This document shows positions 1 to 64,000 of a stretch of 64,000 nt of DNA, one piece after another. Below the pieces are notes generated by a model. It was given only the letters and a program-made list of their open reading frames with translations, searched no databases and was not told the DNA's origin. Made by a program: the position numbers and the translations under genes. Source of the DNA: a virus (Duplodnaviria > Heunggongvirae > Uroviricota > Caudoviricetes); the IMG/VR virus record IMGVR_UViG_3300026549_001031; one strand, written 5' to 3'. The stretch's first letter is position 1. Each line of letters begins with the position of its first letter.

Positions 1-149
1 TGTCACAAATAAGGGTAAAGCAACAGAGAAGCTATTTATACATAGTTCAATAAATGATAAATCAGATAAAGATATCTTATTGGACTTCTAGTTCTACACT
101 CCATGCAAATAAGAGAAAATTTTATTTTTATTTGTGAAAGGAGAAGGAC

Positions 150-1919
150 ATGGCTAAAGAGAAGTTGCATCCTGCATTAGTCAGAGAGTCAAAGAAAACA
201 ATTGATGAAGCAATACAAAAGTTGAATGACTTTGGTAAGGTATTTGTTTGTAGACCTACTGGTTTTGGTAAGACATATATGCTAATTCAAGTAGCTAAGT
301 TTTATAACAAGCTATACCCTGATAAAAAGATTGGATACATTTATCCATTGGATATTATACCTTCAGAGATTAAGGTTAAATATGGAAAGAACAGTGATGA
401 TAGTGAAGTAAGGGCAGCTGTTAAGAATTTGGAGTTTATTTCTTATATGACCTTAACACGTAGAATAAATGAGAGGGGCAATGATTTTTGGTTAAATCAG
501 TTTAAGGATAAATACTCCATATTGTTAGTAGACGAAGTACATGCAGCAGGTTCTGCAGGCTTTAGACAGGTTTATGACTCCATTAAAGATATAATTGGAC
601 CTGAGGCAGGGCAGTTGAAAATGATTGGAGTGACAGCTACTCCAAACAGAATGGACGATGAAGAAGATAAATCAGTCTTGAATGATATATTTGATAACAT
701 TCAAGTGTATGAATATACATTAGCTAATTGTATCATGGACGGTATTATTGATAAGTTGGTCATTGGTACTTATAAATATAACATGAAAGAGTTAGCAGAG
801 CAGTTAAAGGGAGAGACAAAAGCAAAGGCAACTAAAGCAGGACTAAAGTTTAATGATGAATCATTCAATGTGGAATTAGGGAAGATCATTAAAGAAAATG
901 GTACAGAAGCAGAGTTCCTTTATAAGTACCTTGCTTTGGCAGGCTATGACCTTAGCAAACAGAATGAGAAATACTTTAAATTCATAGTATTTTTCAATAA
1001 TATACAGGATGTTGCAGAGAGAGGACCTATAGTTGAGGGATGGTTTAGCAGTGCTTTTAATGAAGTTGCAAAGAGTAAATTAGGGCTCAAGCGTGACTTC
1101 TTGGTTAGGGCACATTACTTAACTTCAAGTGATACAGAGGATGGTTTAATAGATACTCTGGTAGAGGAGGATAAGAAGCATAGGTTTAAGTATAATAACA
1201 CTAAGAAATTGACTAGTGTACAAATGAAAGATAAATATATCGTTGACTTGATAATGACAGTCAATATGACAAATATGGGTTATCATGACGATGATATAAC
1301 AGGCATAGTAATGTTAAGAGGTACACGTTCAGAAATTGTTTATTATCAGCAATTAGGTAGGGCGATATCAGTTACAAATGAGCATAATCCTTTGATTTAT
1401 GACTTTGTAAATAATGTTAATACAAAGTTTTGGAGTAAGAAAGACAGACAGAGTGAGATTGCTAGCAAGGTACTTGGTGGTGGAGCAGACGAGAGAACAG
1501 GTGAGGGCATTGACTATTCTAAGTTTGTTGCATCAGCAGATGGAGATTATGATGCAGGTGATGCATTCTTGAACAGATGGAGTGACATTTACTATTCTGA
1601 GAAGGCACAGCTGGAATACTTGTATAATGATAGGAAAGCACCATTGGTTGCTATTTCAGCTGACACAGGTAAGAGTTGTTCATACATTGCAAAGGCATTG
1701 ATAGAGGATGGTGTTACATTAAGACCAGAAGATGGCATGTACAAATATGAACTTAAGATCGCTGAATCAAAAGTGAGAAGCAAGGAAGAAAGAATGAATG
1801 CATGTGCAATTATGAAGTATCTGCTTAGTAAAGGAGCTTCAGACATGTATACAAAAATAAGAAAGACAGAAGAGACAATATACAATAAGATTTCAAAATT
1901 GATCAAAGGTGGTAAATAG
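150..1919 (+). CDS. Superfamily 2 (ResIII/DExH-like) helicase/ATPase
   Basis: Walker A RPTGFGKT, DEVH, TATPNR and QQLGRA motifs; RBS AAAGGAG upstream. Confidence 0.85.
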   Translation: MAKEKLHPALVRESKKTIDEAIQKLNDFGKVFVCRPTGFGKTYMLIQVAKFYNKLYPDKKIGYIYPLDIIPSEIKVKYGKNSDDSEVRAAVKNLEFISYMTLTRRINERGNDFWLNQFKDKYSILLVDEVHAAGSAGFRQVYDSIKDIIGPEAGQLKMIGVTATPNRMDDEEDKSVLNDIFDNIQVYEYTLANCIMDGIIDKLVIGTYKYNMKELAEQLKGETKAKATKAGLKFNDESFNVELGKIIKENGTEAEFLYKYLALAGYDLSKQNEKYFKFIVFFNNIQDVAERGPIVEGWFSSAFNEVAKSKLGLKRDFLVRAHYLTSSDTEDGLIDTLVEEDKKHRFKYNNTKKLTSVQMKDKYIVDLIMTVNMTNMGYHDDDITGIVMLRGTRSEIVYYQQLGRAISVTNEHNPLIYDFVNNVNTKFWSKKDRQSEIASKVLGGGADERTGEGIDYSKFVASADGDYDAGDAFLNRWSDIYYSEKAQLEYLYNDRKAPLVAISADTGKSCSYIAKALIEDGVTLRPEDGMYKYELKIAESKVRSKEERMNACAIMKYLLSKGASDMYTKIRKTEETIYNKISKLIKGGK

Positions 1920-3414
1920 AGGTATGAAGTATAAGTCAGGAGATAGATTAGGGAATACAACCTTATATGTGGAGCAGACATATTACTCAAAGGTCATTTG
2001 TCGTTGTCAGAAATGCCTTGAAAGTGATGTTTACACAGAGGAGGAATTGGATTTTGGCACTGGTTGTAGAATCTGTGACAATATTAGCAGAGAAAAGCAG
2101 AGGTTAGTAATTTCACCTACAACTGATATGAAGAATGTAGCTAAGTTGTATGCAAAGCAGACGTACAGAAGTGGTTCAACAGTAGCATTTACGATGCCTG
2201 CAGGCTATAAGCTTGATGGGGTCGGCGTTGGAAGTGAGTTTGGACAGTTCAGAGTACAGGACTTTGTAGGTAAGGTTTATAGAAATGGCAATGGCTGGAA
2301 ACATGGTGATCCTAAGCAAGTAGTTGCAATCTGTAAGTATTGTGAGACATACAGCAGGTTGATTGATGTTAGCAAGGTTGCAGAGTATATTAAGACAGGT
2401 AAGGGTTTAGATGTACAGTGTCCTTGTTGTGGTAAGATCATCAATGAGGCTAGAGGCAGAGTTGATGCACTTAAGAAAAATAAGTCAGAGCATCTGAAAA
2501 AGGTGGTTGCAAAGAACAATAGCAACGAGGCTAAGAAAACTACAGAGGATGGGATTTCAAAGCTTATCAGTAGAGTTAAATCACCTTTGGATAATGTGAA
2601 GCCTGGTAGTAAAATTGACAAGCTTTTAAGTAAAGTTAAAAGCATGAATGCTGATTTAGATATACAGGATATTGAACCAATTAAGTCAAGCTACAAAGTG
2701 GTTTGTACATGTGGTAAATGCGGTACAGAAGTAAGTGTTTTGAGTTCTAACAGGAGTAAAGAGGTTGAATGTCCTGGTTGTAAATTAAAAGCAACAGACA
2801 TCAATTATGTTGGTGCTTATAAGAGAAATTACGTAGGCACTACTAAAAACTTAATGGAACTTCTGGGAAGAGATGGAGATACATGTACCGTTAAGTGTAA
2901 TTCATGTGGTAGGGTTTATACAAACATTAAGTTTTATGACTGGTATAAAGGAAAGGTCATTTGTAATTGTGATAATAACACACTGACTGATGTGCTATGC
3001 AATGAGTGTGGTGAGTTTATGACAATACCTTTGGGTAAGGTCATTGGTAAGGTAGACAATACAGAAGAGATTGTATGCAATAAGTGTGGAGCTAAGTCAG
3101 GTCATACTTATGGAGAGATCTATGATGATTATTTGGAAGCACCTAGTGTAGCAATCACTACAAGTAATAAATTAGGTGTGGCTAGAAAGAAATTAAGAGA
3201 GTCTACTGAAAAAGTAAACAATGAGCTTGTGAGAACAAAAGAGCCATTGTTCATTGGAACAGATGGCAAGATGTATTACAGATGTACTTGTTTGATTCAT
3301 GACTCTGACATGATATTAAATGATGATGAGATTGCAGTATTTAATCATCAACAGTGTACTGATGCAAGACAGCATATGATGAAGGATATAAACAAGGATA
3401 ATGTTAAGTTCTAA
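1909..3414 (+). CDS. Cys-rich multi-zinc-ribbon protein
   Basis: About a dozen CxxC-type pairs (CQKC, CRIC, CKYC, CPCC, CGKC, CPGC, CNSC, CNEC, CNKC); overlaps the helicase stop; start may be ATG 1924. Confidence 0.7.
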   Translation: MVNRGMKYKSGDRLGNTTLYVEQTYYSKVICRCQKCLESDVYTEEELDFGTGCRICDNISREKQRLVISPTTDMKNVAKLYAKQTYRSGSTVAFTMPAGYKLDGVGVGSEFGQFRVQDFVGKVYRNGNGWKHGDPKQVVAICKYCETYSRLIDVSKVAEYIKTGKGLDVQCPCCGKIINEARGRVDALKKNKSEHLKKVVAKNNSNEAKKTTEDGISKLISRVKSPLDNVKPGSKIDKLLSKVKSMNADLDIQDIEPIKSSYKVVCTCGKCGTEVSVLSSNRSKEVECPGCKLKATDINYVGAYKRNYVGTTKNLMELLGRDGDTCTVKCNSCGRVYTNIKFYDWYKGKVICNCDNNTLTDVLCNECGEFMTIPLGKVIGKVDNTEEIVCNKCGAKSGHTYGEIYDDYLEAPSVAITTSNKLGVARKKLRESTEKVNNELVRTKEPLFIGTDGKMYYRCTCLIHDSDMILNDDEIAVFNHQQCTDARQHMMKDINKDNVKF

Positions 3415-3442
3415 GAAGAAAATTGAGATTAACATGAGAGTT

Positions 3443-3487
3443 TACAGGATGTTGCATTATGAAAATGATGTAATGTCCTGTATTTTT
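3443..3487 (+). terminator. Rho-independent terminator
   Basis: TACAGGATGTTGCATT...GATGTAATGTCCTGTA hairpin followed by a T run. Confidence 0.6.
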
Positions 3488-3799
3488 GTACAGTGGTAAA
3501 TATATGATATGCAGTTCAATAGACATTGATTAAGAATCTGCATTTTTTAAGAAATTGATTTTTGTGTGACAAAAGAGAGGAATGACTTCAGAATTTTCAG
3601 GTACTTCAGAACGCTAGTCCTCGACATTGGGTCAAAAATAGGGTAAGCATTGAGAAAAATTTAGCTAGACAGTCAAGGTTCCAAAAATTGGTGCAAAATA
3701 AAAGATTTTCTGTGAGTGAGAATAGTTTAGAGGAATAGAATTGTATATAAAATTTAAGAAATTGTTTGTAGTATATGAACAATTTACAAGAATTAGAGG

Positions 3800-3828
3800 T
3801 TGACATAAGTAGTAATTTCAATTATAAT
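3800..3828 (+). promoter_or_regulatory. sigma70/sigmaA promoter
   Basis: TTGACA-17bp-TATAAT perfect consensus. Confidence 0.85.
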
Positions 3829-3862
3829 GTATATAGATAGTAAACATAAAGGAGATAAAGAT

Positions 3863-5008
3863 ATGCAAAGTAAGTTTGAGTTAAGCATTTCAACTGGATA
3901 TGTGCCTGATTGGGGAATAGTTGAGGCATTTAGAGAACTTTATCAGAACGCTATTGATAATGAGACAATCAATCCTGAAAATAAAGCATACTTTTCATTT
4001 GTGCAAGAGGATGAAAAAACAGGTACAGTAAGGATTACAAACAAGACATCAGTTCTTACAAAAGAAAGTCTTCTGTTAGGCAGCACTACAAAGGCAAATG
4101 ATGAAAATACCATTGGTAAGCATGGTGAAGGCTACAAGATTGCGTTTATGGTGCTTTTGAGAAATGGGAAAAAGATCAAGGTTTACAATTCATCTGCAAA
4201 GGAGATGTGGGAGGTTAGACTTGTCAAGAGCAGAAAGTACAATGGTCAACTTGTGACAACAGTCTTCGTGCAGAAGGATGCAGTATGGAAAAAGAAGACT
4301 GATGATAACCTTACCATTGAGGTTTCAGGAATTACACCTGAAGAATATGCAGAAGTCGTTGATAAAAACCTGCATCTGCATGAGTATAAGTCAGTGGCAG
4401 TAGGAGAATATGGTGAGATCTTACTTGATGAGAGTGAGGCAGGTAGGGTTTATGTTGAGGGCTTGTATGTTTGTGAGAGCAAGGGATTCAAGTATGGTTA
4501 TAACTTAAAGGCATCAAGAATTAACCTCGACAGAGACAGAAAACTGGTAGACTCCTTTCATTTAGAGTGGGAGACATCAGGAATGTGGGTTAAGTTAAGT
4601 TCTGAAAATGCAGAGTACAAAGAAAGCTTTGCACAGTTGGTTTCAGAACATACACGAGATGTTTCTAAATCAGCAAACAATGATTGTTTTACTTTCACTG
4701 CAGCTGAGGCATATGAAGCAGTTTATGAGAAGTTTCTCAGAGAGAATGGTAGCAATGCAGTTCCTGTAACAGACAATCTGGAATATGAGGAAGTCAAAAG
4801 ATCAAGTGGCTACAGACCTGTAATTGTATCAGAGGACATTGCAACTATGATTCATAAGTCAAAAACATACGTGGAGCCTGTAGAGATCGCAGTGAAACCT
4901 GTCAGTGTTAAATTAAGTGAGTGGCTTGAGGGAGTTAAAGATAGACTTTCAGAAGATGAGATTGATGACCTTGAGACATTAATTTCGGAGATAGAAGACA
5001 TTGAGTAA
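3863..5008 (+). CDS. GHKL (HATPase_c)-fold ATPase, rIIA/MORC-like
   Basis: EAFRELYQNAID N-box and GKHGEGYKIA G-box; start moved to ATG 3863 behind AAAGGAG. Confidence 0.75.
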   Translation: MQSKFELSISTGYVPDWGIVEAFRELYQNAIDNETINPENKAYFSFVQEDEKTGTVRITNKTSVLTKESLLLGSTTKANDENTIGKHGEGYKIAFMVLLRNGKKIKVYNSSAKEMWEVRLVKSRKYNGQLVTTVFVQKDAVWKKKTDDNLTIEVSGITPEEYAEVVDKNLHLHEYKSVAVGEYGEILLDESEAGRVYVEGLYVCESKGFKYGYNLKASRINLDRDRKLVDSFHLEWETSGMWVKLSSENAEYKESFAQLVSEHTRDVSKSANNDCFTFTAAEAYEAVYEKFLRENGSNAVPVTDNLEYEEVKRSSGYRPVIVSEDIATMIHKSKTYVEPVEIAVKPVSVKLSEWLEGVKDRLSEDEIDDLETLISEIEDIE

Positions 5009-5147
5009 AAGGACTCACAGGTTAAAAAGAAAGAAGCATAGTTGAGTTTAGGGGTGTGCATTTGGAGTGATGTACACCTCTTTTTGAGCATACATAAGAA
5101 TATATAGAAATATAATTTTTATATTTTTTGATTGGAGTGGATAGAGC

Positions 5148-6536
5148 ATGCAATTTACAGTAGGACAGCAGTTAGGATTTAATATAATACTTAATGGATG
5201 GAATACCTTCATTACAGGGGGTGGTGGTGTAGGTAAAACAGAACTTATACTAAAAACAGCTGAACACTTACAAAATATAGGTAAGTCAGTAATGATGTGT
5301 GCACCTACAGGTATGGCGGCATTGAAAATAAATGGAGTTACAGTACACAGACAGTTTAATGCACCTGTTGGAGTATTGAATTACAGGAGAGACATGTATG
5401 GTGCGGATGATGAACTCATCAAAACTGATGTGCTGATCATGGATGAGGTTAGTATGTGCAGAGTAGACTTATTTGACTTTGTATGTAATAAGGTACTTGA
5501 TGCAAATAGAGTTAGACATAATATGGGTTTGGAGGATATACAGTTCATATTAGTAGGAGACTTCTTTCAGTTAGCACCTGTACTTTTACCTAATGAGAAG
5601 ATTGCATTGGATAAATACTATGGTAAGGATATGGATGCAGGATATGCATTTATGTCAAAGTTTTGGGACATGTTCAATTTTGTACCTGTCATACTTACAG
5701 AGGTAGTCAGACAGAGAGACAGTAATTTTATATTAGACCTTAACAAAATAAGAGGCGGCGACAAGGTTTATGTAAACTACATTTATGAAAATTCAAATAA
5801 AAATGAAATTGATTGGGCAATTACTATTTGTGGTACTAACAGTGAGGCTTCAGAGATAAACACTAGGAGATTAAGAGAGATTAATGAGGAATCTACCTTC
5901 TATGAAGCAATAACAGAGGGGGATGTGTTACCTACAGATGTAAATGCAGATTTCATGTTGGAATTAAGAGAGGGTGCAAGAGTAATTGTAATAGTGAACA
6001 GTAGTGAAAGTGGTAGTTACAAGAATGGAAGTCTTGGTACAGTAGTAGGTTTATATGACAATGAAGTAATTGTGCAACTGGATTCAGGTGAGACAGAGTC
6101 ACTTATGAGATATACATGGCCTGTATTCAGATATAGCATAGAAAAAGACGAGTGTGGCATTGAAAAGTTAACGAAACAACAGGTAGGAAGTGTTACACAG
6201 TTTCCTCTGAAATTAGCATACGCTATCACAATACATAAGAGCCAAGGGCAGACTTATGATAAAGTAAACCTTAGTCCTTATAGTTGGGATTGTGGACAGC
6301 TATATGTGGCAATTTCACGTGTAAGAAGTTTGGAGAATCTTCACTTTAATTATGCACCTGACTTAAGTTATGTAGTAGTTTCATTAAATGTAATTAAGTT
6401 CCACAATAAGTTAGTTGAGATTGCTAATGCAAATGGTAATAAATACAGTATTGAAAAAAGACAGACAGCGACAAAAAAGAAGTCAGAGTTTGATTCAGAT
6501 ATGAGTTTACTTTTAAGTGGTTTAGGAGGACATTGA
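5148..6536 (+). CDS. Pif1/RecD-like SF1B helicase (copy 1)
   Basis: GGGGVGKT, APTGMAA, DEVSM, GDFFQL, TIHKSQGQT, GQLYVAISR. Confidence 0.9.
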   Translation: MQFTVGQQLGFNIILNGWNTFITGGGGVGKTELILKTAEHLQNIGKSVMMCAPTGMAALKINGVTVHRQFNAPVGVLNYRRDMYGADDELIKTDVLIMDEVSMCRVDLFDFVCNKVLDANRVRHNMGLEDIQFILVGDFFQLAPVLLPNEKIALDKYYGKDMDAGYAFMSKFWDMFNFVPVILTEVVRQRDSNFILDLNKIRGGDKVYVNYIYENSNKNEIDWAITICGTNSEASEINTRRLREINEESTFYEAITEGDVLPTDVNADFMLELREGARVIVIVNSSESGSYKNGSLGTVVGLYDNEVIVQLDSGETESLMRYTWPVFRYSIEKDECGIEKLTKQQVGSVTQFPLKLAYAITIHKSQGQTYDKVNLSPYSWDCGQLYVAISRVRSLENLHFNYAPDLSYVVVSLNVIKFHNKLVEIANANGNKYSIEKRQTATKKKSEFDSDMSLLLSGLGGH

Positions 6537-6537
6537 G

Positions 6538-7797
6538 ATGGCAATGTTAGCAAATGGAAAGTTTACAAACAGTCAGCAATTTGGGTTTGACACAATAATG
6601 AGTGGTAGGAACTGTTTTGTAACTGGGGATGCAGGTACGGGAAAGAGTTTTCTACTCCTTAGAGTAGTTGATGCACTTAGTAAACAAAAGAAGAGAGTAA
6701 GAATAATGGCACCTACTGGGTTGGCTGCACTTAATGTAGATGGTGTGACATTGCATAGAGGATTTAAGGCACCTATTGGACCTCTGATTAAAGAACCTAA
6801 AGCTATAACTAGCATGCTGGGAGATTGTGATGTGCTTATTATTGATGAGGTGAGCATGGTTCGAATTGATTTGTTTGAATATTGTATCAAACAAGTTGTT
6901 GGTGCTAACGTGAAGAGACGAAAGGCAGAATTGCCTGATATACAGCTGATTTTGTTTGGAGACTTCTTTCAGTTACCTCCTGTACTTACACCTGGTGACA
7001 GAGACATACTGAAAATGGTTTATGGGGACATTGATAAGGGATATGCCTTTAAGTCAAAATGGTGGGACATTTGCAATTTTACTTATATTTCATTAAAAGA
7101 AATAGTTAGACAGGATAATGTTGAATTGCAGAGAGCACTTGAGCAGTTAAGAAGAGGTAATACACTAGGATTGAAATTTATACTTCAGAATTGTAGTGAT
7201 GAGCCTATCAAAAATGCAATTTCATTGTGTGGTACACGTAAAAAAGCAGATGCAATCAATGCAGAAAAATATAATATGCTGACTGGTAGGGAAAAGACAT
7301 ATACAAGTGAAGTTGAGGGCGAGGTAAGAGATAGTGATAAGCCTGTAGATGATGAGATAAGTCTTAAGATTGGTGCTAGGGTACTTGCATTTATGAATAA
7401 TCCTGCAGCTGGATATATGAATGGAGACATGGGAGAAGTTATTAACCTTAATGAATACACAGTTACAGTTAAGTTTGATAATGGAACAGTTGCTGACGTG
7501 GAGCAGGCATCTTGGTATATTAAGGGCTGGAATGAAAAGACTCAGGACATTGAGATAATTGGTACATACAGTCAAATTCCTCTTAAGCTTGCCTATGCAA
7601 TTACAATACATAAAAGTCAAGGACAGACATATGATGCAGTCAACCTTGATCCTAGGTGTTGGGAGAATGGGCAGTTGTATACAGCATTGTCACGTGTCAG
7701 AGATGTGCATAACCTGTATCTGATGGACATTATGTATCCTAGTTACTTAAAAGCATCTAGGGATGTGCGTATGTTTTATAAAATGAATAACATGTAG
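6538..7797 (+). CDS. Pif1/RecD-like SF1B helicase (copy 2)
   Basis: GDAGTGKS, APTGLAA, DEVSM, GDFFQLPPV, TIHKSQGQT, GQLYTALSR. Confidence 0.9.
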   Translation: MAMLANGKFTNSQQFGFDTIMSGRNCFVTGDAGTGKSFLLLRVVDALSKQKKRVRIMAPTGLAALNVDGVTLHRGFKAPIGPLIKEPKAITSMLGDCDVLIIDEVSMVRIDLFEYCIKQVVGANVKRRKAELPDIQLILFGDFFQLPPVLTPGDRDILKMVYGDIDKGYAFKSKWWDICNFTYISLKEIVRQDNVELQRALEQLRRGNTLGLKFILQNCSDEPIKNAISLCGTRKKADAINAEKYNMLTGREKTYTSEVEGEVRDSDKPVDDEISLKIGARVLAFMNNPAAGYMNGDMGEVINLNEYTVTVKFDNGTVADVEQASWYIKGWNEKTQDIEIIGTYSQIPLKLAYAITIHKSQGQTYDAVNLDPRCWENGQLYTALSRVRDVHNLYLMDIMYPSYLKASRDVRMFYKMNNM

Positions 7798-7925
7798 AAT
7801 AAAGAGTAAGCAAGTGTTTAATGGACGACTACAAATAGTAAAATGTGGTCGTCCTATTTTTATGCTTAGAGATATAAGAAAGAAATAATTATTTATTAAA
7901 ATAATTGTTTAGGAGGAAAGTTAAA

Positions 7926-9014
7926 ATGCAGTATGATTTTAGTAAAATGCACTATCTTGACAAGAGATACAATTACAATATTGTAGTCAAGCCTAATACA
8001 TTTAACAAGAACAGTGGAAAGGAGGTATTACAGTATGCAGTTGGGGCATTACTCTATATGCCTGCTTCAAATGATAAAGTAGCATCTCGAATTATTGCGG
8101 GACAGGCAGAACCATGGAAGTCAATCGTGCTTGACCTTGAAGATGCACTTGGAGATGATCTGGTAGGGTTTGGACAGAGAGCAATTGTTAAGACAGTCAC
8201 TAAATTAGGTGATGCAATTAAGGATGGTAAACTTACAATTGATAATTTGCCTCTTATCTTTGTAAGAGTGAGAGAGCCTAAGCAGATTAAAGAGACACTT
8301 GAGATGCTGGGCGAGTATACACAGTACATAACAGGGTTTAACATTCCTAAATTTGATAAGACAACTTGTGATGAATACATCAAGGAGTTTGTCAGCGTCA
8401 GGAATGAAGTAAAGAGCAAGTATAAAACAGATTTGTACATTATGCCTATTATTGAGAACAAGAACACAATGTATAGACAGCTTAGAATGGATAATCTGTT
8501 ATACATGAATGATAAGCTGCGAGCAATTCAGGATAGCGTACTCAACATTAGAGTTGGCGGTGCAGACTTCTGTAGTGTTTATGGAATCAGGAGAAGTATT
8601 ACAGACGACATTTATGATATTGGTGTAGTACGTAGTGTACTTAATGACATTATGAATGTCTTTGGTAAAAGTTATATTGTCAGTGGTCCTGTATGGGAAT
8701 ACTTTGAAAATAAGGAGGATCCATCTGATGAGAGGTGGAGAGTAGGTTTACAGCATGAGTTATATGCTGATAGGTTGAATGGTTTCATTGGTAAAACAGT
8801 AATTCATCCTAGTCAAGTATTGGAAGTACAGTCAAGTTTAGTTGTGCACAAGGAAGATTATGATGATGCAATGAATATTATTGGAATGAATGCAAACTTA
8901 ACAGGGGTTAAAAAGAGTGCTGCAGGGAATAGGATGAATGAGGTCAAGACTCATTGGAACTGGGCACGTAAAATTGTTGGTTTAGCAAGTGTTTATGGTG
9001 TACGTGAAGATTAA
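7926..9014 (+). CDS. HpcH/HpaI aldolase/citrate lyase-like TIM-barrel enzyme (Ter-associated)
   Basis: VGALLYMPA, LDLEDA, PLIFVRVR, RVGGADF, SGPVWEYF, GKTVIHPSQ, NRMNE; ATG 7926 behind AGGAGG. Confidence 0.88.
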   Translation: MQYDFSKMHYLDKRYNYNIVVKPNTFNKNSGKEVLQYAVGALLYMPASNDKVASRIIAGQAEPWKSIVLDLEDALGDDLVGFGQRAIVKTVTKLGDAIKDGKLTIDNLPLIFVRVREPKQIKETLEMLGEYTQYITGFNIPKFDKTTCDEYIKEFVSVRNEVKSKYKTDLYIMPIIENKNTMYRQLRMDNLLYMNDKLRAIQDSVLNIRVGGADFCSVYGIRRSITDDIYDIGVVRSVLNDIMNVFGKSYIVSGPVWEYFENKEDPSDERWRVGLQHELYADRLNGFIGKTVIHPSQVLEVQSSLVVHKEDYDDAMNIIGMNANLTGVKKSAAGNRMNEVKTHWNWARKIVGLASVYGVRED

Positions 9015-9058
9015 GTATGCATGATTTACTGAAAACCTTAACTAGTTATACAGTAAGG

Positions 9059-9087
9059 TTGACAAGAACAAAAATTTCAATTATAAT
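9059..9087 (+). promoter_or_regulatory. sigma70/sigmaA promoter
   Basis: TTGACA-17bp-TATAAT. Confidence 0.85.
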
Positions 9088-9119
9088 ATAAATATAGTTA
9101 AGGTTGGAGGTAAATTGAT

Positions 9120-9806
9120 ATGTACGAGATTACAAAAGGATACAAGCAGGGAAGATCAGTATTATTTTATGACATTACAGATGTAATGAGTAAAGAGACA
9201 CGAGAAAAAGTAGATAAGGATACAGTAGTTAAGTTAGCTGAAGCGGGAGAAGTGAAAGATACTAAAATTCAGTGGTGGCAGGGCAAGGCTATTGTGCGTA
9301 GTAATACTAAGTTTGACATTCTGAAGTTGAACGACAGCGGTGAGGTTGTAGGACAGGCACCAGTGGTTACGAGAAGTAGATCAGGTGTAAAAAGTGCAGC
9401 TCAGGTGTGCAAGGAGGTTTATGGCATGTATCCTCCTGAAAATAACATTGATGTTTCAGACAAGGCTACAGTGGTTGGTAGTATCAAGACTAAAAGAAAG
9501 AGAAATGAAAAAGTGTTTGCAGGTTATGACATGGCAAATGTCAGAGAGGTACGCGAGAATAAACCTAATTTCAAGTTTGATAAAGACAGTACCATTGGAA
9601 ATATGGTGCTTGACATGATCAAAGATTTTGGACTCAAGGATACAGAGACATACTATCAGCAGCTGGCTAAAAAAGTGGACATGAACAAAAAGGTTGAGAC
9701 TACAAACAAAGCAATGGTTGCTGGCATTCAGAGAAGTGTAGCAACATATTTGATGAACATGGCTAACCTTGAGACAAGGGAGACTTATCTGAAATACACA
9801 GTGTAG
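9120..9806 (+). CDS. Hypothetical protein
   Basis: Long ORF with GGAG RBS behind a consensus promoter. Confidence 0.7.
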   Translation: MYEITKGYKQGRSVLFYDITDVMSKETREKVDKDTVVKLAEAGEVKDTKIQWWQGKAIVRSNTKFDILKLNDSGEVVGQAPVVTRSRSGVKSAAQVCKEVYGMYPPENNIDVSDKATVVGSIKTKRKRNEKVFAGYDMANVREVRENKPNFKFDKDSTIGNMVLDMIKDFGLKDTETYYQQLAKKVDMNKKVETTNKAMVAGIQRSVATYLMNMANLETRETYLKYTV

Positions 9807-9929
9807 TTTAAGGATATACACTGTCAATTACAAAAGAGATGCATATCAATTAAATAAGTAATACGTATAAAACTACTTCGAAAATAAAAGAAGTAGTTTT
9901 ATTTTTATTTATAAATAAAGGAGAGAATT

Positions 9930-11336
9930 ATGAATAAGCATATGTTTAGGTGTTTAGGCATATTGACAGTTTTTACATTACTTGTAGGAATGTTTGATAG
10001 CACTAAAATGGAGGTTTTTGCAGATAGTTATAATGTGGTTACACTGGGGGCAGATCTGTCTGAAGAGCAGAAAAACTTGATGTTCGATTACTTTGGGGTA
10101 GATACAGATAATGTTCAGGTAATTACAGTAACAAATAAGGAAGAGCATGAGCTATTGGATGATGTAGCAACTAAGCAACAGATTGGTACACATACGTTTA
10201 GTTGTTCATACATAGAGCCAACAGATGAGGGTGGCATTCATATTAAGACAGCTAATTTGAATTGGGTCACCTGTGATATGATTAGAAATGCATTGGTAAC
10301 AAGTGGCATTACAGATTGTAATGTCGTTTGTGCAGCACCTATTGAGGTAAGTGGTACAGGTGCACTGACAGGCATATTTAAAGCATATGAGACAGTCAGT
10401 GGTGAGGAGATGGACGGTACAAAGAAAGAGCTTGCATCTGAAGAATTAGTTGAGACAGCTGAATTAGCAGATGACATTGGTCAGGATGAAGCAAGCAATA
10501 TAATGAATGATGTTAAGCAGGATGTAATCAAAGATTCCGTTACAGATGATGATATAATCAAGGGTTTGGTAAAGAGCGCAGCTAAAACACAGGGGGTTGA
10601 ACTTAAGGATGAACAGATAGACAGTCTTGTGACATTCTTTAGTAAAATTGGTGCTTGTGATTATAACTTTGATGCAATTAAGAGTGCATATGATAGTTTA
10701 GATAAGACAGCAGCTGATGCACTAGAGAGTGCTAAAGAGACAGCTGGATTTTTAGGTAAAATCAGAGATTTCTTTAGTGACTTATGGGCTAAAATAAACG
10801 GTTCATATGAGGAAAAACAAGAGGCAGCTAAAGAAGAGCAGAAGCAAAAGAGTTTAGGTATATTGAACAATGTAAAGGATGATGTGCTTGGAGCCAAAGC
10901 AGTTGTAACAGATACAGATGGTGGAGCTAGCAGTACTGAAGAAAATAATACAAAAGAGAATAAAGAGAGTACACATAAGGAACATTGGTATGACTTCATA
11001 TTAACATGGTTTAATGCAGGAAACAATGATACAGACAGCGATAAAAAAGAGACACAAACAGAGATAAAGAGGGAGCAGACACCTAGGAAAAAGAGTAATA
11101 ACAGTTCACAAAGTGAAAACTCACAGGTTGAGGAAAATTCACAGAGTGATAAGAACAGCTTAGATAAAGCAGGCAGTCAATCAAATAGCGATGAGAGCTC
11201 AAATAAAAATGAGAATGACAAGGGAAACTTAGGGTATGTCACTTATGATGTAGAAAATGCAAATAAAGAGAGCACAGGGCAGGATAACAATAGTAAGGGG
11301 TCACAGGATAATTCGTTTGACAGCTTGGTGCAATAG
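9930..11336 (+). CDS. Secreted DUF1002 (YpuA-like) protein with low-complexity acidic/Ser tail
   Basis: Signal peptide; VVTLGADLS, VTNKEEH, NALVTSGI and APIEVSGTGALTGIFKAYE motifs. Confidence 0.8.
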   Translation: MNKHMFRCLGILTVFTLLVGMFDSTKMEVFADSYNVVTLGADLSEEQKNLMFDYFGVDTDNVQVITVTNKEEHELLDDVATKQQIGTHTFSCSYIEPTDEGGIHIKTANLNWVTCDMIRNALVTSGITDCNVVCAAPIEVSGTGALTGIFKAYETVSGEEMDGTKKELASEELVETAELADDIGQDEASNIMNDVKQDVIKDSVTDDDIIKGLVKSAAKTQGVELKDEQIDSLVTFFSKIGACDYNFDAIKSAYDSLDKTAADALESAKETAGFLGKIRDFFSDLWAKINGSYEEKQEAAKEEQKQKSLGILNNVKDDVLGAKAVVTDTDGGASSTEENNTKENKESTHKEHWYDFILTWFNAGNNDTDSDKKETQTEIKREQTPRKKSNNSSQSENSQVEENSQSDKNSLDKAGSQSNSDESSNKNENDKGNLGYVTYDVENANKESTGQDNNSKGSQDNSFDSLVQ

Positions 11337-11463
11337 CAGTGGAACTTAAATATGGTCTGAACTATACCTTTTAGATGCTGAACTATGACTATAATATATG
11401 CATTGGTTTCAAATTAAAGTAGTTTTAATAAATAAAAAATTAAGTTAATTGGAGGTCAGTGTT

Positions 11464-12075
11464 ATGGCATTAGTAATGAAGATAGTAGGCATTAGTAACA
11501 AAAAGAACGGCATGAATTATTCTGTGGCTGATGGCAGTAGAGAACCTGATGGATCATTAAGAACAATGCAGGTCAACAAGTATCAGATTGTAAGTGCAGT
11601 ACTTGGAGGCAATAACATTTGTAATGTTAGGCTTAACAAGAAAGGGTTTGGCATTAAGCAGGATGATAACAGAGTGAAATATGTGCAGGTAGACTTTGAT
11701 TCTAATACAAGGGTACTTGTAAATAATTACATTGCACAGAGAAAAGCTGCTGAGGAGGCAGTTAGAGAAGAGAGTAGACGTAGAAAAGCTGAAGAAGAGA
11801 AGAAACAAAGGATCAATGTGCATGTAGAAATCAATGGTAACAAGGGGCAGAGTACAGCAATACATTATCATGGAGATTACTACTCTAGTCCTGAGAGATT
11901 ATGCAAGAAGTTCAATGCAGATCCACATAAGTTTATTGAGTTATACAATAAAGGATACTCTATTGATGAGGCACTTGGACTTAAGAAATTAAGACCTATC
12001 GAGGAAGTAAGAAAGACAGCAGCTAGAAGAGCAAAGTTACTTGATAGTATGTCAGCTAGTCGTGGCGAATGTTAG
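11464..12075 (+). CDS. Hypothetical protein with C-terminal HTH-like DNA-binding module
   Basis: C-terminal YHGDYY...KGYSIDEALG resembles the tail of HNH homing endonucleases; ATG behind GGAGG. Confidence 0.6.
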   Translation: MALVMKIVGISNKKNGMNYSVADGSREPDGSLRTMQVNKYQIVSAVLGGNNICNVRLNKKGFGIKQDDNRVKYVQVDFDSNTRVLVNNYIAQRKAAEEAVREESRRRKAEEEKKQRINVHVEINGNKGQSTAIHYHGDYYSSPERLCKKFNADPHKFIELYNKGYSIDEALGLKKLRPIEEVRKTAARRAKLLDSMSASRGEC

Positions 12076-12095
12076 TTTAGTTAGGAGGTATACAC

Positions 12096-12809
12096 ATGTT
12101 AAGGGTTTGGGTTACAAATAAATTACTTGACAACAATACAGGAAAACTTGTGGGCTATGTAATTAGCGATGTTGATACAGGTCAAACAATGAGAGTTGCA
12201 AAGGATCAGTTAAAGATGGCAGTAATCAATAAGCAGTGTGAGTGTATGAATATGACACTTACATGTGATGGTAGACTTATTGGAAAAGCATCTAGGTTAC
12301 CTGCAAACGCAGCTAATATGGAGTTTGCTAGCAGAAATGCAGTGGCTAATACTAGCATACCTGTGATTGATGCAGTATTGACTAATGGTAGAGGAATTGG
12401 AGCAGTACGAATTAAAGATGCAACAGGTAATTCAAGCTTTATGAGTGGATTGATTGCAAAGAATAGTTTAGCATCTGGCACTATTGTAGGAGATGTGCAA
12501 AATGTTCCTCGCAGATCATATAGTAAGTTTAGAAATACCTTTATCAATAATTGCAAATGCAGTGATAAAGATTTTGCAGTCAGCAAAGTTGGAAGTTCAC
12601 ACAGTACAGATTATGTAGTACAGGGACCATTTGATGCTATTAGCAGTGTAATAGTTGAGAATGGCTTACTCTCAAACAAGATTAAGCCTGTTGAATATTT
12701 AAGTGCAGACACATTAAGGGTTCAGTGCTTAACTGGAGTAAATGATGTACGTAAAGCAGTTAAGGATGCATTTAGAAAAGCAGAGGCAGCCAAAAAGAAA
12801 AGGGCTTAA
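12096..12809 (+). CDS. Hypothetical protein
   Basis: ORF with AGGAGGT RBS. Confidence 0.7.
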   Translation: MLRVWVTNKLLDNNTGKLVGYVISDVDTGQTMRVAKDQLKMAVINKQCECMNMTLTCDGRLIGKASRLPANAANMEFASRNAVANTSIPVIDAVLTNGRGIGAVRIKDATGNSSFMSGLIAKNSLASGTIVGDVQNVPRRSYSKFRNTFINNCKCSDKDFAVSKVGSSHSTDYVVQGPFDAISSVIVENGLLSNKIKPVEYLSADTLRVQCLTGVNDVRKAVKDAFRKAEAAKKKRA

Positions 12810-12953
12810 GACACTAGATTAGGTTTAGCTAGTATGTGGAGATTGAGACAGGGCAGTAATTGGGGCATACATCAAAAAATTGGTGTATGTCCTAATTTTA
12901 TGCTTGTGTATATATGAAAATATATTTATTTTTATTTTAAGTGAGGTAAGATT

Positions 12954-14066
12954 ATGCATTGTGTGTTGTATTTCAATCAGTGGTTTTCATCTATAGGAAA
13001 TATTATAAAAAAGATTAAGGAGACAAATCCTGGTGTTTATGTAATTGCATCTTCTAAAAATCCTGATCATGTGTATAAAGCCTTTGTAGACAAGTTTATT
13101 GTGGAAGAGGACTATGCAAATGTAGATGATTACATTGATTTTGTAGTAAATACTTGTAAGGAAAATAAGGTAAACTTATTCTTTGTGAAAGCTAAGCAGT
13201 TAGAAATTGCAAAGAACAAGGATAAGTTTAATGAGATAGGGACAGGGCTTGTGCTTGAAAATTATGATACATTGGAGAAATTAAGTAGCAAGGCAGATGT
13301 TTATGCTAGACTTGGGGAGGTAGACTTCCTTAAATGGCTGATACCTGACTATTACATTTCGAACAAATATCATAACACTAATCATAGTTGGGTGTGGCAA
13401 TCTATAGAAAATGAAACATTTTGTTTCAAATATGATAGTGATGAGGGTGGCATGTCATTTAGGAGAGTGAGAGACATTAGCTTAAATATAGATACACTTA
13501 GAGATCAGCAATCTAACATAGTGAGTAAGGAACAAGCAATTAATATGATTAAGAATGCAAGCAGGGAACAATTGAACAAAGTATTGTTTATGGAGATACT
13601 TGATTCACCTGAAATCAGCGTTGATTGCTATAATAGTAAGAAGGGGTTCATAGCAGTATGTAGATGTAAGGAGCAAAGAAAACAGAGAGTATTCTATAAC
13701 GAACTATTGTATTACATATGCAAGGAGATTGCTAATACATATGAGTTTAAGGGTCCTTTCAATGTGCAGTTTAGGTTTAAGCATGGGTCAGATACAGACA
13801 GCTTAACAAATATCAGGTTGCTCGAGATAAATCCTAGAATGTCAGGTGGTTTATACTATCTTGCAGCAGTAGGTTTGGATATTGCACAGGCAGTATTAAA
13901 GGATGCATTAGATGAAAAGGGAATAGGCACTGATATAAGAGATTATAATATTGATGAGTTTAGAAATTTCAAGGATAAATATGTGACATACATTGAACAT
14001 GCAGTAGTGTTGCAGGGTAAAAATAGAGAAATAGACTTAGTGGAGGTTAGGAACAGTGGAAAATAA
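12954..14066 (+). CDS. ATP-grasp amide ligase (Ter-associated)
   Basis: YFNQWFS N-terminus, CFKY..EGGMSFR, PEISVDC, NVQFR, LLEINPRMSGG. Confidence 0.85.
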   Translation: MHCVLYFNQWFSSIGNIIKKIKETNPGVYVIASSKNPDHVYKAFVDKFIVEEDYANVDDYIDFVVNTCKENKVNLFFVKAKQLEIAKNKDKFNEIGTGLVLENYDTLEKLSSKADVYARLGEVDFLKWLIPDYYISNKYHNTNHSWVWQSIENETFCFKYDSDEGGMSFRRVRDISLNIDTLRDQQSNIVSKEQAINMIKNASREQLNKVLFMEILDSPEISVDCYNSKKGFIAVCRCKEQRKQRVFYNELLYYICKEIANTYEFKGPFNVQFRFKHGSDTDSLTNIRLLEINPRMSGGLYYLAAVGLDIAQAVLKDALDEKGIGTDIRDYNIDEFRNFKDKYVTYIEHAVVLQGKNREIDLVEVRNSGK

Positions 14067-14658
14067 ACAGAGACAGCAGGAAAATGAAAACATGCAGGAT
14101 ACGGAAGAGGTGAGGCATAATAAGAAAAAAGTAAGTACAGCTCAATTAATAGGCAGGGAACTTATGAAATTTGTACTTGCAATAGCAATTACAGCTGGTC
14201 TAACATTTTTGTCAATAAGATACATTGCTCAAATTGTTGACGTGTCTGGTGATAGTATGAATAACACTTTGCATGATGGGCAGACATTATGGATAAATAA
14301 GTTTGACAAACAATATGATAGGTTTGACATTATAGTGTTTAGACATGGTGCATCAGTAGATGATGATGGATATGCAATTGGGGATGAGAATCTTATAAAA
14401 AGAGTAATTGGACTTCCTGGAGAGACAGTCAGGATTGATGAAAAAGGCAGAATATACATCAATGGTGATGAGCTCAACGAGAACTATGGAAAAGATACCA
14501 TTGATGATCCTGGTCGAGCAGTTAAAGAAGTAAAATTAGCAGATGATGAATACTTTGTACTTGGAGATAACAGAAATGACAGTTTAGATTCAAGATATGA
14601 AGTAGTTGGGAACATTAAGAAGTCTGATATAATTGGAAAATTATTTAAGAAGTACTAG
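14056..14658 (+). CDS. lepB: Signal peptidase I
   Basis: TM helix, VSGDSMNNTL (Ser), RFDIIVF, IKRVIGLPGE (Lys), YFVLGDNRNDSLDSR. Confidence 0.93.
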   Translation: MENKQRQQENENMQDTEEVRHNKKKVSTAQLIGRELMKFVLAIAITAGLTFLSIRYIAQIVDVSGDSMNNTLHDGQTLWINKFDKQYDRFDIIVFRHGASVDDDGYAIGDENLIKRVIGLPGETVRIDEKGRIYINGDELNENYGKDTIDDPGRAVKEVKLADDEYFVLGDNRNDSLDSRYEVVGNIKKSDIIGKLFKKY

Positions 14659-14661
14659 TAT

Positions 14662-14690
14662 TTGTAAATTTCAATAAAAAGTGATATAAT
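14662..14690 (+). promoter_or_regulatory. Promoter with extended -10
   Basis: TTGTAA-17bp-TATAAT with TG extension. Confidence 0.6.
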
Positions 14691-14706
14691 ATAGGAGAAA
14701 GCTAAA

Positions 14707-15975
14707 ATGAGAAATGATGATGTAAGAAAGTATGTTAATAACATTGTAGAAAGGGAGGGCATGAACATAGGGAAGTTTATCACAGTCGAGAAAAGGGATA
14801 AAAACACTAAGAGAGATTTTCTATTCGTTAACAAAGAGCAGTGTAAGCATATACCTTGTAAGGCAAGTGACATGATTGATATGTGTAAAGCACTTGGAGA
14901 AGGAGTTGCAAGCATACTCAAAGAAAGAAAATCAAAGAGTTGTTTAGTTATAGGCTTTGCAGAGACAGCAACAGCAATTGGACAGATTGTGGCAGACACA
15001 TTAGATTTTGGCGTTAAGCAGTGTGCAGTAAAATACACCGTGACTACAAGAGAAGATGTACAAGGAACAGAAAACTTACTAACATTCGAGGAAGAGCATA
15101 GTCATGCAACAACTCAAAAACTGCTTTGTGTAGAGGGTGTTACAGACAATGATATTTCTGATTATGACACAGTAGTGTTTGTAGATGATGAATTAACTAC
15201 GGGAAATACAATCATAAACTTTATAAAAGCATTAAAGTCAAAGAGTAAGACAGAATTTAATGGACACTTCGTTGTAGCTAGTGTCTGTAATTGGCAGGAT
15301 AAGGCATCAAAAAAGAGATTTGAAGGACATGGAATTGAAACAGTTGCATTGTTTAGTGGTGAGATTGCAGACGTAAATGCAAAAGTCATTGGAGAATACA
15401 GTGAAAACAGTGGTTTGATGGAGTATGTACCTAGTAGTTCAAATGTCACATACCTTGACTTGAGAGATACAGAGTACAAAGAAATGATGTTTGAGTCATC
15501 TAGAGTAGTAGATGATATCATGTACAAAAGAGAGTATGCAGTGGAAACATGTGATAAAATACTTGATCTGCTTGGAGTAGACATTAGAAATAATGGATAT
15601 AAACATATAAGAGTGATTGGTACAGAGGAGTTTATGTATGTACCTATTAAACTTGCACTTGGACTTGAGAAAACAGTAAAGGGCGGTGTTGATGTAGTAT
15701 GTCAGGCAACTACAAGAAGTAGTATTGCAGTGTCAAAAGAGCATAGTAGCTTTAAGGATAGTATTGTATGCAAGTCAAAAGTGAGCAGCGTGTACAGTAA
15801 AGATAGAAATACATACATATACAATTTAGTACATAGAGCAAAAGGTGGCAGCACAGAGAGAGAGCAGGAGTTAGTACTTCTGATAACAGATAGTAGCAAT
15901 GAGAAGCAGGTAAAGAAGCTTAGCGAAGAATTGAGTGGACTTACAAATAGCAAGGTTTATGCAATATTAGTTTAA
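14707..15975 (+). CDS. Phosphoribosyltransferase + TRSP domain protein (Ter-associated)
   Basis: VIGFAETATAIG, FEEEHSHAT, PRPP loop VFVDDELTTGNT, GTEEFMY, QATTRS. Confidence 0.88.
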   Translation: MRNDDVRKYVNNIVEREGMNIGKFITVEKRDKNTKRDFLFVNKEQCKHIPCKASDMIDMCKALGEGVASILKERKSKSCLVIGFAETATAIGQIVADTLDFGVKQCAVKYTVTTREDVQGTENLLTFEEEHSHATTQKLLCVEGVTDNDISDYDTVVFVDDELTTGNTIINFIKALKSKSKTEFNGHFVVASVCNWQDKASKKRFEGHGIETVALFSGEIADVNAKVIGEYSENSGLMEYVPSSSNVTYLDLRDTEYKEMMFESSRVVDDIMYKREYAVETCDKILDLLGVDIRNNGYKHIRVIGTEEFMYVPIKLALGLEKTVKGGVDVVCQATTRSSIAVSKEHSSFKDSIVCKSKVSSVYSKDRNTYIYNLVHRAKGGSTEREQELVLLITDSSNEKQVKKLSEELSGLTNSKVYAILV

Positions 15976-15992
15976 TTAGGAGGACAGTTAAA

Positions 15993-17198
15993 ATGAGACA
16001 GTTTGGCATGATTACAGAGGATGGAACATGTAACAAGAAGTTGATGGACATGGATAAGTTGGTTAAGACATCCTACAAGAAAGAGGACGTGGTGGTTTTA
16101 CTGAAAAACCTATCTGATTGTATGAAAGAACTTCCAACAGAAGAGAGGGAAAAACTTATTCAGAGCGGTGTACATTACAGTGAAATGTTACCTCAGGAGA
16201 AGGCACCTTCAGCAGAATATGAAGCATTATATGAAAAAGCACTTGCAAACAAGAAATTGGAAATTGCAAATGATATTGCAGTTGTGTCAGAGATGATCCT
16301 GGATGAGTCGTTGTATAAAGAGATGGGGCATGTGCCTGTAATTATTAGTTTGGCACGAGCAGGTTTACCTGTAGGTATCCTCATTAAGAGATATCTTAAA
16401 TACAAGTACAATATTGATTGTCCTCACTATGGAATTTCAATTATTCGTGATAAAGGAATCGACAAGAATGCTATGGAGTACATCTATAAAACAGAATGCA
16501 TCGAGCATGGCAATTCAGTTATGAACATGTTCTTTGTTGATGGTTGGACAGGAAAAGGTGTAATTGATCAGCAGGTTAAAGAGGCAGTTGCAGACTTGGC
16601 AAAAGAGGACTCTAAGAAATGGGGCATGTTGAGTGATGAGTTGTACGTGCTGGCAGATCCTGCTAACATTCTGGAGGGTTGTGGTACACATGAGGATTAC
16701 TTATTACCTAGTGCTTGCTTGAACAGTACAGTAAGTGGTCTGACCAGTAGAACAATTCTGAATCAGCATATCAATGTTGAGGATGGAGACTTTCATGGTG
16801 CTGTTTACTTCAACAAGTTTGAGGATATCGACAAGAGTAATGAGTTTATCGACACTGTTTCAAATGAGTTCCCTCATACAGAAGAAGTAACAGTGGACAA
16901 AATTAACAGTATGAAACCTGAAGAGGGCTGGACAGGCATGAGTATTGTGCAGGACATTTGTAAGTTAATGAATGTACCTGACTATAAAAAAGTTAAGCCT
17001 GGTATTGGAGAAACAACAAGAGTGTTGTTGCGTAGAGTACCTTGGAAAGTACTTATCAATAAGGACATTAGTGAGGATGACCCTGACATTCAGCATATTT
17101 TGGTACTTTGTAGAGAAAAGAAGATTCCTACAATGAGATGGGATTTAGGACATTATAAAGTGTGTGGAATCATTAAGGAATTGAGTGCAGATGCTTAA
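15993..17198 (+). CDS. StiP-family / PRTase-like + PELOTA RNA-binding domain protein (Ter-associated)
   Basis: HYSEMLP, SLARAG, ISIIRDKGID, FVDGWTGKG, PSACLNSTVSGL, KPGIGETTRVLLRRVPWKVL. Confidence 0.88.
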   Translation: MRQFGMITEDGTCNKKLMDMDKLVKTSYKKEDVVVLLKNLSDCMKELPTEEREKLIQSGVHYSEMLPQEKAPSAEYEALYEKALANKKLEIANDIAVVSEMILDESLYKEMGHVPVIISLARAGLPVGILIKRYLKYKYNIDCPHYGISIIRDKGIDKNAMEYIYKTECIEHGNSVMNMFFVDGWTGKGVIDQQVKEAVADLAKEDSKKWGMLSDELYVLADPANILEGCGTHEDYLLPSACLNSTVSGLTSRTILNQHINVEDGDFHGAVYFNKFEDIDKSNEFIDTVSNEFPHTEEVTVDKINSMKPEEGWTGMSIVQDICKLMNVPDYKKVKPGIGETTRVLLRRVPWKVLINKDISEDDPDIQHILVLCREKKIPTMRWDLGHYKVCGIIKELSADA

Positions 17199-17250
17199 GG
17201 TTTAAAGGTTTGGACATAAAAGACATAAAGGACTAGGAGCAGTTGGTAGA

Positions 17251-17817
17251 ATGATGGTTAAGAACAACATTAAATATGTGCTTGAGCAGTATCAAGGGAA
17301 TTTAAGCTCACCTGTAATTGTTTATATTGTCACTAAAGATAATGGTATATACATTGGTCATAAGGCAAAGGACATTGCAGGTGGATATGATGTAACATGG
17401 TGTTGCAAAATGGAGCATCAGGATAAGTATGACAGACATGAAAGTATTGTTTCTATACTTAAGGAAGTAGGGAAGGATAACAGTACAAAAGTAGTTTATT
17501 CAGGTCAGAACAAGGGTAAGCAGGGAGATGATGTACCTGCTTTACTCTATAACATAGAGGGTTCAGTTCACAAGCATAACAGAAAAATGTATGAGCAGGT
17601 TGTACTTGAGAATTTTAATAGAGAAGCATGTGCTAGACTTGACGAGGCAATGATGAGTATGAGAGGGCCTCAGTTAGTGGAAGAGCAGAGAAAGAATGTG
17701 AGATCAAAATTAAAAGAGAGTGAGATCACTGAATTACATGGAATCAACAGTAAATTAGAAGCAGCTGGCATGGTAGTTGAGGGTAAAGAGAATTTAGATA
17801 TCAAGGTAGACTTTTAG
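17251..17817 (+). CDS. Hypothetical protein
   Basis: ORF in operon with AGGAG RBS. Confidence 0.65.
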   Translation: MMVKNNIKYVLEQYQGNLSSPVIVYIVTKDNGIYIGHKAKDIAGGYDVTWCCKMEHQDKYDRHESIVSILKEVGKDNSTKVVYSGQNKGKQGDDVPALLYNIEGSVHKHNRKMYEQVVLENFNREACARLDEAMMSMRGPQLVEEQRKNVRSKLKESEITELHGINSKLEAAGMVVEGKENLDIKVDF

Positions 17818-17832
17818 AGCAGGAGAAATAAC

Positions 17833-18633
17833 ATGAAGAAACATATATTATATGCATCTGACTTGGATAGAACACTCATTTTTTCAAAAAGATTCATAGA
17901 TGAAAGTAATTTTAAGGGTGCTTATGAACTTGTAGAGACAAAGACAAACGAGGATGGTAGCATTGAGAAAATTTCATATATGTCACCATCTGTTAAAGAG
18001 GGCATTCAGGAATTGAATAGCAATGATCAGATTACATTTGTACCTGTGACAAGCAGAAGCCTGGAGGAGTATAACAGAGTCAAATTAGGGTTTGTACCTG
18101 AATATGCAATAGTAGCAAATGGAGGACTTATTATTCATAATGGAGAGATCGTTAAAGAGTGGAGTGAGTACATTAGAAAGAATGTGAGTCTACCTAGGTT
18201 AATGCAATTAAGCATGGAATTATCAGAGTTTAAGAGCTTAGATCCTGATAGGATGCCTAGGTTAATTGATGGATGTTACTTATTTACAAAAACAGTTCAT
18301 CATCAGAAATTTGATGAGGAGGCAGATGCTATTTCAGTAGCATATGAGGATATTGACTTTACACGTCAGGGTAATAAATGTTACCTTATTCCTAAATGCT
18401 TTTCTAAACAGGTGGCATTAAGGTGGTTGTGGAACAAGTTAAACAAACCTTATATCATTGCATCTGGGGATAGTCAGTTAGATTTACCTATGTTGGCACT
18501 GGCTAACAAGGCTATCATTCCTGATCATGGTGCTTTAATTAAAGAGGGCATTGTGACAGACGCTAGGACAGTGTCAGGTGGAGTGGAGAGTCCTTTGAGA
18601 ACAATTGAGTTTATCAAGGGATTTTTAGAATAG
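17833..18633 (+). CDS. HAD-superfamily phosphatase (Ter-associated, Cof/SPP-like)
   Basis: ASDLDRTLIFS, VPVTSRS, ANGG, SK, ASGDSQLDLPML. Confidence 0.88.
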   Translation: MKKHILYASDLDRTLIFSKRFIDESNFKGAYELVETKTNEDGSIEKISYMSPSVKEGIQELNSNDQITFVPVTSRSLEEYNRVKLGFVPEYAIVANGGLIIHNGEIVKEWSEYIRKNVSLPRLMQLSMELSEFKSLDPDRMPRLIDGCYLFTKTVHHQKFDEEADAISVAYEDIDFTRQGNKCYLIPKCFSKQVALRWLWNKLNKPYIIASGDSQLDLPMLALANKAIIPDHGALIKEGIVTDARTVSGGVESPLRTIEFIKGFLE

Positions 18634-18641
18634 ACATATAC

Positions 18642-18670
18642 TTGTAAAAATCAAGTTTTTGTGATATAAT
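18642..18670 (+). promoter_or_regulatory. Promoter with extended -10
   Basis: TTGTAA-17bp-TATAAT with TG extension. Confidence 0.6.
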
Positions 18671-18702
18671 ATATAAGAAAAGTTAAGAAAGGAGTAAATA
18701 AT

Positions 18703-18981
18703 ATGATCGACTATGAGGAAAGATTAGAGCGTCAGCTCAACGAAAGATTAGCAGAGGCCAAGAAAGGATATGCAGAAGACTGTGAGGCAAGATATGCAGA
18801 AAGATTCGCAGAGGCCAAGGAAAGATTTGAGAGAGAGGCTAAGGCAGTTGGTATGGTAGAAGTAACCAAGGACATGAATAGGTCACTGACATATAACAAG
18901 ATCATTGAAACTTTAGCAAGGAAGTACAACTGGGATGCTGAGTTAGCATCAAAAATGCATGAGCATTTTGATAATAAATAG
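18703..18981 (+). CDS. Small protein resembling the C-terminal repeat/helical tail of Rpn (YhgA-like) proteins
   Basis: Internal repeat ERLAEAK/ERFAEAK, then EAKAVGMVEV...IIETLARKYNW; own promoter and AAAGGAG RBS. Confidence 0.5.
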   Translation: MIDYEERLERQLNERLAEAKKGYAEDCEARYAERFAEAKERFEREAKAVGMVEVTKDMNRSLTYNKIIETLARKYNWDAELASKMHEHFDNK

Positions 18982-19022
18982 GAGGCAAGATTTAAGACAG
19001 GCATAAGAAGGGATAGGTCAAT

Positions 19023-19400
19023 ATGGAATATAGAATGAAACAGTCATACTTAAGTAACTACTTTTTAAGTGACACTGTAGAAAATGAGAGATACCTTGTA
19101 GAGGACATCACGAATCATATGTTCAATGCATGGAATGACAAATTGGAGGTCATGCTTAGAATTTGTGACTACTATACTTTTATGTATAGGTTTTATGAGG
19201 ATGGCTGCATTGTTCTTCAGATGGCATGTGAAAATACAAAGGACTCAGAGACAGAACGGGTTGGACATTCCGATGATACTCATTTTGAATATGAGTCATT
19301 AGATGAAATGTTGAAGGACTGGTGCAAGAGGTTAAAGGACAGTGAAGCATCTGCATTTGCAGAAGAGATAGACTTCATTGAAAATATGAAAGCAGCCTAG
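19023..19400 (+). CDS. Hypothetical protein
   Basis: ORF, acidic, codon pattern like neighbours. Confidence 0.6.
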   Translation: MEYRMKQSYLSNYFLSDTVENERYLVEDITNHMFNAWNDKLEVMLRICDYYTFMYRFYEDGCIVLQMACENTKDSETERVGHSDDTHFEYESLDEMLKDWCKRLKDSEASAFAEEIDFIENMKAA

Positions 19401-19441
19401 CAACAAAAGTGTTGCAGTAGTAAATAGGAGCATGCAGGGCA

Positions 19442-21532
19442 ATGGTTAGTTTAGGACAGGATTCAGAAAATAAACAGTGTAGTTTAGAGAATATCATTGT
19501 CGATGATGTTAACACTTCTAATTTGGAGTTAATGAAGCAGTGGTATTCAAAAGCTACAGTGTATATTGACAAGAGGTTTGAAATTCCTGCATCGAAAAGT
19601 GTAGTTGTTACTAGTAGAAGTGCTAGCATGCACAAGATACTAGATAAGATTTCTAAGGTAGACCTTGGAAATGAGTCACAGACAGAGAATTTCAGACTAA
19701 AGACACGAAATTGGTGTATAGGACAGTTCAGGGAGTTATTCAAGAAATTGGATAATGGGGAGGATGCAGTATTGTTTATTGACAGTACTCCTTCAAAACA
19801 TGAGTGTACATACATCAAATGGTTAGTGGACATAGGTGTTAAAGTTTGTATCATATCAGATAAAGATGTTGGACTTATAGATGGGTTTAAAGTAAGTAAG
19901 TCAGGAACACATGAGCATCTTGATTACAAGAAAGGCACTCAAGTTGAGAAAGAGAATACATCTGTTAGTGTGGTTAAACAGGAGCATCATATTCATACAC
20001 TTGATGAGGCAGAAGAAGCAATATGTGAAAATTTAGGTACAATCAAGCTAATTATCAGTGGTGTTACTAAATATAGAGATACAATTGATAATTTTTATGG
20101 TAAAATGTACAAAATTGGTACACAAGATGGAAATTACTTGTTTGAGCATGGTTTTGGAAATGTTACATTGGAAGAAACGAACTCAATGCCTAGATTTAAC
20201 ATTGAGAAGCATGATTACATAGTCAGTACCCTCTGTATGTACTTAAAAAATAAGGAATTTGCAGACAAGCTAAAAAGTGTGTTTGATCAGGGTGAATTAA
20301 AGGCAGACACAGGAAGTAGATTGTATAACAAAGTAGTTTATGTAGTTTGCACGTTAAACAGAATGGAATCATTGTCAAGTGGAAACTGTACAGTGGTTTA
20401 TTATGGGGCACCTACTAAAAAAGATGAGATAGTCCTTAGTATTCTTGGTATGACACGGAATGTAGGTGTGGTTGTACTTAAGTCTGATAAGAGTAAGCAG
20501 TTCATTATGAAAGATGAGCTGGATAGAGTATTTCAGACATTTGAACTTGAGGGCACAGCAGAGCAGTTTGAGATGCCACATGTGGATAAAAGAGAGGCAC
20601 CTGGAACAATGGCAGCTGGGGCAGCTCAGAGAGTGGCAGAGACATTATATAATGGTGATACACTCGGAATGTACAGACCTGGAATGTTTGTCACAGCAGA
20701 GTCAGTTTTATTCAGAACAGCATTTGAAGAAATTGAACTCTGGATTGGTAAGGATGTATATTTAAGACCTGGCTTTGAAGGAAGTTTCGACAGATGTAAA
20801 ATGCCTTGTATGTTTAAGGTGATTGATGGTGTAAATGGAAATGTCTCTGACTATTTGAGAAAGATCAAGAGTTATGTAGGAAGAAAGACATTATTTGTAA
20901 AGCATGCATGTGACTTAAAAAACAGTTTATGTAGCTCAACACCTAGAATGAATATTATGCATGGTACAGATGTGAATGGTACAAAGGCATCTGATCAATT
21001 TGCATTCTTTAAGTCAGGTAAGCTTGATAAAGAAAGAATCAAGAAAGGCATAAATTACAGTTATGGTTTTATGTCTAACACTAAGCAGGATTTCTTACTT
21101 GATAAGATTGAAGAGATGCTTAATGATAAAACAATAGACATATCTAGTTTTGGAGATAGGCAGGAGTATGAGAATTTTGTACTTGGTGCATTGTTAAATT
21201 TGGACATTGAAGCTTTAAGAACAATACAGGGTATGGAATTTTATAAATCTAATCCTAACATAATACTTCTGTTAACTGATGAGAATACATTGACAATAAA
21301 AGATGTAGTCTTATTAAAATTTATGTGGTCATTGGGATATGATATTTTGATCTATGTACCTACATGCTATACATCAATAGAAAATTATGTAACAAATGAT
21401 TTCATGTATGAGAAGCATGTAATTGGTGAAGCTACATATGATATTCAGGTTTCACTACTTGATACACTTAGTAACCTTGCACCTGAAAAAGAGAAAAAGA
21501 CAGGTTGGTTTAATAAATTGTTTAGAAAGTAA
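19442..21532 (+). CDS. YceG-like Ter-associated protein
   Basis: TMAAGAAQRVAETLY-G--GMYRP, FEEI.LW...YLRPGF, C-terminal LGYDILIYVPTCYTSIE; directly upstream of telA. Confidence 0.7.
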   Translation: MVSLGQDSENKQCSLENIIVDDVNTSNLELMKQWYSKATVYIDKRFEIPASKSVVVTSRSASMHKILDKISKVDLGNESQTENFRLKTRNWCIGQFRELFKKLDNGEDAVLFIDSTPSKHECTYIKWLVDIGVKVCIISDKDVGLIDGFKVSKSGTHEHLDYKKGTQVEKENTSVSVVKQEHHIHTLDEAEEAICENLGTIKLIISGVTKYRDTIDNFYGKMYKIGTQDGNYLFEHGFGNVTLEETNSMPRFNIEKHDYIVSTLCMYLKNKEFADKLKSVFDQGELKADTGSRLYNKVVYVVCTLNRMESLSSGNCTVVYYGAPTKKDEIVLSILGMTRNVGVVVLKSDKSKQFIMKDELDRVFQTFELEGTAEQFEMPHVDKREAPGTMAAGAAQRVAETLYNGDTLGMYRPGMFVTAESVLFRTAFEEIELWIGKDVYLRPGFEGSFDRCKMPCMFKVIDGVNGNVSDYLRKIKSYVGRKTLFVKHACDLKNSLCSSTPRMNIMHGTDVNGTKASDQFAFFKSGKLDKERIKKGINYSYGFMSNTKQDFLLDKIEEMLNDKTIDISSFGDRQEYENFVLGALLNLDIEALRTIQGMEFYKSNPNIILLLTDENTLTIKDVVLLKFMWSLGYDILIYVPTCYTSIENYVTNDFMYEKHVIGEATYDIQVSLLDTLSNLAPEKEKKTGWFNKLFRK

Positions 21533-21543
21533 AGGAGAAAGAC

Positions 21544-22758
21544 ATGGCAATTAAGAAAGGAACAGACACAGGCACAGATATGGCAGGTTCAGCAGTAACA
21601 GTTGTTGATGCACCATCAGATAATGGAGCAGTTTCATTATCAAAATCAGCTATTGAGCAACAGAGAGAAACATATGACCTTGCTAATTCAAGAGAAGCAT
21701 ATAAGCAGGAGATTATTGCAAGTGGAGAAATTGACAGACTTACATCAACAATTGATGTTACAAACACTACAAGTATTGTGGAGTTTGGAAAAGAGCCTGC
21801 AACAAAGATGGCTGGTTTGGCAGACCAGGTGTTATCAAAATACAACAGTACAGCAGTATCTGATACATCTAAAATGGTTGAGTCTCTGCTTGGAGTTATG
21901 AAGAAGATTGACATTCAGGAAATCAAGAGTCTTGATGAATTAAAAGAAGAGCATAAGAAGAAAGGATTCTTTGGCAGGTTTAAGGAATCAGCTCAGGAAA
22001 AACTGGATAAGCTTGTTGGTAAGTACAAGGGCGTAGCAAATGAGATGGAGCAGATTTGTACACAGCTTTCTGTTTATGAGCAGCAGATCAAAGATTCAAA
22101 TAAAGACATTGAAAAAATGTATGAAGCAGCTAAGGAAGAGTATAAGCAGTTAGTAGCAGTTGTGATGGCAGCTGAGCAGGCTTGCAAGGAAATCGAGGAA
22201 TACAAAGATCAGCTTGCATCAGAGGTAGAGACAGATGCATCTGGAGAAAAACAGTTTGAACTTCAGAATGTACAACAGGCATTAACACTTATGCAGCAGA
22301 GAACAGCTGACTTACGTGGGGCAGAGACAGTAGCATTACAGAGTATTCCTACATTCAAGATTCAGGAGTATACAAATGCTAACTTAGCAAGAAAAGTAAA
22401 CAGTGCATTTATTGTAACAGTACCTGCATTTAAGACAGCACTTGTTAACAGTGTGATTGCTAAACAGCAGTCAATTCAGGCACAGGGTTTAAGTTTATTA
22501 GATGAAGCAACATCACAGGTAATCAGAATGAACGCTGATAATGCAATTGGACAGTTACAGCAGAGTCAAAGATTAGCTAATACAAGCGCAATTAAGGCAG
22601 CTGACATTGAGTATTCATGGAATACAATTATGAATGGAATCACACAGTACAAAGAGATGGAAAAGCAGTATGCTGAAATTCGTAAGGACGAGGCTAAGAG
22701 AATTGAGGATGCAAATGCAAGGTATTTGCAGAGCATTTCAAATGGCACAGGCATCTAA
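21544..22758 (+). CDS. telA: Toxic anion resistance protein TelA/KlaB family
   Basis: SIVEFGKEPA, coiled-coil body, NLARKVNSAFIVTVPAFK motif. Confidence 0.85.
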   Translation: MAIKKGTDTGTDMAGSAVTVVDAPSDNGAVSLSKSAIEQQRETYDLANSREAYKQEIIASGEIDRLTSTIDVTNTTSIVEFGKEPATKMAGLADQVLSKYNSTAVSDTSKMVESLLGVMKKIDIQEIKSLDELKEEHKKKGFFGRFKESAQEKLDKLVGKYKGVANEMEQICTQLSVYEQQIKDSNKDIEKMYEAAKEEYKQLVAVVMAAEQACKEIEEYKDQLASEVETDASGEKQFELQNVQQALTLMQQRTADLRGAETVALQSIPTFKIQEYTNANLARKVNSAFIVTVPAFKTALVNSVIAKQQSIQAQGLSLLDEATSQVIRMNADNAIGQLQQSQRLANTSAIKAADIEYSWNTIMNGITQYKEMEKQYAEIRKDEAKRIEDANARYLQSISNGTGI

Positions 22759-22796
22759 AACAAAGACAGGCAGTAGGCAATAAAGAGGATAGACAG

Positions 22797-22829
22797 TTGA
22801 GAGGTTGTTTAGACAGCCTCTCAATTTTT
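22797..22829 (+). terminator. Rho-independent terminator
   Basis: TTGAGAGGTTGT-TTAG-ACAGCCTCTCAA hairpin + TTTTT. Confidence 0.8.
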
Positions 22830-22832
22830 ATA

Positions 22833-22861
22833 TTGACAAATATAGTGTTTAGTGGTATAAT
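22833..22861 (+). promoter_or_regulatory. sigma70/sigmaA promoter
   Basis: TTGACA-17bp-TATAAT with TG extension. Confidence 0.85.
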
Positions 22862-22884
22862 AGAGAAAAGAGGAGGTGTGAGAC

Positions 22885-22968
22885 ATGAATGAGGGTGGAG
22901 GACCAGCATTTAAGATGGATATTCAACATAGGGCAGACATTGATCATAAAGTTGCAGTAGGTGTATGA
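22885..22968 (+). CDS. 27-aa small ORF MNEGGGPAFKMDIQHRADIDHKVAVGV
   Basis: Consensus promoter, AGGAGGTG RBS, downstream hairpin TGTACCTGA...TCAGGTACA; below ORF-track cutoff. Confidence 0.5.
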   Translation: MNEGGGPAFKMDIQHRADIDHKVAVGV

Positions 22969-23111
22969 TCATTAGTAGTCAAAGATTGTACCTGATTGAA
23001 ATACAGTAGGTCAGGTACAAAATGAAAAATTAGCCTTGCATAAGTGCAATAGGCATTTGGCAACACAAATGTTCATTGCAGTTGTACAAGTTGGCACATA
23101 AAAATTAAGAG

Positions 23112-23140
23112 TTGACAAGTTATAGTGATTTTGATATAAT
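23112..23140 (+). promoter_or_regulatory. sigma70/sigmaA promoter
   Basis: TTGACA-17bp-TATAAT with TG extension. Confidence 0.85.
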
Positions 23141-23180
23141 AAATGTATAGAAAACGGACAAAGAGTAAAGGAGTTTTATT

Positions 23181-24179
23181 ATGCTGATCACTGTAGCAAA
23201 AGTAGGTAACAAAGGATTTATGTGTTATAACCCTGATACTAGAAAGTTATCAGAGGTAACAAGACTGGACATTAACAATAACAAGGTACATGTTGAAAAT
23301 CTTAAGTCTACAGGTAGATTAAAGACTATCATTGGAGAGGACAAGGTTCCCTCTTACAAGACAGGCGATATGAGATATACACTAGTTACTTATATGACTA
23401 ACAATGGTAAAATAATGAGTGGACTTCTGATAAGTAACTATTGTACATCTAAAATAGCTACAGAGCAGTGGTTACATGATAATAGACATTTAATTGTCAA
23501 TTACTCATGTAAAAATAAAGTGGTTGACAGAGAGATTAAGATTGCTCGTTATGATAATGATGATTACCATAAGTTATATAAGATATACAGCAGTATTGGT
23601 TTAGCAACTTCAAATAAAATCAATGGTGGCAACTACTCTTATCTCATGTGCTTTGGTAATTATGTAATGGAGTCAGCGAGTACTCAATCAACATATGAGG
23701 GATTCTATGAGTCTCATAAGTTGGTGTATAAGTTACTTAAGAACTGTGAGATTAATCATATGGTAAAAATACCACTGTCATTTAAGTTAAAAGATGGACA
23801 AGTTGTAAGTATGGTGAACAAGTATGTTTATAAGGTAGACTTCTTACTGAATGAATCCAGACATAAGATACTGATTGCTGAGCAGGATAAAAGATTACTT
23901 GGACTTCTGAAATTCAAGGGAGCGACATTGAATAGATTAACAATGTCTGACATAATTGACCTTGTACAGTATAAAGATGAGTTGGACAAGGATATGTCTG
24001 TTTATACAGTAATGGATAAGTCAAGAAAAGAGAAAACAGAGGATAGTTACCTTTCAGATGGAATTTGGACTATTGGAAATGGTAGACTTGACAATGGTAG
24101 TAAGACAGTCTCCTTGAGATATAACATTTTGTTTAACAATGGAGACATTAACATCCTAGCAAATAAATTAACTGCTTAG
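23181..24179 (+). CDS. Hypothetical protein
   Basis: ORF with AAAGGAG RBS behind a consensus promoter. Confidence 0.7.
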   Translation: MLITVAKVGNKGFMCYNPDTRKLSEVTRLDINNNKVHVENLKSTGRLKTIIGEDKVPSYKTGDMRYTLVTYMTNNGKIMSGLLISNYCTSKIATEQWLHDNRHLIVNYSCKNKVVDREIKIARYDNDDYHKLYKIYSSIGLATSNKINGGNYSYLMCFGNYVMESASTQSTYEGFYESHKLVYKLLKNCEINHMVKIPLSFKLKDGQVVSMVNKYVYKVDFLLNESRHKILIAEQDKRLLGLLKFKGATLNRLTMSDIIDLVQYKDELDKDMSVYTVMDKSRKEKTEDSYLSDGIWTIGNGRLDNGSKTVSLRYNILFNNGDINILANKLTA

Positions 24180-24368
24180 GGTCTATCAGACCTAATAGAT
24201 TTTTGATATAACAGTGGTATAAAGAATAGAACAGATAAGAATATAGATATGCAGATTGTTTAGTGGGTATTAGCAGTACCCACTATTTTTATGTCTAAAA
24301 GTATGCATTATTATATAATAAGGGTATTTATTTTATAATTATTTTTTACAAGGAGGTCATGTAGAGAC

Positions 24369-26207
24369 ATGGATAAAAAGGAAAGGTTAAAGGGTCTAAC
24401 ATCTGCTGAAGTTGAGCAGAGCAAGCAGAAGTTTGGTGTCAACAAACTTTCTGAAGCTAAGCAGGATGGAGTACTTGATATGTTCCTTGATGCATTAAAG
24501 GACGTTTGTATTCTTGTTCTTCTTGGTGCACTGGCAATTAAGTTAGCAATTGTCATTGCTGGTCACTTCTTTACTGCATTTGCTGGTGAGAATGATGCAG
24601 TAGAGATCATCAGCATTCTTTTAGCAGTGGCATTAGCTACAGGCTTTAATGTTCTGAATGAGTACAGGAATCAGAAAAGAAGTAATGCATTGCAGGAAGA
24701 GTATGGTAAGGTATATGCAAAGATCATGCGTGATGGTTCATTACAGAGCATTTTGACGAGTGAGATTGTCAAGGGTGATGCAGTGTTGTTGCAGTCAGGA
24801 GATAAGGTACCAGTTGATGGTTTAGTAATCGACGGTAAGATTAAGGTATCTCAGGCAGCGTTAAATGGAGAGTCACGAGATGAGACTAAAACAGCAACAG
24901 ATAGTATGGAAGAGGCAGAGTCAACTGATTACTCATCACATAGTAAAGTGTTTATGGGTTCAGTAGTTACTTCTGGTGAAGCATACATGGTAGCTACAGT
25001 AATTGGTGATGCATCTGAATTAGGTAAGATCAATCAGTCACTTAATGAGTCAGACGAGGAAGAGGTTGTTGATGCAACAACAGCTAAACTTAATAAACTT
25101 GTTGCTCAGATTGGTAAGCTTGGTACAGCATGTGGTGTCATTGCTGGTATTTTACAGGTTGTTTGTTCAATTGCTAGAGGCAATGTAGCAATTGAGGCTG
25201 GTGCAATTGGTTCTTTAATTGCAGAAGCAATTATGCTTGGTGCAAGTATCTTAATCATGGCAATTCCTGAAGGATTAGCTCTGATTGTTTCAGTTATTCA
25301 GGGTATGAATAGTGAGAACATGTACAAGAACAACATTCTTGTAAGTCATAAGAATGCATTTGCAGACTCTGCTTTTATGGATATCCTCTTTAGTGATAAA
25401 ACAGGTACCATTACTCAAGGTAAGTTATCACTTGTTGAGTTTATCACAGGCGCAGGAAAAATTGTTTCAGACTTAGATTCAAAAGAGTTTATTGACTCAA
25501 TTACAGTTAATAACTTGGCTAAGGTTTCAGAGGGCAAGGCAATTGGATCAAATAACATGGATAGAGCACTTCTTACATATGCTCTTGCTCATGGTTATAA
25601 AGAAGAGAACAGCTTTGATAAGAGTCAGGTCATTGAAGTAAGCGGTTTCGACTCTGAAAAGAAATGTGCAACAGCAGAGCTAAAGGGTGGTGTGACACTT
25701 TGGAAGGGTGCTACAGAGAATATCATTGATAAGGTTACACACTTTGTTGATGAAGATGGCACTGAAATGAAATTCTCGGACAAGGATAAGAAAGCAGTAT
25801 TAGATAAGATGCATGAGCAGTCATGCAGGGCTATGAAGTTATTATCAGTGGCTAAAATTGAGAAAGACAAGACAATTTTACAGGCAGTCTTATGTTTAAG
25901 AGATGATGTACGTCCAGATGCTGTAAATACAGTTAAGGAACTTCATTCAGCAGGTATTCAGGTAGTAATGGTTACAGGTGATATGAAAGAGACAGCAGTG
26001 GCTATTGCACAGGATGCAGGTATCTTAACAGGAGATGCACAGGAAGTAATTATTACACATGATGAACTTGAGGAACTCAGTGATGATGAACTTAAGGAAA
26101 AGATTCCTTACTTAAGAGTTGTAAGTAGGGCAAAGCCTCTTGATAAGAAGAGACTTGTAAACTTAGCGAAACAGCTTGGTCATGTTGTAGGAATGACCGG
26201 AGATGGT
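24369..26207 (+). CDS. Ca2+-type P-type ATPase, exon 1
   Basis: GDKVPVDG, LNGES, IPEGL, DKTGTIT (phospho-Asp), KGA, MVTGD, RAKP..K, ending at MTGDG; the ORF-track tail RLCPVL is intron sequence. Confidence 0.92.
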
Positions 26208-27411
26208 AGATTATGCCCGGTATTATAGTAATATAGTGCTTGAATCTCTTTGAAAATGCTGGGAGTTGGTAAAATCTTAACTGCTACAACATAAGAATGA
26301 AATAAGTCTAGGTGTGAATGAGCCGAAAGGCAGAAAGAAATGTTAAGATTGCGTCATGCTGAAATAAAAGCCTTGCAATTTCGGGCTAGTTGCAAGGTGC
26401 TAAAACGTTTAACAATCCATAATCAGCAGGAAAGCATCGAATAGATGAATCCTCATCGACTATTACGTAGAATACAGTGTATTCGAAGTGGAGAGACATC
26501 CTGAATGAAACTTGTTTAGGATGATGATATAGTCAGGGTACTTAGAAAAACAATTCAAAACTTCAAAACTAAAAGAAATACAGTAAGAATAAAAATGATA
26601 GACAGGAGGTGAGAGGTTATGACATATGAAGAATGTATGAATAAGAAAGAAATTGTAGGCGAGTATACACAGATGGATGTTAGATACAATGGACAAAAGT
26701 ATAATATCAGCATTGGGGATAGAGTTGGTAGACTTAAGATTGTGAATCTTGTCAGATTTGTTCAGGGTAGTACAGTAAGAAAAGGTTGCATTTGTCTGTG
26801 TGAGTGTGGAGAATACATTGGACCGTCTAGGTTAAGATCTTTATTAGATGGAGATTTAGTCAGTTGCGGTTGTTATAGTTCTGAAATACATAGCAAAATG
26901 CTTAAAGAAAAGAACTATAAACATGGAGAATCTGTCAGAGAGCATAGAACAAAATTATATACAATCTGGGCATCAATGTTAGACAGAGCTGAAAATGCTA
27001 ATAGACCAGATAGTAAGTATTATGCTGACAAAGGAATTACAGTGTGTGACGAGTGGCATGATTTTACAGTCTTTAGAGATTGGGCTAACAGCAATGGATA
27101 TGTGGATGGACTTTCTATTGATAGAAAAGAAAACAGTTTAGGATACTGTCCTAATAATTGTCGTTGGGTGGTGTTAAGTGAGCAGAACAAAAACAAAACG
27201 AACAATAGATACTTAGAATACAATGGAAAGAGATTAACAATCACAGATTGGGGTAGACTCACAGGATTGAGATGGGATACAATAAATATAAGGTTAGAGG
27301 CTGGTAAAACAGTTGGTCAGGCATTAGGTTTTGAAGATTAGTATTGGTTTTGAATTGGTTTGGAAAATCTAATAAAGAGAGATAACATCAACGATTATTA
27401 GAGAGTGCACG
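26208..27411 (+). mobile_element. Group I self-splicing intron (IA-like) carrying a homing endonuclease
   Basis: 5' exon ends in T, intron ends in G; core elements AATGCTGGGA (26255), AATCAGCAGG (26421), TCATCGACTA (~26453), GATGATATAGTC (~26523); P7 GACTA/TAGTC, P3 TCTCT/AGAGA; removal restores GDG|VNDSPALK in frame. Confidence 0.93.
26619..27341 (+). CDS. Intron-encoded HNH-type homing endonuclease
   Basis: CICLCECG, SCGC, LYTIWASM, GITVCDEW, SIDRKENSLGYCPNNCRW, C-terminal HTH-like tail; flanked by pairing arms AATTCAAAAC/GTTTTGAATT; own AGGAGGTG RBS. Confidence 0.88.
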   Translation: MTYEECMNKKEIVGEYTQMDVRYNGQKYNISIGDRVGRLKIVNLVRFVQGSTVRKGCICLCECGEYIGPSRLRSLLDGDLVSCGCYSSEIHSKMLKEKNYKHGESVREHRTKLYTIWASMLDRAENANRPDSKYYADKGITVCDEWHDFTVFRDWANSNGYVDGLSIDRKENSLGYCPNNCRWVVLSEQNKNKTNNRYLEYNGKRLTITDWGRLTGLRWDTINIRLEAGKTVGQALGFED

Positions 27412-28200
27412 GTAAATGATAGTCCGGCTTTAAAAGCAGCCGATTGTGGTTTTGCAATGGGTGATGGAACAGCAGTTGCTCAGGAAGCGGGCGACGTAGT
27501 TATTCTGAATAACAGTTTAACATCCATTAAGAATTGTATCTTAAACGCAAGAACAATGATGAAGAGCATTGGGAAGTTTCTTATTTTCCAACTTACAGTC
27601 AATGTGAGCACTCTGTTAATGAATGTACTTTCACCAGTACTTGGTTGGACAGAGCCATTCAGCATTGTAGAAATTTTATGGATCAACTTAATCATGGATA
27701 CACTTGCTGCTATGGCATTTGGTGGAGAGCCAGTGCTTGAGAGATATATGGCAGAGAAGCCTGTTAAGAGAGAAGCAGACATTCTTACAAAATATATCAA
27801 GGCATCAATTGGAACAGCAGCAGTGTTTATTACAATTGGTTCTCTGTTAATACTTGAGAATGTAGGTGGTTTTGCAGCAATGTTAACACCTTCAACATGT
27901 AGTGATCCTGAATTATACAAGAAAACATTGATGTTTGCATTCTTCATCTACTCAATCATCTTTAACAGTTTGAATACACGTTCAGAAAGATTCAACTTAT
28001 TTGAAGGACTTGGTCAGAACAAGAGATTCATTTATGTAATGGGTTCAATCTTTGTATTACAGACTCTGATTATTGAGTTTGGTGGCAGAGTGTTTGGAAC
28101 AACAATGCTTGATATTAAATCATTACTTGTTACAATGGCAATTGGTTTAGTAATCATCCCTGTGGATATGGTTAAGAAACTTATAGTTGGTAAGAAATAA
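27412..28200 (+). CDS. Ca2+-type P-type ATPase, exon 2 (spliced product about 875 aa)
   Basis: Begins VNDSPALKAADCGFAMG; FQLTVN, LWINLIMDT and C-terminal TM helices of PMCA-like pumps. Confidence 0.92.
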   Translation, partial: VNDSPALKAADCGFAMGDGTAVAQEAGDVVILNNSLTSIKNCILNARTMMKSIGKFLIFQLTVNVSTLLMNVLSPVLGWTEPFSIVEILWINLIMDTLAAMAFGGEPVLERYMAEKPVKREADILTKYIKASIGTAAVFITIGSLLILENVGGFAAMLTPSTCSDPELYKKTLMFAFFIYSIIFNSLNTRSERFNLFEGLGQNKRFIYVMGSIFVLQTLIIEFGGRVFGTTMLDIKSLLVTMAIGLVIIPVDMVKKLIVGKK

Positions 28201-28652
28201 TCATAGACAATAAGGGATATTACATATCTGAATAAAATAAATACACATTAAAGGAAGAGCAGTGCACGACTAAACAGTTTGTGCACTGTTTTTCTATGTT
28301 CAGACATGAGAGGAATGGACATAATAAATATAGGGGTGAGTCTTATAAAAATGAAGGTGGATAGGCATAGTAAGTTAGACAGTGGTATAAAAATGAATAA
28401 GCATTGGGCTATTTATGTTTAACATAGAGGTTTATAAGAAAAATAGGGTAGAAAAATTTGGAATAAAATAAAAGGTAGTTTAAGCATTATTTACTAGTAT
28501 ACACATTGGCTAAAAATTGGGGTAGACAAGTTTTGAAAATTTTCAGACAGTTCATTGAGCAGTGATTAAAAATCAGCTTTATTGAAAAATTAGGTTCTTA
28601 AATGATAAAAGAGAGACTAGTAAAAATGTGAAATCGACTCTTGATTGAAATT

Positions 28653-28686
28653 ACTTATTGACAAATTGTATTTAAGTTGGTATAAT
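28653..28686 (+). promoter_or_regulatory. sigma70 promoter with ACTTA-N15-TAAGT inverted repeat
   Basis: TTGACA-17bp-TATAAT; inverted arms bracket the -35. Confidence 0.8.
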
Positions 28687-28724
28687 ATATTTGTAAGGTT
28701 GAGAAAGAAAGGGGAAAACATGAA

Positions 28725-29159
28725 ATGAAAAGATATACCATTAAAAATAAATTGAGTAAAAGCAAGGTTAAAGAGATTAAGACATTTGCAATTGTTACAG
28801 GAGCATGTTTGGCAATTGCAGTATTCATATCAGTTGGAAGTGTAGCAACTGGAACAGCAGTTGGTTACAGAGGATTACCTAGAGAACAAGTTGAGAAACT
28901 TTGTGAGAAGGAGGGCATTGCACCTAGTTTAGTTTATGCCACTAGACAAGCAGGTCAGGTCATCAATGATAAAAAGTTGATACATGAACTTGGAGAGTAT
29001 GCAGCTAAGGCAGACACAGACGAGGAAATAGATGTGCAGGATGCTTTAGTGAAAATACTTGGTTGTAAGAAAGCAACAGCTGAATACATAGTGAGGACAT
29101 CAGATATGATGCAAGCAGCAGAGGACTATGAGAATAATAACAGTGAGGAAATAAGGTAG
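28725..29159 (+). CDS. Hypothetical membrane-anchored protein
   Basis: Basic N-terminus followed by one hydrophobic helix. Confidence 0.65.
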   Translation: MKRYTIKNKLSKSKVKEIKTFAIVTGACLAIAVFISVGSVATGTAVGYRGLPREQVEKLCEKEGIAPSLVYATRQAGQVINDKKLIHELGEYAAKADTDEEIDVQDALVKILGCKKATAEYIVRTSDMMQAAEDYENNNSEEIR

Positions 29160-29174
29160 AAACAGAGGTTTATT

Positions 29175-29867
29175 ATGAAAGAGGCATTTAGTGAGTTTGA
29201 AAAGCCTAGTGTGGCAGTAGATACAGTAATCTTAAGAGTTAAAGACATAGCTGAAAGAGATGGTAAACGCTTGGTACCTAAGATGGTTCAGGTGTTACTT
29301 GTTAGAAAGCAGGGTAGTAAGAAATGGCAACTTCCTGGAACTATTGTAAGACTTGGAGAAACTTCAATGAATGCAATAGAAAGAAAACTTGGAGCAGAGG
29401 TTGTTGAGAATGGGGCATTTGAACAGCTTTATACAGTAGACAATAACGTTGATAGGGATGAAAGAGGTCATGTGATTTCTATTGTTTATCTTGATATGTT
29501 AAAACCTAACAGCAAATCAAAAGATTTAGACCTTGAGGGATATGATGTACAGTGGTTTTGGGTAAGCAGAGACAGATACTTTATGAATGTTGCATCTCAG
29601 GAAATATTAGATGAGCTTGCATATGATCACAAGAGCATTATAAGTGATGCAATAGACAGAATAAAAGGTAAACTGCTATATACAGATATAGGGTTTAACT
29701 TTGTAGGAGAAACCTTTACAGTAAGAGAACTAGAGTATACATTTGAGGCTTTGAATGAATACAAGATTCCTGGTTTCAGACGATTGATTTCAGATAGAAT
29801 CACTGGTACTGGAGAAATGAGCAAGGGAAATGCCTTTAGACCAGCAGAGGTTTATAGGAAAGCATAG
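29175..29867 (+). CDS. nrtR: NrtR-family regulator (degenerate Nudix + winged HTH)
   Basis: PSVAVDTVI, WQLPG, EQLYT..RDERGHVIS, LAYDH, FTVREL, FRR, RPAEVY; Nudix REuxEE motif lost. Confidence 0.85.
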   Translation: MKEAFSEFEKPSVAVDTVILRVKDIAERDGKRLVPKMVQVLLVRKQGSKKWQLPGTIVRLGETSMNAIERKLGAEVVENGAFEQLYTVDNNVDRDERGHVISIVYLDMLKPNSKSKDLDLEGYDVQWFWVSRDRYFMNVASQEILDELAYDHKSIISDAIDRIKGKLLYTDIGFNFVGETFTVRELEYTFEALNEYKIPGFRRLISDRITGTGEMSKGNAFRPAEVYRKA

Positions 29868-29885
29868 GATAGAAAGGGAAAAGAC

Positions 29886-30383
29886 ATGGCTAAAAAGAAG
29901 GATCCATTTAAGTTGGAAATCACAGATCTTAGTTTATTAAGAATCAGACGTGTGTTTGATTGGAAAATCTACTTTGATTACAATGGTGAGCACTACATGA
30001 TAATCAGTGATGACGATGAAGATATTCACACATCATTCTATAAAAGAGAGATTGACAGTCAGGGAAAAGTAACAACGCATTGTTTATGTGGGGTATTTAG
30101 ACATTGCTGTGCTAATACATTCATTAGAGATGTATCAAAGATGCATAAGGGTGGATTAACATACTCTAACATTGATAGAGAGTTTTTTGTCAAACAGTTA
30201 GTGACATTTGGTTTTGCAGGTGGACTCTTTGAAAAAGAGTACAAGTACAAAGAGAAAAGAAAAGCAGCCATTGAAAAAGAGATTGAGAAGCTTAGAGAGG
30301 AAATGCATAGCTTGGAAACTAACTGGAGAACTACATCAGGTCATGGATCAAAATGCTATGTGAAAAACAAGGAGGACAAGTAA
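29886..30383 (+). CDS. Hypothetical protein
   Basis: ORF in operon. Confidence 0.6.
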   Translation: MAKKKDPFKLEITDLSLLRIRRVFDWKIYFDYNGEHYMIISDDDEDIHTSFYKREIDSQGKVTTHCLCGVFRHCCANTFIRDVSKMHKGGLTYSNIDREFFVKQLVTFGFAGGLFEKEYKYKEKRKAAIEKEIEKLREEMHSLETNWRTTSGHGSKCYVKNKEDK

Positions 30384-30385
30384 AA

Positions 30386-31003
30386 ATGGAGAAGATCATT
30401 AAAGATAAAGTTAATGGCAAAGATGGAGTTTACCTGCCACAGTTAAAAGGGGAGTCTAATCCTTATGATACCTTATGGTACTTATCAATTGAGATTGGTA
30501 GGGCATACATCTTTAGAACGAGAAGATTAGGTACAGGCATTGATGATGGGGTGGGAAGTCTTAAGAAAGCATATGATAAGCTATACAATCAGCTAGAGCA
30601 GCTTACAGAAGAGGAAAGAGACTTTCTGATGAAAGATTCAATGTTTAACAAGATTGATTTCTTCAATACAAATGGGGAAAACAACAGACTTATGGAAATG
30701 GAGAATGAGTCATTTTCTAGAATGTCATATGAAAGTCAGCTGGTAACTAAAGATTTCCTGGTGGCTACACTTGGAGAGGAAGAGGGCACTAAAGAGTTTA
30801 GTAGACGCTGTGAACTTGTGAAAGTAGGGCGTCGCTATAAAAAGGATTTCCTTATGAGTGTACGCGAGTACTTATCTGGGGATGTAGATAGCAATGATGG
30901 AATTAAGGCATTTCTTGGTAATTTTGATTACGAGCTTATAGATGATGATGTACAGCTTATGATTGATGTAAATGCAACAGGTCACAGATTCTACAATGAA
31001 TAA
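30386..31003 (+). CDS. Hypothetical protein
   Basis: ATG 30386 behind AGGAGG. Confidence 0.6.
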   Translation: MEKIIKDKVNGKDGVYLPQLKGESNPYDTLWYLSIEIGRAYIFRTRRLGTGIDDGVGSLKKAYDKLYNQLEQLTEEERDFLMKDSMFNKIDFFNTNGENNRLMEMENESFSRMSYESQLVTKDFLVATLGEEEGTKEFSRRCELVKVGRRYKKDFLMSVREYLSGDVDSNDGIKAFLGNFDYELIDDDVQLMIDVNATGHRFYNE

Positions 31004-31018
31004 TGGAGGGTGTAGACA

Positions 31019-31870
31019 ATGGGTAAAAGAGTAAATACAACTGTTAAAGAGAGAAAAGCATTACTTAAAGAACTTGGGTATACAGAAGATGAGATGCGGC
31101 AGTTTTATGATGAGGCAGCTGAAGTAAACAGCAAGATCTCGGCGCTTAAGAATACAGGGCATAAGTGGACGGACTTAACAGTTTATCAGATGAGACAGCT
31201 TCCTGGTTTGAAAGAGAGGGCATTGGGGCATCTTAAGGCAAAGCAGCAGGAGGAAGAGGCTAAGCAGGCTGAGGAGGAAAGAAAGCAGCAGGAAAGAGCC
31301 AACTACAAGGCTAATTTTGAGGGAAACATGCTCAAAAAGATTGATGCAGGGGAGAAGTTAACAGAGGAAGAACTCAAGACATTGGTTTGTGAGTATGAGT
31401 ATGACAAAGAAGAGAGTGCAGACGTATACAAGGATAAGAGAGGCGTTGATACAGTAGTTCAGCTTAGAGATGGAAAAGACAGTAGATTTTTCAATATCTA
31501 CTGGGTTGAGGATCTTAGCAGCTTTGGAGTAAATGAGTTTAACTCACAGCCTTGTGAAGTAGTCAAGGTTTATGATACAATCAAGATTGAGAAATGGGTA
31601 GGTAAGAGCATCGCTGATCCGTTCGAAAAAGTAGAAGATGCAGAGGTTAAGAAAAATGAGACAGAGACTGAAAAGGCTGTAACAGAGGTTAAAGAAGATG
31701 TAGCAGAGGTTCAAGAGGACACAGGCAGTAAAATTACAGCTGATACCATTGACAAGATTGTAGATTACATGGCTGATCATTGCATTGGTTGTAACATTTA
31801 TTGTTTAACTGCATTTGAAATTAAAGAGATGCGTGAATATTTAAAGAAGCATATCAGTGATATTAAATAA
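31019..31870 (+). CDS. Hypothetical protein (coiled-coil, acidic)
   Basis: ORF with GGAGG RBS. Confidence 0.65.
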   Translation: MGKRVNTTVKERKALLKELGYTEDEMRQFYDEAAEVNSKISALKNTGHKWTDLTVYQMRQLPGLKERALGHLKAKQQEEEAKQAEEERKQQERANYKANFEGNMLKKIDAGEKLTEEELKTLVCEYEYDKEESADVYKDKRGVDTVVQLRDGKDSRFFNIYWVEDLSSFGVNEFNSQPCEVVKVYDTIKIEKWVGKSIADPFEKVEDAEVKKNETETEKAVTEVKEDVAEVQEDTGSKITADTIDKIVDYMADHCIGCNIYCLTAFEIKEMREYLKKHISDIK

Positions 31871-31948
31871 AGAGTACAGAGGTTAATAAGGGGCTAGACA
31901 TTGAGATAAAAAGTGTCTAGCCTTTTGTAGAATAGGAGAGCAGTACAA

Positions 31949-32503
31949 ATGATAATGATAGCAATTAAAAATAAAACATATACAGGGGTGAAAAGGGGGT
32001 TATTCTCAAGAAAGGTAGAATTAAAACCTTATTTGAGAATAGGTGATACAGAATACAAAAACAGTGTACAGGTTATATCTGATGCAAACTTACTATATTA
32101 TGATAAGAACATTATACTGTTTAGAGCAGGTCATAAGGATAGAGAGGATATTGCATCAAGATATGAGAAGTTAGACATAGCAGATGCGGATGTATTCTTT
32201 AACATTATGGATATGAACAAGTTACTTAATAGTAAATACTTAGAGTTACTTGTGATGACTATTAAAAAGAAGGAGCAAGCATTAAATGGTTACATAGAAA
32301 TCGCTGTGATAGACACTGATAAAGAAGAGGTACTTTGTAGAGAAAGAGCTGATGCAGCTAATAATATGGTAGATCAGCAGGTAGGATATAGAGTCTTTCT
32401 TGATAGAAAAGGAGATGGGTTGAGTATCAGTGGTATTTCAGTGACTGCATCACATAAGGCGTCTGACTGCATCAAATGGTTTATCAATAGTATTGATAGA
32501 TAA
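31949..32503 (+). CDS. Hypothetical protein, possibly a degenerate TerD-fold protein
   Basis: KRGLFSR, LLYY and IAVIDTDKEEVLCR align loosely with the TerD copies in this window. Confidence 0.45.
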   Translation: MIMIAIKNKTYTGVKRGLFSRKVELKPYLRIGDTEYKNSVQVISDANLLYYDKNIILFRAGHKDREDIASRYEKLDIADADVFFNIMDMNKLLNSKYLELLVMTIKKKEQALNGYIEIAVIDTDKEEVLCRERADAANNMVDQQVGYRVFLDRKGDGLSISGISVTASHKASDCIKWFINSIDR

Positions 32504-32515
32504 AAAGAGTGGCAT

Positions 32516-32550
32516 ACTTATTGACAAAATGGGTTTAAGTGTGATATAAT
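32516..32550 (+). promoter_or_regulatory. Promoter with ACTTA-N15-TAAGT inverted repeat
   Basis: TTGACA-18bp-TATAAT with TG extension; same inverted arms as 28653. Confidence 0.75.
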
Positions 32551-32576
32551 AGATACTAGAATAGGAGGATACATAA

Positions 32577-33308
32577 ATGAAAAGTGGCATATTGGATAAG
32601 ATCTTCGAGGCATTATATAAAAAGTCAAAGCATGGTCAAGAAATGGAGGACACTAACAATGGGCTTAGTGAAATACATAAACCAGCATTGGAAGGAATCA
32701 AGGGGCAGCAAATTAAACTTGATATAGACAGTGTAAAAAATGGTGAGTGATCTGATGATAATAAACTGGCAACCATTGAAATTGGAGAGGGCAGGGAGTT
32801 TGTTCTTGGTATTGAGGGCATAGGTTGTGAACATGCATTTAAAAACGACAGGCTCAATGATATGGCAGACATTGATACAATTATTGTAACTGATGGATGT
32901 ATGGTAGGGCGTACAGAATCATCCTTTGAGATTAAGGGATGTGCAGTGTACTATGGAGATAAGGCATACAAGAAAGGATTTGCTTACTTAGATGTACCTT
33001 TTGATGATCTTGATAAAAAAGGATATGACGTTGGAGCAGAGTACTTTTACATGAGAGCAGATGATGTAGGCAGGGGATGTACAACATGTTACATAAATGT
33101 TTATGGAGAGAGTCCTTGCAATGATTGGAGTTGTAACCTTGACAACTATAAAATAGTAAAACTCTTTGAATACAAGGATGAGACATTACAGTTTATTAGT
33201 GGGTACAGGACAAGTATTCCGGCAGCATATAAAGGTAAAAATCCTGACTTTTTAGTTGTGGAGAATACAGGTAGAGAGTTAATAGTCAGGGTCAGAAATA
33301 AATACTAA
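32577..33308 (+). pseudogene. Hypothetical gene interrupted by a single in-frame TGA (32748-32750)
   Basis: ATG 32577 behind AGGAGG reads in frame into ORF 32862..33308 except for one TGA; ATG 32862 has no clear RBS. Confidence 0.6.
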
Positions 33309-33328
33309 CAGAAAGGAAAACATAAATC

Positions 33329-35281
33329 ATGGATAGATTAGTTAGAGTTGCAACTATTTCTCCTCGTGTACATGTGGGAAATGTGGATGCTAACATTAAT
33401 GAAATCAAAGAGGCATATGAAAAACTTGTAAACAAGCACGGTAATGTGAATATCGTGGTTACACCTGAACTTAGCTTATGTGGGTATACTGCACAGGATC
33501 TGATGTTTAATCAGTCAATATCTGATTACTTTGCAGAGGATAAAATTACAGCTAGCATTGATGCATTGATCAATTCAGTGCATTATGGAACAATACTTGT
33601 AGTTGGTGCTCCTGTTGTAGTAAATAATGCAATGTATAATTGTGCTATTATCATTGCAGCAGGTGAGGTACTTGGGGTTGCTCCTAAATGTTACTTACCT
33701 AATTACAATGAGTTCTATGAAAAAAGATGGTTTAACAGTGGTTTTGATGCTCAAACAACATCAATTAAACTTTGGAGACAGCAGGTACCTTTTGGTAGAT
33801 CATTGGTGTTTAATACTGGAGACTTCAAGTTTGGAGTAGAACTTTGTGAAGATTTATGGGCACCTAATCCTCCTTCAGTAGACATGGCACTTAATGGGGC
33901 AGAGGTAATTCTTAATCTGTCAGCAAGTAATGAGACCATTGGTAAAAGTGATTACAGACGTTCATTAGTAGCACAGCAGAGTGCTAGATGCATTTGTGGA
34001 TATGTGTATTGCTCAGCAGGCAGTAGTGAGAGTACATCTGATATTGTGTTTAGTGGGCATAGCATGATTGCAGAGAATGGTTCAATTCTTTCAGAAGCAC
34101 GGTTGTTTGATAAGAACAATAGTATTCTTGTGAATGACATTGATCTCAACAAGATTAGACACGATAGAATGGTTAATAAAACATTTACATTTGGACCTAA
34201 AGAGTCATTGAGAGAGATCCGATTAAAATGTAGACATAGACAGGTTGGCGGCGGTTACAGACATAACTATGATCATACAATAAGAGAAATCAGCATTACA
34301 CCTTTTGTACCTAGACTTACAGAGTCAGATAAGAGATGTGATGAGATCTTTAACATTCAGACAGAGGCACTGGCAAGAAGATGGGAGAGCATTGGTTGTG
34401 AAAATGCAGTCATTGGTGTTTCAGGTGGTTTAGACAGTACACTTGCATTACTGGTTGCAGTTGGGGCAGCTGATAAACTTGGATATGATCATAGCAGAGT
34501 ATTAGGTATTACAATGCCTTGTTTTGGAACAACATCAAGAACAAAGAGTAATGCAGTGAAACTCATGGATGTGCTTGGTGTTTCATCTAGAGAGATCGAT
34601 ATTAAGGCAAGTGTTAAGCAGCACTTAAAAGATATTGGACTTTCAGAGGATGATAGAAGCCTTGCTTATGAAAATGCACAGGCACGTGAAAGAACACAGA
34701 TACTTATGGATATTGCAAATATGAGCAGTGGATTTGTGATTGGTACAGGAGATTTAAGTGAACTTGCATTAGGGTGGTGTACTTATAATGGGGATCATAT
34801 GTCAATGTATGGTGCGAACAGCAGTATACCTAAGACATTAGTAAGGACACTGGTTGAAAGAGTAGGCTTAACAATAGCAAACACTTTTGATAGGGATGCA
34901 CGTAGTGAGATGATTGATTGCATCAAAGACATTCTTGCAACACCTGTTTCACCTGAATTACTTCCTCCTTCAGAAGATGGCACTATTGCTCAGCTTACAG
35001 AAGATAGTGTTGGACCTTATGTATTAAACGATTTCTTCCTGTATTATACATTAAGGTTTGGGTTTAGCAGAGAAATGATCATTTCATATGCAGTTGAGGC
35101 ATGTCAACAGAGTGAGAATTACAAGTATTCAGAGGGAGAGATCACTTATTGGTTAGATAAGTTCATTAAGAGATTCAAGAGGGCACAGTTCAAACGTAAC
35201 TGTTGTCCTGATGGAATCAAGGTAGGTTCAGTATCACTTAGTCCTCGTGGAGATTGGCGGATGGCAAGTGAAGTAGAATAA
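33329..35281 (+). CDS. nadE: Glutamine-dependent NAD+ synthetase
   Basis: Nitrilase domain (TPELSLCGY, PKCYLPNYNEFYEKRWF, ELCEDLW) + synthetase domain (GVSGGLDS, ENAQARER, GTGDLSE, SPELLP, SLSPRGDWRM). Confidence 0.95.
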   Translation: MDRLVRVATISPRVHVGNVDANINEIKEAYEKLVNKHGNVNIVVTPELSLCGYTAQDLMFNQSISDYFAEDKITASIDALINSVHYGTILVVGAPVVVNNAMYNCAIIIAAGEVLGVAPKCYLPNYNEFYEKRWFNSGFDAQTTSIKLWRQQVPFGRSLVFNTGDFKFGVELCEDLWAPNPPSVDMALNGAEVILNLSASNETIGKSDYRRSLVAQQSARCICGYVYCSAGSSESTSDIVFSGHSMIAENGSILSEARLFDKNNSILVNDIDLNKIRHDRMVNKTFTFGPKESLREIRLKCRHRQVGGGYRHNYDHTIREISITPFVPRLTESDKRCDEIFNIQTEALARRWESIGCENAVIGVSGGLDSTLALLVAVGAADKLGYDHSRVLGITMPCFGTTSRTKSNAVKLMDVLGVSSREIDIKASVKQHLKDIGLSEDDRSLAYENAQARERTQILMDIANMSSGFVIGTGDLSELALGWCTYNGDHMSMYGANSSIPKTLVRTLVERVGLTIANTFDRDARSEMIDCIKDILATPVSPELLPPSEDGTIAQLTEDSVGPYVLNDFFLYYTLRFGFSREMIISYAVEACQQSENYKYSEGEITYWLDKFIKRFKRAQFKRNCCPDGIKVGSVSLSPRGDWRMASEVE

Positions 35282-35311
35282 ACAATCATAGCAATTAAGG
35301 AGGTATACATT

Positions 35312-35776
35312 ATGAGATATGCTGGTAAAACAGTTTGTTTAGTTATGTGCAATGGAGATATCATTGCTGCATACGAGGACGATGATGAGGCAGAAGGAAA
35401 GGCATTTGAGATCAACAACAATAATGCAGATGCAGCAGCAAGGGAGGCAGGATATGACCCTGACGACTTATCCGATTCAGAGGCGGCAGAGTTTGCTTTT
35501 AAGGGAGGCTTTGATGGGTATGCATATGTAGAATATGTTCAGATACCTGAAGAAGATGAAGAGGACACTGACGAAGATGATGACAACTTCAGTAGAGTGG
35601 ATGAGGACTCTGAGTTCTACACAAGTGAGGGAGATACATTAACATATGGAGATGTAATCAGTGCAATTGATGCTATGTGCAGTGACGATGAAGATGAGGA
35701 CAGTGAAGAAGATGAATGGGACATTGACACAGGTGATGACACTGACGAGGATGATGACACTGACTATTATCTTTGA
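35312..35776 (+). CDS. Highly acidic protein
   Basis: Long D/E runs, very few basic residues; AAGGAGGT RBS. Confidence 0.7.
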   Translation: MRYAGKTVCLVMCNGDIIAAYEDDDEAEGKAFEINNNNADAAAREAGYDPDDLSDSEAAEFAFKGGFDGYAYVEYVQIPEEDEEDTDEDDDNFSRVDEDSEFYTSEGDTLTYGDVISAIDAMCSDDEDEDSEEDEWDIDTGDDTDEDDDTDYYL

Positions 35777-35807
35777 CAATAGGCTTGGGTGGAGCAGGAG
35801 TTAAGAT

Positions 35808-36743
35808 ATGGCAAAATTTAGTAGAGACACCTTATATGCAGGAGTGATTGGTACAGCAATAGGTGATGCACTGGGAGTACACGTAGAGTTTAGAAATAGA
35901 GAAGCATTGAAGAAAAATCCTGTTACGGACATGATTGGGTATGGAACATGGAATGTACCAGCAGGTACATGGTCAGATGATACAAGCATGATGCTAGCAA
36001 CAGTGGATGGGCTGAACAAGGCAGGATACAATTTTGATGGAGGCACTGTAAATAAGTCACATATGGCATGTGAAATTATTGCATGCAACTTCATAGATTG
36101 GTTTGTGTCAGGTGAATTTGCAGTAGGACATAATAGGTTTGACTGTGGTAACACTTGTGGTAGAGCAATACATAAAATGTTACAGGGATATAACATTGAT
36201 GAGTGTGGTGTTACAGATGAAGATGCACAGGGCAATGGTAGTTTAATGAGGATATTTCCAGCAGTCTTTTGTGATGATGCTTGTACATTAAGAGCTAGTA
36301 GACTAACACATAATAATGATGTGTGTGACTCTGCTACAATGATGTTTAAGCATATTATACTGGAGATAATCAATAGTACAGGCAATAGGATAAGTAAGCA
36401 GAACATTATAAATAAAGCAATTAACAGTGTAAACGAGAAATACATGATCAATTTGTTTGGTGAGCATACTACAGAAATAAGTAAAGTTTCAGAAAAAGAT
36501 ATTGGATCATCTGGTTATGTAATAGATACATTGAAAGCTTCAATTTGGTGTTTTGTTACAACTGATAACTACAGTGAATGTGTGTTAAAAGCAGTAAATC
36601 TTGGAAATGACACTGATACTACAGCAGCTGTTGCAGGTTGTTTAGCAGGTGTTTATTATGGTATCAACAATATTCCTGAAAAGTGGATCAGTATGTTAAA
36701 TGACAGAGATCTACTTGAAAGAATATGTTACAATAAAAAATAA
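35808..36743 (+). CDS. ADP-ribosylglycohydrolase (DraG/ARH family)
   Basis: AIGDALG, GTWSDDT, GNGSLMR, LTH, SSGYV, AVNLGNDTDTTAAVAG. Confidence 0.93.
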   Translation: MAKFSRDTLYAGVIGTAIGDALGVHVEFRNREALKKNPVTDMIGYGTWNVPAGTWSDDTSMMLATVDGLNKAGYNFDGGTVNKSHMACEIIACNFIDWFVSGEFAVGHNRFDCGNTCGRAIHKMLQGYNIDECGVTDEDAQGNGSLMRIFPAVFCDDACTLRASRLTHNNDVCDSATMMFKHIILEIINSTGNRISKQNIINKAINSVNEKYMINLFGEHTTEISKVSEKDIGSSGYVIDTLKASIWCFVTTDNYSECVLKAVNLGNDTDTTAAVAGCLAGVYYGINNIPEKWISMLNDRDLLERICYNKK

Positions 36744-36763
36744 AGAGAGGACAGGTAAAAATA

Positions 36764-38350
36764 ATGAAGAAAGACATTACAAAAATGGACTTACTTGTGT
36801 CATTTGATACTACAGGCAGTATGTATCCTGTATTGTCACAGGTAAGAAGAGAGGTTGAGCAGTTTGTAAAAGATATGTTTGCAGAGTTTGCAGATCTCAG
36901 ACTTGGTATCATCGCTCATGGAGACTACTGTGATAAGGATGATCCTTATACAATTAGAGTCATGGACTTTACAAGAGATGAAGAGAGACTTTGTAAGTTT
37001 GTAAGAGAGACAGCACAGACATATGGAGGCGACGCTGATGAGTGTTATGAACTTGTATTGAATACAGCTCATAAAGAGCTGGAGTGGCGTGATGATGCTG
37101 ATAAGATCATGATTATGATTGGTGATGCATCACCACATAGTGTGAGTTATAGTATGAATAAAGATGGACTTGATTGGAGAAAAGAGGCAGACACATTAGC
37201 AGATAGAGGCATCAAGGTATTTGCAGTTCATGCACTTGCAGGTTGGAGGAGCTCATCCAGAGGATTCTACAAGGCAGTAGCAGAAAAGACATTGGGCATC
37301 TATTTAACACTTGATCAGTTTAATGAGATTGTTGATCTTATCAGAGCAACGGTATGTCAGCAGAGTGGTGAGGAAAGACTCAATGAGTTTGTCACAATCA
37401 TTAGAGATAATGGTAAAATGACACGTTCAATGGAAAACAACATTAAGCGTCTGCGTGGTGAGGAAGTAGAGGACACTTATGATTACTACAGAGATCATAC
37501 TACAAAGAGAAAGAGAACACATTCAAGCGGTGGTCATACAGATGAGGCAGTAGTAATTAAGGATATGGACGAGCTGGTGCCTGTAATGCCTGGTAGATTT
37601 CAGGTAATGACAGTTGATGAGAACTGTGACATTAAGGGATTCGTGACAGCCAATGGTATCGAATTCAAGAAGGGCAGAGGATTTTACGAGTTGACAAAGG
37701 CTGAAACAGTACAACAGTACAAAGAGATCATTATGCAGGATAGAGAGACAGGAGAAATGTTTAATGGATCTCAGGTAAGAGAAAAGTTAGGCTTGCAGCC
37801 TCAGACAGTAAAAGGTGGAGTGCATGAGAAGTTATATGCAAAAGATGCTAAAGAATTTAGGATCTTCGTTCAGAGTACCTCAGTTAACAGGAAGTTAATT
37901 GCTGGTACAACCTTCCTTTATGAGATTGCAGACCTGGAGGATGCAGGTACAGAGATTAAGGAAGAAGAAGCACCTGTAGAAAAGAAAGAAGCACCTGTCA
38001 AGGAGAAAGAGAAACATACAGAAAAGAAAGAGACTAAAAAAGATGGAAAGAAAAAGACTGGAGCAGTTAAGAAAAAAGATGATGCAGTCAAGAAAGAGAG
38101 AACCGCTACTAAGAAAAAGGCAGTTACGTCTGAAAAGAGAGCAGCAACAGCTGTAGATAAGAAAAAAGCAGCTGAATTAGCAGCAAAGATGCATTCATTA
38201 AAGAGCCTGAGCACGGCAATGGACAAGGTAAAGGATGGCGCTGAAAGATATCAGCATAGTCAGAACAAGAAGAATACAGAGTTCTTGAGAAACAACCTTA
38301 AAAAGACAATCGAGACAGCTCAGAAGTTGTTAGATGCTCTGGGAGAGTAA
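36764..38350 (+). CDS. vWA-domain protein with conserved C-terminal domain and Lys-rich tail
   Basis: MIDAS-like SFDTTGSM, GGDADECYE, IGDASPH; second domain FKKGRGFYE...FVQSTSVNRKL. Confidence 0.8.
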   Translation: MKKDITKMDLLVSFDTTGSMYPVLSQVRREVEQFVKDMFAEFADLRLGIIAHGDYCDKDDPYTIRVMDFTRDEERLCKFVRETAQTYGGDADECYELVLNTAHKELEWRDDADKIMIMIGDASPHSVSYSMNKDGLDWRKEADTLADRGIKVFAVHALAGWRSSSRGFYKAVAEKTLGIYLTLDQFNEIVDLIRATVCQQSGEERLNEFVTIIRDNGKMTRSMENNIKRLRGEEVEDTYDYYRDHTTKRKRTHSSGGHTDEAVVIKDMDELVPVMPGRFQVMTVDENCDIKGFVTANGIEFKKGRGFYELTKAETVQQYKEIIMQDRETGEMFNGSQVREKLGLQPQTVKGGVHEKLYAKDAKEFRIFVQSTSVNRKLIAGTTFLYEIADLEDAGTEIKEEEAPVEKKEAPVKEKEKHTEKKETKKDGKKKTGAVKKKDDAVKKERTATKKKAVTSEKRAATAVDKKKAAELAAKMHSLKSLSTAMDKVKDGAERYQHSQNKKNTEFLRNNLKKTIETAQKLLDALGE

Positions 38351-38489
38351 AATTAATACATAATATAAAATTAAGAGCAGTAGTTTAGTTTATACTAGGC
38401 TACTGCTTTTTGTTTACTTGCATATAAACTAGCATAAGAGTAATAAAAATTAGATTTTTTATTTTTAATTTATTATTTTTGAGAGGATT

Positions 38490-39920
38490 ATGAAAATGGT
38501 TGAAGGCTTTGGTAAAAAGTGGTTACAGAAGGTAATAGTTTCGTTAGTTGTAATGGCTACAGGTGTTAGTGGTATTGGTGCAGTAGTAAATGGAGTTATG
38601 AACATTGCTAATGGTTCACCTATACAGGAAGTAGTTAAAGATGTTGCAACAGATGCAGTTAAGACCAAAGCAACAGAGGCATTGAGTGGTGCAGTTCAGA
38701 CAAATAGTTCATTTGGTGGACCTAAATATAAAATGGTGTCTTATAAAAAGAGCAATATATTTGGGTATTTAAGACCTGGTTGGGATTCAGAAGTCTATGG
38801 ATATAATGATGGAGTATTTATTGGAAATAGGACACACAATAAACCTAAGGGAGTCAATCTTAAGTGGAATAATAGAAATGCAATGGATTTTGAGATAGGA
38901 CAGTTTAGAAAAGAGAATGTAAGATCTGGAGATTACATAGCATATAACTCTAAGACATTTACTTTTGTAGCTGGTAATGTTGATAAGTTTAAGTTAAACG
39001 GTTACATTTTGGAATATGATGAGTATTATAACAAAGCTACAGTTGTAAAATATAAGAAGGGCAAGAGAGCAGATAAAGGTATTGTGATTGATAGTGACAA
39101 CACAGTACAGTACAAGAATTTGGACAAGGATAATGTGCTTGCTACATTTGATACAAGTAGTTCAAGCTTTGTAGAAAACAAGAAAGCAACCAAAAAATGG
39201 TTTAGTAGCAATTTACCTGATGATGATATTAAAGTAAGTTTTGATAGTGACAATAATAAAATAGATATGTCATTTGATGATACAAAGATTGCAATTAGTT
39301 GCGCAGATGATACATTGGATTTTACAACAGATAAGACAGTATTTAATGGAAATGCATTTAAGTTTAATTGCAAGACAGCTTTTAATGATACATTGAGTGA
39401 TGGTCACTGGATCAATTATGATTATGAGGTTGCAAATAAGATTGGAATTACACAGGATGATGGAACAGTTGGAGAAGTCAAACTTGCAAGTGAAGAGGAT
39501 CTTAAGAACGTAAGTGATGATCATGTAAACATTAAAGCATTATCAGTGTCATTGATTAAGACAGGAGCACATGCAACAGTTGAGTTGCTTGTTGAGGATA
39601 AGATTGGAGCCATTAATAGTTTAGTTGAAGTCACTACAGGAAGTAGTGTTACAGATAGGATAAATGATGTAGTCGATGATGCAATAGATAAGGCAGCTGG
39701 TACAGATACAGAGAGCACTGAAGAATCAAGTGATAGCAGCTCAAGTGAGGGATATGACAGTTCAGATGATGAGTATGAATATGAGACATTTCCTGATGGG
39801 TCATATAGAAAAATAAAGAAGGACAGTAAAAGTTCATCAGACGGCGATAGTGGAGATAGTTTATACAATAAGGTTAAAGATAGACTTAACAAGAGTGGGA
39901 TAGACTTTAATATAAATTAA
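38490..39920 (+). CDS. Hypothetical secreted or membrane-anchored protein
   Basis: N-terminal hydrophobic segment; Ser/Asp-rich C-terminus. Confidence 0.65.
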   Translation: MKMVEGFGKKWLQKVIVSLVVMATGVSGIGAVVNGVMNIANGSPIQEVVKDVATDAVKTKATEALSGAVQTNSSFGGPKYKMVSYKKSNIFGYLRPGWDSEVYGYNDGVFIGNRTHNKPKGVNLKWNNRNAMDFEIGQFRKENVRSGDYIAYNSKTFTFVAGNVDKFKLNGYILEYDEYYNKATVVKYKKGKRADKGIVIDSDNTVQYKNLDKDNVLATFDTSSSSFVENKKATKKWFSSNLPDDDIKVSFDSDNNKIDMSFDDTKIAISCADDTLDFTTDKTVFNGNAFKFNCKTAFNDTLSDGHWINYDYEVANKIGITQDDGTVGEVKLASEEDLKNVSDDHVNIKALSVSLIKTGAHATVELLVEDKIGAINSLVEVTTGSSVTDRINDVVDDAIDKAAGTDTESTEESSDSSSSEGYDSSDDEYEYETFPDGSYRKIKKDSKSSSDGDSGDSLYNKVKDRLNKSGIDFNIN

Positions 39921-40018
39921 TCCTAGCATCAAGAATTATAGAGTTGTGGTAGACGCATCTAGTGATGTGATATCTTAGTAGAGGCAAGTAAAAAAGAATA
40001 TAAAGGAGACATATAAAA

Positions 40019-49711: not shown

Positions 49712-49840
49712 GAAGTAGAAGTAACAGGACAGTTAAACGAGTAAGATATAACATAGAGGTTTAAGGGCATACGTAGAAAATAAAAGATGTTACATACATA
49801 AGTTTTTACGTGTGCTCTTGTTTATTTGGAGGATACAGTA

Positions 49841-50479
49841 ATGGGAGAGACATTAGTCAAGTCTAAAGAAAGAGTACAGAAGTTTGGTGAGGTGTTTACA
49901 CCTGCTAATATTGTTAATGACATGTTAAGTATGGATGGTGTCAATGAGTTATCATATCAGTTAGGCAAGTGTGAATTGGAGCCTACTTGTGGTAATGGAA
50001 ATTTCCTGGTGCAGATGCTTGACAGAAAGTTAAAGACAGCTAAAGAGGCAGAGGGTTTTGTAGATGTTACATACTATACAGCAAGAGCATTATGTGATAT
50101 CTACGGCATTGATATCCAGGCAGATAACGTAAGCGAGAGTAGGGCAAGACTCAAGGATATTGTGATTGATCTTTACAATTCTAAACTTGGTGCAAGTGGT
50201 TTAGATGAGACATTTGAAAAAGTGGTGGATTTCATCCTTGAGAACAATATTATTGTTGGAAATGCATTACAGGGTGATCAGGTGCTTATTCTTGAATATA
50301 CCTTTGATGATACAGCAAAGACAGTAGGAATTAAGCAGTTGCATTTGAATGATACAATGCTTGACGAAAGAGTACAGCAATACAGTGCAGATTATGGGGT
50401 GCATGGTTACATGGATATGTTTAACATAACAGTAGAGGGTGATGAACTGGATCCTGAAGATGATGACTTTACATTTTAA
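49841..50479 (+). CDS. Short DNA adenine methyltransferase-like protein (SAM-binding part only)
   Basis: KSKERV..FGEVFTP, LEPTCGNGNFL, IYGIDI, IIVGNAL; no NPPY/DPPY. Confidence 0.7.
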   Translation: MGETLVKSKERVQKFGEVFTPANIVNDMLSMDGVNELSYQLGKCELEPTCGNGNFLVQMLDRKLKTAKEAEGFVDVTYYTARALCDIYGIDIQADNVSESRARLKDIVIDLYNSKLGASGLDETFEKVVDFILENNIIVGNALQGDQVLILEYTFDDTAKTVGIKQLHLNDTMLDERVQQYSADYGVHGYMDMFNITVEGDELDPEDDDFTF

Positions 50480-50685
50480 GAAAAGTGGCGCAGGAGTAAG
50501 AGAAGTAGCATATAGAGGTAATGTTAAAACTTGGCTGTCTGAACATGGAAATTCATGGGGGCATATGGAGAAATCATGGAGAGCACTGGGAGAAAAGAAG
50601 AGAGAGCAAGGAAAGAAAAAGAAAATACAGAGCAGAAAAAGGAAGTATGCACTGATAGTTATATAAATTAGCAGAGGTTGGTTTA

Positions 50686-51201
50686 ATGGGAAACATTGAG
50701 AGTGAAAAGGTACATGTGGCAATAGTTGGTATGGGCAAGAATAATAAGGAAGTAAGCAGTAGAGATGTAGAACTTGCAGAGGCAGTCAGACACCTGTACA
50801 CATATTATATGGCTTATGACATCAATAGAGATGGGATAGACATTGAGCAGTTAAGAAATACCATGAGTAATGTGATTGGTGAACATAAGGAAATTGGGTG
50901 TGACCTAGGATTAAGTAAAGACAGCTCTGCAAGTGAGGTAGTGCTTGCATTTGATAAATTATCAAATGAACTTCAGAAAGAAGTAATTGAGCATATAGCT
51001 AAAGAAAGTTCTGCATCTAGTGAAAAAGATGAAACAGTGATGAAATTAGATGGCATGATTAAAAATGTCAACTTTGAGAGTTTAGTGAGAACTACAGAGT
51101 ATGTTCCTGGTAGGAAAGAAAGAAGTATTGTTACTGGACCTAAGGAGTTTGGAATCAGTTTATTAGAAAAAAGAAGAGGGCATTACAAAAGACATTGGTA
51201 A
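50686..51201 (+). CDS. Hypothetical protein
   Basis: ORF with GAGG RBS. Confidence 0.6.
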   Translation: MGNIESEKVHVAIVGMGKNNKEVSSRDVELAEAVRHLYTYYMAYDINRDGIDIEQLRNTMSNVIGEHKEIGCDLGLSKDSSASEVVLAFDKLSNELQKEVIEHIAKESSASSEKDETVMKLDGMIKNVNFESLVRTTEYVPGRKERSIVTGPKEFGISLLEKRRGHYKRHW

Positions 51202-51237
51202 GTTTATAATAGCATTATCAATAATTTTCAAATAAAC

Positions 51238-51266
51238 TTGAAAATTGAATATATTTATGGTATAAT
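51238..51266 (+). promoter_or_regulatory. Promoter
   Basis: TTGAAA-17bp-TATAAT with TG extension. Confidence 0.65.
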
Positions 51267-51303
51267 ATAAATATATTAGGAAAGAGAAGTGAGGTAAACT
51301 TAA

Positions 51304-52218
51304 ATGATAAAAGGACATATTAAAAGAGAACGTAAACGTAAGAGAGTTTGTAAGAATATTACAAGAGTAACAATTGCAAGTGCAGTTGTAGCTTGTGGAA
51401 TCACAGCAGGCATGAATGTTTATAGCTATAATACAAGACAGGATGCTGCTAAAGACATTAACAAAGTAATCAAGACAAGTGCAGTTGCAGTTGAGACAGA
51501 GGCTGATAAAGTTGAGAACATGACAATTTCAGTAGTTGCATCAGACAATGAGTTGTTAACATCATCATATGAAGAGGCTAACAATGATACAGTAGCTAAG
51601 GCAGCAAGTGTAGTTAATGCAACATTGAATGATGAGGTCATAGACAAAGCTATTGATAATGCACAGAAGAAAAAAGAAAAGGCTCAGCTTGAAAAGATTG
51701 CAAACAGTGGTAAGAAGTGCAAATCAAGTTTAGTAGCTCAACAGACAGTCAATGTAAGAGAGATGCCTAGTCAAAATTCAGATAGACTTGGCAGTTTTAA
51801 AAAGGGCAGTTTAGTTGACACATTGTCCTTATGTAGCAACGGTTGGTATAAGGTAAGTTACAATGGAGATGAAGGCTTCGTACATGGGGATTATCTGGAT
51901 GAGGTGGCTCCTATGCTCAAGGTAGAGGCTACAGCTTATTGGAATAAGTACAATAGAAAGACAGCTGATGGCAGTAGTTGTAAGACTGGTATTACATTAG
52001 CAGGTAAGCGTTCATGGTTAGGTAAGGCATGTTACATCTACAGATGCAACTCTGATGGATCAGTCGGGGAATGCTTAGGGTACAGAGAGTTCCATGATAC
52101 AGGCTATGGTAAAAATGGAGACATTCCTCGTGGAGAAACAATTGATATTTATATGCCTACAGAATCAGAGTGTAGACAGTGGGGAAGAAAGAATATTTAC
52201 ATTCAGTTTATCAACTAG
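51304..52218 (+). CDS. Membrane-anchored SH3b + 3D-domain (lytic transglycosylase-like) protein
   Basis: VNVRE.PS, GWYKV...GFV..DYL, VEATAY..TADG, HDTG, IDIYM...C..WGR. Confidence 0.8.
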   Translation: MIKGHIKRERKRKRVCKNITRVTIASAVVACGITAGMNVYSYNTRQDAAKDINKVIKTSAVAVETEADKVENMTISVVASDNELLTSSYEEANNDTVAKAASVVNATLNDEVIDKAIDNAQKKKEKAQLEKIANSGKKCKSSLVAQQTVNVREMPSQNSDRLGSFKKGSLVDTLSLCSNGWYKVSYNGDEGFVHGDYLDEVAPMLKVEATAYWNKYNRKTADGSSCKTGITLAGKRSWLGKACYIYRCNSDGSVGECLGYREFHDTGYGKNGDIPRGETIDIYMPTESECRQWGRKNIYIQFIN

Positions 52219-52236
52219 TCAGCTTATGGGAGGACA

Positions 52237-53049
52237 TTGGGAATGTATAAGGATATCTTCGGTAGGGATATTAAAGACATGGACGCAGTTGTAAGTGCTA
52301 GTCATAGTGGCAAGCTGACAGCTGGAATCTATTACAATAACAGGGTGATAGACCTTGAATCTGAAGACTGCATCACGCATACAAACATTACACAGGTTGG
52401 TGATGTGATGGTCATTGACAAAAAGAATATGCAAGAGAAGTATGACAAGATTGTTGAACTCAACAGCAAGGAGTTTAATGCAGAGTGCAAGGAAATTACA
52501 GTGAATGACCTTGTTGAAGGTGGAATTTATGAGACAAAGACAGGTATCCAGTATATTTATCTTGGTCCTGCTTGGAAGCTCTATTCTTACAAGAAAAACA
52601 TTAGAAATGGAGCATATAGACGTTGTTTCTTTAAGCCTGGTAAGGAGAAATATGTGAGCAAAGGAAAAAATCTTGAGCAGCTTATCAATGAGGCAATTGA
52701 GAGCATTGATGATGGAACTGATGGCATGTTAAGATTTTTTAAGTTCTCAACTCCTAAGTTGTATAGACTTGTAGGAATGATTGATGAGGATGAGTTAAAT
52801 GACTTCAAGGCATTTGGTCATATGGGAGTCATTGATAACAACATTAAGGACTTCACATTTTTAGAGACATACAACAGACACAGGATTTCAGCTATGTCAT
52901 ATGATATGTACTTTAGGGCAGGATATGGTGCTCGTATTGAGTTTGACTATGATCCTGAAATTGGTAGAGATGATGATAAGTATTTTGAAAGAACACTCAA
53001 TGCAATTAAGCAAGCAGGTACAACACATGGTATCTTGGTAAGAGAATAA
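52237..53049 (+). CDS. Hypothetical protein
   Basis: ORF with GGAGG RBS. Confidence 0.6.
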   Translation: MGMYKDIFGRDIKDMDAVVSASHSGKLTAGIYYNNRVIDLESEDCITHTNITQVGDVMVIDKKNMQEKYDKIVELNSKEFNAECKEITVNDLVEGGIYETKTGIQYIYLGPAWKLYSYKKNIRNGAYRRCFFKPGKEKYVSKGKNLEQLINEAIESIDDGTDGMLRFFKFSTPKLYRLVGMIDEDELNDFKAFGHMGVIDNNIKDFTFLETYNRHRISAMSYDMYFRAGYGARIEFDYDPEIGRDDDKYFERTLNAIKQAGTTHGILVRE

Positions 53050-53082
53050 GGGTTTAGCAGTAAAGAGTGAGAGGTTGCATAA

Positions 53083-53259
53083 ATGAAAATATTGAGAGTG
53101 CAAAGTATTGAGTCAATGATAGACATGACTAAAAAAGATAATGGACCAGCTGAAATAAAAAGGGATACTAAGTCAGAAAAGGTAGATACATTTAATGCAA
53201 TGCTTAAGGCAGAGGAGAAAAAGTTAGATGACATTGAAAAGTGTAAAAGACATTCTTAA
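53083..53259 (+). CDS. Small hypothetical protein (58 aa)
   Basis: GAGG RBS, fills the gap and overlaps the next start; below ORF-track cutoff. Confidence 0.45.
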   Translation: MKILRVQSIESMIDMTKKDNGPAEIKRDTKSEKVDTFNAMLKAEEKKLDDIEKCKRHS

Positions 53260-54232
53260 TTGTAAGAAATACAATGAACTGTTTAGTAGTGACAGTAAAG
53301 AGGCTAAGAAGCAGTTTAGAGAGTATTGTAAGTTATATCACCCTGACTCTAATGATTCAGAAGAGGCAGCTAGGGTATTCGCTCATATCAATGAGATATA
53401 CAGTGCAGGCATGAGCACAACATCAGGTGGTTACAGTGGTAAAGAAGAGGTTACATTCAAAGATAAGGTGACTGGCAAGGGATTTATCTTGAATAATGCA
53501 CACAAGTTTGGGACAAGTACTTGTGTAGTTTATCACACTTTGACAAAGGTGGTATTTGTGTTTGACAAGCAGAAGTACTATGATAACTATATCAAGTCTG
53601 TCGAGAGTCTTAAGTATAAAGATTCTAACATGAAAAAAGAAATGGCAAGATACTTTCCTGTAATTAACAGACATTTTGAGACAGAGGATGGACAATTTGT
53701 AATTGTAATCAACAAGACAACTGAAGTACTTAACCTTGGGGAAATTTACAAGGCATATGCATTAAAGGGAGAGAAAATTCCTGGTACTCAGGTGGCTTGG
53801 ATGATTAACAGGTTATATAATTTAACCTGCTATAACAATTATGTGATGCACAGAGCGTTTAATGGTTTATCACTTGAAAATTTGTGGGTATCACCTGAAA
53901 TGCATAGCATTTTGTTACTTGGCGGTAATGAATTTGCAGTTAAGCAGGGAGAGAAGATGATTGGCGTACCTGCTGATGTATACGATACAATGCAGATTAA
54001 GACTAAATCAAATAAGATTTCAAGTATCAGCACTGATTTAGAGAGCATCAGGGCACTTGGAAGAAAACTTTGTGCAGGTAATAAAGATGTTGAACTGCTA
54101 TATGAATTTTTCAATCATGGAGTTAAAGAGGCAGACCCATTGAAAGAATGGAAGGCTTATGAGAAAGTAATGGTTGAGCAGTTTGGTAAAAGACAGTTTA
54201 TTGTATGGGATGATGTACCATACACTAAATAA
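53228..54232 (+). CDS. J-domain (HPD) fused to degenerate protein-kinase-like domain
   Basis: FREYCKLYHPD..SEEA..VF..IN; C-terminal VAWMINRL, FNGLSLENLWV, LLLGG. Confidence 0.65.
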   Translation: MTLKSVKDILNCKKYNELFSSDSKEAKKQFREYCKLYHPDSNDSEEAARVFAHINEIYSAGMSTTSGGYSGKEEVTFKDKVTGKGFILNNAHKFGTSTCVVYHTLTKVVFVFDKQKYYDNYIKSVESLKYKDSNMKKEMARYFPVINRHFETEDGQFVIVINKTTEVLNLGEIYKAYALKGEKIPGTQVAWMINRLYNLTCYNNYVMHRAFNGLSLENLWVSPEMHSILLLGGNEFAVKQGEKMIGVPADVYDTMQIKTKSNKISSISTDLESIRALGRKLCAGNKDVELLYEFFNHGVKEADPLKEWKAYEKVMVEQFGKRQFIVWDDVPYTK

Positions 54233-54267
54233 AGTATTACAATAAAAAGAAAGAGAGGAACAATAAT

Positions 54268-55179
54268 ATGGGTGGAGGATCATGGAAATCATCAGATTGG
54301 GAGTCATTCAAGTCAGTAAGTGGCATTTCACATGCAAGAAGCGCTCATGATATTTACAAGATTCATTCAACAAAGAAGGAATACTTACCTTATGGAGTAA
54401 TGAGAGAAAGCAGAAGCACAGAAGAGCATCCTAACAGCACACCTATCATTATTGGTTTGGATGTGACAGGTTCAATGAGCAGCTTGCTTAAGATTATGGT
54501 AGATAAGCTTGGAGAAACAATGACACAGATCTACAAGAGAGAATGTGTTGCAGATCCACAGATTTGTTTTGCAGCTATTGATGATTATATTACATCAGAG
54601 AATGAATGTTTACAGGTTACTCAGTTTGAGTCAGACATCAGGATTGCAGAGCAGATGCGTGAGTTAAAGTTTATTGAGCGTGGCGGTGGAAATAACTGGG
54701 AGAGTTATGCATTGGCTTGGTACTTTGCAGCAAGACATACTGATTGTGATGCATTCAAAGATGGAAGAAAGGGCATCCTGATTACAATTGGTGATGATGG
54801 TTGTCAGCCTACAATCAGCAAGGAAGAAGTTAAGACAGTGTTTGGTGATGATCTTGACAGTGACATGAGTAGAGATGAGCTTCTGAGTGAAGTAAACAGA
54901 CACTGGGAAGTATTTCATATTACAATGGCAGATGGAATGTCATACACTGAAGAATTGGATGAGGAATGGGAAGGCATCCTTGGTAATCACAGTATTGTGG
55001 TTAAGGACGCTGATAAAATTCCAGAAGTCATTGTAAGTTTAATTGAGAGACTTGCAGGTACAGACCTCAGCACAATTACAAAGTCTTGGGATCACAGTAC
55101 AGGACTTGTTGTGGCTGATGCACTTAAGAATTTTGATCTTGCACTTTCAGGTGGAAAGACAGGACTTGTAGAGTTTTAA
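54268..55179 (+). CDS. vWA-domain protein
   Basis: MGGGSW start, IIIGLDVTGSMS, LQVTQFESD, GGGNNWESY, ITIGDD. Confidence 0.85.
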   Translation: MGGGSWKSSDWESFKSVSGISHARSAHDIYKIHSTKKEYLPYGVMRESRSTEEHPNSTPIIIGLDVTGSMSSLLKIMVDKLGETMTQIYKRECVADPQICFAAIDDYITSENECLQVTQFESDIRIAEQMRELKFIERGGGNNWESYALAWYFAARHTDCDAFKDGRKGILITIGDDGCQPTISKEEVKTVFGDDLDSDMSRDELLSEVNRHWEVFHITMADGMSYTEELDEEWEGILGNHSIVVKDADKIPEVIVSLIERLAGTDLSTITKSWDHSTGLVVADALKNFDLALSGGKTGLVEF

Positions 55180-55275
55180 GAGAATACAGAATTGTTGATG
55201 TGTGGTGCAGTTGTTATTTAATGACTGCACCACATTTAATATAATTAGCATGGTTAATATAGGAGGGCAATAAGA

Positions 55276-56583
55276 ATGGAAGAGTTAGTCATTAAGGCAG
55301 TTATTGGAGCAGGATATGGAGATGAGGGAAAGGGTTTAATGACCGATTACTTTTGTAATAAGGTCAAACTATTTGGGGAAGATAACAAAGTGTTAAACAT
55401 TAAGTTTAATGGTGGGGCACAGGCAGGTCATACAGTGTCGCGTATAGACAAGAGAGAAGGGCAGTACAAACATTGGGTATTTGCACAGTATGGTGCTGGC
55501 ACATTCACTGGGGCTGATACATACTTAGCAAAAGAGTTTAATGTGAACATTGCTCTTTTATTAAAAGAGCATGACATTTTAGCAAAGGAGTTTGGGGTTA
55601 ATACTAAAGTATACATTGATGGACAATGTAGGGCAGTATTACCTATTGATATTGAACTTAACAAACTTATTGAGGACACCAGAGATGAAAAGAGACATGG
55701 AAGTTGTGGCTTAGGAGTTTATGAGACATGGCATAGAAACGAATGGTTGGGCAGACTCACAATTCAAGATATTATTGAAACATACATGGATGGAAAAGCA
55801 GGTGAGCAGGAACTTCTTGGTAAGTTGCAAGGAGTTATGCTGGAATACATTGAAGTTAGAGAAGATGAGCTTCATGGAGAGTTTGGAGACCAGATAACTG
55901 ATGGGCTTAACAGACTGAAGGATCATGTGAAAGATTATGCAGAATCGTTTATAAAAGAGGTTGCTAGCTTTGTTGAAAGTGAGAGTTTCGAGATTAGAAA
56001 TATTAAATACCTTGTAAATGAATATAAAGCATTGGTATTTGAAGGTGCTCAGGGATTGGAAATCAGCATGAACACTCTGGAAAACGCACCTCATTTAACT
56101 CCTTCTGATACAGGCATCTGGAATGTGCTGGATATCATTAGAGATATTAAGAGTGATCCTAGTCATAAATATAACTTGGACTTTGAGATTTGTTATGTTA
56201 CAAGAAGTTACAAAACAAGACATGGTAATGGACCTTTCAAAGAATATGATTCAAACATTAAAGAAGAGTTCAACTTGTATGATATGACAAATGTCTATAA
56301 TCATTATCAGGGAGGACTTAAATATGGAAATGTAGACATCGAGAGAATGGCAGATATCATTAAAAGAGAGAATGTTAAGATTGACAGAACACTAAAGATT
56401 GGTAAGCATGACAATACTAAACTGTCATTAGCAGTGACACATTTAGATCAAACAAATGGTTTAATGTCCTCAACACAGGGATTGGTGTTAGTCAATAGGG
56501 ATTTATGTGATGTACTTGGTTTAGACGGTAACTTATACAGATCATATGGAGATAAAGCATCAGATATAATTGAGTTATATTAG
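55276..56583 (+). CDS. Divergent adenylosuccinate synthetase (PurA-like) family protein
   Basis: GYGDEGKG, GGAQAGHTV, HGSCGLG, FEGAQG, YKTRHGNGPF, THLD; Asp-binding TTGR loop absent. Confidence 0.85.
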   Translation: MEELVIKAVIGAGYGDEGKGLMTDYFCNKVKLFGEDNKVLNIKFNGGAQAGHTVSRIDKREGQYKHWVFAQYGAGTFTGADTYLAKEFNVNIALLLKEHDILAKEFGVNTKVYIDGQCRAVLPIDIELNKLIEDTRDEKRHGSCGLGVYETWHRNEWLGRLTIQDIIETYMDGKAGEQELLGKLQGVMLEYIEVREDELHGEFGDQITDGLNRLKDHVKDYAESFIKEVASFVESESFEIRNIKYLVNEYKALVFEGAQGLEISMNTLENAPHLTPSDTGIWNVLDIIRDIKSDPSHKYNLDFEICYVTRSYKTRHGNGPFKEYDSNIKEEFNLYDMTNVYNHYQGGLKYGNVDIERMADIIKRENVKIDRTLKIGKHDNTKLSLAVTHLDQTNGLMSSTQGLVLVNRDLCDVLGLDGNLYRSYGDKASDIIELY

Positions 56584-56708
56584 GAATAAGCATACTAAAA
56601 ATAATGAGGCAGTGACTTAAATTGGTCACTGCCTTTTTTAGTACTTGTGTTTGAATAGAGAACAAGTTTTTAATTTTTTAATTATTATTTTGAAAGGAAG
56701 TAAGTATT

Positions 56709-57083
56709 ATGGGATATAGAGAGGACTTTTTCAAAGCAAACCCTGGCACTAAATTACCTGGTAGGCGTGGCACGTATTGGAAATGCGTTAATTGTGGCGG
56801 TTGGTTTCCTAAGAGTGAAATAGACGTCGACCATCGCGTAGCTAAACGACTTGGCGGAACTGATGATATTTGGAATCTTCAGAGCATGTGCAAACACTGT
56901 AATCGCAGTAAAAGGGAGAGAAGTTCAGGTACAGAAGTTGCAGAGACACTGATAAGTGCAGGGGTTTCAGGACTTGCATCAGGTGGTTTAGAGGGATCAC
57001 TTGGAAATCTAGGTAAACTTGGTAAGTCAGTATTGACACAGAAAGCAAAAGATGCTTTAGGCATTAAATACAGGAGAAGGTAG
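56709..57083 (+). CDS. Small HNH endonuclease (paralog B)
   Basis: CVNC...DVDHRVAKRLGGTDDIWNLQSMCKHCN. Confidence 0.88.
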   Translation: MGYREDFFKANPGTKLPGRRGTYWKCVNCGGWFPKSEIDVDHRVAKRLGGTDDIWNLQSMCKHCNRSKRERSSGTEVAETLISAGVSGLASGGLEGSLGNLGKLGKSVLTQKAKDALGIKYRRR

Positions 57084-57435
57084 CACTAGAAGTTTGGTTT
57101 ATGCATTAGTAGTTAAGTAAAATTGTGTAAATTGTATATAAAACTTAGACAATTTAGTTTATGGGTTTGGGAGAGGTTCGAAAAAGTTGGAAATTTTTCA
57201 AACGGCTAAGCATTAAGGAAAAATAAGATGGACAGTTAATTGGACAGTGGTAGTAAATCACCTGCTTAATTTTCCTGGGCGAAAAATGTAAGGTGGAGAA
57301 ATAGTTTTCCAGAGACAGCTGAAAACTTGATAGACATTGAGCTATGCATTAGGAATTTTGATAAAGAGATTATTTTGTAATCATTTAAGTATAATAAATG
57401 TAAATTTATTTATACATTTAGAAAGGAGTTTGAAT

Positions 57436-58125
57436 ATGTTATATTCGTACATAGGCACTGGTCAATTGGATGAACTTGCTAGAAGTAATAGGGCATACTA
57501 CATCATGCATGACATAACAACAAATGACATAGAGGAGTGGTTAAATTCATGTACAACAGTACTTACTGGTAGTGGTGTAAACATGAGTATGTTTACACTT
57601 CCTAAAATTAGATCAACAGGGCGTAAAGGAGGACCTTACACAGTAGTTTTGATGTTTAGGTCAGGTGTAAAAGTAGATGAACAGCTAGTACAGAAGGTAT
57701 TATCCTTATTATCACAGATGTGTCCTGAAACACAGGCATGTAATATTGATAAGCTATGCCCTGGTTCTTCATCATTAAACATTAAGTGTAAATACAAAAA
57801 CTTTGAGACAGGAAAGATTGAGCATGGTTTAATGCAATTAGACTATGATGGTGTATATTTTACAGGTGTAAAAACATTGATTACATTGAATGGTAAAAGA
57901 ACATGCATTTCAAATGTTGAGGTGTACACAAGTAATATTCCTGAAGTCATTGCAGTTGGTGCTAGGGAACCATTCAATCATAAGCTAAGTCTTATAGAAG
58001 TTGCTTTTAAGGCACCTAATAGTGGAGATGGACAAGGGGAAACAAAATATGCAGTAATTCCTACAGAGACATCAATTCGTTTGTGCAAGATTGGGCATAG
58101 AAAAAGAAGAAAAGCAATTAAATAA
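57436..58125 (+). CDS. Hypothetical protein
   Basis: ATG 57436 behind AAAGGAG. Confidence 0.6.
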   Translation: MLYSYIGTGQLDELARSNRAYYIMHDITTNDIEEWLNSCTTVLTGSGVNMSMFTLPKIRSTGRKGGPYTVVLMFRSGVKVDEQLVQKVLSLLSQMCPETQACNIDKLCPGSSSLNIKCKYKNFETGKIEHGLMQLDYDGVYFTGVKTLITLNGKRTCISNVEVYTSNIPEVIAVGAREPFNHKLSLIEVAFKAPNSGDGQGETKYAVIPTETSIRLCKIGHRKRRKAIK

Positions 58126-58162
58126 AGAGAAGGACAGTTAAAATAGGGGGAGGTGGTCCTAT

Positions 58163-58363
58163 ATGAAGGCTACTAAGAATGATGTAATGCTAGTTGCAAT
58201 TGTTGGCATACTTGAATTTTTAATTGGAACTGCATGTGCAATAATTGGTGCACATGTTGGAATGAGTAAGCTAGCAGGTACAGGTGCAGTAATGATTGGG
58301 GCGAGCATAGTTTTAATAATGCTTGCAGTGATTGGTTATTTTGGTGTTAAGAGAAGTAAATAG
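58163..58363 (+). CDS. Small 2-TM membrane protein
   Basis: Two hydrophobic helices, basic tail, GGAGGTG RBS. Confidence 0.6.
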   Translation: MKATKNDVMLVAIVGILEFLIGTACAIIGAHVGMSKLAGTGAVMIGASIVLIMLAVIGYFGVKRSK

Positions 58364-58521
58364 TGAGCAGATATATAAACCTACTTAGCATTGTATATGT
58401 TGAGCAGGTTTATTTTTGTATGCATATGAATAGTTAATTTTATAAAATTAAATTAAAAATTAGACTTTTTATGTCTGTAGATATGGGGCATGAGGATTGT
58501 CAGGAATTTTCAATAAAAATT

Positions 58522-58569
58522 TAACTAGATATTGTGGTTAATAAACTGAAAATTGTCTAGATATGGTGC
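58522..58569 (+). promoter_or_regulatory. Tandem NrdR boxes
   Basis: TAACTAGATATTGTGG and TGTCTAGATATGGTGC, 32 bp apart, upstream of nrdD; match acaCwAtATaTwGtgt-type consensus. Confidence 0.65.
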
Positions 58570-58663
58570 TTTTAAGGTATAAAAAGAGTAATTTTTATTT
58601 TATATGAATTGTTGTTAGACTATGGTTTTACAACAAGGATACAAGAACATAGGAGGTTATAAA

Positions 58664-61600
58664 ATGGAGGACATGACATCAAGGGGTTTTGATCCTGATG
58701 TAGAAGACATTGACAATAGTGATGTCAATGAGTACAATGAGAGAGAAATTCTCGTTGCAAAGAGGAAAGGAACCTATGAGACATTCAAGGTTGGAAAGCT
58801 GGCAGATTCAATATTTGCCGCAGCAGCTGAAGTTGGTGGAGAGGACTTACAGATTGCAGATGATCTGGCAACAGAAATTCAGGATATGCTTGAGTCAAAT
58901 GATATTCATATCATTGAAGCATCTGATCTGCATGATATGGTTTATAAGTGTTTAGTAGATAACAAACATGCAGCAACTTCAGAGAGATACCTTACAGAAA
59001 GTATTAAGCGCAGTAATCAGAGAGAAATGGACACTGCACTTATGAAATCGTTTGAGGAAATTACATTTAAGTCTGAAGAGGACAGTGAGGTTAAGCGTGA
59101 AAATGCTAACATCGACAGTTCAACAGCAATGGGTACCATGCTGAAATATGGTTCAGAGGCAGCTAAAAACTTTAACTTGCTGTACTTAATGACACCTGAT
59201 ATAGCTAATGCACACAGAAATGGAGATATACATATCCATGATTTGGACTTCCTCTCATTAACTGAAACCTGCATGCAGCTTGCACTTGATAAGCTTTTTG
59301 ATGGTGGTTTCAACACTGGTCATGGTTATTTAAGACAGCCTGGAAGTATTAGGGCAGCAGCAGCACAGGCAGCAATCGCTATACAGAGTGATCAGAATGA
59401 TCAGCATGGTGGTCAGTCAATTCCTCTGTTTGATTACTATTTGGCTCCTTATGTGGCACTGACATATGTAAAACAGATTGCACACATTGCAAAGATTAAG
59501 TTTGACCTTAACAAAGAGAAATATCATGAGTTAAAACACAGACTCGTTGATTATCAGAAAGAGCATAAGACAGTGATGAATAAGCAAGGGTATAGTGATA
59601 TCAATGACATTCTTACTAAATTCTGTGAAGAGTTTAAGGTCAAGGCATCTAAGAAGAGACTTAAGAAAGTAATGAAAGATGCATATGATGATACATACTA
59701 TGACACCTATCAGGCGATGGAAGCATTTATTCATAACTTAAACACTATGCATTGTTTACCTGCTAGTGAAAAGATTTGGGTGCTTGATGTTAAGACAAAC
59801 AATCTTACACTTATGACAATGGAGGCACTTGATAGTGTATTCGAGCCTAAGAGATTTAAGGTAATTTCCTTAAATAAAAAGACAGGCAAGGCAGAGTTTA
59901 AGTTTATCACTAAATCTCAGAGAAAAGACAATCAGAGAAAATTGGTTAAACTTAAAGATAATCAGGGCAGGGCAGTGAGAGTTACTGATAATCATAAGTT
60001 AATGACTATGGATGGCATTAAGATTTCAGAGAAACTCCCTAAAGATTGTGAGTATACATTGTCACCTAGAGGAATTGACTTCCCTCCTGTAAAGTATGAC
60101 ATGTGTGTTTCAGACTTTGGTAAACCTAGAAAGGACAATGCTTTTCAGAATGATCATGTGATTGTTTCTGAAGCATTTGCAGAGTTTATGGGATACTATA
60201 TGGGAGATGGATGTATTCTTGGTCAAACATCAACCTGTTGCATTTCAGCTTGTGGTAAGGTCACATTTGAATATATGGAGGACTTACTTAAGAGAGCATT
60301 TGGTTGTGAGTTTAGGACTTCATATACATACTTCAATCATTCAAAAGAGGGTAAGACAGAGAAAGATATCAGGATTCAGCTTGGTATGCCATTAGCAAGA
60401 ATGATTGCTAGTAAGTTTGGACGCATTGGTAAAGAAAAGCATATCCCTGTAGAAATTCTTATGGGACCTAGGGAAGTAAGAATTGCTTTCTTAAAAGCTT
60501 ACTTTGCAATGGATGGAAGAAAAGATGCTAAGTATTCAGAGTTAAGTACATGTACAGAAGTACTTCAGAAGCAGGTAGCTTTGATGCTTTCATCATTAGG
60601 AGTTTCACCTCATTATGGAGAAACAATCATCGATGGAGATCGTAAGGTCTTCTTTGTAAGTTTAAGTGCACATGACTCATATGAGTGTGGACTTAAAGAT
60701 AGTGATGAAACAGCATTTCAGATTCCTAAGTATGACTTATCTATGGTTTATGATGCATACAAAGAAGAATGTGATGACATCACAGGTAGAAGAACAAGTC
60801 ATAGATTAAGATACAATGAGCTCGAGGAATTGATTGATGAACATGATGCAAAAGATGTGATGCATTTGAGAAATGTGTTCATCAATAATATTGAGAGCAC
60901 TGAAGATGAGTCAAGTGGAGATGAATATGTTTATGACATCTCTGTTGAAGATAATGAGAACTTCTTAACTAAGGATTGCATCTTCGTGCATAACAGCAGA
61001 GCAGGTGCGCAGGTACCATTTAGCAGTATTAATTACGGAACTGATACATCTACTGAAGGTAGAATGGTCATGGAAACAATACTTAAGTCAACTTGGGATG
61101 GCTTAGGAAATGGGGAGATCCCTATTTTCCCTATTCAGATCTTTAAGTTAAAGGCTGGAGTGTCATATAATAAAGAAGATCCGAACTATGATTTGTTTGA
61201 GTTGTCATGTAAGGTAAGTGCAAAGAGACTTTATCCTAACTTTGTAAACCTTGATGCTCCTTACAATGCAGAGTTATATGTGCCTGGACATCCTGAAACA
61301 GAGATGGCTACGATGGGGTGTGTAGAATCATCTGAAATTTTACACTATACAATAGATGGTTTAGAATACATTGAGACATTTGAGAAAGCATACAACAGAA
61401 TTAGCAATCTTCGCAGGAGCACAGAGTACTCTTATAACTCTGATTACATTGATGTATCTGACATTGATGTTAGAGTAAAAGATTCAGTGCATGGCTTTGT
61501 TAAAGTTAAGAAGTTCATTAAAAATAAGAATGTTAACAATTTCAATGTAATTAAGTTCTCTGATGGATATAGTTTAACAGCTACTTCTGATCATCCTTTA

Positions 61601-63457
61601 CCAGTTGTTGGAAAAGGTAGAACATTTGTCAAAGACTTAAACATTGGAGATAAAGTAGAGGTATCACGTAATGATGCAGTTAACTCTGATAATAAGTTTA
61701 TGACAGCTTATTTTAAGGAATATACTTATATTCTTGGTGTAATACTTGCAGATGCATCATATAAGACTCAGATTTGCATTAGTCTTGGACTTGATGAAAA
61801 AGATGTAGCTGATTACATTAAGAGCATTGTGAATGATCTTGGATACAGATTAAATGTGAAAGAGCAGCATAGGGATACTAAGGGTGATTACTTTGATTGT
61901 TGTATTAGAGGCATCAAGACGTTAAAATATGCAGAGAGAGAATTAGCTTCAATCTTTGGTGGCTATAAGAAGGCAGGGAGAACTATTCCTTCATCATTAC
62001 TGACAGCATCTAGGAAATACAGATTAGCATTTCTTGCTGGTTTAATGGACGCTGATGGACATGTAACCTGCAGTAAGAGTAGTGATGGTGAGACAGAAAG
62101 ATCAGCTAGATTTAGCATTGGAAGTACAAACAAGGCACTTGCAATGACAGAATTAGCTCTCATTAGAGGTTTAGGGTACAAGGCTAAAATGTACAGGAAC
62201 AAGTACAGTTCAAAGCATTCTAAGATCAGATACCTTATTGAGTTTGAAATCACAGATGAGTTATTAGCAGAGATGCATTGTGGAAAGAAGATTGACAAGG
62301 CTAATAAAGTTGACAGATGCAAGTTTAGTGATGTAGACGTAGTAGAGGTTGTAAGTATTACATCTGGTTGCGAAGAGAATGAACTTAATGGAATTAGTTA
62401 TGACCTTGAGACAGAATCTGATATGCTTGATATTTCTTACATTAGTAGTCATAACTGTAGAACACGTGTAAGTACAAACAAGCATGATTTAGGTAAGCAG
62501 GTCATTCCTGGTCGTGGTAATTTGTCATTTACAAGTATCAACTTGCCTAGATTAGCAATTATGTCCAATGGTGATATTGATAAGTTCTATAAGTTATTGG
62601 ATAACAGGCTTGAGTTAGTTCATAAACAGCTCTTACAGAGATTTGAGTTGCAGTGTTTGAAACATCCGATCAACTATCCTTTCTTAATGGGACAGGGTGT
62701 TTGGATTGGAAGTGATTTACTTGGACCTAATGATGACATTAGAGACATTCTTAAAAATGGTACTCTTGGTGTAGGGTTTATTGGACTTGCAGAGACCTTA
62801 ACATCATTGATTGGTGAGCATCATGGACAGTCTGAAAGAGCAGAGAAGCTTGGTCTTGAAATCATTCAGCATATGAGAGATTACACAGATGCATGGTCAG
62901 AAAATGAACACATGAATTATGGTGTAATTGGTACACCTGCTGAGGGATTGTCTGGTAGGTTTGTAAGAATGGACAAGAAGAAGTTTGGTGTGATCCCTGG
63001 AGTTACAGATAAGGAGTATTATACAAATAGCTCTCACATTCCTGTAAGTTTTCCGATCAGTGCAACTAAGAAGATTCAGCTTGAGGCTCCTTTCCATGCA
63101 ATCGAAAATGGTGGTCACATATTATATATTGAGATGGATGGAGACCCTACAAAGAATGTTGGGGCATTTATGAAAGTTGTGAGATACATGCATGATAATA
63201 ATGCAGGATATTTTGCAATCAATCACCCTGTAGATAGAGATCCTGTTTGTAATTACACAGGCATCATTGATGATGTTTGTCCTCGTTGTGGTAGAAAAGA
63301 GGGCGAACCTATGACAATGGAAATGTGGAAGAGGATTCATCAGACAGCAGGGGCTGGTAACATTTGTACATGTGGTGCATGTGGAGATCCTAATGAAGAG
63401 GCAGATAGAATTTCAAATGCTATTGATACATCAGATTTGAAATTTGACTTCGAATAA
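58664..63457 (+). CDS. nrdD: Anaerobic (class III) ribonucleotide reductase, two inteins, lacking the C-terminal glycyl-radical motif
   Basis: ATP cone, ENAN, HIHDLD, QHGGQ, SRAGAQVPFSSIN, MG|CRT, GRGNLSFTSINL, TPAEGL, YYTNS, GGHI, CPRCG; about 804 aa after splicing. Confidence 0.95.
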   Translation: MEDMTSRGFDPDVEDIDNSDVNEYNEREILVAKRKGTYETFKVGKLADSIFAAAAEVGGEDLQIADDLATEIQDMLESNDIHIIEASDLHDMVYKCLVDNKHAATSERYLTESIKRSNQREMDTALMKSFEEITFKSEEDSEVKRENANIDSSTAMGTMLKYGSEAAKNFNLLYLMTPDIANAHRNGDIHIHDLDFLSLTETCMQLALDKLFDGGFNTGHGYLRQPGSIRAAAAQAAIAIQSDQNDQHGGQSIPLFDYYLAPYVALTYVKQIAHIAKIKFDLNKEKYHELKHRLVDYQKEHKTVMNKQGYSDINDILTKFCEEFKVKASKKRLKKVMKDAYDDTYYDTYQAMEAFIHNLNTMHCLPASEKIWVLDVKTNNLTLMTMEALDSVFEPKRFKVISLNKKTGKAEFKFITKSQRKDNQRKLVKLKDNQGRAVRVTDNHKLMTMDGIKISEKLPKDCEYTLSPRGIDFPPVKYDMCVSDFGKPRKDNAFQNDHVIVSEAFAEFMGYYMGDGCILGQTSTCCISACGKVTFEYMEDLLKRAFGCEFRTSYTYFNHSKEGKTEKDIRIQLGMPLARMIASKFGRIGKEKHIPVEILMGPREVRIAFLKAYFAMDGRKDAKYSELSTCTEVLQKQVALMLSSLGVSPHYGETIIDGDRKVFFVSLSAHDSYECGLKDSDETAFQIPKYDLSMVYDAYKEECDDITGRRTSHRLRYNELEELIDEHDAKDVMHLRNVFINNIESTEDESSGDEYVYDISVEDNENFLTKDCIFVHNSRAGAQVPFSSINYGTDTSTEGRMVMETILKSTWDGLGNGEIPIFPIQIFKLKAGVSYNKEDPNYDLFELSCKVSAKRLYPNFVNLDAPYNAELYVPGHPETEMATMGCVESSEILHYTIDGLEYIETFEKAYNRISNLRRSTEYSYNSDYIDVSDIDVRVKDSVHGFVKVKKFIKNKNVNNFNVIKFSDGYSLTATSDHPLPVVGKGRTFVKDLNIGDKVEVSRNDAVNSDNKFMTAYFKEYTYILGVILADASYKTQICISLGLDEKDVADYIKSIVNDLGYRLNVKEQHRDTKGDYFDCCIRGIKTLKYAERELASIFGGYKKAGRTIPSSLLTASRKYRLAFLAGLMDADGHVTCSKSSDGETERSARFSIGSTNKALAMTELALIRGLGYKAKMYRNKYSSKHSKIRYLIEFEITDELLAEMHCGKKIDKANKVDRCKFSDVDVVEVVSITSGCEENELNGISYDLETESDMLDISYISSHNCRTRVSTNKHDLGKQVIPGRGNLSFTSINLPRLAIMSNGDIDKFYKLLDNRLELVHKQLLQRFELQCLKHPINYPFLMGQGVWIGSDLLGPNDDIRDILKNGTLGVGFIGLAETLTSLIGEHHGQSERAEKLGLEIIQHMRDYTDAWSENEHMNYGVIGTPAEGLSGRFVRMDKKKFGVIPGVTDKEYYTNSSHIPVSFPISATKKIQLEAPFHAIENGGHILYIEMDGDPTKNVGAFMKVVRYMHDNNAGYFAINHPVDRDPVCNYTGIIDDVCPRCGRKEGEPMTMEMWKRIHQTAGAGNICTCGACGDPNEEADRISNAIDTSDLKFDFE
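59753..60994 (+). mobile_element. Intein 1 in NrdD (414 aa, LAGLIDADG-type)
   Basis: NTMH|CLP ... VTDNH ... FMGYYMGDG, FLKAYFAMDG ... VYDISV..NENF...VHN|SRAG. Confidence 0.93.
61319..62455 (+). mobile_element. Intein 2 in NrdD (379 aa, LAGLIDADG-type)
   Basis: ATMG|CVE ... ATSDH ... LGVILAD, FLAGLMDADG ... SYDLET...SHN|CRT. Confidence 0.93.
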
Positions 63458-63483
63458 AAGGATAAAACAAGTTTTGAATGTGG

Positions 63484-63518
63484 TAAAGACAGGCAGGCTA
63501 GAGCTTGACCTGTCTTTA
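63484..63518 (+). terminator. Terminator-like hairpin between nrdD and the glycyl-radical ORF
   Basis: TAAAGACAGG...CCTGTCTTTA. Confidence 0.6.
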
Positions 63519-63601
63519 TTAGACAATAAAATTAAAGATGGACTAGTTTAGAGAGCGTGTTAAGTTTAAGTTTGTGAAAACATCCTTGATTTAGACATAA
63601 T

Positions 63602-63617
63602 ATACAAAATATTGTGT
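63602..63617 (+). promoter_or_regulatory. NrdR-box-like site
   Basis: ATACAAAATATTGTGT upstream of the small glycyl-radical ORF. Confidence 0.5.
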
Positions 63618-63655
63618 ATTTTAATATAAAATAAAAATTAAAGGAGGGCATTATT

Positions 63656-63802
63656 ATGTCAGCAGTTGTATCAGAGGTAGAAAGAGGTAAAGGCGTTAGG
63701 TTTGAGAGAAAGAGAAGAATAACTGGATACATTTCAGGAGATCTCAATACATGGAACTCTGCTAAACGTGCAGAGGAAAGAGATAGAGTAAAGCACTGTT
63801 AA
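63656..63802 (+). CDS. Stand-alone 48-aa NrdD glycyl-radical domain
   Basis: MSAVVSEVERGKGVRFERKRRITGYISGDLNTWNSAKRAEERDRVKHC contains RITGY and the N..K..E..DRVKH terminus of NrdD; AAGGAGG RBS. Confidence 0.88.
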   Translation: MSAVVSEVERGKGVRFERKRRITGYISGDLNTWNSAKRAEERDRVKHC

Positions 63803-63947
63803 TGAATGGGCATAGAAGTTTAAGGTTTATGTCCTTGAAATATGCCTGATTGTATAATTTAATATATTAAATTATTTTTTAATAGAGTTGGGGCAGTAAA
63901 GGCTTCAACTCTATAGGCATATTAAAGATAGAGAGGACAGTGTAAAA

Positions 63948-64000
63948 ATGAGGGTTGCACAGATTTATAATGAGAGTGTCGTGGATGGAACGGGCTGGAG
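63948..64000 (+). CDS. nrdG: Anaerobic RNR activating radical-SAM enzyme, 5' end (truncated by window)
   Basis: MRVAQIYNESVVDGTGW matches the NrdG N-terminal S.VDG.G.R motif; follows nrdD. Confidence 0.75.
   Translation, partial: MRVAQIYNESVVDGTGW

Follow-up and report, generated by a model that had tools for sequence, protein, structure and literature searches.

The three adjacent genes at 53228-56583 of the window, the 64,000-nucleotide stretch of DNA analyzed here, form a single operon in a giant phage-like element from the gut and very probably belong to a large conserved module. They encode, in order, a J-domain pseudokinase, a von Willebrand factor A (vWA)-fold protein and an enzyme of the PurA superfamily that, judged by sequence, is neither PurA nor PurZ and represents a third clade. 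The module has very many members and is well conserved, and a literature search for the J-pseudokinase/vWA/PurA-like combination found no description of it. The favored reading, held at even odds, is an accessory module for NAD+/ADP-ribose stress that in phages would be directed against NAD+-depleting immunity.

Three same-strand open reading frames (53228-54232, 54268-55179 and 55276-56583, all on the plus strand) form one transcription unit as read from the sequence, which agrees with the three adjacent genes proposed by the first-pass annotation. Each gene is preceded by a Shine-Dalgarno-like site, and an intrinsic-terminator-like hairpin with a 12-bp stem followed by a T-run (56606-56635, plus strand) lies after the last stop codon and closes the unit. 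The vWA and PurA-like genes are separated by 96 bp, which contain a perfect 11-bp inverted repeat, TGTGGTGCAGT / ACTGCACCACA, with a 12-nt loop (55201-55234, plus strand); this repeat is a possible attenuator or RNA-processing site. A megablast search of the triad against phage records returned no match.

The 435-residue product of the third gene (55276-56583) was assigned to the PurA superfamily by Pfam, its motifs and its position in a tree, and is predicted to be a GTP-dependent ligase. The Pfam Adenylsucc_synt profile (PF00709) matches with E = 5.8e-23, but the match spans no more than positions 1-273 of the 416-position profile. The protein was aligned with E. coli PurA and phiVC8 PurZ, and the motif changes reported in the first-pass annotation were all reproduced. 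The GDEGKG and AGHT motifs with the catalytic Asp and His are retained and invariant in the family. GGHNAGHT of PurA becomes GGAQAGHT (GGAQ for GGHN), IGTTGRGIG becomes HGSCGLGVY (HGSCG for GTTG), TKLD becomes THLD, and the aspartate-binding loop is lost, with TTGRRRRTGW replaced by (T)NVYNHYQGGL-KYG. These replacement motifs are not the product of decay: members of the family carry them with little or no variation. The catalytic-type Asp, Lys, His and Gln of PurA are kept, and the catalytic-type residues of the window protein align with Asp13 and His41 of the E. coli enzyme. The PurA ligands for the IMP 5'-phosphate, Asn38 and Thr129, correspond to Gln49 and Cys144, both family-invariant. Arg131 is replaced by Leu and the loop containing Thr300/Thr301, Arg303 and Arg305 is replaced by TNxxNxYQG; we take these PurA residues to be the aspartate ligands of the E. 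coli enzyme. In eight homologues an intein is inserted directly behind the catalytic His, which points to an active site under constraint. A search for informative domain fusions among the longer homologues yielded only inteins and unannotated extensions.

Classification models and phylogeny place the enzyme outside both named families. It scores 64.2 bits against the PurA equivalog TIGR00184 (cut-off 395.55) and 37.6 bits against the PurZ model NF038379 (cut-off 300). The phylogenetic comparison suggested by the first-pass annotation was run as a quick tree search, and the PurA-like proteins form a clade of their own (starred) that is separate from both PurA and PurZ. The PurZ of phiVC8 has GSTGKG, its Ser standing where the window protein, with GDEGKG, has the catalytic Asp. 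The earlier exclusion of PurZ holds, and the model scores and the tree exclude PurA as well. The family is large, with 4,810 clusters at 50% identity at E ≤ 1e-3 and 1,236 at E ≤ 1e-30. Its members are mislabeled in databases as adenylosuccinate synthetase or PurZ, and the best PHROG match of the window protein is PHROG 1211, a group that includes PurZ.

The retained residues suggest that the enzyme still binds GTP and uses PurA-type chemistry, in which GTP would phosphorylate a nucleotide-type substrate at an oxo or hydroxyl group and a nitrogen nucleophile would then carry out the displacement. The nucleophile would not be aspartate, and the site for the substrate 5'-phosphate appears altered. 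From the replacement of the aspartate loop by a different, conserved loop we infer a different second substrate. The loop exchange that underlay the earlier proposal of another amine acceptor is thus borne out, and the new acceptor is its natural reading. An active ligase with a non-aspartate acceptor is the likely function predicted from these residues.

The second gene (54268-55179) encodes a 303-residue protein without a Pfam match that hits phrog_2971 in PHROGs with E = 1e-45. A sequence search of the PDB found nothing for this protein. Its AF2 model (pLDDT 92.2) matches integrin I-domains, SpaC and the MIDAS domain of MDN1/Rea1 in Foldseek. The predicted metal site is intact: residues D65-x-T67-G68-S69 and G175-D176 are invariant among 70 homologues and read as a DxTxS variant of the DxSxS...T...D MIDAS pattern, consistent with the modeled vWA fold. 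The vWA protein would be the obligatory partner of the enzyme, acting as an adaptor or regulator through this site.

The first gene (53228-54232) encodes a 334-residue protein that was assigned from Pfam DnaJ, AF2/Foldseek and a family alignment. The DnaJ match (E = 6.7e-8, 33 bits against a cut-off of 27.8) and the HPD tripeptide at residues 38-40 indicate a J domain at approximately residues 5-65, and H38 and D40 are invariant in an alignment of 51 family sequences. The AF2 model (pLDDT 92.9) shows the J domain joined to a protein kinase fold. Its top Foldseek matches are a J-PKAc chimera, IRAK4 and GSK3, and the kinase fold matches IRAK4, GSK3 and PKA with a probability of 1.00. The same alignment supports the earlier view that this kinase-like protein is a pseudokinase. 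The β3 Lys and the Gly-rich loop are not conserved, the catalytic loop reads H-N-G...N in place of HRD...N without the HRD Asp, and the DFG motif with its Asp is replaced by GGWW in the family and by GGNEF in the window copy. Kinases of the active type, with GQGGMG, VVK, YRD and DFG, occupy this position in two Melainabacteria loci. The J-domain pseudokinase would recruit DnaK/Hsp70 of the host, with either the complex or a client as its destination.

A survey of 163 loci, 80 of them bacterial and 80 viral, defined the conserved part of the module. The invariant core is the vWA gene followed by the PurA-like gene, which are directly adjacent in this order in 156 of the 163 loci and usually lie 2-40 bp apart. 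The gene ahead of the core varies between the J-pseudokinase (70/163), an unrelated acidic protein of ~205 residues (73/163) and an active kinase. The three-gene synteny suggested by the first-pass annotation therefore recurs elsewhere, with the vWA/PurA-like pair as its strict unit and the J-pseudokinase as a frequent companion. A single-sequence scan of viral contigs detected no relative, and an alignment-based scan detected >510. Its carriers, phages and bacteria, number in the hundreds and include mycobacteriophages, Rhizobium and Vibrio phages, gut megaphages and many bacterial genomes; in a cluster C mycobacteriophage the genes are gp259-261, and Ruminococcus and Desulfitobacterium are among the bacteria. 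Adenylosuccinate-synthetase genes that lie beside DarT-like ARTs (PMC12522546) and the nrtX-nrtY genes of PMC2330246 are candidate further members of the family. PADLOC defense models did not match any of the proteins. Five host genomes all encode a canonical PurA (508-599 bits), NadE, NadD, NadA and a NAPRTase-family gene, and the module is therefore accessory in these hosts.

NrtR is an ADP-ribose-sensing NAD regulator. A Nudix plus NrtR_WHD regulator is adjacent to the module in 51 of 80 bacterial loci and in 0 of 80 viral loci. NrtR regulons usually contain NAD biosynthesis genes, and pathways unrelated to NAD, pentose use among them, are also under regulators of this family (PMC2330246). 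A 19-bp palindrome, TGTTATTATGATAATAACA, which ~17 Oscillospiraceae loci carry ~95 bp upstream of their J gene, is a candidate NrtR operator. Only near-perfect copies of this palindrome are meaningful, because a search with 2 mismatches is noisy and gives 277 background matches in 1.69 Mb.

The neighboring genes point in the same metabolic direction. The module lies in one operon with Adps-like, Namat, nicotinamidase-like (PncA-like) and PARG-like genes in some bacteria and phages; the operon at locus L035 consists of NrtR, Prs-like, isochorismatase, Namat, PARG-like, J, vWA and PurA-like genes, and locus L064 is similar. The NAMPT-like neighbor aligns to the Namat structures 9W5X/9W5W with 626 bits compared to ~200 bits for true NAMPTs (PMC12774641), and this Namat cluster is present in 12 loci, 6 of them viral. 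PRTase-like and NMNAT/Nudix genes are located upstream of the module in a Rhizobium phage, and a NADAR gene is upstream in a Vibrio phage. The window has its own NrtR, NadE and ADP-ribosylglycohydrolase genes at 29-37 kb, and the triad is 15-24 kb away from them. The ACTTA-N15-TAAGT repeat, a putative NrtR-type site that precedes the NrtR and NadE units of the element, is absent upstream of the triad, and NrtR control of the triad in this element is therefore without support.

NrtR control together with the Adps-like, Namat, PncA-like and PARG-like operons leads us to infer a role for the module in NAD+/ADP-ribose metabolism, and a tie of this kind is probable. In the bacterial context NrtR, the NARP1 enzymes, and the PARG-like and PncA-like genes point to this metabolism rather than to the generic nucleotide- or protein-modification system proposed in the first-pass annotation. 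The NAD link is one of guilt by association. Running counter to it, the triad of the window lies apart from the NAD genes and lacks the putative NrtR-type repeat, NrtR is absent from all 80 viral loci and Namat is present in 6 only, NrtR-family regulators have non-NAD targets too, a small-molecule role leaves the need for a vWA protein and a chaperone-recruiting pseudokinase unexplained, and co-occurrence with NARP1 could reflect redundancy or an unrelated shared regulon.

NAD+ depletion is among the commonest bacterial anti-phage strategies, and to our knowledge only three phage pathways that rebuild NAD+ have been described. In the NAD+/ADP-ribose stress reading, the genomic context suggests that breakdown of NAD+, with the ensuing rise in ADP-ribose, induces the module, whose task would be to replenish or safeguard the pool of NAD+ and adenine nucleotides. 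Bacteria would use it in this way under stress. In phages it would counter NAD+-depleting immunity, alongside or instead of NARP1, and counter-defense is put forward tentatively as the phage role.

The strongest rival, which takes up the protein side chain suggested as an acceptor in the first-pass annotation and is speculative, is a nucleotide-protein ligase, in which an activated purine nucleotide is joined to a protein amine while the vWA MIDAS holds the target and the J-pseudokinase/DnaK presents it. The exchange of the aspartate loop for a polar/aromatic loop with loss of Arg131, Arg303 and Arg305 is compatible with this scheme, as are the obligatory partner with its protein-binding MIDAS domain, the Hsp70-recruiting partner, and the nearby PARG-like and ARH genes, whose products remove protein modifications. 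This function is nevertheless unlikely: loci differ in the third partner or lack one, which means that presentation by a chaperone cannot be essential, and we know of no PurA-family enzyme that acts on proteins.

A more specific version of the NAD+ reading casts the vWA/PurA-like pair as a fourth NAD+ route that joins a GTP-activated NAD-breakdown product to a non-aspartate nitrogen nucleophile, and is regarded as speculative and rather improbable. The substrate would be ADP-ribose or an adenine dinucleotide damaged by deamination or in some other way, the nucleophile could be nicotinamide, for example, bound in the same active site, and NAD+ would be rebuilt or repaired in one step. In bacteria such a route would be under ADP-ribose/NrtR control, and hundreds of large phages would use it for counter-defense; its activity would be gated by the vWA protein together with the Hsp70-recruiting pseudokinase.

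The PurA-like protein could instead be a non-catalytic or regulatory GTP switch that works with the vWA protein as a MoxR/vWA-type chaperone pair or as a sensor, or belongs to a defense system. Pairs of an NTPase and a vWA protein are a common chaperone design, and the AbiH gene that adjoins the module in Desulfitobacterium would suit a defense part, but the invariance of the catalytic Asp, His and Gln and of the substrate-pocket residues, the lack of PADLOC matches, and the presence of the module in both bacteria and their phages, as with salvage genes, make a switch improbable. A PurZ-like role, with the enzyme making modified purine (deoxy)nucleotides that enter the phage genome or the nucleotide pool, is very improbable. 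Large phages often modify their own DNA and PHROG 1211 is the best match, but the catalytic Asp is kept, the PurZ model score is far below its cut-off, the clade is separate, and the bacterial chromosomal copies are under NrtR and lack DNA-replication partners.

A gap-filling NAD biosynthetic enzyme, such as a GTP-dependent amidating substitute for NadE, was considered because PurA-fold relatives amidate oxo or carboxyl groups. The usual presence of NAD biosynthesis genes in NrtR regulons also fits such an enzyme (PMC2330246). The host-genome checks led to its rejection as highly improbable, since NadE, NadD, NadA and the NAPRTase-family gene are present in 5/5 host genomes and the window has a NadE of its own. 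An ordinary or back-up adenylosuccinate synthetase, as the PF00709 match and database naming would have it, was rejected by the same checks as extremely improbable given the PurA model score, the lost aspartate ligands and a separate canonical PurA in 5/5 hosts.

Identifying the substrate of the PurA-like enzyme would give the PurA superfamily a further reaction and would probably also reveal a new player in NAD+/ADP-ribose homeostasis and phage counter-defense. It would account, too, for the uncommon company that a metabolic-type ligase keeps here, namely a vWA protein and an Hsp70 co-chaperone.

PurA (EC 6.3.4.4; E. coli, PDB 1ADE and related) has the same fold as the window enzyme over the N-terminal two thirds and shares the GDEGKG, AGHT, FEGAQG and TR(V/H)GxGPF motifs and the guanine-specificity Asp of (K/H)LD. 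The window enzyme differs from PurA in having neither the TTGRxRR aspartate loop nor Arg131, in missing ~60 residues of the C-terminal region, in its constant pairing with a vWA protein, and in coexisting with a true PurA in its hosts. PurZ of phiVC8, likewise a paralogue of PurA carried by a phage, also uses substrates differently from PurA and belongs to the same PHROG, but it has GSTGKG, lacks the GG of GGxxAGHT and falls in a distinct clade with 100% support. PurZ keeps aspartate as a substrate.

NARP1 (Adps plus Namat), NARP2 and NARP3 resemble the module in occurring in both phages and bacteria (PMC12774641, PMC13464706). NARP1 also shares one operon with it, through Adps-like and Namat genes, in 9-12 loci, and an ADP-ribose link through NrtR. 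NARP3, which consists of PnuC and NadR, was rejected as the identity of the module. The three proteins share no homology with the NARP enzymes, and most loci carry the module without NARP genes. The PRPS-like ADPR pyrophosphokinase and the NAMPT-like ADPR transferase that define NARP1 are not among the three window proteins; the Namat and Adps-like neighbors belong to other loci and are absent from the window.

The first protein resembles class C J-domain co-chaperones in its N-terminal J domain with HPD and its lack of Gly/Phe or zinc-finger regions. It differs from them in the fusion of the J domain to a kinase fold and in sharing an operon with vWA and PurA-like genes. Rki of the T4-like phage RB43 is reportedly a phage-encoded co-chaperone of this class. 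In the MoxR/vWA pairs CbbQ/CbbO and RavA/ViaA, a nucleotide-using protein is also encoded beside a MIDAS vWA protein, but the NTP-using partner is an AAA+ ATPase where the module has a PurA-type ligase. The TerY-P triad of a vWA protein, a kinase and a PP2C phosphatase likewise includes a kinase-family partner, whereas the module has no phosphatase and its kinase is usually dead.

Three adjacent open reading frames on the + strand at 53228-56583 encode a J-domain pseudokinase (gene 1, 334 aa, 53228-54232), a vWA protein (gene 2, 303 aa, 54268-55179) and a PurA-like protein (gene 3, 435 aa, 55276-56583), as the first-pass annotation had observed. The surrounding element has a G+C content of ~36%, a strongly positive GC skew and nearly all of its genes on one strand. 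Each gene of the triad is preceded by a Shine-Dalgarno-like site (GGAG, GAGAGGA and AGGAGG), the stop of the PurA-like gene is followed after 23 bases by a GC-rich 12-bp hairpin and then a T-run, and a free-standing HNH endonuclease gene, possibly a homing element, sits just past this terminator at 56709-57083. This arrangement indicates that the triad is one transcription unit. The vWA and PurA-like genes are separated by 96 bp, which contain an inverted repeat (55201-55234; two perfectly matched 11-bp arms around a 12-nt loop) and then a TATAAT-like box; the repeat could be an attenuator, a processing site or an internal promoter region.

Synteny was compared across 163 loci (80 genomic, 80 viral and 3 from reference phages). 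In 156 of them the vWA gene immediately precedes the PurA-like gene, mostly with a gap of 2-40 bp, and most of the other 7 are truncated by the end of a contig. The J-pseudokinase precedes the vWA gene in 70 loci (54 genomic, 15 viral and mycobacteriophage TinyTim, whose gp259 is likewise a J domain with a degenerate kinase), and an unrelated ~205-aa protein does so in 73, mostly from gut phages. The ~205-aa protein (for example at locus L125:6477-7091) combines low-complexity sequence rich in Met and Gly with a C-terminal tail that is strongly acidic; it had no match in Pfam, NCBIfam or PADLOC, and the Atlas clusters closest to it are viral proteins without a name. At two Melainabacteria loci (L080:5472-6683 and L053:5501-6679), the vWA and PurA-like genes are preceded by a Hanks kinase that lacks an N-terminal J domain and has all catalytic motifs (GQGGMG, VVK, YRD and DFG). 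These kinases are apparently active, which suggests an active kinase as the ancestor of the pseudokinase partner. The constant vWA pairing and the varying preceding gene define the conserved unit as vWA plus PurA-like, with an exchangeable third partner. Synteny of the triad elsewhere thus holds for the pair and extends to the J-pseudokinase only in the 70 loci.

Gene 2 had no match in Pfam and matched phrog_2971 with an E of 1e-45. Its AF2 model (pLDDT 92.2) has a vWA fold that Foldseek matches to integrin I-domains and the MDN1/Rea1 MIDAS domain, and residues D65-x-T67-G68-S69 and G175-D176 are invariant across 70 sequences. The J domain of gene 1 passes the Pfam cut-off and carries its HPD at residues 38-40. 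The AF2 model from 51 homologues (pLDDT 92.9) has a protein-kinase fold after the J domain, with the human DnaJ-PKA fusion as the best Foldseek match and IRAK4 and GSK3 next. The family alignment has neither a conserved Gly-rich loop nor a conserved β3 lysine; H-N-G...N occupies the kinase HRD...N position and GGWW the DFG position, where the window protein has F at the H and GGNEF, respectively. The absence or replacement of these motifs makes J-domain pseudokinase a fair name.

All-against-all clustering of the neighboring ORFs yielded one strongly recurrent neighbor, a ~280-aa protein present in 51 of the 80 genomic loci and in 0 of the 80 viral loci. Pfam identifies a Nudix domain and an NrtR winged helix, making it an NrtR-family regulator. 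It is placed directly upstream in the same direction, divergently or directly downstream, and accompanies J-pseudokinase-type and ~205-aa-type loci alike. The intergenic region between nrtR and the J gene at ~17 Oscillospiraceae loci contains a near-perfect, operator-like 19-bp palindrome, TGTTATTATGATAATAACA, ~95 bp before the J gene. The window encodes NrtR (29175-29867), glutamine-dependent NAD synthetase NadE (33329-35281), an ADP-ribosylglycohydrolase (35808-36743) and a second, 528-aa vWA protein (36764-38350) with a weak vWA match and distant similarity to the triad vWA (E 1e-7); no NrtR-type repeat was found in front of its triad.

The flanks of two bacterial loci are chromosomal, not prophage, with Lon proteases, EngB and a multicopper oxidase at one and an LRR surface protein, an ABC transporter and a two-component system at the second. 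A single operon of Clostridium sp. (L035:864-9212) encodes NrtR, PRPS-like, isochorismatase-like, NAMPT-like, PARG-like, J, vWA and PurA-like proteins, and that at L064:1376-9182 is similar, with an HD protein and without PARG. The NAMPT-like protein matches 9W5X/9W5W at 626 bits, compared to ~200 bits for true NAMPTs; these entries are Namat, the NARP1 nicotinamide ADP-ribose transferase (PMC12774641). Both NrtR-headed operons place NARP1-type genes and the module on bacterial chromosomes; NARP1 was described as a phage pathway. Among the 163 loci, Namat homologues are neighbors of the module in 12 (6 viral), isochorismatase in 10, a PRPS-like gene in 9 and a PARG-like gene in 4. Depositors' annotations place PRTase-like and NMNAT/Nudix genes upstream of the module in a Rhizobium phage and, in a Vibrio phage, an NADAR gene two positions upstream. 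An AbiH abortive-infection gene lies directly 3′ of the module in Desulfitobacterium sp. Sab5 (L009:9226-10224). RNA-repair-type genes (RNA ligase, Thg1-like and a DUF2828/DUF7788 vWA protein) often occur within 8 kb in viral loci (L156:11122-12336, L130:11097-11948 and L088:4139-5686), and the second gene upstream in TinyTim encodes a polynucleotide kinase.

The module is real, widespread and uncharacterized. An exhaustive profile-free search returned 4,810 PurA-like clusters (50% identity) at E ≤ 1e-3 and 1,236 at E ≤ 1e-30. Tblastn located the enzyme in 220 phage records, 201 of them cluster C mycobacteriophages and the others including Rhizobium Kleczkowskaviridae, Vibrio phages of ~191 kb and gut phages. 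Pattern scans located it at 358 sites in species-representative genomes of bacteria and archaea and at >510 in IMG/VR. No PADLOC defense model matched the module, and a full-text literature search found no description of it. NARP3 is PnuC plus NadR and not this module. The unknown genes nrtX-nrtY belong to NrtR regulons in Streptomyces, Frankia, Proteus and Hahella (Rodionov et al.; PMC2330246). In a survey of Legionella, a DarT-like ART family of Proteobacteria is reported to have an 'adenylosuccinate synthetase' neighbor in 60% of cases, sometimes a Nudix gene as well, and AAA and Nudix genes in P. aeruginosa (PMC12522546). Either this neighbor or nrtX-nrtY could belong to the gene 3 family, and the DarT-like neighborhood is a lead toward a wider tie between PurA-like enzymes and ADP-ribose biology.

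A role in NAD+/ADP-ribose stress and phage counter-defense is best supported. Rising ADP-ribose would induce the module, which would recover or protect the NAD+/adenylate pool, and phages may exploit this function against NAD+-depleting immunity. The vWA protein would be required as an adaptor or regulator, and the J-pseudokinase would recruit DnaK. A purely metabolic role leaves the need for the vWA and chaperone partners unexplained, so a nucleotide-protein ligase is retained as an improbable identity of the PurA-like enzyme. Housekeeping PurA and gap-filling in NAD synthesis are rejected: in addition to the paralogue (102-121 bits), 5/5 host genomes encode a canonical PurA (508-599 bits) as well as NadE, NadD, NadA and an NAPRTase-family gene, and the module is therefore accessory.

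For the NAD+/ADP-ribose stress role, we infer that the PurA-like enzyme would be an active GTP-dependent ligase that works by PurA chemistry, with a nucleophile other than aspartate and with changes in the site for the nucleotide phosphate. The first-pass interpretation, a GTP-dependent purine ligase with a non-aspartate acceptor working with both partners, is upheld in part: the re-tooled active site and the probable non-aspartate nucleophile stand, and the strict unit is vWA plus PurA-like. Q49, H141, S143, C144, T338, N339, N342, Q345 and H389 are invariant or nearly so in 20 diverse homologues, and retention of these novel residues indicates an active site that is re-tooled, not decaying. 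Eight homologues (P0381-P0388, 795-840 aa, contigs of up to 341 kb) are interrupted by a LAGLIDADG intein, which in P0383, the one aligned, lies exactly past the catalytic His (QAGH|T).

Gene 3 matches only the first two thirds of the Pfam Adenylsucc_synt profile, and its scores fall below the NCBI cut-offs: 64 bits where the PurA model requires 395, and 37.6 where the PurZ model requires 300. In a quick maximum-likelihood tree, PurZ (support 100), canonical PurA (98) and the gene 3 family (96) form separate clades, and the window protein groups within a 10-member subclade from very long contigs. Alignment with E. coli PurA and phiVC8 PurZ bore out every motif statement of the earlier reading, including that the enzyme is not PurZ. 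Gene 3 shares GDEGKG and AGHT with PurA, whereas PurZ has GSTGKG in place of the former. Relative to PurA, GGHN is replaced by GGAQ, GTTGRG by GSCGLG, TKLD by THLD and TTGRRRR by a TNxxNxYQG loop, and the C-terminal ~60 residues of PurA are missing.

Follow-up and report, generated by a model that had tools for sequence, protein, structure and literature searches.

Described class III ribonucleotide reductases consist of a one-piece NrdD and its activase NrdG, as in phage T4, E. coli, Thermotoga maritima and Prevotella copri (PDB 8P23; PMC11226230). The locus considered here shares with these the ATP-cone, the barrel, the finger-loop cysteine, the zinc ribbon, the RITGY...RVxH segment and an adjacent nrdG, but it differs in that the radical segment is a separate 48-residue product, a conserved extra tail of about 50 residues follows the zinc ribbon, which itself contains three cysteines rather than four, and the body is interrupted by two inteins. 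Free glycyl-radical cofactors are known for pyruvate formate-lyase: GrcA/YfiD of E. coli and Y06I (vs.6) of phage T4 rescue the oxygen-cleaved enzyme (PMC8683613; review PMC13450708), and the review, of June 2026, lists such spare parts for formate lyases only and calls them “yet to be determined” for other glycyl radical enzymes (PMC13450708). Like GrcA/YfiD and Y06I, the peptide described here is a small standalone homologue of a radical domain, is phage-borne, and sometimes occurs without its parent enzyme. Unlike GrcA/YfiD, it is homologous to NrdD (PF13597) and not to pyruvate formate-lyase, and whereas GrcA/YfiD serves as a spare for a parent enzyme with an intact domain of its own, the partner here has no radical glycine, so that the peptide would be obligatory, a regular radical subunit rather than a spare.

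Oxygen cuts glycyl radical enzymes at the radical glycine. A ribonucleotide reductase in pieces is also known from Aeromonas phage Aeh1, in which the class I gene nrdA is divided by a homing endonuclease gene and the pieces reassemble without covalent joining. The present locus resembles that case in that the catalytic subunit of a phage ribonucleotide reductase is in pieces, but the class and the split site are different, the gap contains no mobile element, and the split is an old one that many bacteria share. We found no description of a split NrdD in the literature searched (full text). The two-piece layout, with the radical glycine on a separate 48-residue protein, is real and widespread, and we consider it very probable that two polypeptides encoded by the element, together with an activase, form a class III (anaerobic) ribonucleotide reductase. 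Such a natural, widespread NrdD makes the spare-part question testable for the enzyme that supplies anaerobes with DNA precursors, and the free peptide offers a small substrate for studies of NrdG. The small reading frame may escape gene callers and annotators, so that NrdD genes of this kind seem truncated or broken but are not.

The catalytic body and its inteins

The locus comes from a giant gut mobile element. Within the window (the whole stretch of 64,000 nt that was analysed) the genes are ordered nrdD body, 48-residue ORF and nrdG, and all features of this locus given below are on the plus strand. As the window is only part of the element, a second, one-piece nrdD may exist elsewhere, beyond its ends.

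The nrdD precursor ORF spans 58664–63457. Its frame is open from 58622, from which body residues are numbered (1611 aa), and the likely start is the ATG at 58664, which has an AGGAGG 8 nt upstream. Pfam NRDD matches the body (1.8e-171) in three pieces around the inteins, and there are further matches to the ATP-cone, Intein_splicing, LAGLIDADG_3 and Hom_end families and to the NCBIfam NrdD models; extein 3 by itself matches NF005497 (2e-129) and TIGR02487 (6e-91). Intein 1 (414 aa, residues 378–791, 59753–60994; Pfam Intein_splicing 1.6e-16) lies between NLNTMH and SRAGAQ, begins with C378, ends with HN791 and is followed by S792; its flanks H377 and S792 are invariant in alignment A3, and the intein is missing from a relative on a 464,735-bp human gut contig (L245). 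Intein 2 (379 aa, residues 900–1278, 61319–62455), which contains a LAGLIDADG homing endonuclease (Hom_end 2.5e-9, LAGLIDADG_3 8e-8, plus Intein_splicing), lies between ATMG and CRTRV, immediately 5' of the conserved finger-loop cysteine, runs from C900 to HN1278 and is followed by C1279, with G899 and C1279 as invariant flanks in A3. Both inserts have what defines a class 1 intein, that is Cys1, a terminal His-Asn, a +1 nucleophile, a splicing-domain match and absence of the insertion from relatives, and intein-free relatives of 781 aa align through both sites.

The finger-loop cysteine is Cys1279 (MGCRTR), and G899, C1279, R1280, T1281 and R1282 are all invariant in A3; by homology, Cys1279 is probably the radical-accepting catalytic cysteine. 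The zinc-ribbon segment (63248–63295, VCNYTGIIDDVCPRCG) has only Cys1543, Cys1553 and Cys1556 in place of four cysteines, each invariant in A3. H1535, D1538 and D1540, which are near the ribbon and likewise invariant, may be candidate metal ligands. Coverage by the NRDD profile stops at position 539 of 562, corresponding to residue 1572, just past CPRCG (aa 1553), and the NCBIfam models divide body and small ORF in the same way. A search for RxxGY in the body downstream of CPRCG found none, and RIHQTAG stands at that place. The earlier note had read this NrdD as ending past its CPRCG zinc site with no RxxGY motif, and the profile coverage agrees with that reading.

The 48-residue subunit and its relatives

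The small ORF (63656–63802) encodes 48 residues, reads ...RRITGYISG...AKRAEERDRVKHC, and matches positions 533–562 of Pfam NRDD (E = 5e-7), with Gly24 (63725–63727) of RRITGY as the predicted radical residue. At E up to 1, PF13597 NRDD is its only Pfam match, with none to Gly_radical (PF01228); its sole PHROGs match is the NrdD family phrog_487, and neither PHROGs nor NCBIfam holds a dedicated model for the small protein itself. It aligns to residues 709–738 of the solved P. copri NrdD (PDB 8P23), a stretch that includes the GY radical motif, so that Gly24 falls in RITGY of that enzyme. A Shine-Dalgarno AGGAGG (63642–63647) is placed 8 nt before the ATG. Downstream, nrdG starts at 63948 and continues past the end of the window; its first 17 codons (63948–64000, MRVAQIYNESVVDGTGW) are identical to those of the 173-aa gene of L245, which in full matches Fer4_12 (2.4e-39) and Radical_SAM. 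An ORF of 48 codons with RRITGY and its own ribosome-binding site, ahead of nrdG, had been proposed from the letters, and the Pfam match, the AGGAGG and the position of nrdG bear this out.

Homologues of the small ORF number 2669 proteins of 26–84 aa, with a conserved N-terminus MxxVVSExxRGKGV. An SD-like motif is present 4–12 nt before the start codon in 183 of the 191 standalone homologues in the fetched loci, a proportion that is biased upward because start codons were chosen by script for the best SD. Values of pN/pS, obtained at saturated synonymous sites, are 0.25 in the core and 0.58 at the N-terminus, and the small ORFs of the window and L245 differ by three synonymous changes and one conservative change.

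Scanning viral contigs with extein 3 gave no match, and scanning them with alignment A2 gave relatives at 57% identity or less only; close relatives of the body were then sought in a metagenome scan. RRITGY is absent from all 120 nearest extein 3 relatives (67–100% identity). In 60 loci (59 fetched plus the window) a motif-less body is followed by the small ORF, with 52–320 nt between stop and motif. A canonical small ORF is present in every long-tail (window-type) relative for which at least about 950 nt of DNA is available downstream. Among all loci of that scan with as much downstream sequence, two short-tail ones (L315 and L324) have none within about 3 kb. L245, whose tail is 97% identical, has body, peptide and nrdG in the order of the window. 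Across loci, the type of body tail and the type of peptide N-terminus vary together.

The split also occurs in bacteria. The earlier note had called for a survey of split nrdD, and in the order of Allofournierella we find it in 10 of the 61 genomes sampled, with a body that matches profile positions 1–531 and a neighbouring match at 532/533–562. In the four of these Oscillospirales genomes that were inspected, in-frame stops separate the two matches, so that a fused NrdD with a long linker was rejected for them. In A. massiliensis the split NrdD is the only one in the genome. Some genomes (G042, G045 and G066) have a one-piece NrdD together with unlinked small ORFs.

The region between the two genes

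The nrdD stop codon (TAA, 63455–63457) is the first of seven in-frame stops that precede the small ORF, four TAA and three TGA between 63455 and 63634. Since the small ORF shares its frame with nrdD, one might suppose that an intron, trans-splicing, read-through or frameshifting links the two in a single polypeptide, to give a normal one-piece NrdD. Another gene of the element has a group I intron, as does nrdD of phage T4, and nrdD of the window already has two inteins. Against this stand the stops of two kinds, the conserved SD, ATG and N-terminal extension of the small ORF, and the conserved tail of the body. Rfam gives no match at E up to 10 in 63000–64000, with the group I intron model RF00028 included, and five related loci are likewise without a gathering-level match, whereas the same model finds the group I intron of the window (26335–26554, E = 2e-4) as a positive control. 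Gaps between stop and motif go down to 37–52 nt in relatives, and in bacterial relatives they leave no room for an intron. We therefore regard a joined chain as highly improbable, and an intron, read-through or gene decay is an unlikely cause of the split.

The gap has a predicted folding energy of -45.4 kcal/mol (z = -4.1), and the hairpin that the earlier note had placed between the two genes is present as a stable, terminator-like structure at 63481–63521, 3' of the stop, whose stem of 18 pairs is kept in the centroid structure and is followed by UUUAUU. The stem is also kept in L245, where the differences are confined to the loop. Upstream of nrdD there are two NrdR-box-like sites (58524–58536 and 58556–58568, 32 bp apart), which have 0 and 1 mismatch to the pattern ACWAKATATNGTG. 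The NrdR-box-like site that had been noticed before the small ORF does occur (63604–63616, in the near-palindrome ATACAAAATATTGTGTAT), but it is a single box with one mismatch and is weak evidence; in L245 a G to A change falls inside the near-palindrome. The window has 4 sites with at most one mismatch, 3 of them flanking the nrdD/small-ORF locus, a count that makes a weak test because the pattern was derived from the tandem sites upstream of nrdD. Promoter-like hexamers are also present between the two genes, and together with the hairpin and the single box they suggest that the peptide could be expressed apart from the body.

Tail, predicted complex and orphan peptides

The part of the body that follows the zinc ribbon (residues 1559–1611, 63296–63454, KEGEPMTMEMWKRIHQTAGAGNICTCGACGDPNEEADRISN...) had been called an unrelated tail, but it is common to all 120 nearest relatives. 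In the window it has no Gly-Tyr at the motif position. The CTCGAC that had been pointed out in it was tried as a second metal site and rejected, since its cysteines are not conserved; relatives read DTLGYHG, DTLGVTG or DTCGACG. At the position where the window has HQT, about 83% of the nearest relatives have [KH]GY, while in about 17% of the clade the glycine is replaced by Q, K, R or N and the remaining tail is invariant. Most tails have Lys in place of the Arg of RVxGY. An hhalign comparison of the tail with the small-protein family gave P = 0.011, with the score reached in 7 of 300 column permutations, and in relatives the NrdD HMMs extend through the tail to the profile end. The tail may be a decayed glycyl-radical domain.

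A different possibility is that the tail is itself a working radical domain, through another residue or arrangement, and that the small protein is a spare used after oxygen exposure like GrcA/YfiD. The tail does align in order with the radical domain, and since most relatives keep the Gly-Tyr, the bodies of those relatives might keep a radical of their own; the small ORFs that accompany one-piece NrdD in three genomes also point in this direction. The loss of the glycine in the window and in part of the clade, within an otherwise invariant tail, argues against it, as does the Lys in most tails. An AlphaFold2 model made for the body of one relative without its peptide (P0133, mean pLDDT 75) has the tail (residues 740–781) below pLDDT 50, which also counts against it and leaves the model silent on where the tail is placed. 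We judge this possibility to be quite improbable, only slightly less so than a joined chain.

The earlier note had suggested co-folding the spliced NrdD with the peptide and NrdG. With the three exteins of the window and the peptide as input, docking scored 0.72, compared with 0.00 for the best of 3 controls. In the calibration, 58 of 80 solved complexes attained the mark applied here, as did 2 of 110 mismatched pairs; the present input differed from the calibration in its own alignments and its four chains. At least 91% of contacts recur between runs, and the pLDDT of the partner is at least 67. The predicted contacts of the peptide are with G899, C1279–R1280, residues 1537–1542, 1553 and 1560–1564, so that the zinc-ribbon segment is touched. 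The fold supports docking of the peptide on the window's own body, as a likeness and not as proof of binding by this copy, and because one-piece NrdD structures have already been solved, the pass may reflect structures already known to the model. With the 2669 short homologues, the 60 two-gene loci and the layout across nearly all of the window's clade, it supports the earlier proposal that the radical domain is always a subunit of its own, with its own translation start.

In the arrangement that we propose, the two inteins would excise themselves to leave a body of about 804 aa (from ATG 58664), with the ATP-cone, the barrel, the finger-loop Cys1279 and the zinc ribbon but without a radical glycine, and the missing part would be supplied by the 48-residue protein, translated from its own ribosome-binding site. 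Residues 13–19 of the peptide would add a strand beside the zinc-ribbon hairpin, the RRITGY loop would insert into the barrel near Cys1279, and the C-terminal helix would pack against the outside of the barrel, its place in one-piece NrdD. By established class III chemistry, NrdG would then set the radical on Gly24, from which it would pass to Cys1279 for nucleotide reduction. One conceivable benefit of the split is cheap renewal after oxygen damage, in which only the cleaved peptide would have to be replaced; the hairpin and the NrdR-like box might in addition allow separate regulation.

The peptide does not always travel with a body. Of the 43 loci with the viral small ORFs closest to that of the window, 29 have neither NrdD nor NrdG within 4 kb, and in the IMG/VR records searched whole, the peptide gene occurs without an NrdD body in 5 of 5, three of which are at least 90% complete. 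As the window's peptide belongs to a clade that often stands alone in phages, it could also serve another body, and these other phages are the one indirect hint that it might be used to hijack host NrdD. Carried further, this would make the element's own body inactive, or not a user of the peptide, with the peptide acting as a phage-type free radical cofactor for host NrdD, the role that orphan copies would have in temperate phages; the hairpin and the possible promoter and operator ahead of the peptide gene would be in keeping with this. We consider that extreme form improbable, if somewhat less so than a working radical domain in the tail, since the body is conserved and its catalytic residues are invariant, its intein junctions have the residues needed for splicing, nrdG adjoins the peptide gene, the types of tail and peptide N-terminus vary together, and the fold places the peptide on the window's own body.

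A two-polypeptide enzyme with its activase remains our preferred reading, and a broader history can be suggested for it, tentatively and as less likely than not to hold in full. Peptides of about 47 residues of the NrdD type would be exchangeable cofactors that phages and giant elements, often body-less, load onto a resident body to sustain deoxynucleotide synthesis, and the obligate two-piece enzyme would have derived from that spare-part stage, with the decayed tail (KGY in most relatives, HQT in the window) as its trace. The free radical peptide of this NrdD suggests a new kind of phage accessory gene, and the orphan peptide genes sit between a lysis gene and a recombinase, a usual place of accessory genes.

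Separate genes for the NrdD body and its radical domain

The nrdD open reading frame (58622-63457, plus strand) encodes a 1611-aa precursor, with Pfam matches to ATP-cone, Intein_splicing, LAGLIDADG_3, Hom_end and, in three pieces, NRDD (1.8e-171). Residues are numbered here from 58622, and the likely start is ATG 58664, with an AGGAGG 8 nt upstream. Two inteins interrupt the protein. The first occupies residues 378-791 (59753-60994, plus strand) and the second residues 900-1278 (61319-62455, plus strand), the latter with junction ATMG/CRTRV, immediately before the conserved finger-loop cysteine. The flanking residues H377/S792 and G899/C1279 are invariant in an alignment with intein-free 781-aa relatives. 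Both inteins are polymorphic among relatives of 98-100% identity (1200-, 1232-, 1326-1343- and 1611-aa forms), suggesting that they were gained or lost recently. L245, a 97%-identical relative on a 464,735-bp human gut contig, is without intein 1.

Coverage of the NRDD profile stops at position 539 of 562 (residue 1572, twenty residues past CPRCG), and RxxGY does not occur in the 39-aa stretch between this residue and the TAA stop. The missing end of the profile, positions 533-562, is matched (E = 5e-7) by a 48-aa ORF at 63656-63802 (plus strand), which bears out the earlier note's observation that NrdD is split. The small ORF follows a stable hairpin (63481-63521), is preceded by an AGGAGG, and aligns with residues 709-738 of the solved Prevotella copri NrdD, including the GY radical motif; the radical of that enzyme is on Gly711 (PMC11226230). 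Downstream, nrdG starts at 63948, and only its first codons are within the window. The order of body (the nrdD product, lacking the radical glycine), peptide and nrdG is the same in L245, where nrdG is complete and encodes a 173-aa activase. The small ORF of L245 differs from that of the window by three synonymous changes and one Ile/Val substitution, and indels occur between the genes.

The small ORF matches 2669 database entries of 26-84 aa, and homologues share the N-terminus MxxVVSExxRGKGVxFERIRRITGY. Of 191 standalone copies in loci taken from genomes, viral contigs and metagenomes, 183 have an SD-like motif ahead of a start codon, a count biased upward because the start with the best SD was taken.

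One chain or two, and the spread of the split layout

The body and the small ORF are in the same frame and are separated by seven in-frame stops (four TAA, three TGA), so that a single codon reassignment or read-through could not join them. As for an intron, Rfam searches found neither group I nor group II introns in 63000-64000, even at E = 10, and gave no matches at gathering level in five related loci. A group I intron elsewhere in the window was detected at E = 2e-4, and an intron of this type is therefore within reach of the search here. Comparison across loci gives stronger evidence. The window and 59 fetched loci, 60 in all, encode an NrdD lacking the motif upstream on the same strand, and the distance from its stop to RRITGY is 52-320 nt. 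In some metagenome loci this gap is 37 nt; gaps of 37-52 nt are too short for an intron. We consider it very probable that this is a true two-subunit enzyme. Four genomes of the Allofournierella order that seemed to carry fused forms contain in-frame stops, and were ruled out as such.

None of the 120 closest relatives of extein 3 (residues 1279-1611; 67-100% identity) has RRITGY; they include zero-, one- and two-intein forms on contigs of up to 672 kb. Among metagenome relatives whose tail is long, like that of the window, the small ORF follows in every case where the sequence continues for about 950 nt or more, and none was found within about 3 kb in two short-tail metagenome loci (L315, L324). 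The layout is not confined to phages: the only NrdD of Allofournierella massiliensis is split, in 10 of 61 sampled genomes of its order a match to profile positions 532/533-562 lies next to a body that covers positions 1-531, and Desulfovibrio, Mailhella, Bilophila, Bacilli and other lineages have split forms too. A full-text literature search found no description of a split NrdD; in the window, which belongs to a giant gut element, it occurs together with two polymorphic inteins.

Eggerthella phage EL753P1 (L004, OP172808) also has a split NrdD, at 3380-4130, in which a 102-aa ORF separates the body from the peptide. Its small ORF shifts frame at RRI/TTGY, and the annotated 42-aa gene ends before the glycine; a sequencing error, a pseudogene or recoding may account for this. 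Owariibacterium komagatae (genome G008) has two NrdD copies, one split and the other a full-profile match with one TGA in it.

The tail of the body

The earlier note had called the tail after the zinc site, CTCGAC included, unrelated, which does not hold. The tail (63296-63454, plus strand) is common to all relatives, reading GEPMTMEMWxKI[KH]GYANxGNADTLGxxGNPxEExDRxxN after CPRCGR. The counterpart of CTCGAC in relatives is DTLGYHG, DTLGVTG or DTCGACG, and its cysteines are thus no conserved site. The tail is also collinear with the radical domain (EMWxKIKGY with ERIRRITGY; EExDRxxN with EERDRVKH), at P = 0.011 by hhalign, a score matched by 7 of 300 column permutations, and NCBIfam NrdD models extend to the profile end in several relatives. 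The KGY glycine is substituted in about 17% of the clade, including the window (HQT), and seven other tail positions are invariant. A canonical small ORF also stands beside KGY tails, and AlphaFold2 leaves the tail unplaced when a relative's body is modelled alone. One reading, tentative and somewhat doubtful, takes the tail to be what decay has left of a resident radical domain, with KGY in most relatives and HQT in the window. Shorter bacterial tails, which read ...ELRKKYPEMPAFQGIE, may be later decay stages of the same domain.

The peptide as a probable regular part

Since the body lacks a radical glycine, the peptide in the window would be the regular radical subunit. The earlier interpretation is supported in part, in that the radical domain is a permanently separate subunit. 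Cheap renewal of the peptide after oxygen damage would be a reasonable benefit. Among glycyl radical enzymes, spare parts are known for formate lyases only (2026 review, PMC13450708).

Co-folding of the three exteins (residues 120-377, 792-899 and 1279-1611) with the peptide gave a docked model with a score of 0.72 (best of three controls, 0.00). In the calibration, 58 of 80 solved complexes reached this level, as did 2 of 110 mismatched pairs; the present setup differs from it in using four chains and separately supplied alignments. At least 91% of contacts agree between runs, with partner pLDDT of at least 67. In the model, peptide residues 13-19 pair with 1537-1542 and 1560-1564, near the zinc ribbon, the loop region contacts G899 and C1279-R1280, and the C-terminus contacts 1475-1476 and 1504; the confident contacts fit the canonical placement. 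Structures of one-piece NrdD have been solved, so the result may reflect memory of the fold, and the model shows likeness rather than binding.

Orphan copies in other phages suggest that the peptide might be used on host NrdD. In 29 of the 43 loci of its nearest viral relatives, there is no NrdD or NrdG within 4 kb. Orphan genes from IMG/VR (loci L085-L093, L110, L113 and L120; contigs of about 30 kb) directly follow an endolysin-like gene and precede a serine recombinase, and the lysis-recombinase interval is a usual accessory-gene site of temperate phages. Five such records searched whole gave only a peptide match and no NrdD body; three of them are at least 90% complete, one of these with terminal repeats. 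In bacteria, Desulfovibrio falkowii (genome G007) has a single NrdD body together with four small radical-peptide ORFs, each at a different place, and in three sampled genomes an unlinked small ORF is present in addition to a one-piece NrdD.

Upstream of nrdD, two NrdR-box-like sites (58524-58568) lie 32 bp apart in the usual tandem layout, which suggests that the element's reductase may answer to an NrdR repressor. Open frames of at least 200 codons in the window end in TAA (27), TAG (16) or TGA (2), TGA being hardly ever used as a stop in this element, which has 36% GC.
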